A DNA stretch of 64,000 nucleotides from an uncultured bacterium (GTDB taxonomy: Bacteria; Bacteroidota; Bacteroidia; CAILMK01), in NCBI GenBank assembly GCA_903829945.1, contig CAIKRV010000063.1, positions 26,502 through 90,501 on the forward strand, written 5' to 3'. Positions 1 through 64,000 of the stretch are shown here, piece by piece. Position 1 is the stretch's first letter. Every line of letters begins with the position of its first letter. Under the pieces are notes generated by a model. The model ran no database searches, was not told the DNA's origin, and saw only the letters and a list, made by a program, of their open reading frames with translations. The position numbers and the translations under genes are program-made.

Positions 1-1987
1 TAATGAAACCTTCATCCAATACTTGCAATAAAATATTATAAACATCCGGATGCGCCTTTTCAATTTCATCTAAAAGAATAACAGCATATGGTTTGCGTCT
101 TACTTTTTCAGTAAGTTGTCCGCCTTCTTCATAACCAATATATCCGGGAGGCGCTCCTACCAATCTGGATACTGCAAATTTTTCCATATACTCACTCATG
201 TCTATGCGTATCAGAGCATCATCCGTATCAAATAAGTATTTGGATAAAATTTTAGCTAATTCAGTTTTTCCGACCCCGGTAGGACCCAAAAAGATAAATG
301 AACCTATAGGGCGATTGGGATCTTTCAAACCGGCACGGGTTCTTTGGATGGCTTTGGTAAGTTTTGCAATTGCCTCACTTTGTCCCACCACGCCTGCTTG
401 CAATTCCGCTTCCATGTTCAATAAACGAACACCTTCGCTTTGCGCAATACGCTTGGTAGGAATACCGGTCATCATACCAACCACTTCAGCAATATCTTCT
501 TCATTGACGACGAAGCGTTGCTTTTTAGTTTCTTCCTCCCACTCTTTTTTAGCCGTTTCCAATTGTTCTATCAGTTGCTTTTCCTTATCTCTAAGTTTAG
601 CCGCCTCTTCGTACTGCTGACTTTTAACAACTTTATTTTTCTGTACTTTTATTTCCTCAATCTTTTTTTCCAATTCCAATACATTGGCAGGAACGTGAAT
701 ATTGGTAATATGTACTCTTGCGCCGGCTTCATCCAATACATCAATGGCCTTATCCGGAAGATAGCGATCACTGATATATCTTTCACTCATTTTTACACAA
801 GCATCAAGAGCAGCCTGGGTATATTCCACCCCGTGATGGTCTTCGTACTTTTCCTTAATATTATTTAAGATTTCAAAAGTTTCTTCCGCAGAAGCAGGAT
901 TAACCATTACTTGTTGGAATCTTCTTTCTAAGGCACCATCTTTTTCAATGTATTGTCGATATTCATCCAAAGTGGTAGCACCAATACATTGGATATCACC
1001 ACGTGCAAGGGCAGGTTTGAACATATTAGAGGCATCCAAACTACCACTGGCCCCACCGGCACCTATTATAGTATGTATTTCATCAATAAATAAAATAACA
1101 TCAGGATTCTTTTCCAATTCATTCATTACGGCCTTCATACGCTCTTCAAACTGACCGCGATATTTGGTACCTGCCACCAGTGAAGCCAAATCCAGCGTAA
1201 CGATTCGTTTATTAAATAAAACCCTGGAAACTTTCCTTTGTACAATTCTTAAGGCCAAACCTTCGGCAATGGCTGTTTTACCTACGCCGGGCTCACCGAT
1301 TAAAATTGGATTGTTTTTCTTACGGCGACTTAATATTTGTGATACGCGTTCAATTTCTTTTTCGCGACCAACAATCGGATCTAATTTTCCTTCTTCAGCA
1401 GCTTTGGTCAAATCCCTGCCAAAATTATCCAATACCGGAGTTTTGGACTTCACGTCCGTTTTGCGACTGACATTACCATAACCTCCGCCTTTCTCAGATT
1501 CGCGATTATATTCTTCTTCTGAAGAATCAGCCGGATATTCAGATTTGGGTGCATAGAAATTTTCTTCCAATTGCTCTTTAAAAATTTCATAAGTTACTGC
1601 GAACTGATGCATGATTTGTGCAGCAATATTGTCTTCATCGCGCAATACGCTGAGCAATAAATGTTCGGTACCTATAATGTCGCTTTTAAATATTTTGGCT
1701 TCTAAATATGTAACCTTCAACACTTTCTCTGCCTGCTTGGTAAGTGGAATATTTCCGGTTATATTTTTGTGTGTTGCGGTATTACGGATGGCATCTTCTA
1801 CAGATTTTTTAAGACGAATTAAATCCACTTCCAAAGTTCGGAGGGTCTTAATTGCCTTGCCTTCCCCTTCCCTGATAAGTCCGAGCAACAAGTGTTCGGT
1901 ACCTATATAATCATGCCCAAGACGTATCGCTTCTTCTCTGCTGTAACTGATAACATCTCTGACGCGGGGTGAAAATTTTGCTTCCAT
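1..1987 (-). CDS. clpC: ClpC-type AAA+ chaperone ATPase; the 3' end runs off the start of the window
   Basis: Minus-strand translation from the ATG at 1985-1987 gives [43 protein letters not shown], a double Clp_N repeat. It is followed by a Walker A motif ([16 protein letters not shown]) and a UVR-like linker ([17 protein letters not shown]). A second AAA module is cut off at position 1. The gene is missing from the ORF track because there is no stop codon inside the window. The + strand ORFs at 198-1910 are antisense low-complexity artefacts. Confidence 0.85.
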
Positions 1988-2527
1988 TTTTTGATATGCT
2001 ACTATTTTACTTTGTTATTCACCTAATATAAGGCTTCTTAAATTCCTTTACAATTTGAGTGCTACAATTGCAAATGTACTCACCTTTTTTGAAAATTGTT
2101 CCAAAATTTTTGATAAGTCATGATTAAGAATGAATTATGTAATAATATCCCTTTTAAATACCATGACTTATTGTCAGCCTTTTCTTTTTTAAATTTAGTT
2201 TGAACATTCATATTATTAACGAAAAATTAGCCCTTATCATATATTTTGATATTCTGAAAAATAGTTTTCGTTCTAAACATGTGCAAAGAAATATGGCACG
2301 GTAAAATAACTATATTCAGTGAAAGTTTTTCAAGCTTTTAATGCGTTAAACTTTGCGCTTTGTGCACAAAATAGTTTGATTTTAAGTAAATTTGGAAGTA
2401 TAAATTTATTATCCACATTTAATTCACAATTAGGAATTTTCGTGTTCAAAAATTTAAAATAAACATTTTGGTGTTGTTTGGATGAGCAAGACATTAGATA
2501 TTTGTGCCCCCTTAAAAAAGATATAAA

Positions 2528-4042
2528 ATGGCAGAAGAGATAGGAAATACAATTAAGAAGTTTAGAAAACCCGGAACCAATACCGCTTTGTGGTCCGAAT
2601 TGGGGAAATTGCCACCACAAGCTATTGATTTAGAAGAAGCTGTTTTAGGTGCATTGATGTTGGAACGCGAAGCCATCAGTGTCACTATTGAAATTTTACA
2701 ATCTGAAAGTTTTTATAAACAAGAACATAAAGAAATTTATGCCGCTATTTTAAATCTTTTTTCAAAATCCCAGCCTATTGATATTCTTACAGTCACCCAA
2801 GAATTACGTTCTTTAGGAAAACTCGAACTTGCCGGTGGTGCATTTTATATCAGCGAATTAACCAACCGAGTAGGAAGTGCAGCCAATATTGAATACCATG
2901 CACGTATCGTTGCTCAAAAATTCATTTTAAGAAAATTAATTGAAGTGTCCTCCCATATTCAAACAGATGCCTTTGAGGAAACGACAGATGTATTTGAGCT
3001 TTTGGACCGTACTGAAAAGGAATTATTTAATATTACTGAACAGAATTTAAGAAATGCTTCCGACCCCATGTCTGTTTTAATTAATAAAGCAATTAAGCAG
3101 ATGGAGGAAATCAAGCACAATTCTGACGGCTTGAGTGGCATTGCTTCCGGATTTACAGAATTAGATAAACTTACCTCCGGTTGGCAACGTTCAGACTTAA
3201 TTATATTGGCGGCCCGTCCCGGTATGGGTAAAACTGCATTCGTGCTAAGTTTAGCTCGAAATGCAGCGGTCGATTTTAATAAACCGGTTGCCATCTTTTC
3301 ATTAGAAATGTCATCCATCCAATTGGTACAAAGACTGATATCTTCTGAAGCAGAAATTTCCGGCATGAAACTCAGAAATGGTGAAATGCAAGAATTTGAA
3401 TGGCAACAATTAAATACTAAAGTAACCAAATTATCTGCAGCTCCATTATATATAGATGATACCCCGGCATTGAATGTATTTGAATTGCGCGCCAAGTGTC
3501 GCCGATTGAAAGCACAATACAATATTGATATGGTCATCATTGATTACCTTCAATTAATGAGCGGAAATAAAGACGGCAGGTCCACAATGAACCGTGAACA
3601 AGAAATCAGTACTATTTCACGCTCCTTAAAAGGATTAGCCAAAGAACTTAATATCCCGGTGATTGCTTTATCACAGTTATCACGTGCAGCAGAACAAAGA
3701 GGCGGCAGTAAAAAACCGATTCTTTCCGACTTACGTGAATCGGGCTCTATTGAGCAGGATGCAGATCAGGTACTATTTATTTATAGACCTGAATATTATG
3801 GCATCGCAGAAGATGAGCAAGGATTACCAACGCCCGGTTTGGCAGAAATTATTGTTGCAAAAAACCGACATGGTGCCTTACAATCCGTAAAACTCAGATT
3901 TGAGGATAAATTTGCTCGATTTAAGGATTATGATGATTTCAGTTTCTCCACCGCCATTGATGATAGTCATCCGGGGGCTAACTTCAATGCCATTACCCGA
4001 GCATCAAAGATGAATGATGATGACGAGGAAATTCCGTTTTAA
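2528..4042 (+). CDS. dnaB: Replicative DNA helicase DnaB
   Basis: 504-aa protein. The N-terminal DnaB domain begins LPPQAIDLEEAVLGALMLE. It has a Walker A (ARPGMGKTAFVLSLA), Walker B (IIDYLQLM) and the family motif SQLSRAAEQRGG. Confidence 0.95.
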   Translation: MAEEIGNTIKKFRKPGTNTALWSELGKLPPQAIDLEEAVLGALMLEREAISVTIEILQSESFYKQEHKEIYAAILNLFSKSQPIDILTVTQELRSLGKLELAGGAFYISELTNRVGSAANIEYHARIVAQKFILRKLIEVSSHIQTDAFEETTDVFELLDRTEKELFNITEQNLRNASDPMSVLINKAIKQMEEIKHNSDGLSGIASGFTELDKLTSGWQRSDLIILAARPGMGKTAFVLSLARNAAVDFNKPVAIFSLEMSSIQLVQRLISSEAEISGMKLRNGEMQEFEWQQLNTKVTKLSAAPLYIDDTPALNVFELRAKCRRLKAQYNIDMVIIDYLQLMSGNKDGRSTMNREQEISTISRSLKGLAKELNIPVIALSQLSRAAEQRGGSKKPILSDLRESGSIEQDADQVLFIYRPEYYGIAEDEQGLPTPGLAEIIVAKNRHGALQSVKLRFEDKFARFKDYDDFSFSTAIDDSHPGANFNAITRASKMNDDDEEIPF

Positions 4043-4069
4043 GACCAAATGTGAAGGTAAATCAAATTA

Positions 4070-4387
4070 TTAATCTTCCATTTGTTCTAATAAATCATTT
4101 AATTCATTTAAGGTTTTTCGTTCTCCCAATTGTTGGGCTAAATCCACCCCTTTAAAAAGGAGCGCCTTGGCCTCCTCTATTTGTTGCATCTGGATTAATA
4201 ATAATGCACCTTGGTAATATACAGGCAAATAATCAGGATTTGAGCGAAGCAATTGCTCAAAATATTCCCATGCTTTGGGGAGATTTTCCGAATTCATATA
4301 TTCCAAACCGACAGCATAGGTTAGAAATGCATCATTGGGTTGGGATTCAAGCATCTTAAGCAAATTATCCAGTCTATTTATTTGCAT
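4070..4387 (-). CDS. Small TPR-like repeat protein
   Basis: 105-aa protein with helical-repeat composition (AWEYFEQLLRSNPDYLPVYYQGALLL). It sits between the dnaB and etfB genes. No catalytic motif. Confidence 0.5.
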   Translation of the reverse strand: MQINRLDNLLKMLESQPNDAFLTYAVGLEYMNSENLPKAWEYFEQLLRSNPDYLPVYYQGALLLIQMQQIEEAKALLFKGVDLAQQLGERKTLNELNDLLEQMED

Positions 4388-4433
4388 ATATTTTTTACTA
4401 CCTTTGCGGTAAATTTACAAACAGGAATTAAGC

Positions 4434-5171
4434 ATGAAAATTCTTCTTTGCGCAAGCAAAACTCCTGACACCACTGCAAAAATAAATTTTACGGCTGATA
4501 AAAAGGCATTAGATGCTAATGGTGTTCAATTTATATTAAATCCTTATGATGACCATGCCTTGGCCAGAGCCATGGACATCAAAGAAAAAAACAATTCCCA
4601 TTTAACCGTAATTCATGCCGGGGATGCCGGATCTGAAGCTATATTACGCCGTGCATTATCCATCGGTGCGGATGATTGTATTCGCATTAATTTGGAACCG
4701 GCCGATTCCTATACGGTTGCCCATGAAATTGCTCATGCCATCCAAGGTGAAAACTTTGATTTGATTTTTACCGGCAGGGAATCTATCGATTTTAACGGCT
4801 CTCAAGTATGTTCACTTCTGGGTGAAATGCTCAATATACCATCCATTGATTTTGTAACTGATATTCAAATTGAAGGAAACCTTGCCACCCTTAAGCGTTT
4901 TATTGATGGCGGTGAAGAAACCTTGCAGGTTAATCTTCCTATTGTTATCAGTGCTACCAAGGAATTGGCAGAACCACGCATTCCAAATATGCGTGGCATT
5001 ATGGCCTCTCGTACCAAACCCATTAAGGTTGTAGAACCCAGTGGGGATGCAGCATTAGTAATGTTGGAACAATTTGAACCACCGGTTGCTAAAACCGGTT
5101 GCACTTTTGTAGATGCTGCTGATGCCGCTAAACTTATTGACATTTTACATCAACAAGAAAAAGTTATTTAA
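4434..5171 (+). CDS. etfB: Electron transfer flavoprotein beta subunit
   Basis: 245-aa protein matching the EtfB pattern (MKILLCASKTPDT, VNGVQFILNPYDDHALARA). It lies directly upstream of etfA. Confidence 0.9.
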   Translation: MKILLCASKTPDTTAKINFTADKKALDANGVQFILNPYDDHALARAMDIKEKNNSHLTVIHAGDAGSEAILRRALSIGADDCIRINLEPADSYTVAHEIAHAIQGENFDLIFTGRESIDFNGSQVCSLLGEMLNIPSIDFVTDIQIEGNLATLKRFIDGGEETLQVNLPIVISATKELAEPRIPNMRGIMASRTKPIKVVEPSGDAALVMLEQFEPPVAKTGCTFVDAADAAKLIDILHQQEKVI

Positions 5172-5183
5172 TTTAAAATTATT

Positions 5184-6155
5184 ATGTCTGTTCTCGTTTA
5201 CGCTGAAAATATAGAAGGAAAATTTGGTAAGCCCGTTTTAGAAGCAACTACTTATGCTTATGATACGGCACAAAAATTAGGGACTTCAGTAACTGCAGTA
5301 GTTATTGGAGCAGCTGCTCCGGAAGAACTAAATAAATTAGGGCAGTACGGTGCTCAAAAAATATTACACATTTCTGATGCCAGATTTGATTCCTTTAATG
5401 TGGGTGCCCTTGCAAAAACGTTGCAGGAAGCGGCTCAAAAAGAATCTGCGGATGTGATTATAATGAGTGCTACTTTCAATGCCAAGGCTATTGCTCCACG
5501 CCTATCAGCTCGTATGAAAGCAGGATTGGTAAGTAATGCCATCGGACTTCCGGAAACAGGAAATGGTTTTCATGTAAAAAAAGCTGTTTATTCCGGAAAA
5601 GGATTTGGTCATTTTAATATTACCAGCGCAACTAAAATTTTAACCATCTCTATTAATTCTTATCATTTAAAAAATATTGGCGCAAGTGCAATTATTGAAT
5701 CTTGGACACCAAGTTTAAGTGACCAAGATTTCCCGGTTAAGGTCATTGAAACCAAAAGACAAAAAGGCAAAGTATCCCTTACGGAAGCAGAAATTGTAGT
5801 TTCCGGCGGACGTGGTATGAAGGGTCCTGAAAATTGGGGAATGATAGAAGAATTGGCGGACTTACTAGGAGCCGCTACAGCATGTTCAAAACCGGTTTCA
5901 GATATTGGATGGAGACCGCACAGCGAACACGTTGGCCAAACGGGATTAACCATTTCTCCCAACCTGTATTTTGCCATTGGTATTAGCGGTGCCATTCAGC
6001 ATTTGGCGGGGGTAAGTTCCAGTAAAATTATTGTTGCCATCAATAAAGACCCGGAAGCACCTTTCTTTAAAGCTGCGGATTATGGCATTGTTGGTGATGC
6101 TTTTGAAGTATTGCCACAATTAATTGCTGAAGTAAAAAAGATAAAAGCAAACTAA
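5184..6155 (+). CDS. etfA: Electron transfer flavoprotein alpha subunit
   Basis: 323-aa protein. The C-terminal FAD-binding region reads PHSEHVGQTGLTISPNLYFAIGISGAIQHLAG, which is typical of EtfA. It is 13 bp downstream of etfB. Confidence 0.9.
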   Translation: MSVLVYAENIEGKFGKPVLEATTYAYDTAQKLGTSVTAVVIGAAAPEELNKLGQYGAQKILHISDARFDSFNVGALAKTLQEAAQKESADVIIMSATFNAKAIAPRLSARMKAGLVSNAIGLPETGNGFHVKKAVYSGKGFGHFNITSATKILTISINSYHLKNIGASAIIESWTPSLSDQDFPVKVIETKRQKGKVSLTEAEIVVSGGRGMKGPENWGMIEELADLLGAATACSKPVSDIGWRPHSEHVGQTGLTISPNLYFAIGISGAIQHLAGVSSSKIIVAINKDPEAPFFKAADYGIVGDAFEVLPQLIAEVKKIKAN

Positions 6156-6199
6156 TTTTCTTAATTTGCAATAACGAATAAGTGCAGGAATAAAATTCA

Positions 6200-6802
6200 A
6201 TGGAAAAAATACAATTACATATCCTTGGTATTTCATCAGGTCACACTTCCTCCTCCTATACACTTATTTTAGAAGAAACTGACGGTGAGCGAAAGTTACC
6301 CATTATTATCGGTGCTTTCGAGGCTCAGGCTATTGCCATAGAAATAGAAAAAATAGTTCCGGTGCGCCCTATGACCCATGATTTATTTTTTAATTTAGCC
6401 ACGGCCTTTCATTTAAAAATAAAAGAGGTACTGATTCATAAGTTGCAAGATGGCGTTTTTTATGCCAATATTGTTTGTACGGACGGGACCACCGAAGAAG
6501 AAATTGATGCCAGAACTTCCGATGCCATTGCTTTAGCATTGCGCTTTAAATGCCCTATCTATACTTACGAAGAAATCATGTCCGAAGCGGGTATAGTACT
6601 TGGAGATAATGATACTGAACCGGCCACAGGCGAAGCCGCTCCGGCTGCCCCTAGTGCTCCGAAGCCGAAAAAATCAAAGGATACACTTTCCTCCTATTCC
6701 ATAGAGGAATTAGAAAAAATGCTCGAAGAATCCTTAGATGAGGAAAATTATGTTTTAGCAGCTAAAATTCGTGACGAGATTAAGAAAAAACAAGACCATT
6801 AA
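6200..6802 (+). CDS. Bifunctional nuclease (DUF151/BFN domain) with a C-terminal UVR motif
   Basis: 200-aa protein. The N-terminal BFN-like region reads LPIIIGAFEAQAIAIE. The C-terminal UvrB/UvrC-type motif reads EELEKMLEESLDEENYVLAAKIRDEIKKK. Confidence 0.65.
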   Translation: MEKIQLHILGISSGHTSSSYTLILEETDGERKLPIIIGAFEAQAIAIEIEKIVPVRPMTHDLFFNLATAFHLKIKEVLIHKLQDGVFYANIVCTDGTTEEEIDARTSDAIALALRFKCPIYTYEEIMSEAGIVLGDNDTEPATGEAAPAAPSAPKPKKSKDTLSSYSIEELEKMLEESLDEENYVLAAKIRDEIKKKQDH

Positions 6803-7272
6803 TCTTGAAGATTTATCGGTAAAGCACCGATTTCCTCATATCCTTCCGTTGTTTTCTTAAAATAATAATGCACCATTCCATTGGTAATCCATAAAAAGGA
6901 AGCATTTAAATCCTTATTGTAAACACTTATTTGAAAGGCTGTTTCCTTGGAAATGCCCACCTGTGGTGCTTTACATTCCACCAATAAGGCCACTTTCATG
7001 GCTTGATTCCAGACCAAAATATCCGATCTTTTTTGTCGCTCTAAATATTTATTACCTTGCTCCAATTTTATGTAGAGCGGACTTATATTCAAATGATTTA
7101 TAAGGTAATGCACGACGTGTTGTCTGACCCATTCTTCGGGTTGCAAGACCACAAACTTTTTACGAAGTATATCATAAATGAATAGCTTCCCATCTTTTTG
7201 CTTTATTTTGCAGTCAAATACGGGGAGTTCTAATTTTAGCATAATTCCCTGATTACGATTACAAAGGTACAT
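6799..7272 (-). CDS. HsdR_N-like (type I restriction enzyme R N-terminal domain) stand-alone protein, PD-(D/E)xK fold
   Basis: 157-aa protein. It carries the WVRQHVVHYL and DILVWNQAMKVALLVECK signatures typical of the small HsdR_N family found in Bacteroidota. Its 3' end overlaps the previous gene by 4 bp (convergent orientation). Confidence 0.55.
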   Translation of the reverse strand: MYLCNRNQGIMLKLELPVFDCKIKQKDGKLFIYDILRKKFVVLQPEEWVRQHVVHYLINHLNISPLYIKLEQGNKYLERQKRSDILVWNQAMKVALLVECKAPQVGISKETAFQISVYNKDLNASFLWITNGMVHYYFKKTTEGYEEIGALPINLQD

Positions 7273-7278
7273 CTTTAC

Positions 7279-8271
7279 ATGAAAGCGGAATATTCTAAAC
7301 TCATATCATCTTTAAAAAGTAAAAAATTTGCTCCTATTTATTTCCTGCATGGAGAGGAGAATTTCTTTATTGATGATATAGCTGAATTCATTGAATCTCA
7401 CGCATTGAGCGAATCCGAAAAAAGCTTTAATCAACAAGTGTTGTACGGTAAAGAAATAGATGCCAATACGATTAAAAATGCGGCCATGCGTTACCCATTA
7501 ATGAGCCCGTACCAAGTGCTCATTATCAAGGAAGCGCAGCAAATTAAAAAATGGGATGAACTTGAAGTCTATTTCGAAAAACCGGTGGATACAACCATCC
7601 TGGTGATATGCTACAAATTTGGGAAATTTGATAAAAGAACCAAAGCTTATAAAGCCTTAGAAAAAGGCCCGGCGGTATTGTTTGAATCCAAAACCTTGGA
7701 AGAATCCAAAGTACCTGAATGGATTCATCAATACCTCGAAACCAGACAAAGGAAAATAAAAAAGCAGGCGGCTGATATCCTTACCGAATATCTTGGCAAT
7801 GACTTAGAAAAAATTGCCAATGCGATGGATAAAATCATCAATACCTCTGATGAAAACAAAGTTATTGATGAAAAGGATATTGAACAAAATGTTGGCATCA
7901 GTAGAGAATACAATATTTATGAGTTGCAAAAAGCCATCATCAATAAAGATATGTTAGCCTTTAGTAAAATTGTCAACTATATGGCCACACATACCAAGGA
8001 GCATCCCCTACCCATGGCCATCGGATTTTTTTATGGTTTCTTTTCTAAAGTTACTGCTATTCAATTAAAACGTACCCCGGCCAAAGACCTTGGCATTAAT
8101 GAATTCTTCTTTAAAGATTATCAAAAAGCAGCAGCCAATTATCCTAACAAAGGCAAATACATCATGTCCTTATTGCAAGATTATGATTTAAGATTTAAAG
8201 GCGTTAATGATACGGGTACAGATGACGGGGAATTGTTTAAAGAATTATTTTATAAAATTATTTACGCCTAG
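7279..8271 (+). CDS. holA: DNA polymerase III delta subunit
   Basis: 330-aa protein. The N-terminus APIYFLHGEENFFID and the FNQQVLYGKE region match the HolA clamp-loader delta family. Confidence 0.8.
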   Translation: MKAEYSKLISSLKSKKFAPIYFLHGEENFFIDDIAEFIESHALSESEKSFNQQVLYGKEIDANTIKNAAMRYPLMSPYQVLIIKEAQQIKKWDELEVYFEKPVDTTILVICYKFGKFDKRTKAYKALEKGPAVLFESKTLEESKVPEWIHQYLETRQRKIKKQAADILTEYLGNDLEKIANAMDKIINTSDENKVIDEKDIEQNVGISREYNIYELQKAIINKDMLAFSKIVNYMATHTKEHPLPMAIGFFYGFFSKVTAIQLKRTPAKDLGINEFFFKDYQKAAANYPNKGKYIMSLLQDYDLRFKGVNDTGTDDGELFKELFYKIIYA

Positions 8272-8280
8272 CGAGGCGAT

Positions 8281-10230
8281 TTATTTTCCTGAAATTAACA
8301 AAGCTTTCATTTGTTTGGCTTCTGTACTGCCGGGATTTCTTTTCAGAATTTTATTGAGTAAGGTGCTTGCTTCCATTTTATTATTATTATACAAGGCAAT
8401 TTTAACTTGATTTAATAAAGCCGGTTCATAATCGGCATCTAAGGCTAGGGCTTTGCTCAAATACTTATTTGCCATAATAATGTTTTCTTTTACCAAATAA
8501 TACAAAGCGTAAGCATTCCATCCCATGGCTGATTTTGGCTGCTCTGCAATTATAAATTTAAATTCCTTCTCGGCACTGCTATAATCATGCATCATCAAAT
8601 ACAAAGTGCCTGCTTGATTATGATACTCCAAATTGTACGGTTCAGCTTGCAAGGCTGCCTTAAAGTATTTCAAAGCAATATTATTTTCACCGATATTCAT
8701 CGCTGATTTTGCCGCTTGATAATTAGCCACGCCTTCTTTAAATGTTTTATTGCTTTGTATAGCAATTTTAACCACTGCCGGAAAATCCTCTCTCAAATAG
8801 TAATAATATATATAGGCTTCCGGTGCCAGAGTAACCGGATAAAAATTCAAATATTTATAGGCGGAATCGAGATTATATCTTTTATGATCGAACTTTTCAT
8901 AAAAAAACATATAGGCCTTAGCTATGCTTAATTTTTCCGGCTTTGGATTATCTAAACATTCCAAACCTTTAAATTTCCCAACTCCGATATTTTTTTTAGA
9001 GTGAGCATCACTTACATTTTTACGGATATAATGATCTGTAATGCTGACATGCGGAATATCTACAGCTCCTGATTTGGGCATATGACAAGTAACACAATTG
9101 TCCGCCTTTTCTTTGCGTTGCTTCAGGGATAACGTACACTCATTTTTATCTTGATGACAAGATTTACATTTATTATTAAAAAACTCATTTCCGGTTGCAC
9201 GAACACTTACATGCGGATTATGACAACTTATGCAATTGAGAGCCGCAGTGCGTGCATTCGTTTTATTACTTTGAATAAAACACTGACTCTTCTTCAATCG
9301 TTGGGCATGAGCAGCCATTAAAAAACCATTTTCATCTTCTTCATAAGTGGGAAGATAAATATCCATGACTTCGGATAATTTTAATCCCGGTCTAAAATCA
9401 AAAAATGATTTTCCGCTTTTCAAAACTGCATCCCCTTGCAAATGGCATCGCTGACAAATATCTATCTGCAATGCAAATGGAAGTTTCCTTGGATTTACTA
9501 TCGTAAAATCTGTATCCTTATTAATGTTTACTGTTTTCCCAAGTAATTTTTCGGCTACATGGATAGAACCTGGGCCATGACATCTTTCACAATCTATGCC
9601 TTCAGGAATTTTAGTATATTTATTAATGCTGCCTTGCACAAAACCTGGATATGCATTGTGACAACTTAAACATTCCAGTCCCAATTGTCTGTTAAATCTG
9701 GAATTATAACCGTTTTCGAAACCGGGCGGCAAATCTAATTTTTGTTTTTGCACATAAAAAGTAAAAGGCATTTGGTATAAATATCCGTTTACATCCATAA
9801 TATGGGAATTGGTATGATGACCACTACCGATAATATAACTTACACTTTCTGTGCGACTAAAAGAAGTATCCTTACCCGCTAATCGATATTCTTTCAGCTT
9901 TAAAATAGTATCTTGCCAATAAGGTTGATAATACAAATCGGCATAGGAATCATATAAAGGACTTATAGTCTCAAAATGGCCCTTACTTTTTTGTGGTGAA
10001 GCATGCGCAAAACTTTGCCCCATTCCTGTTTCAATAAATGTTTTATAAATATCAAAATGACATTTTTTGCAAGTATTAATACCCACGTATTTTGCACTAT
10101 CACCGGTATTGAGCCAAGTATGTGCGGGTGCTGTATCCTTTACTTTTTGCGGATGGCATCTCATGGCCGTCATTATAATCAATAATGCTGACAAACAAAA
10201 TCCTAAAGTAACTAAAATACGTTTATGCAT
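8281..10230 (-). CDS. Secreted multiheme c-type cytochrome (seven CxxCH motifs) fused to C-terminal TPR repeats
   Basis: 649-aa protein with an N-terminal signal peptide. The seven heme-binding motifs are CKKCH, CLSCH, CERCH, CQRCH, CISCH, CKSCH and CVTCH, all within residues ~50-390. The C-terminal ~250 aa has TPR-like composition (YQAAKSAMNIGENNIALKYFKAALQAEPYN). Confidence 0.75.
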   Translation of the reverse strand: MHKRILVTLGFCLSALLIIMTAMRCHPQKVKDTAPAHTWLNTGDSAKYVGINTCKKCHFDIYKTFIETGMGQSFAHASPQKSKGHFETISPLYDSYADLYYQPYWQDTILKLKEYRLAGKDTSFSRTESVSYIIGSGHHTNSHIMDVNGYLYQMPFTFYVQKQKLDLPPGFENGYNSRFNRQLGLECLSCHNAYPGFVQGSINKYTKIPEGIDCERCHGPGSIHVAEKLLGKTVNINKDTDFTIVNPRKLPFALQIDICQRCHLQGDAVLKSGKSFFDFRPGLKLSEVMDIYLPTYEEDENGFLMAAHAQRLKKSQCFIQSNKTNARTAALNCISCHNPHVSVRATGNEFFNNKCKSCHQDKNECTLSLKQRKEKADNCVTCHMPKSGAVDIPHVSITDHYIRKNVSDAHSKKNIGVGKFKGLECLDNPKPEKLSIAKAYMFFYEKFDHKRYNLDSAYKYLNFYPVTLAPEAYIYYYYLREDFPAVVKIAIQSNKTFKEGVANYQAAKSAMNIGENNIALKYFKAALQAEPYNLEYHNQAGTLYLMMHDYSSAEKEFKFIIAEQPKSAMGWNAYALYYLVKENIIMANKYLSKALALDADYEPALLNQVKIALYNNNKMEASTLLNKILKRNPGSTEAKQMKALLISGK

Positions 10231-10281
10231 GTATTAAATAAAACAGATATTGATGATGCTTGTTTTGATGCATACTGCCGC

Positions 10282-11259
10282 CTAGGACTTTAATAATTCC
10301 TTCCATGTTCCTTTATGGAAGGCATATTTTAGAGTAGAGGAAAGTGATTCAAAAAAATATTTATTAAGATTCACAGAAAAGCTGGGTTGAAAATAACAAT
10401 TGATCGTACAACCCTGACATTTTTCGTGTCGCCCTTCCAATTGGATTTCTTTTTGCACGGTTTCAGATTGGCGCAAAGCAATTAAATTTCCATCTATAGG
10501 AAGTTCAGCTTTGTTTAAATGATAACAAGGAAGGATCAAATTATTTTCGGGCGAAATAACTACTGTAGTACTACCTGCAAAACAAGATGGATCATTTATA
10601 TTATTGCCGCCATTTCTTCTAAGTGTTAAGAATGCCTTATTCAAATAAACGCCTTTGCGTTTTCCCCAATGTTCCAGTATTTCCAAATCCTTTTCACTAA
10701 GTTCAGAACCAATATCCGAATAAGAAAAAATTGGATTTAAAATAAGCATTAATTGATTCGGCACAGTAATCTCTTCATACACCTGTTTGATGTGATGAAT
10801 ATTTGAGCTATTAACGGTAAATAATATATCCGGACGCTCTCCAAGCGATTTTGCTATTTGTATGGAACGTAAAAAATGATCAAAACAATTAACACCGCGT
10901 GATTGATTATGCTCTTCGGCGGTAGGTGCATCTAAAGAAAAATGCAACATGTCTATTAATCCGGCCAATGCTTCTGCGTGCTTAGGATACAATAAAGTAT
11001 TGGTGGTAACAGTTGTGATAAAATTTAAATCTTTGGCAAGTTTTAAAAATATCGGAAGTTCTTTATGAAGTAAAGGTTCACCGCCGGTAAAGTCAATTAC
11101 TTTAACGCCGAGTTTTTTTAAATCTCTTAAGTTTTCGCGTACATTTTCGATATTAACATAGGGAGAAGGTTTTTCCCAAATATCACAAAAACCGCAGGCC
11201 GCATTGCAACGATAAGTTACGTAATAATTGCATAGTACCGGTCGTTTGGTTAAACGCAT
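10282..11259 (-). CDS. Radical SAM enzyme with a C-terminal SPASM/twitch-like cysteine cluster
   Basis: 325-aa protein. It has the CNAACGFC motif (CxxxCxxC) at residues 19-26 and a Gly-rich SAM motif (FTGGEPLL). A C-terminal cysteine cluster reads CFAGS...PC...KCQGCTINC. Confidence 0.8.
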   Translation of the reverse strand: MRLTKRPVLCNYYVTYRCNAACGFCDIWEKPSPYVNIENVRENLRDLKKLGVKVIDFTGGEPLLHKELPIFLKLAKDLNFITTVTTNTLLYPKHAEALAGLIDMLHFSLDAPTAEEHNQSRGVNCFDHFLRSIQIAKSLGERPDILFTVNSSNIHHIKQVYEEITVPNQLMLILNPIFSYSDIGSELSEKDLEILEHWGKRKGVYLNKAFLTLRRNGGNNINDPSCFAGSTTVVISPENNLILPCYHLNKAELPIDGNLIALRQSETVQKEIQLEGRHEKCQGCTINCYFQPSFSVNLNKYFFESLSSTLKYAFHKGTWKELLKS

Positions 11260-11327
11260 AGAAAATTTAAAATTATAATATCCGGAAGCTACAAATAATT
11301 AAAGAAAAAGCGAAAGAAGATTTGCCC

Positions 11328-12200
11328 TTAAGCTGTTTTCTTTTTCGCTTTGGTTCCTTCTTGCAGCATTCCTAACAGATGCGTAAATTTCTCTTTCATT
11401 TCCTTTCGATTGACGATAAAATCAACGAAGCCGTGTTCCACTAAAAATTCAGCACTTTGAAATCCTTTTGGCAAGTCTTTACCAATTGTCTCCTTAATAA
11501 CTCGCGGACCGGCAAAACCAATTAAGGCACCGGGCTCGGCTACATTAAAATCACCCAGCATAGCAAAGGAAGCAGTAACACCTCCTGTAGTAGGATCGGT
11601 AAGTAAACTGATAAAAGGTACGCCGGCTTGGTCCAACAAGGCAAGTTTAGCGGAAGTTTTAGCCATTTGCATTAAAGATAAGGCTGCTTCCATCATGCGT
11701 GCACCGCCGGATTTTGAAATAATAATTAATGGGAACTGATGAATTCTTGCATAATCAATGGCACGAGCAATTTTTTCACCCACTACGGAGCCCATAGAGC
11801 CGCCAATAAAGGAAAAATCCATGCAGGCAATCACGATATCTATTCCATTCATTTTCCCGGTAGCAGAACGCAAAGCATCATTAAGTTCAGTGGTTTGCCA
11901 GGCTTCCTGTAATCGGGAAGTATAGGGCTTTTTATCTATGAATTTTAATGGATCGGCTGCTTTTAAATCTTTGTCCAATTCCGTAAATATTCCATCATCA
12001 AACAAAATATTGAAATATTGTTTACTGCCTATACGAAAATGATATCCATCTTCCGGACAAACAAAATTATTATCTTCTAAATCGCGAGTAGTGATGGCCT
12101 TTTTACATGAGGGACATTTATTCCATATCCCCTCAGGCACTTCTTTCTTTTCATCAGTGGATGTTAAAATCCCGTCTTTTATTCTCTTAAACCAAGGCAT
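11328..12200 (-). CDS. accD: Acetyl-CoA carboxylase carboxyltransferase beta subunit
   Basis: Zn-ribbon motifs CPSCKK...CPEDGYH followed by the carboxyltransferase domain ([12 protein letters not shown]). The ORF in the track runs to 12245, but MPWFKRIK matches the canonical AccD N-terminus, so I chose the ATG at ~12200 as the start. Confidence 0.85.
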
Positions 12201-12322
12201 AATTTTCCCTTTGTTGCAGGGCAAAGATACAAATTTTGTATCCATTCCGTTGATGGCAGCTCTTACCCATTTAATTATCTAATAATAAAATAATTACATG
12301 CTTAAAACCTTAAAATTAGACA

Positions 12323-12364
12323 CAAAAAAAACCGAAGATTTAAGTAAAATCTTCGGTTTTTAAT
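12323..12364 (-). terminator. Rho-independent terminator downstream of fbaB
   Basis: Hairpin accgaagattt/aaatcttcggt. On the minus strand it is followed by a run of 8 U (A8 at 12323-12330 on + strand). Confidence 0.6.
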
Positions 12365-12377
12365 TTATTCAGATAGC

Positions 12378-13436
12378 TTATGCTATGGTAACGTCTTTGC
12401 TTAAATAAACGTCTTGAATGGAATTTAATAATGCAATTCCTTCATTCATTGGTTTTTGGAATGATTTTCTACCGGAAATCAAACCTGCACCGCCGGCACG
12501 TTTATTAATAACGGCGGTAGTAATTGCTTCCGCCAAATCTGAAGCACCTTTGGATTCTCCTCCGGAATTAATTAATCCACTGCGACCCATATAACAATTT
12601 GCCACTTGGTAACGGCAAAGGTCAATCGGATTATCAGAAGTCAATTCAGTATATACTTTTTCAGAGGTTTTACCAAAATTCAAAGCCTTATAACCGCCAT
12701 TGGTTGTAGGAAGTTTTTGTTTAATAATATCCGCTTGAATGGTAACACCTAAATGATTTGCCTGTCCGGTTAAATCAGCTGCAGTATGATAATCTACGCC
12801 ATCTTTTTTGAAAGCGCTATTACGCAAATAGCACCATAAAACGGTAGCCATGCCTAATTCGTGGGCACGTTCAAAGGCAGCAGCTACTTCAACAATTTGA
12901 CGAGCAGATTCATCTGAACCAAAATAAATAGTAGCACCCACGGCTACTGCACCCAAATTCCAAGCATCTTCTACAGAGCCGAACATAATTTGGTCAAATT
13001 TATTTGGATAGGTTAAGAACTCATTGTGATTAATTTTCACAATAAAAGGAATCTTATGCGCATATTTTCTTGAAACAGAAGCTAATACACCATAAGTACT
13101 GGCTACGGCATTACAACCGCCTTCAATTGCTAATTTTACAATGTTTTCCGGATCAAAATACATAGGGTTAGGAGCAAATGAAGCTCCGGCACTATGTTCT
13201 ATTCCTTGATCTACAGGCAAAATGCTCATGTACCCGGTATTTGCCAATCTTCCATGGCCATAAATAGCTTGTAATGAACGTAAAACTTGAGGACTACGAT
13301 TAGAATTAATCCACAAATCATCCACAACGCTAGGTGATGGCAAATGTAAATGTTCTTTCAAAATTGTTTTAGAACTGTGATTGAGAAGGTTATCGGCATT
13401 AGAGCCGAGAAGTTCAGCGATTTTGTCTATATTCAT
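12378..13436 (-). CDS. fbaB: Class I fructose-bisphosphate aldolase (FbaB/DhnA type)
   Basis: 352-aa protein. The regions [16 protein letters not shown] and [12 protein letters not shown] match the class I (Schiff-base) aldolase family. Confidence 0.8.
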
Positions 13437-13598
13437 TAGATTTTCAATTTTTTAAGGTTGAATATATTGAAATTTGCTGCAAAGGTACAACGAAAACTTC
13501 GTTTTGAAATGATAAAACTCAGGAATTAGAAAATAGCTGCGCACCTATTTTAATAGGTTTTAAAGCTGTTTAGCCGTTAAATTTCGCAGTTTAATGGC

Positions 13599-14177
13599 TT
13601 AAAGAGCCTCTGCAACTACTTCTTTTACTTCCGGTAATAATCTTTTAAGTAGTCCTTCTATTCCACCCTTTAAGGTAACCATAGAAGAAGGACAACCACT
13701 GCAAGAGCCTCTCAAGCTCAAGGTAACAATACCTTCATCATAGGATTTAAAATCAATGGCACCGCCATCCATTTCCACCACCGGACGAATATTATTGCCT
13801 AAAATATCTTTTATTTTCCTAACAATTTCCGAATCACCTTCATCATGAGAAAATGATGGTATTTCTTGCAGCATTTGGGCGGTGACTACTTCATTTCCGG
13901 TTTCAATAAATTCCTTTAAGAAGGTTCGCATTTTAGGAATAATTTGAATCCATTTCCATTCCTCAGGTTTGGTAATGGTAACAAAATTGGCACTGATAAA
14001 AACGCCTTTTACAAATTCAAATTCAAACAAAGCCTTTGCTAAAGGCGAACGCTCTGCTTCCTCCTTGGAAGTAAAATCAAAAGTCCCACCCTTGGCCAAA
14101 TCTTTATTGGCTACAAATTTTAATGTTTCAGGATTCGGGGTTTGTTCGGCGTATATACTTATAAAATTTTCCATCAT
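13599..14177 (-). CDS. Fe-S cluster assembly protein of the NifU/Nfu family (Nfu_N + NifU-like domains)
   Basis: 192-aa protein. The N-terminal Nfu_N-like region reads TPNPETLKF. The C-terminal NifU-like region carries CSGCPSS. Confidence 0.7.
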   Translation of the reverse strand: MMENFISIYAEQTPNPETLKFVANKDLAKGGTFDFTSKEEAERSPLAKALFEFEFVKGVFISANFVTITKPEEWKWIQIIPKMRTFLKEFIETGNEVVTAQMLQEIPSFSHDEGDSEIVRKIKDILGNNIRPVVEMDGGAIDFKSYDEGIVTLSLRGSCSGCPSSMVTLKGGIEGLLKRLLPEVKEVVAEAL

Positions 14178-14204
14178 TAATTCTTTTTTTATATTTAATT
14201 CAAC

Positions 14205-14834
14205 TTAGGGAATCTGCATCCATTTATGGGTTTGCAAACTCATTCTCCATTCAGGATGTTCTTTAATAAAATCAATAATTAAAGGAAGCATCTTTTCTTG
14301 TTTACTCCATTCCGGTTGCAATAATAAATTACAATCCTTACCTACTTTACCGGCTTCCTCCAAGGCCCATTTAAAATCGGAATTATTATAAACAATCACT
14401 TTTAGTTCTTGTGCCTGAGCATATATTTCTGAGAGTGGATTTTTAAATTTTTTTGGCGATAAACAAATCCAATCAAAATGACCACTGGCAGGATGTGCTC
14501 CGGAAGTTTCAATATTTATTTCAAATCCGGCCTTTTTTAATCCATCAGTTAAGGAAACAAGATCATGCATAAAAGGTTCCCCACCGGTAATTACCACCAA
14601 TCGAGAAGGATATGCCAAAGCACCTGCAATGATGGCTTCTATGCTTAGTAAAGGGTAATTTTCCGTTTGCCAAGATTCTTTGACATCGCACCAATGACAA
14701 CCCACATCACAACCGGCCAATCGAATAAAATAAGCAGCCCTTCCGGAATGCATTCCTTCACCCTGAAGCGTATAAAATGCTTCCATTACCGGCAATTGCA
14801 TTTCAATATTTGCGGAATTATTGCTCACTGCCAT
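14205..14834 (-). CDS. queE: 7-carboxy-7-deazaguanine synthase (radical SAM)
   Basis: The motifs FIRLAGCDVGCHWCD and ITGGEP match QueE. The start is ambiguous (see findings). Candidate starts are MAVSN at 14834 and MQLPVMEAF at 14801. Confidence 0.75.
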   Translation of the reverse strand: MAVSNNSANIEMQLPVMEAFYTLQGEGMHSGRAAYFIRLAGCDVGCHWCDVKESWQTENYPLLSIEAIIAGALAYPSRLVVITGGEPFMHDLVSLTDGLKKAGFEINIETSGAHPASGHFDWICLSPKKFKNPLSEIYAQAQELKVIVYNNSDFKWALEEAGKVGKDCNLLLQPEWSKQEKMLPLIIDFIKEHPEWRMSLQTHKWMQIP

Positions 14835-15700
14835 TAATTTGTGGCTTGTAAAGTATTTAAAAGCAAACAAGCTATGGTCATAGGCCCTACCCCCCCGGGT
14901 ACCGGTGTAATGTACGAACATTTGTCTTTGACTTCATTAAAATCAACATCTCCTACCAATCGGAACCCGCTCTTTTTGGAAGCATCATCGATTCGATTCA
15001 TGCCTACGTCAATTATTACTGCGCCTTCTTTGACCATATCTGCTTTTATCAGTTGTGGAATACCCACTGCTGCAATAATAATATCAGCCTTACGGGTATA
15101 GGAAGCTAAATCTATGGTATGACTATGGCAAACAGTAACTGTTGCATTACCTGGATAGGCCGGGCGCGACATTAAAATACTAATCGGGGAGCCTACAATT
15201 TGACTCCTGCCTACAACTACGCAATTTTTTCCTTTGGTTTCAATATTATACTCTTCCAGTATTTTTAAAATGCCGTAGGGCGTAGCCGGCAAAGCACAGG
15301 GTAAATTCTTGGCCATACGTCCAATATTCATAGGATGGAAACCATCAACATCCTTTCGGTAATCAATTTTTTCTACCACTTTACTAACATCAATATGCTT
15401 AGGCAATGGCAATTGCACCAATAATCCATGGATGTCCGGATCATTATTAATTACATCAATTTGATGTAATAATTCTGCCTCGCTAATCGAAGATTCATAT
15501 CGAAACAAAGAAGATTTAAATCCTATTTCTTCACAGGATTTAATTTTATTGCGCACATAAGTTTCACTTGCCGGGTCATTTCCCACCAAAATGGCACATA
15601 AATGCGGAATGGAAGCTCCGGAATCTTTTTTCCGTGAAACTTCTTCTTTGATTTGATTTTTTATTTTTATAGAAAGTGCTTTACCGTCAAGTATTTGCAT
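14834..15700 (-). CDS. folD: Bifunctional methylene-THF dehydrogenase/cyclohydrolase
   Basis: 288-aa protein carrying [21 protein letters not shown] and [12 protein letters not shown], which match FolD. Confidence 0.9.
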
Positions 15701-15789
15701 AAAATAATTTTAAAATTTTCAGCATTGGAATGCTGCTGCAAATTTCCGTTTTATTTAGTTCTAAATCAATAAAAGTAAAGCAATTTAAT

Positions 15790-16518
15790 TTAGCTTCTTC
15801 TGGCTTCGTAGAAAATAATTCCCGCAGCTACCGAAACATTTAAGGATTGAATGGCCCCGGTCATAGGTATTTTAACCTGATCATCACATAATTCCAGTAA
15901 TGCCGGATGAATACCTTCATCTTCCGCACCCAAAACAATGGCTGTCGGGACAGAAAAATTTGCTTCTGAAACTGACTTTTTAGCCTTCTCTGTACAAGCA
16001 ATTAATTGCAAACCGGAATCCTTAATCAGTTTCAAGCTTTGATTAAAATTAATTTCCCTGCAAAGATGAATTTTATTTAGTGCGCCTGCAGAGGATTTGA
16101 GCGCATCGGCATTGAGCATGGCCGAACCGGAGGATGGAAATACCAAAGCTTGAATGCCAAAGCATTCTGCGCTTCTGGCAATGGCACCAAAATTTCTTAC
16201 ATCCGTAATACCATCCATAATAGCAATCATAGGAGTTTCACCGCTTTCAAATAATCCGGGGAGCACTTGGTCAATGCTTTCAAACTCCACCGGTGAGGTG
16301 AGTGCGATGACGCCCTGATGTGTCTTTGAGGTTAATCGGTTTAGCTTTTCCCTGGGTACAAACTGAAATGGAACCTTATATAATTTTAACTTAGAAATAA
16401 GTTCAGCAATGCGTTCATTGTGAATATCTTTTTGGATATACACTTTATTGATAGGCACTCCGGAAGCCAGTGCTTCATTAAGCGGGTGAATGCCATAAAT
16501 TTTTTGCTTTGGTTCCAT
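15790..16518 (-). CDS. rlmB: SpoU/TrmH-family 23S rRNA 2'-O-methyltransferase
   Basis: 242-aa protein. The C-terminal SPOUT motifs read LVFPSSGSAM and IPMTGAIQSLNVSVAAGII. Confidence 0.75.
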   Translation of the reverse strand: MEPKQKIYGIHPLNEALASGVPINKVYIQKDIHNERIAELISKLKLYKVPFQFVPREKLNRLTSKTHQGVIALTSPVEFESIDQVLPGLFESGETPMIAIMDGITDVRNFGAIARSAECFGIQALVFPSSGSAMLNADALKSSAGALNKIHLCREINFNQSLKLIKDSGLQLIACTEKAKKSVSEANFSVPTAIVLGAEDEGIHPALLELCDDQVKIPMTGAIQSLNVSVAAGIIFYEARRS

Positions 16519-16566
16519 ACAACTTCTTAAAGAAGTTGCAAAGGTAGTTTAATATTTGCTTATGTA

Positions 16567-17577
16567 TTAAGTACCTTTTTGCATATTGCTGTATATAATA
16601 TTTGAAATGCCTTGAATAACACCGGCCAAGGTATATACATTTTTGCCTTTGGTCATTATTCCAAGTAAATAAGGCTTTCCGCCGCAATATACCAAACCGC
16701 AATCGTGCAATTGATTTTCACTATTAGAAAACCATTGTCCGTATTTATGTGCTACATGTATACCGGGACATCCGGCTTCAATGCCATCTTTAAAATACAC
16801 CTGAGATAATATTTCTAATGCAAAATTAGATTGTTCTTTGGTAAGGTAGGAAGCATTGTATAATACTCTGAAAAAGCGCATATAATCCGCAACGCATAAA
16901 TAATCCGCATCACTGGAAAACTTTACTGCCATTTTTATGTTAAAATCCTCGTAAACTTTAGCAATAAATTTGGTTGGTATATTTGCGTCCAGAATAACAG
17001 TGGCATCATTATCGGAATACTCAATCATTTGTTTTAATAATTCCTTGATGGTATATTGCTGTCCAATTTGTAAAGACTTAGGGATATTATTAGGCACATC
17101 AATTTGAAAATGACGATACGTAAATTTTTTATTTAATACTCCGGGACTGTCCTGCTCATATTTTAAATAGGCCAATAGTTCGGGAACTTTCATCAAACTT
17201 GCCGGGTGAAAATTTTCATGGTCATTAATTCCAAACATATAACCATCATTTAACCCCCGGAAATAAACAGACACAGCGTTTACTTTTCCTTCCGCTTGGC
17301 ATTTCTTAATGTATTCGGCAACTTCTTCTCTAAATGGTTGTACGTAATTTATATTTGAATTTTCGAGATTTGGATTTAAAAAAGGAAATTGCGCATTAAT
17401 TCTAGACTCGGACGGATGTTCATTTTTATTATTAGCCGGAGTTTTATTCGCATTATGGAAAAAATAATAAAGCGAAAATGAAGTCGTAATCCAAGCGAAG
17501 CATATCATAATCAAAATCCAGAGTGGTACTTGCTTTGGCTTAGTATAGGATGGTATTCCTATTGGAGATTTTGGCAT
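16567..17577 (-). CDS. Membrane-anchored serine hydrolase related to class A beta-lactamases
   Basis: 336-aa protein with an N-terminal TM helix. It has an SxxK motif (PASLMK), an SDN motif (YSDNDAT) and a KYG triad position. Confidence 0.55.
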   Translation of the reverse strand: MPKSPIGIPSYTKPKQVPLWILIMICFAWITTSFSLYYFFHNANKTPANNKNEHPSESRINAQFPFLNPNLENSNINYVQPFREEVAEYIKKCQAEGKVNAVSVYFRGLNDGYMFGINDHENFHPASLMKVPELLAYLKYEQDSPGVLNKKFTYRHFQIDVPNNIPKSLQIGQQYTIKELLKQMIEYSDNDATVILDANIPTKFIAKVYEDFNIKMAVKFSSDADYLCVADYMRFFRVLYNASYLTKEQSNFALEILSQVYFKDGIEAGCPGIHVAHKYGQWFSNSENQLHDCGLVYCGGKPYLLGIMTKGKNVYTLAGVIQGISNIIYSNMQKGT

Positions 17578-17911
17578 GTTGTGAAGTTTTTATAGTGTGG
17601 TTTACAAAAATACATAAATGTTTCTTTTCAGTAAAAAAATATTTTTAAATCGGCGAAAAATGCACCCTTAAATTTATAATGCCACGCTGAAATAAAATCA
17701 TTTATGTATTTGATTTATTTTTTATAGCAGGTGCTAAGGTATTAAGGGTACTTTATCATTACAGTAGATAAGACTCTAATGTACCCACGGGGTTTATTTT
17801 GAAAAGAATTATAAGTATCCATGTGCCATTTTGTAGTTTAGTTCATCTATCCTTCAAAATTATAAGCTGCCAAAACATGATGTATCATGATTTTTTGAAA
17901 TCTTACTTGGA

Positions 17912-17945
17912 TAAAAAAAAGGGAACCTGCATAGATTCCCCTTTT
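17912..17945 (-). terminator. Rho-independent terminator downstream of the DUF3127 gene
   Basis: Hairpin gggaa-N11-ttccc preceded on the + strand by A8 (17913-17920), which gives a U-run on the minus strand. The gene stop is at 17965. Confidence 0.55.
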
Positions 17946-17964
17946 GATTTATTTTCAAATTCCA

Positions 17965-18327
17965 TTAAAAAGGTAATTCATCCGGTGGCATATGCTCCAT
18001 AGAAGGCATGCCCGTATCTGATGGCAATTGATCTTCATTATCGGTAATTGCAACTTGTAGGCGATCTATTTTCCAAGCTTTTATATCTGTGTACCAACGA
18101 TCATTATATTCTCTGGATTCTACATTAAAAGACACTTTTAATTTATCCCCCGGTTTAAATTTTTTTAAATCTTCTACTTTATCACCCCAAGCAGCAATGC
18201 AAACCTTTTTAGGAAATTGTTCATCCGTTTCCAAAATAAAATCGCGTTTTACCCAATTTCCATTTTTACTTACTCCGGTCTGCTCCGCTTGCATTTTCCA
18301 TAGGGTCCCAGTAATTTCTAATGCCAT
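17965..18327 (-). CDS. DUF3127-family small protein
   Basis: 120-aa protein. MALEITGTLWKM...NGNWVKRDFILETDEQFPKKVCIAAWGDK matches the conserved Bacteroidota DUF3127 family. Confidence 0.55.
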   Translation of the reverse strand: MALEITGTLWKMQAEQTGVSKNGNWVKRDFILETDEQFPKKVCIAAWGDKVEDLKKFKPGDKLKVSFNVESREYNDRWYTDIKAWKIDRLQVAITDNEDQLPSDTGMPSMEHMPPDELPF

Positions 18328-18354
18328 AATTTTATTATTTTAATTTGTGCTTTT

Positions 18355-19452
18355 TTAAACGTTAAATCTAAAATGCATGATGTCGCCATCGGCTACTACA
18401 TATTCCTTGCCTTCCACTCTTATTTTTCCTGCATCGCGGCAGGCAGATTCTGAGCCGTAGCTGATAAAGTCTTGGTAAGAGATCACCTCCGCCCTGATAA
18501 AGCCTTTTTCAAAATCGGAATGGATGACACCTGCAGCTTGCGGTGCTTTAGTATTCAGTTCTATTTGCCAAGCGCGAACTTCCTTGACCCCTGCCGTAAA
18601 ATAAGTGATTAAATTTAGCAATCTATAGGCAGTAGTTATTAATCTATGAACACCCGGCTCCTGCAAGCCGTACATACTTAAGTATTCTTTGCGTTCTTCC
18701 AAGGTGGCTAATTCTGCTATTTCGGATTCAATCTTAGCTGAAATAATTAATAATTCTGCATGCTCATCCTTAATGGCTTCTCGCAATTGATCTACATGGG
18801 CATTTCCATGAAGTACAGCTGCTTCATCCACATTGGCTAAGTAAAGCACCGGCTTTATTGTAATTAAATGTAAATCACGAATTAATTCTTTCTCTTCGGG
18901 TGTCATTTCCATGCTTCTGATGGATTTGGCTGCCTCCAAATGATTTTTGGCGCGTTGCAAAACTTCTAAAGTTTTTTGCAGGGTCTTATCCCCTCCTTTG
19001 GCTTGCTTTTCAATGCGCTGAATACGTTTCTCAACACTATCCAAATCTTTCAGCTGCAATTCGATATCAATAATTTCTTTATCACGTACCGGATGCACGG
19101 AACCATCTACATGAATTACATTAGGATCATCAAAACAACGTATCACATGTATAATAGCATTGGTATCTCTGATATTTCCTAAAAATTGATTGCCTAATCC
19201 TTCCCCTTTGGAGGCACCTTTAACCAAACCTGCAATATCTACTATTTCAATAGTATTGGGCAATACATTCTGCGGATTGACCAACTCGGTTAATTTTAAT
19301 AATCGAGGATCCGGAACGGTAATTACGCCCACATTGGGTTCAATTGTACAAAAAGGGAAATTGGCTGCTTGCGCCTTTGCGCTTGATAGAGAGTTAAATA
19401 GCGTTGATTTACCCACATTTGGTAATCCAACTATACCACATTGTAATGCCAC
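18355..19452 (-). CDS. ychF: Ribosome-binding ATPase YchF
   Basis: The G1 motif reads [15 protein letters not shown] and the C-terminal TGS domain is present. The GTG at 19450-19452 ([10 protein letters not shown]) matches the canonical YchF N-terminus better than the upstream ATG at 19500. Confidence 0.9.
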
Positions 19453-19832
19453 GTCTTGATTATAATTTAGAACTACAAAGGTAGGCAAAAGAGCCCGCAT
19501 GCCCTAAAATTATGTACTGCCCCTCTATTTTTAATCGTTTTTAGAAGATAATCAAGGCATATTGGATAGATTTTTTTGAAATATTGACAAAGTACTTATT
19601 TAGAATTTAAAGATTTATGTCAAATTTTTAAAATATTTAAGGCTTCAAAATCAAGGAAGGCTATACATCCAACAATGGGACATCATCATTTTAATATTTT
19701 ATTGAACTGTTTATCAATATGTTATAAAATAAGCCCTATATAAATCATTCAAAAAGTGATGCAAAATATGTTCCTTCTAAACAATGTAAGTAAATGGCTA
19801 AGCTTGCTATTTTTCAAGGATAAAAATGCCTT

Positions 19833-19840
19833 TAGATTTG
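19833..19840 (+). promoter_or_regulatory. Candidate Bacteroidota sigma-A -7 element (TAGATTTG, an exact match to TAnnTTTG). It sits ~55 nt upstream of the first hairpin in the array.
   Basis: TAGATTTG at 19833-19840 is an exact match to the Bacteroidota -7 consensus, on the same strand as the downstream terminator. TTG/TTTT lies 20-27 nt upstream. Confidence 0.35.
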
Positions 19841-19895
19841 AATCATAATTTAAATGTAACGCAAATAAGCAAAAGCTCTACAAACCAAATTAAGT

Positions 19896-20299
19896 CTAAT
19901 CCCGTAAGATTAGCGAAACGCACACAAAGCATAAGCCCCGTAAGGCTTATCTAGAATGGAATCCCGTAAGATTCCGGAACAACATAGCAAGTAAAACCCC
20001 GTAAGGTTTTACAACATGAAGCCCCGTAAGGCTTCGGAACAAAACAAAAAGATAACCCCGTAAGGTTATTTAAGTTGAAGCCCCGTAAGGCTTCCGAAGA
20101 AGACAAAAAGTAAAACCCCGTAAGGTTTTATAAGATGAAGCCCCGTAAGGTTTCGGAACAAGATGAAAGGTAAAGCCCCGTAAGGTTTCACCATGAAAGA
20201 ACCCTCCAAGGTTCAAAAATTAAAGCAAGTTCAACTTGCAAAAAATAAAAGGTGAGATCCCGTAAGGTCTTCCAAAAGTGCGGATCCCGTAAGGTCCCG
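19896..20299 (+). repeat. Tandem ~60-bp two-hairpin repeat units (about 5 units, then degenerate copies)
   Basis: Units such as ggaacaacatagcaa-gtaaaaccccgtaaggttttac-aacat-gaagccccgtaaggcttc repeat with a ~60-bp period. The stems vary (aagcc/ggctt, aaacc/ggttt, taacc/ggtta, gaatc/gattc, agatc/ggtct, ggatc/ggtcc) but always stay paired. Confidence 0.7.
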
Positions 20300-20311
20300 A
20301 AACAACAAATG

Positions 20312-20340
20312 AAAAGCCGATATTTTATCGGCTTTTTTTA
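20312..20340 (+). terminator. Intrinsic terminator (aagccgat-atttt-atcggctt followed by T6)
   Basis: 8-bp GC-containing stem, followed by TTTTTT on the + strand. The minus-strand reading has only U4, so the + orientation is the stronger one. Confidence 0.65.
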
Positions 20341-20391
20341 TGTCTTTTAGCTAACGCTAAAATTAGTTTATCAGTATTATGGACTCAGCAC

Positions 20392-21441
20392 TTATTTATA
20401 GTATTTGTACTTATAGATGGCAGCTACGCTGCCATCAGCATCCGTAAATACTTCAAGTAATAGTTTACCTGAAGCATCATATGTATATGTATATCTATAT
20501 ATTAATACTCCAGGTGCGGTGCTGCGTTTCAGTTCCGTTAAATTGCCTTGCTTATCATATTTATATTTTGTTACGTAGCCCCATTGTTCATGTTGAGGTT
20601 CTTCATATTCATCATAAACATGGCCGGATTTATCGTATTTATACTTGATAAATTTGGTAATGGTATCCTTATCAAAATACTGCTTTTCAATAATTCTTTG
20701 ATTTTTATCCCTAAAGTATCGGTATCCTTCTGTTACAGCTCCGTCTTCTAAGGTTTTACGACCCATTGGCAAATCTGAATCATCATAAATACACTCCTCC
20801 ACCTCCCGGAGGGCATCTTGATCATCATAATATTTATATTTGGTAATCAATCCTTTAGGAGTACGTTCATAATCCACTTTAGGGAAGACCACACTTTTAT
20901 ATCCAAATATTTCTTTTTCAGATAAATACCCTTTTTCGTAGCGATAAAAACGATTCCCACGCAAGGTGTCTTTTTCTGCAGAATTAATTGCAAAGGTATA
21001 TCGATCACTGCTGCTTAGATAGCCATTGCTATCGTTATAACTATATTTAGTACTATCATACAAGTAGCGACCACCTTCGTAATGCGTTGATACAGAAGCA
21101 TTTATTTTACAATTTGGTAAATAATGCAATTTATGATGCAGTTCAATTTTACAAGGATCATTACCTTCATGAAGACATCCATTCAGGAATATAGGCTTAT
21201 AACCGGCATCCAATTTTAATTCAAATACTTTTTCAGGATGGGTATTTAAAATAGTATCCGCACCGGAATACCTGTAAACTTCCATACCATGGAGCTTATT
21301 CAATCTAAAGAGTTTTAAATCAATGCCATGTTCCGGAATTTGTGGAATGCCTTGATCATCATTTAGCTCATATTGCGCAAAGCAAATCTGACTCAAGCAA
21401 AGCAGGATAAAGGTAAATATTATTGGCATTGGCAAGGGCAA
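20392..21441 (-). CDS. Secreted YD-repeat (Rhs-repeat-like) protein
   Basis: 349-aa protein with signal peptide MPLPMPIIFTFILLCLSQICFAQ. It has repeated YD motifs (KYKYDKQGNLTE, YTYDASGKLL, KYKYDKSGHVYDEY). Confidence 0.55.
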   Translation of the reverse strand: MPLPMPIIFTFILLCLSQICFAQYELNDDQGIPQIPEHGIDLKLFRLNKLHGMEVYRYSGADTILNTHPEKVFELKLDAGYKPIFLNGCLHEGNDPCKIELHHKLHYLPNCKINASVSTHYEGGRYLYDSTKYSYNDSNGYLSSSDRYTFAINSAEKDTLRGNRFYRYEKGYLSEKEIFGYKSVVFPKVDYERTPKGLITKYKYYDDQDALREVEECIYDDSDLPMGRKTLEDGAVTEGYRYFRDKNQRIIEKQYFDKDTITKFIKYKYDKSGHVYDEYEEPQHEQWGYVTKYKYDKQGNLTELKRSTAPGVLIYRYTYTYDASGKLLLEVFTDADGSVAAIYKYKYYK

Positions 21442-21569
21442 AAATAACTAAAATACACGCAAATCTTCTACTTTGGATGCACTTGAAATTGATAAAAAAA
21501 CGATTTTATACCATTTTATAAGGTAAATCTAATTAATTTCGCACGATTTTTAAAACTTAAGAAGCTTAT

Positions 21570-23747
21570 ATGAATTTACTGTACGGAGTACTCGCCACAG
21601 CCGTTGTGGGCTTGATTTTCAGCATGATTAAAACATCCTGGATTTCAAAACAAGATGCAGGTGACGACACCATGAAGAAGATTGCGAAGCATATTGCCGA
21701 TGGAGCACTTGCTTTCCTTAAAGCCGAATACAAGGCACTTTCCATCTTCGTTATTTTTGTAGCCATCCTTTTAGGATTATTGGCCAATCCTCAAACTTCC
21801 CACTGGCTAATAGCCGTGGCCTTTATTTTAGGTGCCTTCTTATCTGCATTTGCAGGTTTCTTGGGGATGCGCATCGCTACCAAAGCCAATGTACGTACCA
21901 CCCAAGCGGCGCGTACCAGCCTTTCCAAAGCCTTAAATGTATCTTTTTCAGGTGGAACGGTGATGGGAATCAATGTGGTTTCCTTAGGTATTCTTGGCAT
22001 TAGCCTGTTGTTTATTCTTTTTACCAATTATGCACCGATCGGCGGTGAAAATGGTAATGATATTCATAAAATTCTTGAAGTATTAATCGGATTCTCCTTA
22101 GGAGCTGAAAGCATTGCCTTATTTGCACGTGTAGGTGGCGGTATTTATACCAAAGCAGCCGACGTAGGTGCAGACTTAGTGGGTAAAGTTGAAGCCGGCA
22201 TTCCTGAAGATGACCCGCGCAACCCTGCCGTAATTGCCGATAACGTTGGTGATAACGTTGGTGACGTAGCCGGAATGGGTGCCGATTTATTCGGCTCCTT
22301 TGTAAGTACCATTCTCGCCACTATGGTTTTGGGTGCTTCCGTAAGTACCACCGGCGGGTTCAATATTAATACGGTACTATTGCCGGTATTATTAGCGGCC
22401 AGCGGTATTATTTTCTCCATTATCGGTTCATTGTTTGTTCGCGTAAAAGAAGGTGGTAATCCGCAAACGGCATTAAATATCGGAAATTTCGGTGCCGTAA
22501 TATTAATGGCTGCTTCCGCTTATTTTATTATCACAGGAATCCTTCCAAATGATATGACGGCCAGCGGTATTGCATTCCATCCTTTGGATGTATTTTATTC
22601 CGTAATTATAGGATTATCCGTAGGTACTTTGGTAAGTTTAGTTATTGAACATTATACTTCTATGGGTAGAAACCCGGTGAAGTTCATTGCTCGCCAATCA
22701 TCCACAGGTGCGGCAACTAATATAATTGCCGGCTTAAGTGTAGGTATGTTATCTACTGCTTTACCGGTATTGATTCTTGCTACCGGGATTATCCTGGCAC
22801 ATGCCACTGCAGGCCTATACGGTGTAGCTATCGCCGCCTCAGGCATGATGGCTACTACCGGCATCCAATTGGCGATTGATGCCTTTGGACCGATTGCAGA
22901 CAATGCGGGCGGTATTGCAGAAATGAGCCACTTGCCTAAAGAAGTTCGTGAAAAAACGGATGTATTAGATTCCGTAGGAAATACTACTGCTGCAATTGGA
23001 AAAGGTTTTGCCATTGCCTCCGCAGCACTAACCTCTTTAGCGATGTTCAGCGCCTTTATGGAAACCTCCAAATTGAGTGTTATTGATATTGCCAATGCGA
23101 AAGTATTGGGCGGTTTATTAATCGGCGGTATGATTCCATTCTTATTCTCATCCTTCTGTATGCGTGCGGTGGGTGATGCTGCCAATGCCATGGTGGAAGA
23201 AGTAAGACGTCAGTTCCGTGAAATAAAAGGCATTTTGGAAGGTACAGCAGAAGCAGATTATGAAAAATGCGTAGCGATTTCCACTCAAGCGGCCATTCGC
23301 CACATGATTATTCCGGGTGCTTTGGCTTTGGTATCTCCAATAGTCATTGGATTTATTTTAGGCCCAGAAGCTTTAGGCGGATTTTTATCCGGCGTTTTGG
23401 TTTCCGGGGTAATGATGGCATTTTTCCAATCCAATGCCGGTGGTGCATGGGATAATGCTAAGAAGATTTTTGAAAAAGGCGTAGAAATTAAAGGCGAAAT
23501 GTTTTATAAAGGTTCAGAGCCGCATAAAGCTGCCGTAGTAGGTGATACCGTTGGTGATCCATTTAAAGATACCTCCGGACCTTCCCTTAATATTTTAATT
23601 AAGTTGGTATCCATCGTAGCCATGGTTATAGCACCCATCCTACCGATGGCTACCCAAACCGGTACCGCCAAAGCCATCGAGAAAACAAGTATTAATAAAA
23701 CTGTTATTTCCGCTGCCAATACCGGTACTGAAAATAGCACGAAATAA
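21570..23747 (+). CDS. hppA: Membrane-bound H+/Na+-translocating pyrophosphatase
   Basis: 725-aa polytopic protein. The motifs GGIYTKAADVGADLVGKVE, DNVGDNVGD and DTVGDPFKDTSGPS are diagnostic of V-type pyrophosphatases. Confidence 0.95.
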   Translation: MNLLYGVLATAVVGLIFSMIKTSWISKQDAGDDTMKKIAKHIADGALAFLKAEYKALSIFVIFVAILLGLLANPQTSHWLIAVAFILGAFLSAFAGFLGMRIATKANVRTTQAARTSLSKALNVSFSGGTVMGINVVSLGILGISLLFILFTNYAPIGGENGNDIHKILEVLIGFSLGAESIALFARVGGGIYTKAADVGADLVGKVEAGIPEDDPRNPAVIADNVGDNVGDVAGMGADLFGSFVSTILATMVLGASVSTTGGFNINTVLLPVLLAASGIIFSIIGSLFVRVKEGGNPQTALNIGNFGAVILMAASAYFIITGILPNDMTASGIAFHPLDVFYSVIIGLSVGTLVSLVIEHYTSMGRNPVKFIARQSSTGAATNIIAGLSVGMLSTALPVLILATGIILAHATAGLYGVAIAASGMMATTGIQLAIDAFGPIADNAGGIAEMSHLPKEVREKTDVLDSVGNTTAAIGKGFAIASAALTSLAMFSAFMETSKLSVIDIANAKVLGGLLIGGMIPFLFSSFCMRAVGDAANAMVEEVRRQFREIKGILEGTAEADYEKCVAISTQAAIRHMIIPGALALVSPIVIGFILGPEALGGFLSGVLVSGVMMAFFQSNAGGAWDNAKKIFEKGVEIKGEMFYKGSEPHKAAVVGDTVGDPFKDTSGPSLNILIKLVSIVAMVIAPILPMATQTGTAKAIEKTSINKTVISAANTGTENSTK

Positions 23748-23769
23748 ATATTCGAATTATCTAATAAAC

Positions 23770-23806
23770 AAGAAAGCCTTCCCATGGAAGGCTTTCTTGT
23801 TTTAGG
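23770..23806 (+). terminator. Intrinsic terminator of hppA
   Basis: Perfect 13-bp stem aagaaagccttcc/ggaaggctttctt with loop cat, followed by gTTTT. Confidence 0.7.
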
Positions 23807-23959
23807 GAAGGTTAAGAAATTAAATAATGGGGCAATTAGAGATGTAACCCGGTCGTTTTATACTTTTGGAGCAATGCCGGAACTAAGTGTGAACAATATC
23901 CAACTCAATGATCTATGGCCTATCTTCGTAGAATAAGTAATAATTATAAGTAATGCAGG

Positions 23960-24577
23960 ATGATAAAATTATTAATAAGACTAAATACAAAACCTACTTT
24001 TATTTCTTTAACATGTTTAGTATTGTTTATTATTTCTATTCCATTAGAAATTTACAATTACCATCATAGCGTTTCATCTACCCTTGGATGGTTCTTGTTG
24101 TTTATGATTTTGTTTTATATTATTCTTTGCGTGCTATACCTAATCGATAGAGTACTCGTCAAACTAATAAAAATAAATACGAGGCTATTAAGTATCCTGG
24201 AAATTGTATTTACCTTGTGTTTTTATTTATTATTTAAATACTATACAAGACAACTCAATCTAGACTGTGTAAATTCCAAGCAAGCATTTATTTTAATAAT
24301 TGAAAACCCGGGCAATCTTAGCAACAGCCCTTATACCGCTAAATCACTATTTGATAAAGAAATTAGTACCAAGGATAACTTGATTATTGTAAATCATATT
24401 CCCAATAATATTAACCTTAATGATCCTCCTAAATTTTGGAAGGGAAGTTATTATTACAATAAATATGTATTCACTAAGTACAAAAATGTTGTTTTGTATT
24501 CAAAACCGGATTTAAACATAGATCATCGCATTTCCGAAAGATTTATTGATAGCCTAATGGAACGTAAAAAGTATTGA
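23960..24577 (+). CDS. Hypothetical membrane protein (orphan) within an AT-rich islet
   Basis: 205-aa protein. It has three predicted N-terminal TM helices and then a soluble C-terminal half. No recognisable motif. The local AT content is very high. Confidence 0.35.
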   Translation: MIKLLIRLNTKPTFISLTCLVLFIISIPLEIYNYHHSVSSTLGWFLLFMILFYIILCVLYLIDRVLVKLIKINTRLLSILEIVFTLCFYLLFKYYTRQLNLDCVNSKQAFILIIENPGNLSNSPYTAKSLFDKEISTKDNLIIVNHIPNNINLNDPPKFWKGSYYYNKYVFTKYKNVVLYSKPDLNIDHRISERFIDSLMERKKY

Positions 24578-24819
24578 TAAGGTTAGTTTTATATTATAAT
24601 TCTTTGCATAAAAATAAATCAAAAGCATGGTTTGTCCGAAATCAGGTTTTCTTGTTGTTTGAAATTATTGTTTATCTTTGTTTATACAAAATTTTCATCA
24701 ATGAAAAACTATTCAACCTTAAAGCCACTTGGGATATTTCTTTACACTTTTGCATTATTAATTAATATTCAATACGTTAAAGGGCAAAAAATAGATTTTA
24801 AAAAGCAATTAGTAGAATT

Positions 24820-26286
24820 ATGAAGAACATACTAATTTTCTTTTTAATGATGACATTAATGTCTAACCATTCGAATGCACAACATGCCTTCCATCGCATT
24901 TACGGTGATTCAGTTTCAACACAAAATGCCTCAATGGTAAAAGAAGTACCGGGCGGTTATATAATATATGGCACCAAACAAGATATTAATGGTAATGGAA
25001 CCTTAAATATATGCAAATTAAATACACACGCCGATACCATCTTCACCAAACAGATTTTCCCACCTAATGCATCTATTACTTCTATTGTAAACTATAATTC
25101 AATGGACGATTCTTATACCTTCGGTGCTTTAAGTGATTCCGGTAAATCTGTTTTTCTTATACTCATTAAAGTCAATAATTCGGGTTCGATTGTCACTCAA
25201 AATAAATTTTTACTTCAAATTGATACTTTTAACAAAATAATTAGAATCAATATTGTGGTTTCACCGGATAAAGGCAATATAATTTCCGGGCTTTATAATC
25301 TTAATAACAAAGCATCTGCCTTTTTAGTAAAGTTAGATTCTGTAGGACGGACGAAATGGGTTGTATCATCTTATCATCCTGTAGAATTTTCTTATATGAA
25401 TGGTTTTTATGTCGGGAATAATTTTATCATTGCAGGACTTGGAATTAAAAATTACGAATCGGGTATAGATTTTTCACTAATAGATTCAACAGGGCATTTA
25501 ATAAAATCCAAGTTTTATATTTTGAATACCTCTCCTACCACTGAAATATTAGGCTCGGCAACTCAAAACCACTTGACCATCCAATTTGATCAGTCTCGGT
25601 ATTATTCTCAGAAAAATGGCTTGGTGACTAAACCTACTTATATGCGAATAAATCAAAATCTTGATACTATTTGGATGCGAAGTATAGTTCCATCTGATAC
25701 GTTCAATTATCCTGATTGTATTCCTTATGCTGTATGTTTGACTCATGCTCCAAATTCTTCGATTTTAGTAAATTGGGCAGCTAGCGTTTATGCATTTAAT
25801 AATGGACTAACCTTAATTGATTCCAATGGCAATTTCATTTGGACCAAAAGTATTGATAAAATTGATTCCTTACCGAAGAATTCTCTAAAAATATTTTCTT
25901 CAATTATACCAACGGACGACGGTGGATGTGCTTTGGTAGGTTATTTAAGAATTCCCTATATAATTAAAACAAGTTATTTTTATTACTTTCTTAAAATAGA
26001 TTCATTATTTTCTTATACAGGAATCGAATCTATAAAGTTTATAGATAAAAACATTAATATTTATCCAAATCCGGCAAATTCTTCATTCGTAATTAACTCT
26101 CAGCAATCAATGAACAATGCATTGATAAATCTTTATAATTTACAAGGACAACTCGTACAGAGCTATCCAAATCTTAGTGGAACATCACTAATTATTCCCC
26201 GCAATAATCTTCCTGCAGGAGTTTATCTATTAAAAATACAAGATAGCCAGAATCAACCCTATTTTACGAAGGTTATATATAATTAG
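24820..26286 (+). CDS. Secreted protein of unknown function with a T9SS C-terminal sorting domain
   Basis: Signal peptide MKNILIFFLMMTLMSNHSNAQ. The C-terminal ~80 aa (INIYPNPANSSFVIN...LPAGVYLLKIQDSQNQPYFTKVIYN) match the Por/T9SS type-A CTD. The N-terminal ~400 aa carry no recognisable motif. Confidence 0.6.
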   Translation: MKNILIFFLMMTLMSNHSNAQHAFHRIYGDSVSTQNASMVKEVPGGYIIYGTKQDINGNGTLNICKLNTHADTIFTKQIFPPNASITSIVNYNSMDDSYTFGALSDSGKSVFLILIKVNNSGSIVTQNKFLLQIDTFNKIIRINIVVSPDKGNIISGLYNLNNKASAFLVKLDSVGRTKWVVSSYHPVEFSYMNGFYVGNNFIIAGLGIKNYESGIDFSLIDSTGHLIKSKFYILNTSPTTEILGSATQNHLTIQFDQSRYYSQKNGLVTKPTYMRINQNLDTIWMRSIVPSDTFNYPDCIPYAVCLTHAPNSSILVNWAASVYAFNNGLTLIDSNGNFIWTKSIDKIDSLPKNSLKIFSSIIPTDDGGCALVGYLRIPYIIKTSYFYYFLKIDSLFSYTGIESIKFIDKNINIYPNPANSSFVINSQQSMNNALINLYNLQGQLVQSYPNLSGTSLIIPRNNLPAGVYLLKIQDSQNQPYFTKVIYN

Positions 26287-26398
26287 AGTTAATTAATTTA
26301 AATTCGATATGGCTCAATAGGCTCCCATAGTCTTTGCAATCACTTGCTCATGGTGAAACTATATAGTAAATAAGTCTCTTCGATCCATATAAAAACAT

Positions 26399-26431
26399 AA
26401 GGCCGCCCTAAAAGGACGGCCTTATGTTTTT
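26399..26431. terminator. Bidirectional terminator between the convergent T9SS-cargo gene and ettA
   Basis: aaggccgccc-taaa-aggacggcctt hairpin, flanked by an A-run upstream and a T-run downstream. Confidence 0.6.
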
Positions 26432-26446
26432 AGTAATATTTATTAT

Positions 26447-28132
26447 TTATACCGTAAGTTTTTTAAATCTTGGTCTGCGCGGTTCATGGTCGCCCAAGCG
26501 TTTTTTCTTGGCTTCTTCATATTCGGTATAGTCGCCCTCGTACCAATACCATTGGCTATCGCCTTCATAAGCCAATATATGCGTCGCAATTCTATCCAGG
26601 AACCAACGATCATGCGTAATGATGACTGCGCATCCTGCAAAATTATCCAGGGCTTCTTCTAAGGCACGCAGGGTATTTATATCTATATCATTGGTAGGCT
26701 CATCCAGTAATAATACATTTGCCTCCTGTTTTAAGGTCATCGCCAAATGCAATCGATTTCTTTCTCCTCCGGAGAGCACGCCCACTTTCTTTTGTTGGTC
26801 GGCCCCGGAAAAGTTAAATTTAGAAACATAGGCCCTGGAGGGCATACTTACTTTTCCTAATTCTATAATTTCATTGCCGCCGGAAATAACTTCCCAAACC
26901 GTCTTTTCAGGATCTATTTCCGCATGCATTTGGTCCACGTAGGATATTTTCACCGTCTCACCCGTTTCAAAGGAGCCGGAATCTGCGCCTTCCAATCCCA
27001 TGATCATTTTAAAAATAGTGGTTTTACCGGCACCATTCGGGCCTATAATGCCCACTATACCCGCAGGGGGCAAGGAAAAGGTCAAATTTTCCATCAGGAT
27101 ACGATCCCCGAAAGATTTATTCACATTGACGGCTTCTATAACTTTAGTACCTAATCGAGGACCATTCGGAATAAAGAGCTCCAATTTTGCTTCTTTCTCC
27201 TTATTGTCTTCATTCATGAGCTTATCATAGGCATTTAAGCGGGCTTTACCTTTGGCTTGTCTGGCTTTAGGCGCCATCCGTGCCCATTCCAATTCTCTTT
27301 GCAAGGTTTTCTGACGTTTGCTTTCCTGCTTTTCTTCCTGGGCTAAGCGTTTGGTCTTTTGATCCAACCATGAGCTGTAATTCCCTTGCCAAGGAATACC
27401 TTCTCCCCTATCCAATTCCAATATCCATCCGGCCACATTATCCAGGAAGTATCTATCATGCGTTACGGCAATGACGGTTCCTTTATAGTTTTGTAAAAAT
27501 TGCTCTAACCAATCTATACTTTCCGCATCCAAGTGGTTGGTCGGCTCATCCAATAATAATATATCCGGAGTTTGCAATAATAGTCGGCACAAGGCAACCC
27601 TTCTTCTTTCACCACCGGAAAGATTTTTAATGGGGGTATCCCCTTCCGGCGTACGAAGCGCATCCATGGCTCGTTCCAATTTATTATCAATTTCCCAGGC
27701 ATCGGCAGCTTCAATTTTATCCATCAGCTCGCCTTGGCGGTCCATCAATTTTTGCAATTTATCCGGGTCGTCCAAATATTCAGGTTCTGCAAATTTATTA
27801 TTCACGTCTTCATATTCGGCCAATAAATCCATGATGGGTTGAACCCCCTCCTGTACTATTTCTTTTACGGTTTTGTTATCATCCAGTTTTGGCTCTTGGG
27901 GCAAATAACCCACCGAATAGCCGGGTGAAAATACTACTTCCCCGTTAAAACTTTTTTCTTCGCCTGCTATAATGCGTAATAAGGTAGATTTACCGGAGCC
28001 GTTCAAACCGATAATACCGATTTTGGCACCATAGTAAAAGCCTAAATATATATCTTTTAAAACTTGTTTCTGCGGAGGGAAAATCTTGGAGACTTTCACC
28101 ATGGAAAATATTACTTTTTTATCGTCAGCCAT
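26447..28132 (-). CDS. ettA: ABC-F family energy-dependent translational throttle protein
   Basis: Two ABC cassettes (GLNGSGKSTLLRI and GPNGAGKTTIFKM, with LSGGE signatures). The start is set at MADDKKVIFSMVKVSK (~28132), which matches the EttA N-terminus. The ORF in the track extends further, to 28225. Confidence 0.9.
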   Translation of the reverse strand: MADDKKVIFSMVKVSKIFPPQKQVLKDIYLGFYYGAKIGIIGLNGSGKSTLLRIIAGEEKSFNGEVVFSPGYSVGYLPQEPKLDDNKTVKEIVQEGVQPIMDLLAEYEDVNNKFAEPEYLDDPDKLQKLMDRQGELMDKIEAADAWEIDNKLERAMDALRTPEGDTPIKNLSGGERRRVALCRLLLQTPDILLLDEPTNHLDAESIDWLEQFLQNYKGTVIAVTHDRYFLDNVAGWILELDRGEGIPWQGNYSSWLDQKTKRLAQEEKQESKRQKTLQRELEWARMAPKARQAKGKARLNAYDKLMNEDNKEKEAKLELFIPNGPRLGTKVIEAVNVNKSFGDRILMENLTFSLPPAGIVGIIGPNGAGKTTIFKMIMGLEGADSGSFETGETVKISYVDQMHAEIDPEKTVWEVISGGNEIIELGKVSMPSRAYVSKFNFSGADQQKKVGVLSGGERNRLHLAMTLKQEANVLLLDEPTNDIDINTLRALEEALDNFAGCAVIITHDRWFLDRIATHILAYEGDSQWYWYEGDYTEYEEAKKKRLGDHEPRRPRFKKLTV

Positions 28133-28295
28133 AAAACTATTTATTAAATCTATAAGAACAGCAAAGATACGTGAATGCCTCTTGATTTCTGAATTTTGCA
28201 GATGAAATAAAAACTTACCCGGCAAGAAGGATGGGCCTTATCCATATAAACAATTAAAATTAGCAGAATTAAAAAATGTTACCCGCAATACATCC

Positions 28296-29759
28296 TCATC
28301 GTTTTTTAACAATAATCAATGCCTCATCATCATATATTTGTTGCCAATGGGCCGTATCCCGGAGTTCTTTTATTTTGGCCTGTTGCTGGGCATCATTGAG
28401 CGGATAGGCCGCCTTAGATTTATTTAAAACCATATAGGTACATGGAAAATTTTGAGTTGGAAACACAAAAATGCTATCGCGAAAGGCCAGGTGCGGACAA
28501 AATTCAGATTGAGCGCAAACGGACGCTTGAGCAGGAATCAATTCCAAAGCCTGGTTTACTTTTTTAACATTAAAATTAGCTTGGTAATGGGTGCCTTTAA
28601 AGAAATTATATTGCTCCTCCGGAAACCAATCGGTGCTGCGATTAAATAAAGTATAAATAGAGGAAAATCCTATTAAAAAAGTGCTAAAAATGGCCAAAAT
28701 GACTTGCTTTTTGGGATTTTTAGTTACCCATAAACACCATTCAAAAACTGCAATAGTTAGAATAGGGACAAACTCTATACAATACTGATAACATAAACCC
28801 CATTTTTCAGGGGCATCATTAAATAATTTCTGACCATATATCGGGAGCAACATGACTAAATATTTAGGACGAAAAAGCAAAGCAAATCCGCCACTTACCC
28901 ATACCATCAAATGCAATTGCGTTTTATAATTATTAAAAATTAAATCCTTTGTCGTATTGGTATATAAAAGTTTAAAAGAATAAATAGGTTTCGTTAAAAG
29001 ACATAGGAAGGCTTCATGAAAATCCTTCCCAAGGGCCTTGAATTGAAAATGTAAATATTCATGATTCCCGGCATCCAAAGCAGGCATTACCCATTTAACC
29101 ATTCCAAAAAAATAAAACAAGGCAATAAGTCCGAAAATCGATGCAAATTTTAAATTTTCCTTATTCTTACTATTGCCAATAATTAAACCAAGACAGATAA
29201 AAAAAGCCCATAAGGCCATATTTTCTTTACCTATGAGTATCAATATAAAAAACAAAGCAGCACCTTTATAGTTTTTAATATTAAAATAATATAAAAACCA
29301 AGGTACCAACATAGCTGCCACCACATTATTATGATAGTCAAATTCCAAAGCGGAATAGATGCCCCAACTGCATAAAAAAGCAGTCATGGCCAGTACAGGT
29401 ATATATTTTTGTTCGGTGCTTTTTTTAAAATAAAAATATACCCCGTAGGCTCCAAAAAGCAGTGCAATAATTTGAATAACTAATAAGGTATAGGTTCCCA
29501 AAATAAATTGAAAAGGAACAAAAAACAGCAAATACAATTCAAAATGATCTGAAAGTATATTATGTACCTTCATCAGGGAGGTATGGGCGTGCCCATGCGC
29601 ATAATTCCATAGGGCATTGGAGTATATACCTAAATCCCAAGCAAAGGTGCGGTACAAAGCATGATTAAGCAGAGAAATGGAAGAAAATACCAATGCAAAG
29701 AGTAATAAGATACTCCAAACCATTATACGTGGTTTATGGGTTTTAATTTCCTGAATCAT
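28296..29759 (-). CDS. DUF2079-family polytopic membrane protein (putative glycosyltransferase-like)
   Basis: 487-aa protein with ~12 predicted TM helices and a conserved FNIKNYKGAALFFILIL segment. No catalytic motif assigned. Confidence 0.55.
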   Translation of the reverse strand: MIQEIKTHKPRIMVWSILLLFALVFSSISLLNHALYRTFAWDLGIYSNALWNYAHGHAHTSLMKVHNILSDHFELYLLFFVPFQFILGTYTLLVIQIIALLFGAYGVYFYFKKSTEQKYIPVLAMTAFLCSWGIYSALEFDYHNNVVAAMLVPWFLYYFNIKNYKGAALFFILILIGKENMALWAFFICLGLIIGNSKNKENLKFASIFGLIALFYFFGMVKWVMPALDAGNHEYLHFQFKALGKDFHEAFLCLLTKPIYSFKLLYTNTTKDLIFNNYKTQLHLMVWVSGGFALLFRPKYLVMLLPIYGQKLFNDAPEKWGLCYQYCIEFVPILTIAVFEWCLWVTKNPKKQVILAIFSTFLIGFSSIYTLFNRSTDWFPEEQYNFFKGTHYQANFNVKKVNQALELIPAQASVCAQSEFCPHLAFRDSIFVFPTQNFPCTYMVLNKSKAAYPLNDAQQQAKIKELRDTAHWQQIYDDEALIIVKKR

Positions 29760-29823
29760 TATTTAAAAATAAAACGACAAAACTAAGGCATCCCTTTACT
29801 CCCGGGCACTTTTCATTATAATG

Positions 29824-30996
29824 CTATTGGTAAATAAATTCCCCTTGTGCTGTTTTCAGGGTCACTTGTTTTCCATGAGCCATAGGCTCACAGTAGCCTA
29901 TAATTTTTGCGTCAATATTAAAAGATTTTGATAGGGAAACCAAGGCAGCAGCAGTTGCCGCATCCGTATATACTTCAAGGCGCTGTCCCATATTAAATAC
30001 TTGGTACATTTCGGCCCAATCGGCATTTTTTTGTGCCTGGATTAATTTAAATACAGGAGGTACTTCCAAAAGATCATTCTTTACAATATGCATATCAGAA
30101 ACAAAGTGCAATACCTTGCTTTGTCCACCGCCGGTACAATGAATCATACCGTGAATATTGTCTCTATGTTGTTGAAGAATTTGATTGATTAATGGTAAAA
30201 AAGTTCGCGTAGGAGAAAGCAATAATTTACCTACATTCGGCAAATCGGCAAAAGGCTCATCCGTAAGATTTAATTTACCGGTAAAAACATATTCTTTATC
30301 CATTTGCGGATCAAAACATTCAGGGTATTTTTGGGCGTAAGCATGGGATAAAGCCTCATGGCGGGCATAAGTCAATCCGTTGCTACCGATGCCGCTATTG
30401 TATTCGGTTTCCCAAGTAGCCTGTCCGTAGGAAGCAAATCCCACCACTGCATCGCCGGGCTGTATATCGATATTTAGTACCTCAGCTTTTTTGAGGCGTG
30501 CAAAGGCTGTAAAACCCACATCTACCGTGCGGACAATATCACCTACATCAGCGGTTTCGCCACCGCTCAGGTAGAGACTTAAGCCCTGTTCCTTCATTTG
30601 TTCAATAAAGGAAACCGTACCGCCAATTAAGGCTTTTAACACTTCCCCGTCCACAAGGTTTTTATTTCTACCAATGGTAGAAGATAATAAAATATGATTG
30701 ACGGCTCCTGCACAAGCCATATCATCCAGATTCATCACAATGGCATCCTGAATAATTCCTTTCCAAACGCTTAAATCACCGGTTTCGCGCCAGTACATGT
30801 AGGCTAAAGACGTCTTGGTCCCGGCAGTATCCGCATGCATAATATTGCAATAGTCAGGATCATTGCCGCTGATATCCGGAAGTATTTTACAAAATGCATT
30901 AGGGAATAAGCCTTTATCCAAGCCCTTAATAGCAGCATGGACTTCCGTTTTTTTGGCAGAAACGCCTCTTTTTTCGTAACTCATATAGTTATGCAA
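29824..30996 (-). CDS. purM: AIR synthase-related protein (PurM-like phosphoribosylformylglycinamidine cyclo-ligase)
   Basis: HADTAGTKTSLAYM and MNLDDMACAGA align with the PurM SGTDGVGTK and N-domain motifs. The 390-aa length is typical of the long Bacteroidota form. Confidence 0.7.
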   Translation of the reverse strand: MHNYMSYEKRGVSAKKTEVHAAIKGLDKGLFPNAFCKILPDISGNDPDYCNIMHADTAGTKTSLAYMYWRETGDLSVWKGIIQDAIVMNLDDMACAGAVNHILLSSTIGRNKNLVDGEVLKALIGGTVSFIEQMKEQGLSLYLSGGETADVGDIVRTVDVGFTAFARLKKAEVLNIDIQPGDAVVGFASYGQATWETEYNSGIGSNGLTYARHEALSHAYAQKYPECFDPQMDKEYVFTGKLNLTDEPFADLPNVGKLLLSPTRTFLPLINQILQQHRDNIHGMIHCTGGGQSKVLHFVSDMHIVKNDLLEVPPVFKLIQAQKNADWAEMYQVFNMGQRLEVYTDAATAAALVSLSKSFNIDAKIIGYCEPMAHGKQVTLKTAQGEFIYQ

Positions 30997-31060
30997 AAAT
31001 AGGCAAAAAATAATAATAGCCCTGAAACCGGAGCCTCAGACTGAATAATAATTGAGAATC

Positions 31061-32392
31061 CTAATAACTATAAAATTGGAAAGTGCTTTTTTGACCATTC
31101 GGACTGATGCCTTCAATAATTATTCTGCCATTGGCACGCTCCATGGCAGCCACCAAATCCGATGCACTGGCATAAACGACATTATTGAACTTGGCAATTA
31201 TAAAATTTTCAGGAAGGTTCATACTGCGAATGCGACCATTGGTAATATTAAATACCCTAATGCCCCCATTGAGGTTGTATTTTCCCTTCTCTAAACGGGA
31301 AATTTCTTCAAATTCAGCACCCAAACTGGTAGATTTAACGCTGGTTTTTTGTTCTATTCCGGTGGTGCCTTGTTTATTGGTCAATACCAATTGGGTAATA
31401 TTAGATTTTCCTCCGTGAATATATTCAATTTGAATTTTATCCCCCGGACGATGATACGCCAGTTGTTCATCAAAAATGGAACGGGAATCAACTTGTCTTT
31501 GATCAACTTTGGTAATAAAATCTCCACTTTGCAAACCTGCATTTTCAGCATTACCTCCGGCAAAGATTTTTTTCAGATAAACCCCGCTAATATTATCAGC
31601 GGCCATTTTATTGGCTAAGGTTTCATCAATATCTACTACTTCTGCCTCCATAAAGGCCCTTTGTACAAATCCGAATTCTTTCAAATCGCTAATTACTTTT
31701 TTGACAATATTGGCAGGAATGGCAAAGCCGTAACCGGAATAAGAGCCGGTTTCGGATTGAATGGCCGTATTGATGCCTACCAATTCGCCATCAAGGTTTA
31801 CCAATGCACCACCACTATTACCGGGATTGATGGCAGCATCTGTTTGTATAAATGATTCTATCGGAAATTGATTTTTTACAATGTTAATATTTCTACCCTT
31901 GGCACTGATAATACCTGCTGTAACGGTGGAAGTTAAATTAAAAGGATTGCCTACCGCCAATACCCAGGAGCCAATGGCAGCTTCATCGGAATTAGCAAAA
32001 GTAATGGCAGGTAAATTTTTGGCTTCAATTTTTAATAAAGCAAGATCACAGGAAGGATCTGTGCCTACTATGGTAGCAGGGAAAGAACGTTTGCTATTGT
32101 TTAAAATTACTTCCAGATTTTTAACGTTATTAACCACATGGTTATTGGTAACAATATATCCATCATGGCTAATAATAACGCCGGAACCGGAAGTACCCAC
32201 TTGCCCGATGCTTCCAAAAGGATCCCAAAAGCTGGGCATGCGCTGCACCATGGAAGTCCCCTTAATATATACTACGGCAGGACGTGAAATTTCCGAGGCT
32301 TTAACAAAATCAAAGCCCGGACGATTTTGTCCTTGCACCGTAAAAAAACATAAAATAACTAAAAATGTAAGGCTTAAAAATTTTCTTAACAT
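31061..32392 (-). CDS. htrA: Periplasmic HtrA/DegP-family serine endopeptidase with PDZ domains
   Basis: Signal peptide present. Catalytic triad motifs are VTNNHVV (His), D...LALL (Asp) and GNSGGALVN (Ser). Two C-terminal PDZ-like segments. Confidence 0.85.
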   Translation of the reverse strand: MLRKFLSLTFLVILCFFTVQGQNRPGFDFVKASEISRPAVVYIKGTSMVQRMPSFWDPFGSIGQVGTSGSGVIISHDGYIVTNNHVVNNVKNLEVILNNSKRSFPATIVGTDPSCDLALLKIEAKNLPAITFANSDEAAIGSWVLAVGNPFNLTSTVTAGIISAKGRNINIVKNQFPIESFIQTDAAINPGNSGGALVNLDGELVGINTAIQSETGSYSGYGFAIPANIVKKVISDLKEFGFVQRAFMEAEVVDIDETLANKMAADNISGVYLKKIFAGGNAENAGLQSGDFITKVDQRQVDSRSIFDEQLAYHRPGDKIQIEYIHGGKSNITQLVLTNKQGTTGIEQKTSVKSTSLGAEFEEISRLEKGKYNLNGGIRVFNITNGRIRSMNLPENFIIAKFNNVVYASASDLVAAMERANGRIIIEGISPNGQKSTFQFYSY

Positions 32393-32420
32393 TTGAAATA
32401 AATTTAAAATGTTTAAAATT

Positions 32421-33524
32421 CTAATCTTTATGCTGAATTACGTTGGCTGATATATGAATATCCATTTCCGGATTCATAGGGTCATTAGAAAAAACAGTAA
32501 TGTCTTTGGTTTCACGACCATGCTTACCTGCAGAGTAAAAAGTAACTTCAATTTCACTGCTTTCACCAGGTTTCAGGTCTGTTTTTTTAGGATCAGTAAC
32601 TGTACATCCGCAGGTAGATTTAACTTGATAAATCTTTAAATCCTTTTTACCCTTATTATAAAATTTAAAAGTCGTTTTTACAATTTCGCCTTCCTTCACC
32701 ACACCAAAATCATAAACACGCGTATCAAACTCCAAACGAGTAGCTTTGGCACGCTCTATATCAGTCATAGGAGGCATATATTGGTGCAAATCGCACATTA
32801 CACTGATGGTCTTCTCCGGTTCGGCTTCATCATCCGTATTTAATTTCATCATGCCAAGATTAAGACCTAAATCAGTTAATACAGTTGCATCCAAATGAAA
32901 AGGAATACGCACCTGTTTTTTTACCGGAATGGTTATAGGCAATGGCGCCTTCAAATAACTAACATTGCTCAGGCTTTTAATAATAATCGGTTTGGTTCCG
33001 GTATTATACACGATCAGGTCCTGAACAGTATCTTTTTGGTTATTAATAACGGAACCAAAATTCAAACTGTTAATAACATAATGCAAATTACCGGAAACAC
33101 TAGGAAAACTGTCTTCAAAGGTTTCAGTACGAGGAATTACTTCACCTTTAAAGGTTAGCATAATAATATTAGGAGTGGTATTGGCATATACCGTAATGTA
33201 TTTATTAAACAATCCCGGACGATTAGCAGGATCAAAAGTAGCACTGATAAAACCTTGGCGACCGGGCTTAATTTCTTCTTTGCTCCAATCAGGGGTAGTA
33301 CAACCACAACTGGGAACCACCTTGTCAATTTTTAACGGCTTATCGCCGGTATTGGTAAATTTATAAGTATAGCTGACTTTACCGGCGTCCTCCTTAATTT
33401 CCCCAAAATTATGAGTCGTCACTTCAAATTTTATAGCAGGGCCGTCCTGTGCAAAAACTGTGAAGGACAACAACATACTAAAAACTAAAAAGTATATTTT
33501 TTTCATGGCAATATATTTAGGCAA
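32421..33524 (-). CDS. DUF1573 tandem-domain secreted protein
   Basis: Signal peptide plus two copies of the DUF1573 signature around P/KSxCGCT (VPSCGCTTPDW and KSTCGCTVTDP). Confidence 0.65.
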   Translation of the reverse strand: MPKYIAMKKIYFLVFSMLLSFTVFAQDGPAIKFEVTTHNFGEIKEDAGKVSYTYKFTNTGDKPLKIDKVVPSCGCTTPDWSKEEIKPGRQGFISATFDPANRPGLFNKYITVYANTTPNIIMLTFKGEVIPRTETFEDSFPSVSGNLHYVINSLNFGSVINNQKDTVQDLIVYNTGTKPIIIKSLSNVSYLKAPLPITIPVKKQVRIPFHLDATVLTDLGLNLGMMKLNTDDEAEPEKTISVMCDLHQYMPPMTDIERAKATRLEFDTRVYDFGVVKEGEIVKTTFKFYNKGKKDLKIYQVKSTCGCTVTDPKKTDLKPGESSEIEVTFYSAGKHGRETKDITVFSNDPMNPEMDIHISANVIQHKD

Positions 33525-33686
33525 ATATAGTGAATATTCTTAGCTCTATCCTTAACAAGTTTTGTGCCGAACCTGAGCGCGCAGTAAAATTGTATTATTC
33601 AGCGTTGAAATACATTTCTTTGGATGAATTTTTGTAAATTTGAACTTTACTGCGTACAAAACGTTAATACTTTTTTGAATAATCTT

Positions 33687-34238
33687 ATGAAAGTTTTCGC
33701 ACCTCTTTTACTGCTTGGAAGTTTTGCCCTCCTATTTAGTTGTACCTCCCAAAAAAGCGGGGAACTCAGTAAAGTCAGTAAAACCAATGGCACTTCAGCC
33801 TTGACAAGCAATTCGGATGAAAATGAAAAAAAATCAAATAATGCCGAATTGAAATGGTATAACTGGAATGAAGGATATGCCCTTTCTCAGAAATCAAAAA
33901 AAATCGTTTTAGTTGACCTCTATACCAGTTGGTGCGGATGGTGTAAACGAATGGATCACGATACCTATACCAATCCGGAAATTATAAAGTACATTAATGC
34001 GAATTTTATTCCCATTAAACTTAATCCTGAAGCAGAGGGCACTTATACGGTTGATAATTTAAGTGTAAGCGGTGCCCAATTGATGGGGATGCTAACCAAT
34101 AACCAAAACACCGGATATCCAACCATTATTTTTATTTATCCTACCAGAAATATAGAATTATATCCGGGGTATCAAGATGCGGCCGGATTTAAAACGACCT
34201 TAGCCAGTATTGTTGAAAAATCCAATACTAAAAAATAA
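33687..34238 (+). CDS. Thioredoxin-fold lipoprotein (WCGWC active site)
   Basis: Starts MKVFAPLLLLGSFALLFSC, a lipoprotein signal. The CxxC motif is YTSWCGWCKRMD. The ORF in the track begins at 33624, but I chose the ATG at 33687 because of the signal peptide. Confidence 0.6.
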   Translation: MKVFAPLLLLGSFALLFSCTSQKSGELSKVSKTNGTSALTSNSDENEKKSNNAELKWYNWNEGYALSQKSKKIVLVDLYTSWCGWCKRMDHDTYTNPEIIKYINANFIPIKLNPEAEGTYTVDNLSVSGAQLMGMLTNNQNTGYPTIIFIYPTRNIELYPGYQDAAGFKTTLASIVEKSNTKK

Positions 34239-34287
34239 GGTGCAAAATTTCGCATTTCTTTATTAATCAAGATTTAATTTCAGTGTA

Positions 34288-35688
34288 ATGAAAAAAGGCA
34301 GCATTCTTGAAAATGTACCTATTATTGATATTGGTGCCAAAGGTAAAAGTGTTGCCAAGGATGATCAATTTATTATTTTTACGGATGGGGCCATTCCCGG
34401 GGATATAGCCGATATAAAACTGCTAAGAAAAAAGAAAGGTTTCGGGGAAGGCATAGTAACTGAAATAAAAAAATATTCTAAAGATAGAGTTCAGGCATTA
34501 TGTCAGCATTTCGAATATTGCGGGGGTTGTAGCTGGCAGAACATGAATTATAATACGCAATTACAATTCAAGCAGAAAAGCGTGACAGATGCCATGCAAA
34601 GAATCGGGAAAATAGCCTTTGAAGATTCTTTACCGATTATTGGCTCCGCACGCACCGAATATTATCGCAATCGTTTGGATTTTGCATTTTCCGATCGACG
34701 TTGGAGAACGCCGGAAGAAATGGGAGATCCGGAAATGATTCATGAGCCGGGATTAGGATTCCATGTGCCTGGGAAATTTGACAAAGTATTGGATGTAAAA
34801 CGTTGTTATTTACAAATGGATCCTTCCAATAATATCCGATTGGCGATTCGAACATATGCGATTGAAAACAATCTGGATTTTTTTGATTTGCGCAAGCAAA
34901 GCGGTTTCTTAAGGTCCTTAGTGATTCGAACCACCATGGCCGGAGATTTGATGGTACTGATCAGTTTTTTCAGGAATGACAAAGAGGAAATTAATGCCTT
35001 AATGGACTTTGTAAAAAACAAGTTTCCGCAAATCAGTTCTTTGTATTATGTTATTAATCCAAAGGCCAATGATACGATGTACGATTTGGAACATTATTTA
35101 TATCATGGTCATCCGCATATAAAAGAAAAACTCAACAATATTTGGTACCAAAGCGGACCAAAATCATTTTTCCAAACCAATCCATTTCAAGCAGAGGTTT
35201 TGTTCCAAAAAACTAAGGAAATGGCCGGACTCAAAGGAAATGAAATTGCATACGATTTATATACCGGTGTGGGCAGTATTGCACTTTATATTGCCAATGC
35301 AGTTAAAAAAGTTATCGGCATAGAAACAGTAGAGGAAGCCATCGCTTTTGCGAAGTTAAATGCGCAAGAAAATAAAATCGATAACGCAGATTTTTTTGCC
35401 GGAGATGTTAAATATCTTTTTAATGATTTATTTATAGAGCAACACGGAAAACCGGATATTATTTTTACTGACCCTCCTCGGGTAGGTATGGATAAAGAAG
35501 TTGTGGCACAAATACTTCGTTTAGCTCCTGAGAAGGTAGTGTACGTAAGTTGTAATCCTGCTACCCAAGCCCGTGATTTGGATTGGATGCGAGAAAGGTA
35601 CAGACCTATTGCTATGCAAGCGGTAGATATGTTTCCGCATACCTATCATGTAGAAAATATTGCAGTGCTGGAAAAAATTCGTCCATAG
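34288..35688 (+). CDS. rlmD: 23S rRNA (uracil-C5)-methyltransferase RlmD/RumA family
   Basis: N-terminal TRAM domain, Fe-S cysteines (CQHFEYCGGCSWQ) and a C-terminal SAM-methyltransferase domain (DLYTGVGSIALYIA, FTDPPRVG). Confidence 0.85.
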   Translation: MKKGSILENVPIIDIGAKGKSVAKDDQFIIFTDGAIPGDIADIKLLRKKKGFGEGIVTEIKKYSKDRVQALCQHFEYCGGCSWQNMNYNTQLQFKQKSVTDAMQRIGKIAFEDSLPIIGSARTEYYRNRLDFAFSDRRWRTPEEMGDPEMIHEPGLGFHVPGKFDKVLDVKRCYLQMDPSNNIRLAIRTYAIENNLDFFDLRKQSGFLRSLVIRTTMAGDLMVLISFFRNDKEEINALMDFVKNKFPQISSLYYVINPKANDTMYDLEHYLYHGHPHIKEKLNNIWYQSGPKSFFQTNPFQAEVLFQKTKEMAGLKGNEIAYDLYTGVGSIALYIANAVKKVIGIETVEEAIAFAKLNAQENKIDNADFFAGDVKYLFNDLFIEQHGKPDIIFTDPPRVGMDKEVVAQILRLAPEKVVYVSCNPATQARDLDWMRERYRPIAMQAVDMFPHTYHVENIAVLEKIRP

Positions 35689-35754
35689 GCAGAAGCCCGG
35701 GAATAAAATATAAAATCCAATAAATAAAAATGCCACCCGTAGGTGGCATTTTTA

Positions 35755-36549
35755 TTATTTAATTCTAAATGTAATCGGGACGGTATAAGTTACGCGGACG
35801 GGTTTGCCATTTTGCATTCCCGGTGCAAAGGCAGGTAAGGTTTTAACCACCCTCATTGCTTCCGCATTCAGACCCAAGTCATTTTTAATGCCTTTTTTAA
35901 CACTCACATCACTAACGTGACCATCTTTTCCAATAACGAAAGCAACAATTACTTTGCCTTGAATATTATTATCCAAAGCTTGTTGCGGATATTGGATATG
36001 ATTAGAAATATAAGCTAATAAGGCATCATCCCCACCCGGGAAGGCAGGCATTTTTTCAATGCTCACCAAATCATACACGGTATTATCCTCAGCAGGAGCA
36101 ACGTCTTTGATAGGTTCAGCAATAATATCCTTGGTTCCTTCTTTAGTTTCGGAGCCGATATTAGCTTTTTCTTTTACTTCCTCAACGGTTGCAATTTTCT
36201 CTTCTTTGTGAACTACCTCCACAATTTTAGGAGGCACGAATTTAATTTGCTCCGGTTCAGGAAGTTTTACTTCAGGTGGAGGAGGTAATTCCTTATTGGT
36301 TGGAGGAGGTTCTGTAAGGGTACCGCTTACTGCCATACTTTCATCTAATTTCACTTCTTTAGAAGGATGAATTAAAGAAAGAATATAGGGAGTCACCGCA
36401 AAAATAATTGCAAAACCAACTGCAAAAAGGAAGCCCATCCATACGTATCTCAGGTACTTCATCCTGATATCATACGCACCATAGGATTTATTTCTGTTTT
36501 CAAAAATAATATCCTCGATTGTTCCGTTATATATACTCTCTTGAGCCAT
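35755..36549 (-). CDS. tonB: Energy transducer TonB
   Basis: N-terminal TM anchor, Pro-rich spacer (TEPPPTNKELPPPPEVKLPEPE) and C-terminal TonB domain. It is the last gene of the exbBDD-tonB cluster. Confidence 0.8.
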   Translation of the reverse strand: MAQESIYNGTIEDIIFENRNKSYGAYDIRMKYLRYVWMGFLFAVGFAIIFAVTPYILSLIHPSKEVKLDESMAVSGTLTEPPPTNKELPPPPEVKLPEPEQIKFVPPKIVEVVHKEEKIATVEEVKEKANIGSETKEGTKDIIAEPIKDVAPAEDNTVYDLVSIEKMPAFPGGDDALLAYISNHIQYPQQALDNNIQGKVIVAFVIGKDGHVSDVSVKKGIKNDLGLNAEAMRVVKTLPAFAPGMQNGKPVRVTYTVPITFRIK

Positions 36550-36560
36550 TTTATACTTTA

Positions 36561-37118
36561 TTATTTGTTTTGATAAACGGCATCTTCTTCTGATGGAGTA
36601 ATATCAACTACTGCATAGAATTTAATATGACCGATATTCATTTCATCAAATATATTTACAAGGTTTTTGTATTTGGATTTGCCGGTAGGCTTTATAATAC
36701 AAAACAATTCCCTGTCTTCTACTTTTAAACTGGCATCATTTCTGAGCCATGTTCTACGTTCCTGCAAAATCTTACGAAGTCCGTCCGGTGAATAATCAGT
36801 TCTTTCCAATTGTGGTGCTTCACCTTTTTTAGGGAGACCATAATAATAAAACAATTTATCACTCGGCCCAAGCAATAAAGTCATGGCTCTATCCTTGGCT
36901 AATTCGGTTTGATCTTTAGGTTTTACTTTATCATCTGGCATAACAATTTCCATGGTTTTAGGTTTATTCATGGAAGTTGCCAGCATGAAGAAGGTCAACA
37001 GCAGGAACGCAAGGTCCACCATAGGAGTCATATCGATATGTGTCGAATGTTTCTTCCCTTTAGGTTTTCCTCCGCCCTTTTTGTGGCCGCCGCCACTATC
37101 CTGACTTACTTCTGCCAT
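36561..37118 (-). CDS. exbD: ExbD/TolR biopolymer transport protein
   Basis: DMTPMVDLAFLLLTFFMLA is the ExbD TM signature. Confidence 0.85.
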   Translation of the reverse strand: MAEVSQDSGGGHKKGGGKPKGKKHSTHIDMTPMVDLAFLLLTFFMLATSMNKPKTMEIVMPDDKVKPKDQTELAKDRAMTLLLGPSDKLFYYYGLPKKGEAPQLERTDYSPDGLRKILQERRTWLRNDASLKVEDRELFCIIKPTGKSKYKNLVNIFDEMNIGHIKFYAVVDITPSEEDAVYQNK

Positions 37119-37139
37119 ATTATTTTATCTTGAATGCAC

Positions 37140-37745
37140 TTATTCATCGCGTTTCATATTAGTAACGAGATTAAACCTGTGCGCATTGTTATTTGTAAAA
37201 GTTTTAACGACTTTATGAAAAGCCTCATAATCCGATTCACGGTCGCCCTTTACCACCAGCTTATCTTCGATAAAATGTTGGCGAGCTGTATGTACCCAAG
37301 TAGATAATTCATTGCTTGGGTTGGTGGTAGTATCTGTAGGTATTCCGGGTTGTACGTATTTACTCCTTTGCTCCGGCTCTAATCCCAAAAACCATTTTAA
37401 TTTATCAAAAGGAACCCCGAAAGTTGAAATAACTGCAAATGCATTTTTTTCCTTGTCGGTTAGCTTTAATCCTTTAGCTTCATCAATGGCTGAGATTAAT
37501 TCAAGTCTGCGTTTTTTATTGTCTGTATTTAAAAATACTTGCCCTTTGGGAGAAACAGTTACAACAATAAAACTATCATCCGGTGCATCCAAATTTGAAA
37601 TGGAAGGTGGAGTATCTACAACAACAGGTTCATCAGCTTTAAACTTAGTAGTAAGCATAAAGAATGTAACCAGCAGGAATGCCAGGTCAACCATGGGCGT
37701 CATGTCCAAGCGCGGACTCTTACGCGGTAGTTTAATCTTAGGCAT
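37140..37745 (-). CDS. exbD: ExbD/TolR biopolymer transport protein (second paralog)
   Basis: LDMTPMVDLAFLLVTFFML. Confidence 0.85.
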   Translation of the reverse strand: MPKIKLPRKSPRLDMTPMVDLAFLLVTFFMLTTKFKADEPVVVDTPPSISNLDAPDDSFIVVTVSPKGQVFLNTDNKKRRLELISAIDEAKGLKLTDKEKNAFAVISTFGVPFDKLKWFLGLEPEQRSKYVQPGIPTDTTTNPSNELSTWVHTARQHFIEDKLVVKGDRESDYEAFHKVVKTFTNNNAHRFNLVTNMKRDE

Positions 37746-37755
37746 CCTTGTTTAA

Positions 37756-38574
37756 TTATTTATTTTGGTTGCTTGAAGCAAATGATTGTGAAATACTGAA
37801 GCTTGCTTCATCAATACGGTAAGTAATACCATCAATTGATGTTGTAAACGTATTATAAAGTACAATGGCAATAGCAGAAGTACCGATACCGAATGCAGTA
37901 TTGATCAAAGCTTCTGAGATACCAGTAGATAAAGCTACGGAATCCGGTGCACCGGCTGTGGCCATCGCTGCAAATGAACGAATCATACCAAATACTGTTC
38001 CTAATAGTCCCATCAAAGTTGCAATGGAGGCAATGGTGGAAAGAATAACTAAATTCTTTTCTAACATTGGCAATTCCAAGCTGGTAGATTCTTCCAATTC
38101 CTTTTGAATGGAGGCTAATTTTTCATCTTTGCTCATGCTGGAATCGTTGGCAACTTGTTTGTATTTGGTTAAACCGTTTCTTACTACATTACCAATAGAA
38201 CCTTTTTGAAGATCACATTCTGCGATGGCAGCATCTACTTTACCTTCGGCTAATAAATTCTTAATATTACGAAGGAAGTTATCACCATTTCCGGTGCCAC
38301 GAGATGCATTAATGGTTAAAAATCTTTCAATTGCGAAAGTTATTACCATTAAAAATAAGGTCATTAGTACAGGTACCAAAAAACCACCTTTGTAGATTGT
38401 TCCAAGGAAATCACCCGGTTTTGGATTTTTGGTCACATCATTATCCATAAAGTGGGAAGGACTTCCCATTACGAATTTGAAAATGATGTAAGAAACACCT
38501 AAGCCTAATACGATCACCACTAAGGTGAACATTGATTTCCAGCTGCTTGACGAATTTGTCTTGTTATTCTGCAT
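37756..38574 (-). CDS. exbB: MotA/TolQ/ExbB proton channel
   Basis: 272-aa protein with three TM helices. It carries the ExbB motifs LGLLGTVFGMI and ALINTAFGI. Confidence 0.85.
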   Translation of the reverse strand: MQNNKTNSSSSWKSMFTLVVIVLGLGVSYIIFKFVMGSPSHFMDNDVTKNPKPGDFLGTIYKGGFLVPVLMTLFLMVITFAIERFLTINASRGTGNGDNFLRNIKNLLAEGKVDAAIAECDLQKGSIGNVVRNGLTKYKQVANDSSMSKDEKLASIQKELEESTSLELPMLEKNLVILSTIASIATLMGLLGTVFGMIRSFAAMATAGAPDSVALSTGISEALINTAFGIGTSAIAIVLYNTFTTSIDGITYRIDEASFSISQSFASSNQNK

Positions 38575-38828
38575 TTTTCTAAGATTTAAATAATTTCTAG
38601 TCGTTATTAAAATTTGTTCGTTTTACCAGTTTGCAAAATTATACTTTATTTCATTTTATAAAGCCCTTTGCCATTAATTTTGTGCGGGTTCATGTTTTGT
38701 TAATTTATATTTGCTGCAATTATTGGAATTTTAACCTCCTTTTTAGCATTAATACCAATTCATGATTCAAAGTAAATAGCTCCGGACTTAAACTGAAAAG
38801 ATAATTTTTTTAGTTTATCGGATGAAGT

Positions 38829-40577
38829 ATGAAAATAGTTACACTCTTTAGAAAGAAATCAATAGATCATATCCTGCATGAGGCTGAAGCCGGGTTGCCT
38901 GAAGGTCATCATGAACTAAATAAAGTACTTACCGTTCGCGATTTAACTGCAATGGGTATTGCTGCTATTATCGGTGCCGGGATATTCAGCACCGTTGGTA
39001 AAGCCTGCTTTGACGGTGGACCTGCAGTTGTCTTCTTATTCATTATCACAGCAATAGCCTGTGGATTCTCTGCACTTTGTTATGCCGAATTTGCCTCCAG
39101 AATACCTGTTTCAGGAAGTGCTTATACTTATTCCTATGCTGCTTTCGGTGAAATTATAGCCTGGATTATTGGTTGGGACTTAATTATGGAATATGCCATC
39201 GGAAACATTACGGTGGCAATTTCTTGGTCCGGCAATTTAACCAGCTTTTTAAGCAATATTGGGCATGGGATGGGTTTGAATTTAAACTTGCCGGAATTTT
39301 TAAGTACCAGTTTTTTTACGGCCAAGAGTGCTCATGATTCTGTTTTACAGTCTATTGCAAACAATACTACTCCTAGTTCCGAGCAATTGGCTTTGCATCA
39401 TTTATGGGTAAGTGCTCCGCATTTGGGAGACCTACCAATCATTCTTAATTTACCGGCACTATTTATTACTATATTTATTACCTGGCTGGTTTTTATCGGA
39501 ATAAGGGAAAGTAGAACCTCTGGAAATCTAATGGTTGCCTTTAAATTAATTGTCATATTATTAGTCATTCTTATTGGCTTTTTTTATGTCAACCCCGAAA
39601 ATTGGGTTCCTTTTGCCCCAAATGGCTTTGGCGGGGTAATGAAAGGGGTTTCGGCAGTATTCTTTGCCTATATCGGGTTTGATGCCATTTCCACCACTTC
39701 CGAAGAATGCAAAAACCCACAGAAAGATTTACCCAGGGGAATGTTTTATTCCTTGATTATATGTACCGTATTATATGTATTGATTGCTTTGGTCCTGACA
39801 GGAATGGTAAATTATACCAAATTGGATGTCCAAGATTTTTTAGCTACTGCATTTAACCAACGGGGCCTTAATTGGTTAGGTGGTGCAATTGCACTGAGTG
39901 CCGTTATTGCTACCACTTCTGTATTACTGGTATTTCAATTAGGACAGCCTAGAATTTGGATGAGTATGAGCCGTGATGGTTTATTGCCCAAGAAATTTTC
40001 CAAGATTCATCATAAATACAGAACCCCTTCATTTTCTACCATTATTACCGGTTTATTAGTAGGTATCCCAAGTTTGGTATTGGATTCAGATTTCGTTACT
40101 GACCTCACCAGTATTGGAACCTTATTTGCTTTTATATTAGTATGTGGAGGAATTTTATTTATCCCTCGTCAAAAGAAAATGAAAGGCAGGTTTTCTCTTC
40201 CATATATAAATGGGAAATATATTATTCCCACTATGTTTTTGGGCTTGCTTGCCGCTATTTTTATTTTCAATCCTAATTTCTTTAGTCAATTCTTCAGCTT
40301 GCATGATATTAAACAACCTGATTTAAATGCATGGGAAGTGTTTAGAGAACGGCTCCCCTATTTTATTTTTTCAATACTACTAATAGTCATAACAATTGCA
40401 AGCTTTTTAAAAAGCTATTCCTTAATACCGGTATTAGGCCTTATATCCTGTTTTTATCTGATGACCGAATTAGGGATTAGAAACTGGGAAAGGTTTATTA
40501 TATGGCTGATTATCGGTTTAGTCATTTATTTCTCTTATAGCTATAAAAAAAGTAAATTACACAAAATAAAAGCATGA
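38829..40577 (+). CDS. APC-superfamily amino acid permease
   Basis: 582-aa protein with ~12 TM helices. The N-terminal consensus GIAAIIGAGIFSTVG is typical of APC amino acid transporters. Confidence 0.8.
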   Translation: MKIVTLFRKKSIDHILHEAEAGLPEGHHELNKVLTVRDLTAMGIAAIIGAGIFSTVGKACFDGGPAVVFLFIITAIACGFSALCYAEFASRIPVSGSAYTYSYAAFGEIIAWIIGWDLIMEYAIGNITVAISWSGNLTSFLSNIGHGMGLNLNLPEFLSTSFFTAKSAHDSVLQSIANNTTPSSEQLALHHLWVSAPHLGDLPIILNLPALFITIFITWLVFIGIRESRTSGNLMVAFKLIVILLVILIGFFYVNPENWVPFAPNGFGGVMKGVSAVFFAYIGFDAISTTSEECKNPQKDLPRGMFYSLIICTVLYVLIALVLTGMVNYTKLDVQDFLATAFNQRGLNWLGGAIALSAVIATTSVLLVFQLGQPRIWMSMSRDGLLPKKFSKIHHKYRTPSFSTIITGLLVGIPSLVLDSDFVTDLTSIGTLFAFILVCGGILFIPRQKKMKGRFSLPYINGKYIIPTMFLGLLAAIFIFNPNFFSQFFSLHDIKQPDLNAWEVFRERLPYFIFSILLIVITIASFLKSYSLIPVLGLISCFYLMTELGIRNWERFIIWLIIGLVIYFSYSYKKSKLHKIKA

Positions 40578-41860
40578 GAATACCGCTACACCTCCAAATT
40601 GTGATAGGTATGCTCATTGGGGTTTTGGGGGCTTGTTTGGTATTATACTTTGAGCCTAGCCCATCCGATAAATTATTATGGATTTCCAATATTAAACCTA
40701 TTGGTGACATTTTTCTCAGGCTGATATATATGTGCCTTATCCCACTTATATTTTCGGCATTGGTTTTGGGCATTAATGGTTTCGGTAAAACGGAAAAATT
40801 AAATAAAACCGCTTGGCAAATGCTAAAATTTACCATAGTGGCCAGTACGATTGCTGTAATTATAGGAATAGTTTTAGTACTACTTATCCATCCCGGCAGC
40901 GGCTTATCAAAAGATGATTTGCAAAAAATTGTCTCCTCCGCCGGAGCACCCACCGACCAAATAAAAAAAGGCATTGAAAATAATGCCTCTCATTCCTTGG
41001 GTAATACCCTCGTTAATTTATTCCCCAAAAATCCTTTTGAAGATATTGTTCATGCCTATGACGGATCTTATACCGGCGGAGGTATGATTGCCATTATCGT
41101 TTTTTCAATTATTATAGGCATCGCGATGGTGAAATCACCGGTAGAAAAGATTCAAACATTTAAATCCTTTCTGGAAGGTCTTTATACGATTTGCATGAAG
41201 GTAATTCAGTTCGGAATGATCTTAGCACCTATAGGCGTGGCCTCACTTTTATTTGTATTGACCTTGAACATAGGAATATCATTCATCGGAATATTATTTA
41301 AATATTTATTACTGGTCATTGTTGCCTTACTGATTCAAGAGTTTGTCGTTTTTGGAATGATTTTAAAATATTTTTCCAAATGTCCACCAAGATGGTTTTT
41401 TAAAAATATCCGAGCAGTAATGTTAACTGCATTTTCAACCTCATCAGGCAGTGCTACCTTACCAATAGCGATTGAAGTTTCCTCTGAGCAATTAAAAATG
41501 CCTAAAGATTTAAGTAATTTTATTTTGACCATTGGTACCACGAGCAATCAAGCAGGAACGGCCATTTATCAAGGAATTACAATTATTTTTTTAGCACAAT
41601 GCTTCGGCATCGACCTCAACTTTGTTCAAATCCTGGCAGTAGTAGGATTAGCTTTATTTGCCGGCATTGGAACCATTGGCGTACCGGGAGGTTCTATGCC
41701 GGTTTTGATGTTAATATTAATATACCTGGGCATTCCCGCAGAAGCAATTGCAATTATATATGGTTTAGATCGTATTTTGGATATGTGTAGAACCGTTGTA
41801 AATGTCAGCGGTGATTTAGTTGCCCTGGTTTATATAAATAACCGTACCATTAAAACATAG
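40574..41860 (+). CDS. Dicarboxylate/amino acid:cation symporter (DAACS/GltP family)
   Basis: 428-aa protein. The motifs SSGSATLPIAIE and GVPGGSMPV are hallmarks of sodium:dicarboxylate symporters. Its start overlaps the previous gene's stop (ATGA). Confidence 0.8.
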   Translation: MRIPLHLQIVIGMLIGVLGACLVLYFEPSPSDKLLWISNIKPIGDIFLRLIYMCLIPLIFSALVLGINGFGKTEKLNKTAWQMLKFTIVASTIAVIIGIVLVLLIHPGSGLSKDDLQKIVSSAGAPTDQIKKGIENNASHSLGNTLVNLFPKNPFEDIVHAYDGSYTGGGMIAIIVFSIIIGIAMVKSPVEKIQTFKSFLEGLYTICMKVIQFGMILAPIGVASLLFVLTLNIGISFIGILFKYLLLVIVALLIQEFVVFGMILKYFSKCPPRWFFKNIRAVMLTAFSTSSGSATLPIAIEVSSEQLKMPKDLSNFILTIGTTSNQAGTAIYQGITIIFLAQCFGIDLNFVQILAVVGLALFAGIGTIGVPGGSMPVLMLILIYLGIPAEAIAIIYGLDRILDMCRTVVNVSGDLVALVYINNRTIKT

Positions 41861-41896
41861 CACACATTTTGCTGAATACATTTAGCAAATAATTGA

Positions 41897-42472
41897 ATGA
41901 TGAAATATTTATTGCTCCTAATTCCTCTTATATTTTCAGGATATACTAAAAATTCAAGTGCCCATTTATCTCAGCAAGATGTAGCACAGGAGGACACTAT
42001 ATTTTGGAAAGCTGATTCAAAATTAGTATGGGATGATTTTAAAGGTCCTGCCCCGGAAACGGGCTTTAAAGTGGCTGCCACTTATAGTGGTTTTTCATTC
42101 ACCTTTCATTCGGATGAAAATAATTTTCGTCTAAAAACTTTTGTATATTTTATTCGCTCCCGATCTTGGACCCGAACTGCTGCAGATAATGTTTTATTGC
42201 ACGAACAAGGGCACTTTAACCTGACTGAAATTTCGGCACGAAAATTTTGGAAAATTATAAAAGCAAAACATTTAGATCAGGTTAAAAACTCAGAGGCCAA
42301 AAAGAAATATGCTCAAATTAAAGAAATTTATCATACCATAACTGCTGAATTGAGTGAGATTCAAGATAAATATGATAATGAAACAAAGCATTCCACCATT
42401 CAGGAAAAGCAAGACCTTTGGAATGAACGAATTCAAAAACAACTAACTGAACTAGAGGATTACAGTCAATAA
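41897..42472 (+). CDS. DUF922-like putative Zn-metallopeptidase (HEQGH motif)
   Basis: Signal peptide present. It has an HExxH motif (LLHEQGHFNL). Confidence 0.5.
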   Translation: MMKYLLLLIPLIFSGYTKNSSAHLSQQDVAQEDTIFWKADSKLVWDDFKGPAPETGFKVAATYSGFSFTFHSDENNFRLKTFVYFIRSRSWTRTAADNVLLHEQGHFNLTEISARKFWKIIKAKHLDQVKNSEAKKKYAQIKEIYHTITAELSEIQDKYDNETKHSTIQEKQDLWNERIQKQLTELEDYSQ

Positions 42473-42497
42473 TACTTCCCAACTAAAAGGTATTGTT

Positions 42498-43784
42498 TTA
42501 TTTTTCGGAAGCTTTATTTTTTACCAAAGGAATCAGCAAATAAAAAAATGAAAAAAATGTAATTCCAACTTGACGTTCTAGTACAGATTCTACTTGGAAT
42601 GCTGAAAAACAAATTACTAAAAATGAAATAAGCATTAAATTATTCCAAGCATTTTTATATCTAAAAGGTAAAATAAAAATACTGCATAAAATAATAAGAC
42701 CTAATATTCCTGTAGTACTTAATTCTTGTATAAATTGATTGTGCGGAAGCTTCCTGTTTTCAGGGATTAAAATGGATTGATCGGCAGTATATTGTTGCTC
42801 CATGGCTTGTTGTAAATCACCGGCTCCTACGCCTAAAATTGGATTTTTGCAATAAATTTCCCAAGCTGTTTTCAAAGCTTCTTTACGCATTGAAATGGAA
42901 TAGTGATTTATGTTTTTTCCCTCTTTCATTTTGCCCAAGTCTTCCTTGGTATTCGCCAATCGGTTTTGCCAAGCCGGGAGAAACTTATATGCACTAAAAA
43001 ACAGAGTAAGCAAAAAGACGCCAAATAATAAGCCGGTTTTGTATTTCTTCTCTTTAATTATTACCCAAAGCAGCGCAACAATGGTAGAAGCATAAAACCC
43101 GAGTAAACCGGTACGTGCCCCAATAACATGCAACAATATAATTAGCCCAATACATTGCAACAGCATTACATAATTATACTTTTTGCCGAATTTTATTTTG
43201 TATAAATAATAACTGCACCAAATGGCGAAAGCCAACATAATGCTGAAATAAATATGGTTTACTTGTCTATTATCAGCTCGCTCAACGGCATAGAGAATAT
43301 AAATGGGCTTGGAATGTAGTAATTGCTCATTGATGGTATTAAAATTAAGTAAATAATTAATACAGGTAATGAGTGCCGCTACAAAAACACTCCAGGAAAA
43401 AATAGACAGTATTTTATTAATCTTATCTTGGTTAAATAAGGAAGTTCCCAAAAAAGATATTCCCAGTAACACAAACGGTAATTTTACTATAATTTTTTTC
43501 CAATATTCGTCATGATTATGACCATAAATGCCACTTAAAAATGAAATTCCAAGTAAGGCAATTAAACCAAGACTAAGAACATCTTTTTCAAATTGAATAT
43601 TGGTATTGTTTTTAAAAAAATATGCACTAAAAATCAGGGCTACGCCTATACTTTGTAAAGCGGGAGAAAACACTAAACCGATCACTAATAAAATAGCTCC
43701 GAAAAATGCAATATTCTTTTTAAAATGCTCCCATGCAGCATCATTATTATTCAAATCAAAAAAATTAATAAATCTCGTTTTCAA
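42498..43784 (-). CDS. O-antigen ligase/polymerase (Wzy_C) family membrane protein
   Basis: 428-aa protein with ~10 TM helices and a periplasmic loop. Topology and composition are consistent with the WaaL/Wzy family. Confidence 0.6.
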   Translation of the reverse strand: MKTRFINFFDLNNNDAAWEHFKKNIAFFGAILLVIGLVFSPALQSIGVALIFSAYFFKNNTNIQFEKDVLSLGLIALLGISFLSGIYGHNHDEYWKKIIVKLPFVLLGISFLGTSLFNQDKINKILSIFSWSVFVAALITCINYLLNFNTINEQLLHSKPIYILYAVERADNRQVNHIYFSIMLAFAIWCSYYLYKIKFGKKYNYVMLLQCIGLIILLHVIGARTGLLGFYASTIVALLWVIIKEKKYKTGLLFGVFLLTLFFSAYKFLPAWQNRLANTKEDLGKMKEGKNINHYSISMRKEALKTAWEIYCKNPILGVGAGDLQQAMEQQYTADQSILIPENRKLPHNQFIQELSTTGILGLIILCSIFILPFRYKNAWNNLMLISFLVICFSAFQVESVLERQVGITFFSFFYLLIPLVKNKASEK

Positions 43785-43791
43785 GAGTATA

Positions 43792-44610
43792 TTATTTTGA
43801 AAGTTCTAAGGAATAATGCATTTCAACTCTAAAATACTTATCCAAAACGCCAAGTTTTCGAGCTAAGGATTTGGTAACTTTTATCGTCACGTCAGGATGT
43901 TCAGGATCATCGGGAAGTTTGCCAATAATTTTAACGAATTGCACCTTTCCGTTCATTAAATTGGTAAGCTTTATAATGGTTCCTGCCGGAGCTGTTTTAT
44001 GCAAGGCAATGGCCTTATTGGATACCACAGAACCGTCATCAATCCATGCAGCAACACCCCGTTCTTCTACTTCTTTTATTTCGCTGCCTGCAGATGCTTT
44101 TTTCTTATATTCGGTTTGGTATTTTGGATCCATATAATCTTCATCCGTTTTTACGGTAGTTGCCGGAGGAACATCTTTGGCGGTGGTTTTGCTATAGCCC
44201 ACAATTAGCTTTTTACCGGGAGCAATATTATCACTACTCAACTTATTCCATTGCTTTAAGTCAGCCACACTAACGTGGTGCATATTTGCAATATGAAATA
44301 AGGTTTCATCTTTTTGAGAAATATAGTAAACGGGTGTTCCGGTAGGTATATTATTTTTTACTGCCTCATTAGCACTTACAGGAATTAAAATAGTGGTACC
44401 CACCATTATTTTATCACCGGTTTTAGGATTGGCATCAATAATATCCTGCTGACTGACGTGAAATTTTTTGCTTAAACTATATAGGCCGTCACCCGTCTGA
44501 ATTGTATAATTTAGGTATTTTTTACCATTTTTAAATACATAGGCATCCTGTGCGTAACTCTGTAGCGAAAAAAATAGAGCGCTGGCTATAAATAAATGAA
44601 ATAACTTCAT
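43792..44610 (-). CDS. Secreted LysM-domain peptidoglycan-binding protein
   Basis: Signal peptide MKLFHLFIASALFFSLQSYAQ. Two LysM repeats are present (YTIQTGDGLYSLSKKFHVSQQDIIDANP and YYISQKDETLFHIANMHHVSVADLKQWN). Confidence 0.7.
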   Translation of the reverse strand: MKLFHLFIASALFFSLQSYAQDAYVFKNGKKYLNYTIQTGDGLYSLSKKFHVSQQDIIDANPKTGDKIMVGTTILIPVSANEAVKNNIPTGTPVYYISQKDETLFHIANMHHVSVADLKQWNKLSSDNIAPGKKLIVGYSKTTAKDVPPATTVKTDEDYMDPKYQTEYKKKASAGSEIKEVEERGVAAWIDDGSVVSNKAIALHKTAPAGTIIKLTNLMNGKVQFVKIIGKLPDDPEHPDVTIKVTKSLARKLGVLDKYFRVEMHYSLELSK

Positions 44611-44666
44611 AACAGGATTTATGCTTACAAAAATAATGCTAATTTTGACCAATAAAACAGAATAAG

Positions 44667-45341
44667 ATGAAGCTTATATCAAAAACACTACTCGTTCTCG
44701 GCTTATTTTTATTGCCATTTACAACTATTTATGCACAAAAGTTTAAAGCAGGTATTATCATAGGGATGAATGGCTCTCAAATTAATGGAGATAATATGGC
44801 GGGATTTAATAAAGGAGGCTTTTTAGGAGGCATTTATGTTGATTATCCTTTCAATAAATCTTGGAGTGGTGGGTTTGAGATGGACTTTACGATGAAAGGT
44901 AGTAAGCGTACCTATAGTGATAGTAATGGTGTGGCTACTGCCGGACCGGGTTCATGGGATGATTTAGAACTTGGATATTTGGAGGTACCCATTTTTGCAA
45001 AATACCATTTTAATAAACATTTTGAAGTTTATTTTGGTCCGGCATTTGGATTATTAATGTATTCCACCTGGTATCCCGGTCAGGGCTCCATTGGCAATCA
45101 AGGCGGTGAAGCTAAAGCCGATTTCCTTAGAAATTATGATATTAGTTTTACAGGAGGGGTAACCTATAATTTTGCTGAACATTTTTCAGCTACCGTCAGA
45201 TATAGCAATAGCTTAATTTCTATAGGAACCGGAAGTTATAATTCACTATTATCCAATTCACCTATTAATAACGGATTAACCAATATTGTAATATCAGGCG
45301 CACTGGTTTATCACTTTTGGCCGCAAAACCTAAAAAACTAA
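44667..45341 (+). CDS. Outer-membrane beta-barrel protein (porin/OmpA_membrane-like)
   Basis: Signal peptide, alternating amphipathic beta strands, and a C-terminal aromatic residue (YHFWPQNLKN). Confidence 0.55.
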   Translation: MKLISKTLLVLGLFLLPFTTIYAQKFKAGIIIGMNGSQINGDNMAGFNKGGFLGGIYVDYPFNKSWSGGFEMDFTMKGSKRTYSDSNGVATAGPGSWDDLELGYLEVPIFAKYHFNKHFEVYFGPAFGLLMYSTWYPGQGSIGNQGGEAKADFLRNYDISFTGGVTYNFAEHFSATVRYSNSLISIGTGSYNSLLSNSPINNGLTNIVISGALVYHFWPQNLKN

Positions 45342-45374
45342 GGAGATTTATCTTTTAATGATGGTTATTAAAGT

Positions 45375-45806
45375 CTATATTATTTTCCCTTCATTGAGAA
45401 AATACTCTACAGCTAATTGATAACTCATCATCCCAAATCCAGCTATTACGCCTTTACAATAGGGGGCTAAAAATGAGGTATGTCTAAATTGTTCTCGAGC
45501 ATATATATTAGACATATGAACCTCTACTACAGGTACTTCTACACCGGCAATAGCATCGGCAATGGCAATGGAAGTGTGGGTATATGCTCCGGCATTAAGG
45601 ATAATTCCATCAAAAATGCCATCGGCTTTGTGGATACAATCTAAAATATCTCCTTCCCTATTAAATTGATGAAATTCGAAGCGAATTTTTTTAAACTTAG
45701 CTTCTAATTTAGTTATAAAATCATCAAAATTCATGTGCCCATAATATTGGGGTTCTCTTTTACCGACCAGATTCAAATTTGGTCCATTAATAATTAATAA
45801 TTTCAT
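45375..45806 (-). CDS. aroQ: Type II 3-dehydroquinate dehydratase
   Basis: MKLLIINGPNLNLVGKREPQYYG and HMSNIYAREQFRH match AroQ. Confidence 0.9.
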   Translation of the reverse strand: MKLLIINGPNLNLVGKREPQYYGHMNFDDFITKLEAKFKKIRFEFHQFNREGDILDCIHKADGIFDGIILNAGAYTHTSIAIADAIAGVEVPVVEVHMSNIYAREQFRHTSFLAPYCKGVIAGFGMMSYQLAVEYFLNEGKII

Positions 45807-45827
45807 AGTAAAAGTATATGATGTATT

Positions 45828-46958
45828 TTAAGTGTTTATGGTAGTTAGTATGGAGTTCCAAAAAGCAGCAGCCGTATGTTCCCAACTAAATTTCTTGAGC
45901 TGCATATTTGCAGCTTCAGTCAGGCTGATACGAAGTTCCGGATTTTGGTACAATCTGAGCATGCCTTGGGCAATGCTTTCTACCTCCAAAGGATTAACAT
46001 AAATAGCAGCATCACCGCAAACCTCAGGCAAGGAGCTGGTATTAGAAGTAATGACCGGAATGCCACATTGCATGGCTTCCAAACAAGGTATTCCGAATCC
46101 TTCAAATACTGATACATAGGTCATGGCTTCTGCAGAGGCAATCAAATTATTTAAGGTTTCAAAATTATCTATTCTTCCGGTAAAAATAATATCCTCTTTG
46201 TAGGAAGAAACATGGGCCATTTGCAAGAGCTCGTCCGTACCAAAAACATGCTTCCCTACTAATAATAATTTATAATTAGATCCGGTTGTAGATTTAAATC
46301 GTTCAAATGCTTCCATCAGCTTACCAATATTTTTCCGCGGATATAATCCGCCAAGAAAAACAAAATAGGGAGCGCCATTGCTGAATGCTGCTCTTATTTT
46401 AATTTTTTGAGCCTCTTCTATGGATGTGAAATTTAAATTATATCCATTATAAACGACATCAATTTTAGCAGGCGAGACATGGTAGTATTTCATAATATCC
46501 TGTTTGGAATATTCTGAAACAGTCATGATTCTGGTAGCATTTTGTGCAAACCTTGGAAAAAAATATTTATAATACCATCTTACCATTACAGGTACAGTTT
46601 CGGGGTAATGCTCATAGGCAATATCATGCATAGTAATGACCCTTGGTATTTTTAATCCCAAGGGCAGATAGGATTCGGGAGAAACAAAGACATCAGGTTT
46701 AAGCTTATTCAAATACTTTTTCATTGAAATCTGAAAAAACCAGTACCATAGTAATGGATGCCGGGATGGAGGAAATAATACGATGGGGGTAATATTATCC
46801 GAAAAAATAAAATCCTGATGATAAGGACGATCGAAAATAAAATAAAATTCGTGTTCCGGATGAGCTCTACAAATTCGTTTTAAATTCTCATACGTAAACC
46901 AGCCAATTCCTTCCAGGCGATTTTTGATAAGAAGACGAGTATTTACAGCAATCTTCAT
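45828..46958 (-). CDS. GT4-family glycosyltransferase (glycosyl transferases group 1)
   Basis: C-terminal GT-B signature EGFGIPCLEAMQCGIPVITSNTSSLPEV. Confidence 0.8.
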   Translation of the reverse strand: MKIAVNTRLLIKNRLEGIGWFTYENLKRICRAHPEHEFYFIFDRPYHQDFIFSDNITPIVLFPPSRHPLLWYWFFQISMKKYLNKLKPDVFVSPESYLPLGLKIPRVITMHDIAYEHYPETVPVMVRWYYKYFFPRFAQNATRIMTVSEYSKQDIMKYYHVSPAKIDVVYNGYNLNFTSIEEAQKIKIRAAFSNGAPYFVFLGGLYPRKNIGKLMEAFERFKSTTGSNYKLLLVGKHVFGTDELLQMAHVSSYKEDIIFTGRIDNFETLNNLIASAEAMTYVSVFEGFGIPCLEAMQCGIPVITSNTSSLPEVCGDAAIYVNPLEVESIAQGMLRLYQNPELRISLTEAANMQLKKFSWEHTAAAFWNSILTTINT

Positions 46959-46972
46959 AAAAGTACCATAAG

Positions 46973-47242
46973 CTAATGTTGAGGAGGAATATAACCGGGT
47001 AGTTTTTTGTGCATGCCGTCACAAATGGGAGCTTTTTCCGATTGCTTGCAAGTACACCAAGAAATGCGTTTGCGCTCTTCGATATGGATTTTCAAAGGCT
47101 TAAAATCGGTCCCCCGATGTGAGCCATCGCAAAACGGTTGACTAGAACTTAATCCACAAGAACACCAAGCATATATGCCGGGTTCAACTTCCTGTTTGAT
47201 GGCTCTTAATCCGGCAATATGCGCTTTTTTTGTGTTTTCCAT
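46973..47242 (-). CDS. CDGSH-type iron-sulfur domain protein (two CDGSH motifs)
   Basis: CSCGLSSSQPFCDGSHRG and CTCKQSEKAPICDGMHKK. Confidence 0.8.
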   Translation of the reverse strand: MENTKKAHIAGLRAIKQEVEPGIYAWCSCGLSSSQPFCDGSHRGTDFKPLKIHIEERKRISWCTCKQSEKAPICDGMHKKLPGYIPPQH

Positions 47243-47243
47243 A

Positions 47244-47678
47244 TTAATGGTCTAATAGGATTCGTTCCACTTTATATTTTTCTGTCAAATCCTTTTCTAC
47301 CACACTGGCATAATATCCTACTCTATTTATAGCAAGTAAAACATCATCAGCCCTTAAGGTGTCAATTTCACGCATTATTTTCAAATAAGCCCCTCCTTCA
47401 AAAACACAGAAAGAGGCATCAATGATTTGATAATTAATTTCTAATAATTCCGATAGAAAAGCCAGGGTATTATCGGCAGGCACAAGAGCTATTGGACTCA
47501 TTATCTGCAAATAAGTCCGGTCATTTTGTTCAATAGGCAATAAGTCTATCCAAACTTCAAGGTCATCTTTTTTAAGATTCCATTGCCCTTCAGCCTCCGA
47601 ACGACACAAAATAGGGTCAATTCCGGCCATTTTAAGGGCTTCTTCTACCCTTTCAGAAAATTCTTTATTCAGTTCCAT
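47244..47678 (-). CDS. YbjN-like domain protein (putative)
   Basis: ~145-aa acidic protein. Its composition matches YbjN-like putative sensory-transduction regulators. This is a weak, composition-level call. Confidence 0.35.
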   Translation of the reverse strand: MELNKEFSERVEEALKMAGIDPILCRSEAEGQWNLKKDDLEVWIDLLPIEQNDRTYLQIMSPIALVPADNTLAFLSELLEINYQIIDASFCVFEGGAYLKIMREIDTLRADDVLLAINRVGYYASVVEKDLTEKYKVERILLDH

Positions 47679-47775
47679 AATATTCAGGCACAAAATTAGC
47701 TCGTTTTTGCGAGTATTTTGCTATTATTGCACCTCGAAACGGTTAAAAGTGCCGTTTATAAACTTTTTAATCAAG

Positions 47776-48033
47776 ATGAGAACAAGAAAGCTAGCATTAT
47801 TAATCCCTGCAATGGCAGTAGGTTTGATTTTACACTCCTGTAGTTTTGAATCTGTTCGTACAGATGAAAATCAAAACACCAACCCTAAAAACTTAGGTGT
47901 TGATACGATTAATCCATCACAATTAAATCATGCTGAACCGGCTGCTGCTCCGGCTGCTCCGGCCACGGATAGTACTAAAGCGGATGCTGCTCCTGCCAAG
48001 GACAAGAAAGACGATAGTAAATCTAAAAAATAA
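47776..48033 (+). CDS. Small low-complexity lipoprotein (Ala/Pro/Lys-rich)
   Basis: MRTRKLALLIPAMAVGLILHSCS lipoprotein signal, then a PAAAPAAPATDSTKADAAPAKDKKDDSKSKK tail. Followed by the terminator at 48056-48087. Confidence 0.4.
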   Translation: MRTRKLALLIPAMAVGLILHSCSFESVRTDENQNTNPKNLGVDTINPSQLNHAEPAAAPAAPATDSTKADAAPAKDKKDDSKSKK

Positions 48034-48055
48034 GATTGTTATTGAATAATTTAAA

Positions 48056-48087
48056 AAAAGCTTCTCTTTTTTGAGGAGCTTTTTTTG
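48056..48087 (+). terminator. Intrinsic terminator
   Basis: aagcttctc-ttttttg-aggagctt followed by TTTTTTT. Confidence 0.5.
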
Positions 48088-48105
48088 TGCTAAAATTTTC
48101 GAATC

Positions 48106-49296
48106 ATGAATTATGATATTATAATAATAGGTGCAGGAATAGTTGGTTTAGCAAGCGGATTAAAAATTCTTGAAAAAAATCCCGGACTAAAATTATTAAT
48201 ACTTGACAAGGAAAATGATATTGCACAGCATCAAACCGGACATAACAGTGGGGTCATTCATTCGGGTATTTATTATAAGCCCGGCAGCTTAAAGGCCCAA
48301 AATTGTCTGAATGGTTATAAAATGCTTATTGATTTCTGTAATGAACATCATATTAAATATGACTTATGCGGAAAGGTTATTGTTGCCACCAATGACAAAG
48401 AATTGCCCTTATTAAATTCAATATTTGAAAGAGGCTTGGCAAATCAACTGGAAGGCATTAAAAAAATAAGTGCCGATGAGGTTCGAACCATAGAACCACA
48501 TGTTAGAAGCATCGCCGGGGTATGGGTACCGCAAACCGGTATTATTAATTATAAAGAGGTTAGCATAAAATATGCATCGAGAATAAAGGATATGGGCGGT
48601 GAAATTATTACCGGTGAGGAAGTATTATCCATTAAAAATTCAAGTACAATTATTGTAAAAGCAAATCACGGGACATTTGAATGCAAAAAACTCATTAATT
48701 GCAGCGGCTTGCAGTCGGACAAAGTAACAAAAATGACCATGCCGGATGCCAAATTGCAGATTATTCCGTTCAGAGGAGAATACTATAAAATTCGCCCGGA
48801 GAAATACGGATTGGTAAAAAACTTGGTGTATCCGGTGCCTAATCCAGAATTTCCATTTTTAGGCGTACATTTTACAAGAATGATTGAGGGAGGCATTGAA
48901 GCCGGGCCTAATGCTGTTTTTGCATTTAAAAGAGAAGGTTATAAAAAAACCGATTTCAGTTTGAATGATACTTTCGAGACTATTGCTTTTCCCGGATTTA
49001 GAAAAATTGCTTTAAAGTATTGGAAAACCGGCATGGGAGAAATTTATCGCTCTATTTCTAAAGCAGCTTTTACCAAAGCCTTACAACATCTGATCCCGGA
49101 AATTCAGGAAAATGATTTAATACCGGGAGGTTCCGGAGTAAGGGCACAAGCTTGTGATGCAGATGGAAATTTATTGGATGATTTTATGATTTTGGAGGCA
49201 GGAAATGTAATTAATGTATGTAATGCCCCTTCACCTGCAGCAACTTCCTCCTTGAGTATAGGAAATACGATAGCAGAAATGGCTTTAAAACATTAG
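48106..49296 (+). CDS. lhgO: L-2-hydroxyglutarate oxidase/dehydrogenase (FAD-dependent)
   Basis: YDIIIIGAGIVGLASG (FAD fold) and HQTGHNSGVIHSGIYYKPGSLKA match the LhgO/YgaF family. Confidence 0.8.
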   Translation: MNYDIIIIGAGIVGLASGLKILEKNPGLKLLILDKENDIAQHQTGHNSGVIHSGIYYKPGSLKAQNCLNGYKMLIDFCNEHHIKYDLCGKVIVATNDKELPLLNSIFERGLANQLEGIKKISADEVRTIEPHVRSIAGVWVPQTGIINYKEVSIKYASRIKDMGGEIITGEEVLSIKNSSTIIVKANHGTFECKKLINCSGLQSDKVTKMTMPDAKLQIIPFRGEYYKIRPEKYGLVKNLVYPVPNPEFPFLGVHFTRMIEGGIEAGPNAVFAFKREGYKKTDFSLNDTFETIAFPGFRKIALKYWKTGMGEIYRSISKAAFTKALQHLIPEIQENDLIPGGSGVRAQACDADGNLLDDFMILEAGNVINVCNAPSPAATSSLSIGNTIAEMALKH

Positions 49297-49859
49297 CTTA
49301 ATCGACGGCTGAGAATAAAAGCAACCTTTTTATAAAAATCTAGGGGATCTGCGGTTCGCCAAGGCAAGGCATCTAATTCACCGCCAAAATTTAAATAATA
49401 GTCAATATTATTATTTTTAAATTCTTCGAGGACATGTTCTTGAAAATTTACGGCTGCAATCCATCCTTCTTCTACATCTTGAAACCATTCATCGTAATAA
49501 TCATCAATATCATGATGGAAATTTAAAACGTTTTCGCCGATGAGGATAAATTTATTAATCCCACAATCAATTAATACATCAATAACATCACGTTTTAAAA
49601 ACATAATATCATTATTAATTGCATCATTCCATTCCCCTAATAATTCAATAATTGCGAACGACTGCTTATAATCGGCATATAAAAGTTTGACGTATAAAGT
49701 AGATGAACCAATATCATCCCATTGCGGATGAATAAGGTAATCATATAAAGCATTTGAAAAATAAAACTCACTATAAGTTCTATGATAAAAAGGGGAATCT
49801 CTATCCTCCTCCGCTTTATATATATGCCTCCAATTATAAAATGGTTCTATGCTATGCAT
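49293..49859 (-). CDS. Hypothetical protein, co-transcribed downstream of murQ
   Basis: 188-aa acidic, aromatic-rich protein with no recognisable motif. Its start abuts the murQ stop (49859/49860). Confidence 0.4.
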   Translation of the reverse strand: MHSIEPFYNWRHIYKAEEDRDSPFYHRTYSEFYFSNALYDYLIHPQWDDIGSSTLYVKLLYADYKQSFAIIELLGEWNDAINNDIMFLKRDVIDVLIDCGINKFILIGENVLNFHHDIDDYYDEWFQDVEEGWIAAVNFQEHVLEEFKNNNIDYYLNFGGELDALPWRTADPLDFYKKVAFILSRRLS

Positions 49860-50666
49860 CTACTTTTCAATCGTATTTATCACCGCTCGAACACTTCCAT
49901 GTTTTAGTAGTGCTTCTCTTGCGGTGGATTCATCCCATTCATACAAATTCATCAACATTCTTGTTCCTCTTTCCACCAATTTATTATTGCTTAAACGCAT
50001 ATCCACCATTTTATTGTCCTTAATCCTACCTAATTTTATCATAATGGTGGTACTAATCATATTTAAAACTAATTTTTGAGCAGTTCCGGCTTTCATTCGG
50101 GTACTTCCAGTCACAAATTCTGGTCCTGTGACCACCTCAATCGGATAATCAGCCATAGCAGCGATGCCGGAAGAATCATTGCAGCAAATACAAGCCGTTC
50201 CAATACCATTTTGTTTACACGATTTTAAACCTCCTAAAACATAAGGCGTGGTGCCGGAAGCAGAAATACCGATTACAAAATCTTTATGGCTTATATTATA
50301 ATTTTCTAAATCCAACCATGCTTGGCTCATGTTGTCTTCTGCGCCTTCTTGCGCCATTCTAATGGCAGCGTCACCACCTGCAATGATGCCTATTACTTTT
50401 TCGAAATCCACGCCAAAAGTAGGAGGACATTCAGAGGCGTCCACAATGCCTAACCTACCGCTGGTACCGGAGCCGATATAAAATAATCGCCCCCCTTGAT
50501 TCATTCTTTCAAAAATAGCATTTACAGCCTTTTCAATTTGAGGAATGGCTCTTTCCACTGCCAGTGGAACTGTTTTATCCTCCTGATTAATATTTGTAAG
50601 CAACTCCAGGCTGGACATCATTTCCAAATGCCTGTAATGAGAGTCTTTTTCGGTTGTCTTTTCCAA
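49860..50666 (-). CDS. murQ: N-acetylmuramic acid 6-phosphate etherase
   Basis: The SIS domain GSGTSGRLG and the EDKTVPLAVERAIP N-terminal region match MurQ. Confidence 0.9.
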   Translation of the reverse strand: MEKTTEKDSHYRHLEMMSSLELLTNINQEDKTVPLAVERAIPQIEKAVNAIFERMNQGGRLFYIGSGTSGRLGIVDASECPPTFGVDFEKVIGIIAGGDAAIRMAQEGAEDNMSQAWLDLENYNISHKDFVIGISASGTTPYVLGGLKSCKQNGIGTACICCNDSSGIAAMADYPIEVVTGPEFVTGSTRMKAGTAQKLVLNMISTTIMIKLGRIKDNKMVDMRLSNNKLVERGTRMLMNLYEWDESTAREALLKHGSVRAVINTIEK

Positions 50667-50675
50667 ATTAAATTT

Positions 50676-51530
50676 TTAAATATTATAGGTGTGATGTGCT
50701 ATTAAACCTTCCAATGGTGTTTGAATTACTTTTTTAAGATGGGTTTCAAATTCAATGGAAACTTCTTCCAAAATATTATAAAAGAAAAAACCAATGGAAC
50801 CAACTACCCCAATGGGTAATTGCTTATAATTATCAAAGCAACAAATATGATATCTAAAAAAATCTCGAAAACTTTCACGGACAATATCTTCACAATATTT
50901 CTCATGAATATTTGCTTTAATAAAGGGAGCAAAGGAAGCCAACCAACGATTTGGCGCTTGTTCTTTATATACTTTATTTAATACCAATTCCTTATTCAAG
51001 TTGAATTGAAGCTTTAGTTGATGTTCCAAATGTTTTGGTAAATTAAGGTATAAATAATCCCTCAGTAATCGTTTTCCCAAACTGGCGCCACTGCCTTCAT
51101 CACCCAAAATATAACCTAGTGCCGGTACCTCTTGATATAAACTTGTGCCATCAAAAAAACAGGAATTAGAACCGGTGCCCAAGATGCAAGCAATACCGGA
51201 TTCACGCCCAAATAAACCTAAGGCGGCTGCCATTACATCATGTTCCACATAAATATTTTGAATATGCGAGAACTTGGCAATGGCATTACGCACGATATTA
51301 CAATTATCCTCACTGGAACAACTTGCTCCATAAAAATAGAGCGCCTCAATATTATAAGCAGCCAAAGGTAAGGCCACCTCTATTTCAATAATGGCTTCAA
51401 TTTCTGCGGGCTTTTGAGTATATGGGTTTATTCCCAATGAATTAAAGGTTTTTAATTCTTTCCCGTTATCAACAATTACCCAATGGGTTTTGGTAGATCC
51501 ACTTTCTGCAATCACAATCATATCGGACAA
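50676..51530 (-). CDS. BadF/BadG/BcrA/BcrD-type ATPase (probable GlcNAc/MurNAc kinase)
   Basis: N-terminal ASKHA phosphate-1 motif IAESGSTKTHW. It is linked to murQ. Confidence 0.7.
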   Translation of the reverse strand: MSDMIVIAESGSTKTHWVIVDNGKELKTFNSLGINPYTQKPAEIEAIIEIEVALPLAAYNIEALYFYGASCSSEDNCNIVRNAIAKFSHIQNIYVEHDVMAAALGLFGRESGIACILGTGSNSCFFDGTSLYQEVPALGYILGDEGSGASLGKRLLRDYLYLNLPKHLEHQLKLQFNLNKELVLNKVYKEQAPNRWLASFAPFIKANIHEKYCEDIVRESFRDFFRYHICCFDNYKQLPIGVVGSIGFFFYNILEEVSIEFETHLKKVIQTPLEGLIAHHTYNI

Positions 51531-51601
51531 AAATAAGGTTTTTGCGCTGATGTTTGAAGAAGTTTAGAATAGTTATATCTTTGAAAAATTAATAGCAAGT
51601 A

Positions 51602-52906
51602 ATGAAACAACTATTTATTGCCTTCATAATCATTATGTTTACCCTGCAAGTGCAAGGGCAAAACAAAGCAGACTCCACTACTACCGAAACTACACAGGAA
51701 GCGCCAAAGAATTTGAGCCCTGCTCAACAGAAAGCCTTGGAAGCCAAGCAAAAACGTGATAGTGACGCTGCAAAAAGAAAAGAAGAAGCAGAAAAACGCA
51801 AACAAGAATCCCTTCAAAAAAGACAACAAGGATTAGAACAGCGTAAGGCTGCCGCTGACCAAAGAAAGACCGGTGCAACTACCAAAAAAGCAGGTACCGG
51901 CAAGGAAGCAAGCCCTACAGATAGTGCTAATGCTGCAACAGTGGCACCGGCCAAAGATAAAAAATCCGGCAAAAAAGAGGCGGCTCCAAAGCCAAGTCCG
52001 GAAGAATTAAAGCAAAAAGCTGCTGAAGAACGTCAGCGCGTGGCAGAAAAACGCAAAGAAGATGCGGAAGCCAAAAAGAAAGAGGCTGCTGAAAAGAAAG
52101 AAGCTGCCGCACAATTAAAAGCATCAGGAGGTACACCTGCTAAAAAAGGCAGTACCGCAGGTGGCGCAACAGCAGCACCTAAGAAAACTGCTGAAGAAAA
52201 AGCAAAAGAAAGAAAAGAAGCCGAAGCCTTAAAACCACGTCCGGGCAGTAAAAATCCAAAAGGCAAAAATGGTAAGGATGAAGCTCCGGCACCGGTTCAA
52301 GAATCACAAATAGCAAAATTGTATTTTACTTTACCATTAGAAGCCTTACCACAAGTGGCTAAATATTTGGAAGAGCATCCTGATGTAAAAGAAAGCATAG
52401 ATAATGACAAAGTAAAAGACCCATATTCCGGTAGTATGCATGATACTCGTAAGGGATTAATTAATAAAGAGGATGGACAAAGAAATTATTTGCAATTGGG
52501 TCAAATGGAAAAATATACCCGTTTGCAACTATTTAATACCAAGGATTTGAAGGCTCTGATAGCCATACAAACTGATGAATGTAATCCTGATTGTAAAAAT
52601 ACCTTTAAGTTATACAAACAAAATAATGACGGATGGGAGGATGTGACGGCTTCTGCCCTACCGGCATTGGATAAAAAATACATGTTGGGCAAAATAAAAT
52701 CTGCCTACAAAAAACAATACATGGATAATAGTGTATACGAAGCCAAAGGTTATGAAACCGACGAAAACTTTTTCCAAAGTGCAATAGTATATACCATCAA
52801 TCCTGAAGCCAATAAAATCATTGTTCGTGACCAAATTATTGATTTACCATTGTATGAAATAACTTGGGATCCGATAAAGAGTAAATTTAATATCACCAAA
52901 CTTTAA
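51602..52906 (+). CDS. Secreted protein with a ~200-aa Lys/Ala/Glu-rich low-complexity region and a globular C-terminal domain
   Basis: Signal peptide MKQLFIAFIIIMFTLQVQGQ. Residues 30-230 read KAAEERQRVAEKRKEDAEAKKKEAAEKKEAAAQLK. The C-terminal ~180 aa are ordered, with no recognisable motif. Confidence 0.45.
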   Translation: MKQLFIAFIIIMFTLQVQGQNKADSTTTETTQEAPKNLSPAQQKALEAKQKRDSDAAKRKEEAEKRKQESLQKRQQGLEQRKAAADQRKTGATTKKAGTGKEASPTDSANAATVAPAKDKKSGKKEAAPKPSPEELKQKAAEERQRVAEKRKEDAEAKKKEAAEKKEAAAQLKASGGTPAKKGSTAGGATAAPKKTAEEKAKERKEAEALKPRPGSKNPKGKNGKDEAPAPVQESQIAKLYFTLPLEALPQVAKYLEEHPDVKESIDNDKVKDPYSGSMHDTRKGLINKEDGQRNYLQLGQMEKYTRLQLFNTKDLKALIAIQTDECNPDCKNTFKLYKQNNDGWEDVTASALPALDKKYMLGKIKSAYKKQYMDNSVYEAKGYETDENFFQSAIVYTINPEANKIIVRDQIIDLPLYEITWDPIKSKFNITKL

Positions 52907-52944
52907 AAATCAACCCCACCTTATCAGTGGGGTTTTTTAACTAT

Positions 52945-53724
52945 ATGTATAAAGCTATTTTATTTGAAAAGAAAGATAATACTGCTTATATTACTTTAAA
53001 TCGTCCGGATGTATTTAATGCATTTAATGATGATCAGAGTTATGAATTACAAGATGCTTTAAAACAAGCTACCAAGGATGAGGAAGTTCGCGTGGTTGTT
53101 TTGACCGGAGCCGGGAAAGCATTTTGTTCGGGGCAGGATTTAAAAGACATAGCAGAGAAGGAAAATCGTTCTTTAAGCGATTCCTTATATAAGCGATATA
53201 ATCCCATCATCCGAGCGATGCGCATGATGCCAAAGCCTATTATTTGCAGACTGAATGGTGTGGCAGCAGGAGCAGGATGTTCCTTAGCTTTGGCTTCTGA
53301 TTTAATTATTGCCTCAGAGCAAGCTTCCTTAATAGAGGTATTTATAAATGTGGGCTTAGTATTAGATTCAGGTTCATCTTATTTCCTACCACGGGTGGTA
53401 GGAAGCCAAAAGGCATTTGAACTTTCCACAATGGGCACTAAGGTTAGTGCTCAACAAGCATTTGAATGGGGTATGGTTAATAAAGTAGTGCCGGCAGATG
53501 CTTTGGATTCAGAAGTTGAAAAATATGTATCTTATTATAGGGGCGCTCCGACCAAAGCCATTGGGATGATGAAAAAAATGCTTAATAAATCCTTCCATTC
53601 AAACTTAGAAGAAATGTTGGAATATGAAGCATTTTGTCAGGAAATAGCAGGCAACAGTTCCGATTATAAAGAAGGCGTGAAAGCATTTAACGAGAAACGC
53701 AAAGCTGCATTTACCGGGAAATAA
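52945..53724 (+). CDS. Enoyl-CoA hydratase/isomerase (crotonase) family protein
   Basis: VLTGAGKAFCSGQDL and the oxyanion-hole region LNGVAAGAGCSLALASD. The start is set at MYKAILFEKKDNTAYITLNRP. Confidence 0.85.
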   Translation: MYKAILFEKKDNTAYITLNRPDVFNAFNDDQSYELQDALKQATKDEEVRVVVLTGAGKAFCSGQDLKDIAEKENRSLSDSLYKRYNPIIRAMRMMPKPIICRLNGVAAGAGCSLALASDLIIASEQASLIEVFINVGLVLDSGSSYFLPRVVGSQKAFELSTMGTKVSAQQAFEWGMVNKVVPADALDSEVEKYVSYYRGAPTKAIGMMKKMLNKSFHSNLEEMLEYEAFCQEIAGNSSDYKEGVKAFNEKRKAAFTGK

Positions 53725-53726
53725 TC

Positions 53727-54353
53727 ATGAGTAATCCTTCCAGAAAACTGGCAGATTATGTACCGATCCTAACGGAAAAGCGCGAAAAGAAATTTCGTGA
53801 AGTACTAAGCAAGCGTCAGCCCGACTTGACGGTGGTGATGGAAAACGTCCATGATCCGCACAATATTTTTGCTATTATGCGCAGTTGTGATGCCATAGGG
53901 ATTATGGAAATATACATCATCAATACCCAAGGCATGAAAAAAAAGGGCGCCGGCAATAAATCCTCTTCTTCGGCGAATAAGTGGGTGAAAGCACATAACT
54001 TTAGTTCAGTGGAGGCATGTGTTTTGGCACTACGTGCCAAGAACTACAAAATTATTGCTACCCACCTAGCCTCCGATTCAAAGTCCCTCTATGAAACCGA
54101 CCTAACGGAGCCTGTTGCATTGGTATTCGGAAATGAAAAAGATGGCGTTTCAGAAGCATTTTTACCACATGTAGATGGCAATATGAAAATACCAATGGTC
54201 GGGCAAATTCAAAGCCTAAATGTATCCGTAGCCTGTGCCGTAAGCCTGTATGAAGCGTATAGACAAAGATTACAAGCAGGTCACTATGAAAATACGAAAT
54301 TAACGCCCGAACAAACAGAAGAAATTTATACGGCTTGGGCCAAAAAATCTTAG
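53727..54353 (+). CDS. trmH: SpoU/TrmH-family tRNA/rRNA 2'-O-methyltransferase
   Basis: SPOUT motifs ALVFGNEKDGVS and IPMVGQIQSLNVSVACAVSLYE. Confidence 0.7.
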   Translation: MSNPSRKLADYVPILTEKREKKFREVLSKRQPDLTVVMENVHDPHNIFAIMRSCDAIGIMEIYIINTQGMKKKGAGNKSSSSANKWVKAHNFSSVEACVLALRAKNYKIIATHLASDSKSLYETDLTEPVALVFGNEKDGVSEAFLPHVDGNMKIPMVGQIQSLNVSVACAVSLYEAYRQRLQAGHYENTKLTPEQTEEIYTAWAKKS

Positions 54354-54397
54354 TTTAATTAAAGGTTCAGGCATTTCGAAAAATGTTATTTTAAAAA

Positions 54398-55452
54398 TTA
54401 TTTAGGATGATATCTGGATTCTTTCAGAATTTTACGATAATCCTTTTCCTCCATTAATTGTTGTAAGGTAATATTTTTATGTTCACTCATATATTTGCGA
54501 ACAATTTGCCAACCGAGCCATTCCCCCAATCTGGGAGCAGATTCCTGAGGAACCCCATCCGCATTGGTAAACGGTGCATCATTTAAAAACTTAATTTTAA
54601 GACTTTGGTCTGTTTTAAAGAAAATATCTTTAGCGGTAAAATAGCCCCATACCTCAGCAGCATTATCATTACACCACTTTAATTGGGCAGCGGTATATTC
54701 AATTTTTAAAGTATCGTCCATTTCCGGAGCCATGGCATCTACAAAATATAACTCCTTACCAGCCTGAATTACTTCACTTAGCAAGGTATTATCCGTGCTC
54801 ACTTTAGATTCAAATTTCTTTGTAAAATAAGCCTTAATAATATTTTCAGGAATGTATTCTTTTCTACAGTGTCGCGTAATGAATTTAGGAATATCAATAT
54901 TGGTGGCGGAATAATATTTATAATCTTCTCCTAAGAACATATCCAAGCAAATACAAAAACGATTGCTTTGAGTAATATAGATCTTATAGGAAAATGAATT
55001 CATGATGCAAGCAAATTCAGGCACAGTATCCTTTGGATAATAGTATTTAATATGACTAAAAATATCCCCTAAATCCTCCTCCAAGGATTTCATTTCCTTT
55101 TCCCCGTATTGTTTATTCATTTCCAAATAAACTTCCTTCATAAATTTATTTTGAACCATTAAAGGCTGCCAAAGGCTCAGCATCTCGGCGGTATCTATAT
55201 CCTTTTTACGGTGAAAGTCATGAGGGTACAGATCATACATAAAAGCATTCATAATATCCGGATACTTTTTATACAATTGGCTTATAGCAGCGCCAAAATG
55301 CACCGAATCACAGCTAAAAAGCTCCTTATCAAACCTGTCAATATGGACTTTTTTCTTCAATTTGGGCGTTTCTACCTTTAGTCTATTATCTTTACAGGAA
55401 TAAATTAGCAAGGCTAATAAGCTGAAACAAGTAATTTTTAGATATTTTTGCA
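54398..55452 (-). CDS. Lipoprotein, possibly gliding-motility GldB family
   Basis: The probable TTG start gives MQKYLKITCFSLLALLIYSCKDN (lipobox). An IDRFDKELF region lies near the N-terminus. The family assignment is tentative. Confidence 0.35.
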
Positions 55453-55487
55453 ACACAATAATAATTTTATAATACGAACGCAAAATT

Positions 55488-56177
55488 ATGAAAAAGCTTT
55501 TCCCCATACTTACTTTTTTAATAATCTCTTTTTCAGCCATAGCACAGGACTATCCCAGTTTCAGTCCGGGAGTGACCATTAGTCCTAATATTGCATGGGC
55601 GAGCACCAGTGTTAATACGGTACCAAGCAATTTAAGCGCCAGTTCATCCAATGCTAAATTCGGCTATTGTATTGGGGTAACTTTAGATTATATGAAAAAA
55701 GAAACATACGGATTGTGCGCTGAGTTCAGAATTCAGCGTTTGGATATGGGCTACAACCTTAATTCAATTTCACCCACCGGAGTATCCATTACCAATGCGA
55801 GTAATGTTTTTTATCAATATATAGAAATACCCGTAGGTATTAAAATGCGAACCGTTGAATTTGGATATTCCCGGTTTTATGCCAAAGCAGGATTAAACCC
55901 AGCCATTTGTACCAAAGCAGAGGCCACCATTACCAGTAATAACGGGATAAACAACTCCACTACTGCCGTTTCAAATATAAGTTCAAGAACCACACCCATC
56001 AATTTAGGACTATTTATTGGCATGGGCTTGGAATATACCATTGCGGGTACCACTGCATTGGTGGGAGGCCTTACCTACCATTATGGAGTCATCGATATTT
56101 ATAAGGACCCTAACAGCACAGATAACTTTACCATTAATACGCGATACCTATCCATGGATTTAGCGATTAAATTCTAA
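55488..56177 (+). CDS. Outer-membrane beta-barrel protein
   Basis: Signal peptide MKKLFPILTFLIISFSAIAQ, then alternating beta-strand pattern. It ends ...DLAIKF (aromatic C-terminus). Confidence 0.5.
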   Translation: MKKLFPILTFLIISFSAIAQDYPSFSPGVTISPNIAWASTSVNTVPSNLSASSSNAKFGYCIGVTLDYMKKETYGLCAEFRIQRLDMGYNLNSISPTGVSITNASNVFYQYIEIPVGIKMRTVEFGYSRFYAKAGLNPAICTKAEATITSNNGINNSTTAVSNISSRTTPINLGLFIGMGLEYTIAGTTALVGGLTYHYGVIDIYKDPNSTDNFTINTRYLSMDLAIKF

Positions 56178-57823
56178 TGACCACATTAATGAAGATTGCA
56201 CTTGCCCAGTTGGATTATCATGTTGGAAATTTTGAAGCAAATGCAGCCAAAATTATAAAAGCCATAAACGAAGCTAAGCTTAGCGGTGTCCAATTAATTG
56301 CATTTTCCGAATTAGCCATTTGCGGCTATCCAGCTTGGGATTTTTTAGAGTTTGATGATTTTATTGCACAATGTGAAAAAAGCATCAAAACCATTGCGAG
56401 TCATTGTACAGGTATTGCTGCCATTGTTGGAGGGCCATGCCGTAATCCTCTAAAAAATGGCAAAAATTTATATAATTCAGCATGGTTTTTATCAGAAGGG
56501 ACAGTGCAGCAAATGGTACATAAAACCTTATTGCCCACTTATGATGTATTTGATGAATATCGCTATTTTGAGCCCAATACGCAATTTAATTGTGTTGATT
56601 ACTTAGGACAAAAAATAGCCGTTAGTATATGTGAAGATTTATGGAACCTGAGTGAAGACCCATTATACACTAAAAACCCAATGGATTTCCTGATCAAAGA
56701 ACATCCGGATTTTGCCATCAATATTGCAGCTTCACCTTTTTCTTTCAGTCATGATGCTTCAAGGATGGCCGTACTGAGAAATAATGCAAAAAAGTATAAT
56801 ATCCCTTTTTTTTATGTAAATCATACCGGAGCACAAACAGAGCTAATATTTGATGGTGCCTCAATGGTGGTTCATCCCGATGGAAGCTATTTGAAAATGT
56901 CTTTTTTTGAGGAAGAAATAAGAAGTTTTGATTTACGAAAAATAAAGGAAGGGAATTTTCCCCAATCCGATAAACAGGGAAAATATGAATTAATAACACA
57001 AGCCCTAATTAAGGGAATTCAGGATTATTTTTCAAAAATGGGCTTTAAAAAAGCAACCTTGGGTTTATCAGGGGGTATAGATTCTGCAGTGGTTTTTGCC
57101 CTTGCAGTAAAAGCTTTGGGAGCAGAACAGGTATTGCCAATATTATTACCGTCTCCCTATACTTCAGCGCTCTCCAATAATGAAGCCATGACAATGGTTA
57201 AATTATTAGGAACCGCTCATAAAATCATACCTATAGCTAAGGTTATGACATCTTATTCCGATTTATTAAATCCCCACTTTGAAGGATTAAAATCCGGCTT
57301 AGCGGAAGAAAACTTACAGGCACGCGCACGTGGGACAATCCTGATGGCTATTAGCAATAAATTAGATTATATTTTGCTGAACACCTCTAATAAAAGTGAG
57401 ATGGCTGTAGGGTATAGTACCTTATATGGTGATTCCATAGGTGCATTTTCAGTTTTAGGCGATTTATACAAAACTGAAGTTTATGAACTAGCTGATTATA
57501 TTAATAAAACTTGGAATAATTGTATTCCGGAATTAATTATTTCGAGGGCACCTTCTGCTGAATTAAGACCCGATCAAAAGGACTCTGACAGTTTACCTGA
57601 TTATAGTATTTTAGATGCCATTTTATACCAATATATTGAAAACAGAAAAGGCCCCGATGAAATCATTCAAATGGGCTATGATGCTACTACCGTTCATAAA
57701 ATCTTAAAGCTTGTAAATCAGAGTGAATATAAGCGATTCCAAGCACCGCCAATTTTGCGCGTATCTGATAAAGCCTTCGGCATAGGCAGACGATTGCCTA
57801 TCGTGGCTAAGTACTTAGCTTAG
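56177..57823 (+). CDS. nadE: Glutamine-dependent NAD+ synthetase (nitrilase + NadE domains)
   Basis: The N-terminal CN-hydrolase domain has FSELAICGYP and catalytic Cys (ICED). The C-terminal PP-loop reads LGLSGGIDSAV. Confidence 0.9.
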   Translation: MTTLMKIALAQLDYHVGNFEANAAKIIKAINEAKLSGVQLIAFSELAICGYPAWDFLEFDDFIAQCEKSIKTIASHCTGIAAIVGGPCRNPLKNGKNLYNSAWFLSEGTVQQMVHKTLLPTYDVFDEYRYFEPNTQFNCVDYLGQKIAVSICEDLWNLSEDPLYTKNPMDFLIKEHPDFAINIAASPFSFSHDASRMAVLRNNAKKYNIPFFYVNHTGAQTELIFDGASMVVHPDGSYLKMSFFEEEIRSFDLRKIKEGNFPQSDKQGKYELITQALIKGIQDYFSKMGFKKATLGLSGGIDSAVVFALAVKALGAEQVLPILLPSPYTSALSNNEAMTMVKLLGTAHKIIPIAKVMTSYSDLLNPHFEGLKSGLAEENLQARARGTILMAISNKLDYILLNTSNKSEMAVGYSTLYGDSIGAFSVLGDLYKTEVYELADYINKTWNNCIPELIISRAPSAELRPDQKDSDSLPDYSILDAILYQYIENRKGPDEIIQMGYDATTVHKILKLVNQSEYKRFQAPPILRVSDKAFGIGRRLPIVAKYLA

Positions 57824-58005
57824 TTTTAAATATTTTTTAGCTTATCTTAAAATATTAACTACTAAGAGCTTACTGAAGGCTATAAAATTGCCGACACTAA
57901 ACTTTGCTACGCTAATTCTATCCAATAGCTAGTATATTATGGTAAATATAAATATGGTTTTTCAATTATAATAATATATTGATTAACTTGCGTTGATTTC
58001 ATTAC

Positions 58006-60153
58006 ATGACTTCATACACTACAAGAATATCGAGCGAGACAAATTTTAGAATTTCATATTGGCTAAAGTCATGTTTAGCAGTATGTATATTTTTATCACT
58101 GAACTGCAGTAAAACACTTGCAGGCATTGAATCCATGCGTGCCGATCTGGAGGTCAAGAAAAAGATTTTATTGGCGTCCAAAGATAAACAGGAAAGAATA
58201 GAATCCAATTTAAGAATTAGTGATATATATATTGAATATTTTCACAATATAGACTCCGGAATATTTTATGCAAAATGTGCTTTAAGGGAAATTGGAAACA
58301 ATATCCAATCTCGTAATTACATTCGTGCTAAAATTTATATAGCTAGGGCATATTATATTAATGGGCAACCCAATCGTTGTGTTCCATTACTAGATAGTAT
58401 TTATAATTTAAGCAAGGAAATAAATTACCCTTTTGGCATCTATCGAGCATTATACTATAAAAGTTTATTATATAATGATATAAATGAGCCGGACAGTGCT
58501 ATTAAATTTTTAATGGAGGCCGTTCAGGTGAATAAAAAATCTAATGCCTCTGAAGACTTGGCCAGTACTTATAATTCATTAGGTAATTTATATTTTTCAC
58601 GCAGAGCATACCATACAGCTTTAGATTATAATTTTCAATCGTTAGCTATTTGGAAAAAAATAAAACCGCAAACGATATCAGGGGTATTGAGTGATATTGG
58701 CAATTGTTATTATTATTTAAATGAGTTGGATTCTGCCTTACAATTTTATAATGCTTCCTTAGCTACCAGTATTCAACAAAACAATAATTTAGGTTATGGT
58801 TACGGTTATAATAATATCGGATTAGTGTATTTCAAAAAAGACAAATATGAAACTGCACTCAAATACTACGATACAGCCCTTTCCTATTATTATAAAATGA
58901 ATTCAAGAGTTGGGATTACCAATTGCCTGGATAATATTTGTAAAACTTATCTGGCCAAGAAAGATTTCGATAAAGCCTTTAGACAAGCGCAAATAGCCTT
59001 AGCATATGTACTTCCATTGCATGATAAGAACTTGGCATACATGATTTATAACGATTTAAGTACTGCTAGTGCCGGTCAAAAGAATTTTGAAAAAGCATTT
59101 TTTTATCAGAAAATAATTACAGCTTATGCTGATAGTATTTATGGGGCAAGCAAAGCCAGTTCTGACGCCGCATTGCAAGCCAGACTGTCTATTTTACAGA
59201 AAGAAAATGAAAACAAATTACTCCGATTAGAGCAAACCAAACAAAATATTCAATTAAAGCAAAAAAACTTAGTCTCTATTGTTATTGGAATATTTTTAGT
59301 GTTAGCGATTGGCGCAGTAATTTATTTTATTCGTAATGCAAAATTAAGATACGAGGCTATGCAACTTTTGCAAAAGCAAAATGATGTTATAGAAAAAAAC
59401 AATCATGAATTAGATCATTTAAATTCAAGATTACAATCTCAAAAACACGAATTAGAAGAAATTAATCTTTTGAAAGATAAATTATTTTCCATTATTTCTC
59501 ATGATATCCGAAGCCCATTGGTTTCTTTTAGTGCTTATTTATCGTTTTTGCAAGCCGGAGAAATACCGGAGGATTCTATCAAAGCCTTAAATAATGAGGT
59601 GATGGAACGACTAAATTTAACTTTAAATTTTGTTGACAATTTAATTGAATGGGCGCAAGGACAAATTCAAGGAACAAATAGAATTTCAGAGCTAATAAAT
59701 TTAAAACATACCTGTGACGAGATGCTTGGTTTTTATCAGCCGCAGGCCGATATGAAAAATATAAAATTAATAAACACGGTATCGCCGAATATAAATGTTT
59801 ATACCAATGCGGGTATGGTAAAAATGATTTTAAGAAATTTAATTTCTAATGCCATTAAATTTTCATTTAAAGACAGTTCCATTAATATCAGTGCAGAAAC
59901 AGATGAGCATTTTGTTATTATTCACGTTGCCGATACTGGTATCGGTATGCGTGAAGAGGATTTGGCACAGTTATTCAGCGGAAAAAATTATAGTCGCATG
60001 GGAACTTCCAATGAAAAAGGTAGCGGTTTGGGATTAACACTTTGCAAAGAATTTTTGCAAAAAAACAATGGAACTATGTGGGTAGATAGTGAGGAAAATA
60101 AAGGAAGTACCTTTAGCTTCAAAATCCCAATTTCCGATAAAAACCTTGCTTAA
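58006..60153 (+). CDS. TPR-repeat sensor histidine kinase (orphan, no adjacent response regulator)
   Basis: Signal/TM region, ~8 TPR-like repeats, and a TM helix (LVSIVIGIFLVLAIGAVIYF). The HisKA H-box is SIISHDIRSPL. HATPase_c has N (NLISNAIKFS), G1 (DTGIGM) and G2 (GSGLGL) boxes. Confidence 0.8.
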   Translation: MTSYTTRISSETNFRISYWLKSCLAVCIFLSLNCSKTLAGIESMRADLEVKKKILLASKDKQERIESNLRISDIYIEYFHNIDSGIFYAKCALREIGNNIQSRNYIRAKIYIARAYYINGQPNRCVPLLDSIYNLSKEINYPFGIYRALYYKSLLYNDINEPDSAIKFLMEAVQVNKKSNASEDLASTYNSLGNLYFSRRAYHTALDYNFQSLAIWKKIKPQTISGVLSDIGNCYYYLNELDSALQFYNASLATSIQQNNNLGYGYGYNNIGLVYFKKDKYETALKYYDTALSYYYKMNSRVGITNCLDNICKTYLAKKDFDKAFRQAQIALAYVLPLHDKNLAYMIYNDLSTASAGQKNFEKAFFYQKIITAYADSIYGASKASSDAALQARLSILQKENENKLLRLEQTKQNIQLKQKNLVSIVIGIFLVLAIGAVIYFIRNAKLRYEAMQLLQKQNDVIEKNNHELDHLNSRLQSQKHELEEINLLKDKLFSIISHDIRSPLVSFSAYLSFLQAGEIPEDSIKALNNEVMERLNLTLNFVDNLIEWAQGQIQGTNRISELINLKHTCDEMLGFYQPQADMKNIKLINTVSPNINVYTNAGMVKMILRNLISNAIKFSFKDSSINISAETDEHFVIIHVADTGIGMREEDLAQLFSGKNYSRMGTSNEKGSGLGLTLCKEFLQKNNGTMWVDSEENKGSTFSFKIPISDKNLA

Positions 60154-60243
60154 TATACTGTCATGTATATTTAGTCCTGCTTAATTGAACTATTAAGTAA
60201 TTTTCTGCTTCTTTTTTCCTTTCTTTGCATTAAAATACAAGAA

Positions 60244-61476
60244 ATGAATTCGGGGAATACTACTTCTAAAATATTGAATATAAGTGTTATTGTAGCAGCA
60301 CTTGGGTATTTTGTGGATATATATGACCTTATTTTATTTGGCATTGTACGGGTGCAAAGCCTGAAAGACTTAGGCTTTGCCGGTAAAGAATTAAATGATT
60401 TAATTGGAGCCCGACTATTAAATTTTCAAATGGCCGGAATGCTAATCGGTGGCATTATTTGGGGCATTTTAGGGGATAAAAAGGGAAGATTATCTACTTT
60501 ATTTTCCACTATTTTAATTTATTCCATTGCCAATATTGCCAACGGCTTTGTACAAAACATAGAACAGTATTATTGCCTGCGATTTTTAGCGGGCTTAGGC
60601 CTTGCCGGAGAATTGGGCGTAGGCATTACCTTGGTATCCGAAGTAATGAGTAAAGAACGTCGTGGATACGGCACTACAGTCGTGGCAGGCATAGGTATTG
60701 CCGGTGCCGTGGCCGGATATTTGGTTTCAGACCTCTTTAGCTGGCGCACCGCTTATTATGTTGGCGGTGGTTTAGGGCTGGGACTATTAGCACTTCGAGT
60801 TTCCTTATATGAATCCGGAATGTTTTCAAAATTGAAAGAAAGCAGTATAAAACGTGGCAATTTTCTGGATCTTTTTAAAACCAAAAAGATATTTATAAAA
60901 TACCTTAAAGCTATATTGGTAGGTATTCCGGTGTGGTTTGTTATTGGCATCATCGTGTTTTTTGCAAATAAATTTGCGGATGCCTTACATGTACAAGGTA
61001 AAATAACCGTAGGAAAATGTGTCATGTACCATTATATCGGAGCCTCCATCGGTGCGTTTGCTACCGGTATCCTTAGTCAGGTACTAAAATCAAGAAGAAA
61101 GGCACTTATAAGTGCTATTGTAGGCTTATTAATTACCATCCCTATTTTATTTTTGGCGGATGGCATCAGTGCTTCTACCTTTTACTTTTTGATGTTTTTA
61201 ATTGGTATTCCAAATGGATTCTGGTCCGTATTTGTAACCAATGCAGCGGAGCAATTTGGCACCAACCTTAGAGCTACGGTAACTACCACCGCTCCAAATT
61301 TTGTGCGTGGTGCTACAGTTTTATTAACCCTTACTTTTACACAATATACCGGATCCGGAAATACCATAATTGTTGCCTCCGTAATAGGATTGGTAGTTAT
61401 AACAGCTGCCCTATGGGCTTGTTTTACCATGGAGGAATCCTATCATAAAAATTTAGATTATTTAGAAGTTAATTAA
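60244..61476 (+). CDS. MFS transporter
   Basis: 410-aa protein with 12 TM helices. The MFS loop 2-3 signature reads GILGDKKGRL. Confidence 0.75.
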   Translation: MNSGNTTSKILNISVIVAALGYFVDIYDLILFGIVRVQSLKDLGFAGKELNDLIGARLLNFQMAGMLIGGIIWGILGDKKGRLSTLFSTILIYSIANIANGFVQNIEQYYCLRFLAGLGLAGELGVGITLVSEVMSKERRGYGTTVVAGIGIAGAVAGYLVSDLFSWRTAYYVGGGLGLGLLALRVSLYESGMFSKLKESSIKRGNFLDLFKTKKIFIKYLKAILVGIPVWFVIGIIVFFANKFADALHVQGKITVGKCVMYHYIGASIGAFATGILSQVLKSRRKALISAIVGLLITIPILFLADGISASTFYFLMFLIGIPNGFWSVFVTNAAEQFGTNLRATVTTTAPNFVRGATVLLTLTFTQYTGSGNTIIVASVIGLVVITAALWACFTMEESYHKNLDYLEVN

Positions 61477-61486
61477 TATTATTATT

Positions 61487-62131
61487 TTGAAACATACACT
61501 ACTTACCATACAAGAGTTATTAAAATGGTTTAAACCCGAAACTATTATACAGAGTGGAGGCTTACCTTTATTATGTTTTATTTTATTTGCCGAAACCGGA
61601 TTATTTATCGGCTTCTTTTTACCTGGTGATTCCTTATTATTTGTGGCAGGTTTATTTTCATATTTAATGCCCGGAGGTCTTCCAATAATTATTTTATGTG
61701 CAGTAGCATCCGCAATTATTGGAAACTTGGTAGGATACTATTTTGGGCTCAGTTTGGGGCCAAGATTATTTAAAAAAGAAGATTCTTTAATATTCAAGAA
61801 AAAGTATTTGGACATGACCGAATCCTTTTATGCCAAACATGGTAGGGCAGCGCTAATCTTAGGAAGATTTATTCCCATTATCAGAACCTTTGTACCCATC
61901 TTAGCCGGAGCCATCAAAATGAATTTTAGCAGATTTTTAGTTTATAATGTAATTGGAGCTTTATTATGGGTGCCTACCCTAATTATGGCTGGCTACTGGC
62001 TCGGACAAATTACCTGGGTAAAAGAACATATAGAACTTATTGTAATCGGTTTAATTATTGTTACTATTATTCCTGTCATCCGCACTTATATCCGCGAAAG
62101 AAATGCACATAGGGCATCCAGCGAAAACTAA
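61487..62131 (+). CDS. DedA/SNARE-associated family membrane protein
   Basis: FFLPGDSLLFVAG and GRFIPIIRTF match the DedA family. Confidence 0.8.
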   Translation: MKHTLLTIQELLKWFKPETIIQSGGLPLLCFILFAETGLFIGFFLPGDSLLFVAGLFSYLMPGGLPIIILCAVASAIIGNLVGYYFGLSLGPRLFKKEDSLIFKKKYLDMTESFYAKHGRAALILGRFIPIIRTFVPILAGAIKMNFSRFLVYNVIGALLWVPTLIMAGYWLGQITWVKEHIELIVIGLIIVTIIPVIRTYIRERNAHRASSEN

Positions 62132-62149
62132 CATTTAAAAGAGTAAATA

Positions 62150-62180
62150 AAAAAGACTCACTTGATAGTGAGTCTTTTTT
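62150..62180. terminator. Bidirectional intrinsic terminator between the dedA-family gene and the cupin gene
   Basis: aaaaagactcac-ttgata-gtgagtctttttt, a perfect 10-bp stem flanked by A5 and T6. Confidence 0.7.
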
Positions 62181-62200
62181 ATTTACTTAGCGTTGAACTA

Positions 62201-62662
62201 TTATTTTTCATCCAACATTGTTATTCCCCACGGACCGATTCCTGTGATTTGTAAAATAACTTCTTCATTTAAGGTATATAAAAAATGATGGGACATAGCA
62301 GGATTAACATAATAAGCACCGGCCGTAAATTTAGTGCCTGATGTTTTATCGGCCTGCTCCCCAAAGCCTAAATAAAGGCTACCGGATATTATAGTTACTC
62401 GTTCATCCTTTGGATGCCAATGTGCCGGAATCGTATAATTCGGCGGCAATTTAAAACGTACTGTAAATACGCCTTCCTTTTTAGGATTTCCTTCCAATAC
62501 GATCATCTTTGCACCCGGTAAAAATGGAGTTGGGGCATCCATCCATTTTATATTTTGAGGAAAAACCTGGATGCTACCCATAGGTAAAGGCTTTGCTAAA
62601 ATACTCTGGGCCGATAAATAATTGCCCGTAAAAATAAAAATGATTAGTACAATTATTTTATT
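62201..62662 (-). CDS. Secreted cupin-domain protein
   Basis: Signal peptide MNKIIVLIIFIFTGNYLSAQS. The cupin motif region reads IPAHWHPKDERVTIISG. Starting at 62662 avoids overlap with the upstream helicase gene. Confidence 0.6.
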   Translation of the reverse strand, partial: NKIIVLIIFIFTGNYLSAQSILAKPLPMGSIQVFPQNIKWMDAPTPFLPGAKMIVLEGNPKKEGVFTVRFKLPPNYTIPAHWHPKDERVTIISGSLYLGFGEQADKTSGTKFTAGAYYVNPAMSHHFLYTLNEEVILQITGIGPWGITMLDEK

Positions 62663-64000
62663 CATAAATTGGTTTGTTATTTTCAAATATAATTTCATTG
62701 GTTTCATGCAATTGGCTTTCAAATACTTTGTTTAAGATGGCACTAACGTTACTGAGCTCTTCTACTTTTTTTACTTTTTCGGTATATATATACAACCTGT
62801 TCCTAGGACGTGTAAATGCTACATACATCAGATTTACATTATCTATACTCAGCATGGCATCTTCCTTATGGTAAGCTTCATGGAAAACAGAATCTTCTAA
62901 TTGTGTTGTAAATGAAATCGGCAATTTTGCGAAAGAATTAAAAGGCGAATGTTCAGATGAAACCCAAATTAAATCTGCAAAAGTACTTTTGAATTTCCAA
63001 TTGGCAAATGGTATAAAGACCACCGGAAATTCCAAGCCTTTCGATTTATGAATGGTCATAATTCTTATTGCATTCATTTCACTATTTAATACTACGGTAT
63101 AGGATTCATTTGCCCACCATTCCAAAAATGAATGAATTGATAATTTTTGATTTCGAGTAAATTCTAGAATAACTTGTCTGAAACTTAATATATAAGGATC
63201 AATTTTTTCAAATAAGTTAAAATCTTTGAGTATTCTTTCAATAAGTTCGTATAAAGGTAAATTTACAATAGAAGATTTATGGTCAAGAAAATTTGACGGT
63301 AAGTGTTTTTTAAATAAAAGATCCCCATTTTTAACATCATTAAAAATTTCAGCATTTGCGATCAGGGAGTCCTTTAAAACATAATTCAAATACAAGTAAA
63401 GCAATTCCGATTTTGCCAATTGATTACTTGGATGCACTAAATAATGTAAAGCAGCTAATATTAAACGTATATGCGGACTTTTATCCAGAAAAAGTGAATC
63501 CGGTGAAATAAACTCAATACTATATTGGTTCAATGTTTCAGCAACAATTTCTGCCTCGGCATTATTCCTGACCAAAATGGTAATATCTCTCATGTTCATC
63601 CCTTCTGTAAATAATTGGGAAATAGTATTGACCATCCTAGTGCAAGCATTGGAAATATAGGCGTCCTTAGAATTTCCTTCCTTTTCAAAAAAAACAAGTT
63701 CCACCCTTCCACTAATACCTTCTTTTTTGCCAGCAGGAATTTGCTTTACATCAGCATAAATATTATGTAATAATTCTAATTCATGAAAATGACTTGGAAA
63801 TAAATTTAACGATTTTGTAAAAAGATCATTATTGAAAGCTACAATTTCAGTATGACTTCTAAAATTATTTTTAAGCGTTTCTTTCTGTGAATTGCCCGGG
63901 AAATAATTATCACTTACTTGTGATGATATTAATTCAACTTTGCCACCGCGCCAACGATAAATGGCTTGTTTAGCATCGCCGACCAATAAACATTCAGCAC
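62658..64000 (-). CDS. UvrD/Rep-family helicase, C-terminal part (the N-terminus lies beyond the end of the window). Long C-terminal extension.
   Basis: The reading frame continues past 64000 (LLVGDAKQAIYRWRGG, helicase motif IV-like). A further ~440 aa follow, ending with a possible nuclease-like region. Confidence 0.65.
   Translation of the reverse strand, partial: AECLLVGDAKQAIYRWRGGKVELISSQVSDNYFPGNSQKETLKNNFRSHTEIVAFNNDLFTKSLNLFPSHFHELELLHNIYADVKQIPAGKKEGISGRVELVFFEKEGNSKDAYISNACTRMVNTISQLFTEGMNMRDITILVRNNAEAEIVAETLNQYSIEFISPDSLFLDKSPHIRLILAALHYLVHPSNQLAKSELLYLYLNYVLKDSLIANAEIFNDVKNGDLLFKKHLPSNFLDHKSSIVNLPLYELIERILKDFNLFEKIDPYILSFRQVILEFTRNQKLSIHSFLEWWANESYTVVLNSEMNAIRIMTIHKSKGLEFPVVFIPFANWKFKSTFADLIWVSSEHSPFNSFAKLPISFTTQLEDSVFHEAYHKEDAMLSIDNVNLMYVAFTRPRNRLYIYTEKVKKVEELSNVSAILNKVFESQLHETNEIIFENNKPIYE

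Follow-up and report, generated by a model that had tools for sequence, protein, structure and literature searches.

What fills the gap between ychF and its neighbor in the 64-kb stretch of DNA analyzed here (the window)? The flanking minus-strand open reading frames (ORFs) are 891 bp apart, a distance that grows to about 939 bp with the GTG at position 19452 as the ychF start, and the ORFs inside the gap are only 42 to 51 amino acids long. A first-pass annotation had described a gap of 890 bp without a credible ORF, occupied by 12 hairpins with a CCGUAA loop and one with a CUCCAA loop. It had placed these hairpins in two-hairpin units of about 60 bp, between a TAnnTTTG −7 motif some 55 nt upstream on the plus strand and a strong plus-strand terminator 12 nt past the last hairpin. 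All of these elements were recovered in our analysis, the distance to the terminator being 13 nt by our measurement. Small proteins were considered as the content of the gap and rejected: every reading frame is interrupted by the TAA of the loop and by a spacing not divisible by three.

Twelve hairpins in the gap share one loop

Twelve C-CCGUAA-G hairpins occupy positions 19896 to 20297 of the window, all on the plus strand and in the same orientation. The first (19896 to 19913; ctaatc-CCGUAA-gattag) is identical to the first hairpin of a related locus, L213. It is followed by hairpin 2 (19931 to 19950; ataagcc-CCGUAA-ggcttat) and hairpin 3 (19957 to 19976; (t)ggaatc-CCGUAA-gattcc(g)). The 60-bp repeat units begin at hairpin 4 (19991 to 20012; gtaaaacc-CCGUAA-ggttttac), after which come hairpins 5 (20017 to 20036; gaagcc-CCGUAA-ggcttc), 6 (20050 to 20071; gataacc-CCGUAA-ggttat), 7 (20077 to 20094; gaagcc-CCGUAA-ggcttc), and 8 (20110 to 20131; gtaaaacc-CCGUAA-ggttttat). 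Hairpin 9 (20136 to 20155; gaagcc-CCGUAA-ggtttc) has one G.U pair, and hairpin 10 (20170 to 20191; gtaaagcc-CCGUAA-ggtttcac) has one G.U pair and one A-C mismatch, without which it spans 20173 to 20188. Two G.U pairs are found in hairpin 11 (20254 to 20271; gagatc-CCGUAA-ggtctt) and one U.G pair in hairpin 12 (20282 to 20297; ggatc-CCGUAA-ggtcc). Between hairpins 10 and 11 lie the variant hairpin (20199 to 20214; gaacc-CUCCAA-ggttc) and an unrelated small hairpin within the predicted transcript (20225 to 20239; gcaagt-UCA-acttgc), both on the plus strand.

Of the 13 copies of the motif CCCGTAAG in the window, 12 are in the array, all on the plus strand; the expectation from dinucleotide shuffles was 0.79 ± 0.87. 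An unfiltered covariance-model scan of all 64 kb, with a model of 150 family hairpins, returned the same 12 hairpins, all in the array and all on the plus strand (E ≤ 0.011), and the runner-up had an E value of 0.71. No single-copy CCGUAA hairpin was found outside the array in the 64-kb window. Within these 64 kb, the motif is thus confined to one locus, a point that the first-pass annotation had raised as a question, and a scattered REP-like element was not seen. Tandem Repeats Finder reported a 60-bp period with 3.8 to 4.2 copies, which corresponds to a two-hairpin unit. The units are approximately 80 to 82% identical, and recent tandem duplications are evident.

The array lies between a promoter-like box and a terminator

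A promoter-like −7 box of the Bacteroidota TAnnTTTG type, TAGATTTG, is present on the plus strand at 19834 to 19841, separated from the first stem by 55 nt. It was recognized from its sequence and aligns with three related loci (L213, L205, and L224). The putative 5′ leader that follows (19842 to 19895, plus strand; AATCATAATTTAAA ... CTACAAAC ...) is conserved in the alignment with the same loci (alignment A2), where the blocks ATCATAAT, TAAA, and TTTACAAAC are kept ahead of the first hairpin. From this arrangement, transcription would be expected to start near 19846 to 19850.

On the other side, an intrinsic terminator on the plus strand (GAAAAGCCGATA-TTT-TATCGGCTTTTT, then TTAT; 20311 to 20343) carries a T7 tail and was also delimited as 20311 to 20337. 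Its shape is bidirectional. The convergent gene at 20392 to 21441, which is RHS-repeat-like, has this terminator 55 nt past its end and probably stops there as well.

Related arrays keep the loop and covary in the stems

Scans of named genomes and metagenomes found the same architecture in at least 58 arrays at at least 53 loci, with 2 to 19 hairpins per array in the relatives. The named carriers are all Bacteroidota (Adhaeribacter, Chitinophagales, Flavobacteriales, and metagenome-assembled Bacteroidia), and other arrays come from soil metagenomes. Two cultivable carriers are Adhaeribacter aquaticus DSM 16391 (L109) and A. aerolatus NBRC 106133 (L020). Matches beyond Bacteroidota (Streptomyces, Bifidobacterium, Clostridia, and others) were rejected as coding tandem repeats that do not form hairpins, and triple-motif matches in IMG/VR were likewise rejected as viral arrays, being coding repeats without stems. 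Plasmids and phages gave no blastn match to the array.

Across the family, 180 distinct stem cores carry a constant loop. In a set of 150 distinct hairpins, the covariation score was 0.606 as opposed to 0.207 after shuffling, a value that none of 500 shuffles matched, and 75.9% of the cells were paired versus 53.8% in the shuffles. Slid controls scored 0.20 or less. Four pairs showed compensatory double changes when mostly syntenic arrays (group B together with L216 and L195) were aligned. The CCGUAA loop was counted 290 times within arrays, with conservation partly inflated by a locus search that demanded three exact copies per locus; variants were rare, with CUGUAA seen nine times and a few others once or twice. 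Related loci with a fixed loop and covarying stems, proposed earlier as a check on the array, therefore exist. In its compensatory pairing and strand-specific tolerance of G.U pairs, the array has the marks of a structured RNA.

Some properties of the array could also be expected of a repeat acting at the DNA level, such as a selfish REP/BIME-like element, a minisatellite, or a series of sites at which a protein binds DNA. Copy number is variable, the 60-bp units have been duplicated recently, and relatives do not keep the array at the same position. REP/BIME elements are also intergenic hairpin clusters, often located between convergent genes, and they can stabilize upstream mRNA and stop transcription. 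However, REPs have conserved stems, hundreds of dispersed copies, and alternating orientation, often as inverted pairs, whereas the arrays have variable stems, a fixed loop, uniform orientation, and copies confined to one locus in 64 kb, with singleton CCGUAA hairpins rare in about 450 kb examined. The conserved loop is not palindromic, and an operator read as duplex DNA would put constraints on the stems as well. The excess of G.U pairs and the A-rich linkers described below are, moreover, signatures of RNA. We regard a DNA-level repeat as extremely improbable.

Most signals place the RNA on the CCGUAA strand

The first-pass annotation had left the orientation of the RNA open, and the signals computed here favor the CCGUAA strand. 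Read on this strand, unique stems contain 30 G.U pairs versus 12 A.C pairs. The linkers (median, 14 nt) are rich in A (47.6%) and poor in U (17% T). None of 290 internal hairpins resembles a terminator on the plus strand, compared to 41 on the minus strand. Of 51 arrays, 31 have a plus-strand terminator where the array ends in the 3′ direction. The element TTTG + N0-2 + ATCAT lies upstream in the sense direction in 17 of 58 arrays, as opposed to 2 of 48 at the position of a minus-strand promoter, and the folding z-score is −6.7 for the plus strand and −4.5 for the minus strand. Five independent signals, namely the G.U excess, the A-rich linkers, the lack of internal terminators, the 3′ terminator in most arrays, and the conserved promoter-like motif and leader, together place the RNA on the CCGUAA strand.

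If the minus strand were functional instead, its c-U(UACG)G-g tetraloops and U-rich tracts might form a tandem terminator or attenuator for the gene at 20392 to 21441, or a leader of ychF. UACG is a stable tetraloop of the UNCG type, the terminator-like minus-strand hairpins include examples from the window, and in both the window and group A a minus-strand gene ends immediately to the right of the array. The pair counts given above point the other way, however, and the promoter-like motif and leader are kept on the plus side only. Many arrays precede plus-strand genes or directly follow plus-strand stop codons, and the covariance model found no minus-strand match at the array locus. Furthermore, a minus-strand transcript would end at the first hairpin or two, which would make 12 to 19 copies pointless. 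We consider a functional minus strand very unlikely.

Arrays occur as stand-alone genes or downstream of small genes

All-against-all BLAST of the flanking ORFs at the 53 loci revealed no conserved neighbor gene. It returned local synteny groups and generic families only (T9SS C-terminal-domain proteins, ABC ATPases, and RarA), and no candidate partner protein or co-occurring gene was found among these ORFs. An array was absent upstream of ychF in six relatives, the YchF proteins of which are 77 to 83% identical to that of the window, which indicates that the locus turns over quickly. Only the closest YchF relative (84%), on a contig of 3,961 bp, has kept the RHS-like neighbor and a gap of 1,455 bp.

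The arrays are found either as stand-alone genes or just downstream of small genes, several of which are of stress type (CsbD, YtxH, and BON). Many lie 12 to 100 nt past the stop codons of small genes (CsbD, YtxH, SH3b, and panB), and arrays located just downstream of coding genes apparently lie in 3′ untranslated regions (UTRs). This occurrence in relatives was beyond the reach of an annotation made from one sequence. Group B arrays are found directly downstream of the thrS-infC-rpmI-rplT cluster.

These locations raise the prospect of a cis-acting module for stability or insulation, in which hairpins at the 3′ end block 3′-to-5′ exonucleases and convergent transcription, and the loop is kept because it favors folding rather than because it is read. 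The arrays are always at the 3′ ends of the predicted transcripts, many of them closely behind the stop codons of small genes, and the last hairpin often doubles as a terminator. The CCGUAA loop is also present on ordinary terminator hairpins (the third hairpin of group A and the singletons of L208, which look like ordinary terminators), as would fit a purely structural or stabilizing role. With 41 of 290 hairpins terminator-like on the opposite strand, an array would, in addition, block antisense read-through. However, many arrays, including that of the window, have their own promoter-like motif and no upstream coding sequence to protect. A bare nuclease barrier needs neither an invariant 6-nt loop and closing pair across distant lineages nor up to 19 copies, and, to our knowledge, CCGUAA is not among the specially stabilized loops of the standard nearest-neighbor tables. 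On balance, a cis-acting role of this kind seems unlikely, although still plausible.

The proximity of group B arrays to thrS bears on another reading, in which the loops act through tRNA. They might be seeds for RNA-RNA pairing (CCGUAA with UUACGG, for example, in the anticodon loop of tRNA-Arg(ACG/ICG)), or they might mimic an anticodon loop (YGUAA as N34-G35-U36-A37-A38 of tRNA-Thr) and decoy an enzyme or a toxin. Five contiguous bases of the loop should be able to pair with the UUACG core of the tRNA-Arg(ACG) loop, and CUGUAA, the commonest natural variant, retains GUAA and with it would retain Thr identity. Against this, the loop is one nucleotide shorter than an anticodon loop (6 nt versus 7) and has no U33, and thrS is not in the vicinity of most arrays. 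No tRNA genes adjoin the arrays; two were detected in all, both in L195 at a distance of about 3.5 kb. We find an action through tRNA loops rather improbable. A related idea, that the hairpin is an operator for ThrRS, was rejected since the thrS leader of L019 contains no CCGUAA hairpin.

The arrays differ from known RNA families

Rfam 15 gave no match at the gathering threshold in the 64-kb window and none at the arrays of 19 related loci, where the only match was a cobalamin riboswitch elsewhere in L117; the Rfam comparison suggested by the first-pass annotation thus returned no family. Searches by E value, run on the locus and on L203 and L117, yielded only subthreshold matches driven by terminators. 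In full-text literature searches, we found no description of the CCGUAA/CCCGTAAGG loop or of tandem hairpins in Bacteroidetes, and the family is absent from the RbpB/FopS paper, from the Flavobacterium psychrophilum transcriptome paper and its supplements, and from the 104-motif paper. The CCGUAA-hairpin arrays apparently represent an undescribed RNA family across Bacteroidota.

The closest parallel is one of analogy, to the sponge RNAs CsrB, RsmZ, and RsmY of Gammaproteobacteria. These are likewise stand-alone RNAs with many short hairpins, one repeated loop motif, and a variable copy number; they have their own promoter and Rho-independent terminator, as the window array is predicted to have, and they work by titration through avidity, a logic that we can only propose for the arrays. 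The loops of CsrB read A(N)GGA, whereas those of the window array read CCGUAA in 12 of 12 hairpins. In the window, GGA appears only in some linkers (cGGAAcaa) and is not conserved in relatives, and the Csr/Rsm models of Rfam did not match the window array. Unlike CsrB and RsmZ, the arrays also occur just downstream of coding genes. CsrA is not known to be a partner of the arrays and, as far as is known, is generally missing from Bacteroidota.

ANTAR targets and EutX/Rli55 resemble the arrays in having short hairpins with 6-nt loops, paired or in tandem. A loop-specific protein reads the ANTAR hairpins, as we propose for the arrays, and EutX sets a precedent for a decoy RNA carrying hexaloop hairpins of the ANTAR type (PMC8934654). 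However, the ANTAR hexaloop is defined by an A at position 1 and a G at position 4 (PMC8934654), a definition from which the array loop, C1 C2 G3 U4 A5 A6 in 290 hairpins, departs at both positions. The second ANTAR hairpin overlaps a terminator in the 5′ leader and acts by antitermination, whereas the arrays are long, are located at 3′ ends, and do not overlap an alternative terminator (0 of 290).

Other families share single traits with the array. Bacteroidales-1 RNA (RF01693) is a noncoding RNA of Bacteroidota that also stands between a promoter of the phylum type and a terminator. It is often located downstream of the L20 gene, as are the group B arrays. It differs in being restricted to Bacteroidales and in not being a hairpin array, and its covariance model did not match in the window or at the 19 loci. 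The type III antitoxin RNA ToxI likewise consists of tandem short structured repeats under one promoter, followed by a terminator, but its repeats are near-identical pseudoknots of 34 to 36 nt with a co-oriented toxin gene, whereas the gene downstream of the window array is convergent and RHS-repeat-like. Neither an endoribonuclease nor any other conserved downstream gene was found near the window array or across the family loci. CRISPR repeats are near-identical, direct, and 23 to 50 nt long, alternate with unique spacers of about the same length, and are accompanied by cas genes. A CRISPR array was rejected because the stems differ between copies and the linkers are A-rich, with a median of only 14 nt; the CRISPR-DR model scored 19.8 bits against a threshold of 50, and none of the five flanking ORFs scanned encodes a Cas protein.

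A loop-display decoy or scaffold is the preferred reading

We estimate a probability of about one-half that the stand-alone hairpin RNA of approximately 490 nt is a multivalent sponge or scaffold for a factor that reads the loop. Transcription would proceed from left to right on the plus strand, from the −7 box at 19834 to 19841 to the terminator at 20311 to 20343. The transcript would fold into 12 independent hairpins of 5 to 8 bp and one degenerate copy, joined by short, single-stranded, A-rich and U-poor linkers, and each hairpin would display the CCGUAA hexaloop on a C-G closing pair. A loop-reading factor, most probably a protein, would be bound at many sites, and the RNA would act as a high-avidity decoy or as a scaffold for assembly. 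Where it follows a small coding gene, this module probably acts within the 3′ UTR or as an RNA derived from that UTR.

Two features of the family lead to this reading. Pairing apart, the stems are free to vary, while neither the loop nor its closing pair changes across distant Bacteroidota lineages, which suggests that what is recognized is the loop in its presentation on a helix. Relatives have between 2 and 19 hairpins per array, a number altered by tandem duplication, and multivalent binding is therefore most likely. Transcription, a trans-acting binder, and titration are all steps that we infer from the sequences.

A broader proposal, which we advance only tentatively, is that the arrays belong to a global posttranscriptional circuit of the phylum's own. 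C-CCGUAA-G would be recognized by a protein that binds RNA or by an anticodon-loop-reading enzyme or toxin, and this factor would be titrated by regulated decoys of 3 to 19 copies, some of them stand-alone under a CRP/FNR-like operator and others in the 3′ UTRs of general-stress genes. As far as is known, Bacteroidota generally lack CsrA, Hfq, and ProQ. A circuit of the Csr kind predicts single hairpins in mRNA leaders as its targets, yet none were found in the approximately 450 kb examined, which counts against the sponge reading.

Implications for Bacteroidota

How Bacteroidota regulate their genes after transcription is poorly understood, since the phylum is not known to have the classical global RNA-binding proteins. 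The family described here offers a concrete handle on the problem: it is present in several lineages and combines an invariant recognition element of a size suited to a protein with variable valency and a conserved promoter-like motif. The array transcript could be used directly as bait for a partner. If that partner is a global regulator, the arrays would give the phylum a titration system of its own, similar to Csr; if there is none, the family would show one particular hexaloop hairpin serving Bacteroidota as a module at transcript ends. In both cases, a family missing from Rfam 15 is added, one that accounts for otherwise empty intergenic gaps of 0.1 to 0.9 kb in many environmental Bacteroidota genomes.

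An array of CCGUAA-loop hairpins upstream of ychF

The array in the window (19896-20297, positive strand) lies between two minus-strand ORFs, ychF (18355-19500; Pfam YchF-GTPase_C and MMR_HSR1) and a convergent gene (20392-21441) whose 349-aa product has a weak match to RHS repeats. The intergenic region spans 891 bp (19501-20391). The probable start of YchF, however, is the GTG at about 19452, where its conserved N-terminus begins, and not the ATG at 19500 of the mechanical ORF; the gap would then extend to about 939 bp. The ORFs that overlap the array are all short (42-51 aa), in line with the first-pass annotation, which had seen no credible ORF in the gap. That annotation had also described 12 CCGUAA-loop hairpins plus a CUCCAA variant, and every detail of this observation was upheld: we read 12 hairpins with 5- to 8-bp stems, a C-G closing pair and the hexaloop CCGTAA, as well as the variant gaacc-CTCCAA-ggttc (20199-20214, positive strand). 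A small unrelated hairpin occupies 20225-20239.

The motif CCCGTAAG occurred 13 times in the 64-kb window, compared to 0.79 ± 0.87 times in shuffles; 12 occurrences were at the array, all on the positive strand. Tandem Repeats Finder returned a 60-bp unit in about four copies, which agrees with the two-hairpin unit of about 60 bp proposed earlier. Linkers after GC-rich hairpins (19954-20160) carry three copies of cGGAAcaa, which places GGA in single-stranded linkers, and one cCGAAg; cGGAAcaa is peculiar to this locus and is not kept in related arrays.

The promoter motif and the terminator said to flank the array were both located. The promoter-like -7 box TAGATTTG (19834-19841, positive strand) fits the Bacteroidota -7 consensus, TAnnTTTG, and an intrinsic terminator with a 12-bp stem and a T7 tail follows at 20311-20343 (positive strand). 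Because the terminator is symmetrical in shape (A-tract, stem, T-tract; 20311-20337) and lies 55 nt beyond the end of the convergent gene, it probably ends both that gene's transcript and the array RNA.

Distribution of the arrays

The search pattern, three CCCGTAAG motifs at a spacing of 12-36 nt, gave at least 120 matches in a scan that took a single genome from each GTDB species. Among the matches listed, at least about 21 loci had real stems (5 bp or more), and all but two of these were labeled Bacteroidota. Carriers were Adhaeribacter aerolatus, A. aquaticus, a Chitinophagaceae isolate, Chitinophagales, Flavobacteriales, Chryseobacterium and Bacteroidia MAGs. The two exceptions were L073, whose label reads simply uncultured bacterium, and L102 (CALRTD020000047.1, a Synechococcus sp. 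MAG), a typical Bacteroidota-type array that may sit on a mis-binned contig. Most non-Bacteroidota matches (Streptomyces, Bifidobacterium, Clostridia and Chloroflexi) were coding tandem repeats with periods in multiples of three. Tandem motifs in giant-virus MAGs were likewise coding repeats with a period divisible by three and no stem complementarity, unrelated to the hairpin family; in coding tandem repeats containing the motif, complementarity was limited to the closing pair. IMG/VR contigs scanned with the same pattern (loci L128-L182) yielded coding repeats only, and a blastn search of plasmid and phage collections with the window locus gave no match.

A stricter pattern applied to metagenome contigs found 42 loci, 32 of them with real arrays. 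The total sample comprised 58 arrays at 53 loci, with 2-19 hairpins per array (median, 4.5), a median loop-to-loop distance of 34 nt and a median linker of 14 nt. The window array, with 12 copies, is the second largest; the largest, with 19 hairpins, is at L221 (about 300-1000).

A DNA-level repeat, scattered in the manner of REP elements, was the case that the first-pass annotation had set against a functional RNA. We consider it less likely. A relaxed regular-expression scan found no CCGTAA-loop hairpins elsewhere in the 64 kb, an unfiltered covariance-model scan placed all 12 of its matches at the array (E ≤ 0.011; next best, E = 0.71), and single CCGUAA hairpins outside arrays were rare (about ten in roughly 450 kb). 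Two of these isolated hairpins, at L208 (oriented + 12491 and - 2249), have 8- to 10-bp stems and T-rich tails and look like ordinary terminators, so that use of the CCGUAA loop is not restricted to arrays.

Covariation of the stems and conservation of the loop

The 333 motif hairpins contained 180 distinct 5-bp stem cores. When 150 distinct hairpins were aligned without gaps, 75.9% of cells in the 8-bp helix held standard pairs (53.8% after shuffling), and 369 cells were altered on both sides (173 after shuffling). The covariation score was 0.606 (0.207 after shuffling), and 0 of 500 shuffles attained the observed value; this control overstates independence, since the hairpins mix paralogous copies and orthologues. 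With the pairing partner offset by 1-3 columns, a control without this weakness, scores were 0.20 or less. The four pairs beside the closing pair were paired in 81-96% of sequences, with all four Watson-Crick types at each position. In five arrays aligned over the 92 nt at the transcript 5' end (syntenic group B loci with L216 and L195), RNAalifold recovered both hexaloop hairpins, with compensatory double changes at four pairs.

Loops within arrays were CCGUAA (290) and CUGUAA (9), followed by CCAUAA (2), an A-U closing pair (2), the CCCGUAAA loop (2), CUCCAA (1) and CUGCAA (1), a conservation that is partly circular because loci were selected by three exact motifs; exact copies per array usually exceed those three. 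As far as these alignments can tell, the hairpin structure is under selection with the loop fixed. The compensatory stem changes reported for the window recur across related loci.

Strand of the RNA

Five independent lines of computed evidence agree that the RNA is on the CCGUAA (positive) strand, the orientation first proposed. Unique stems contained 30 G.U pairs versus 12 A.C mismatches, the latter being how a minus-strand G.U pair appears. Linkers were 47.6% A and 17.0% T, compared to 29% each in surrounding DNA. No U tract followed any of 290 internal hairpins on the positive strand, and a positive-strand terminator closed 31 of the 51 arrays with enough downstream sequence. A promoter-like composite of a -7 box with (N)ATCAT after it was found upstream, in sense orientation, at 17 of 58 arrays, as opposed to 2 of 48 at the minus-strand promoter position. 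As far as the first hairpin, the window composite, TTTAGATTTGAATCATAATTTAAA...CTACAAAC..., can be aligned with the leader sequences of L213, L205 and L224. Several arrays start 12-100 nt past the stop codon of a positive-strand gene. Folding z-scores, -6.7 (positive) and -4.5 (minus), likewise favor the positive strand. Function on the minus strand is less likely: 41 internal hairpins are terminator-like there, and a minus-strand transcript would therefore be unable to cross the array. We put the probability of a real, positive-strand structured RNA family at about 85%.

Genomic context

When the flanking ORFs were compared all against all, only local synteny groups emerged, with no gene common to the whole family. 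Group A (L024, L112, L063, L092, L117 and L200) has a minimal three-hairpin form of about 100 nt, whose last hairpin doubles as a bidirectional terminator. A cobalamin riboswitch (RF00174, 99 bits; L117 5335-5553, minus strand) about 2 kb from one such RNA is probably unrelated to it. In group B (L019, L188, L203, L204, L215 and L217), thrS-infC-rpmI-rplT lies upstream of the array in L019, L188, L215 and L217; L203 and L204 are linked to these four by other flanking genes in common. Group B, L195 and L216 also have a CRP/FNR-type palindrome, TGTGA-N6-TCACA, some 55-60 nt ahead of the -7-like box (for example, L203 at about 690-705), which suggests control of these arrays by a Crp/Fnr-family regulator. 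The window carries a weak half-site only (GTGA, about 19757).

At several loci the array lies directly downstream of a small gene, in the apparent 3' UTR or just beyond. The 19-hairpin array begins right behind the stop codon of a general-stress gene of the CsbD family (L221); others immediately follow genes for YtxH (L211), BON-domain proteins (L220 and L223), a Cys-rich small protein (L212) and panB (L186, array at about 6030-6215, and the homologous L191). CsbD, YtxH and BON are stress-type families, a hint that the arrays may be connected with stress. In the panB-downstream arrays, hairpins of a second type, with the loop CAACCC (gaagcg-CAACCC-cgcttc and ggagc-CAACCC-gctcc), are interspersed. 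In Adhaeribacter L020 and L109, with two arrays each, four paralogous secreted SH3b-domain genes (90-98 aa) are each followed by their own array within 28-133 nt, which suggests that gene and array duplicate together. The main rival explanation, a partner-free module for transcript-end stability and insulation, draws on this 3' location and on the CCGUAA loop also found on terminators; we consider it unlikely.

Seven YchF relatives (77-84% identical) were examined. The closest (84%) keeps the RHS-like neighbor and a 1,455-bp gap; in the other six, no array was present upstream of ychF. The array position is not conserved within the window's own lineage.

Relation to known RNAs and possible function

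Neither the window nor the arrays of 19 related loci contained an above-threshold match to any Rfam 15 family, and focused E-value searches gave terminator-driven noise only. In ANTAR targets the hexaloop has, by definition, A as its first and G as its fourth base (PMC8934654), a rule that CCGUAA does not follow. Nor does the array fit the definitions of CsrB, REP/BIME, CRISPR or ToxI. Full-text literature, which we covered in part, contained no description of the motif or of Bacteroidota hairpin-repeat RNAs; an earlier account is possible. The window element thus apparently belongs to an undescribed ncRNA family across Bacteroidota, sponge-like in architecture as first suggested.

RNA-RNA kissing or anticodon-loop mimicry is less likely. 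YGUAA resembles N34-G35-U36-A37-A38 of tRNA-Thr, and the loop complement resembles the UACG core of tRNA-Arg(ACG). The loop, however, is one nucleotide short of an anticodon loop (6 nt instead of 7), and no CCGUAA hairpin is present in the thrS leader of L019.

Multivalent binding has, in our estimate, an even chance of being the mechanism. The module order is conserved (promoter-like element, leader, a variable number of hairpins each with an A-rich linker, terminator). The loop, displayed on a helix, would be what a trans-acting factor recognizes, and its repetition would provide avidity; the A-rich, U-poor linkers may keep the hairpins independent and avert premature termination. Known titrating RNAs are CsrB/RsmZ for CsrA, CrcZ for Hfq/Crc and EutX for the ANTAR protein EutV. 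The array is analogous in architecture, whereas its recognition motif is new. Judging by the stress-gene contexts and the CRP/FNR-like operator, expression of the arrays may be conditional, and by analogy with the sponge RNAs, the array RNA may titrate or assemble its putative factor.
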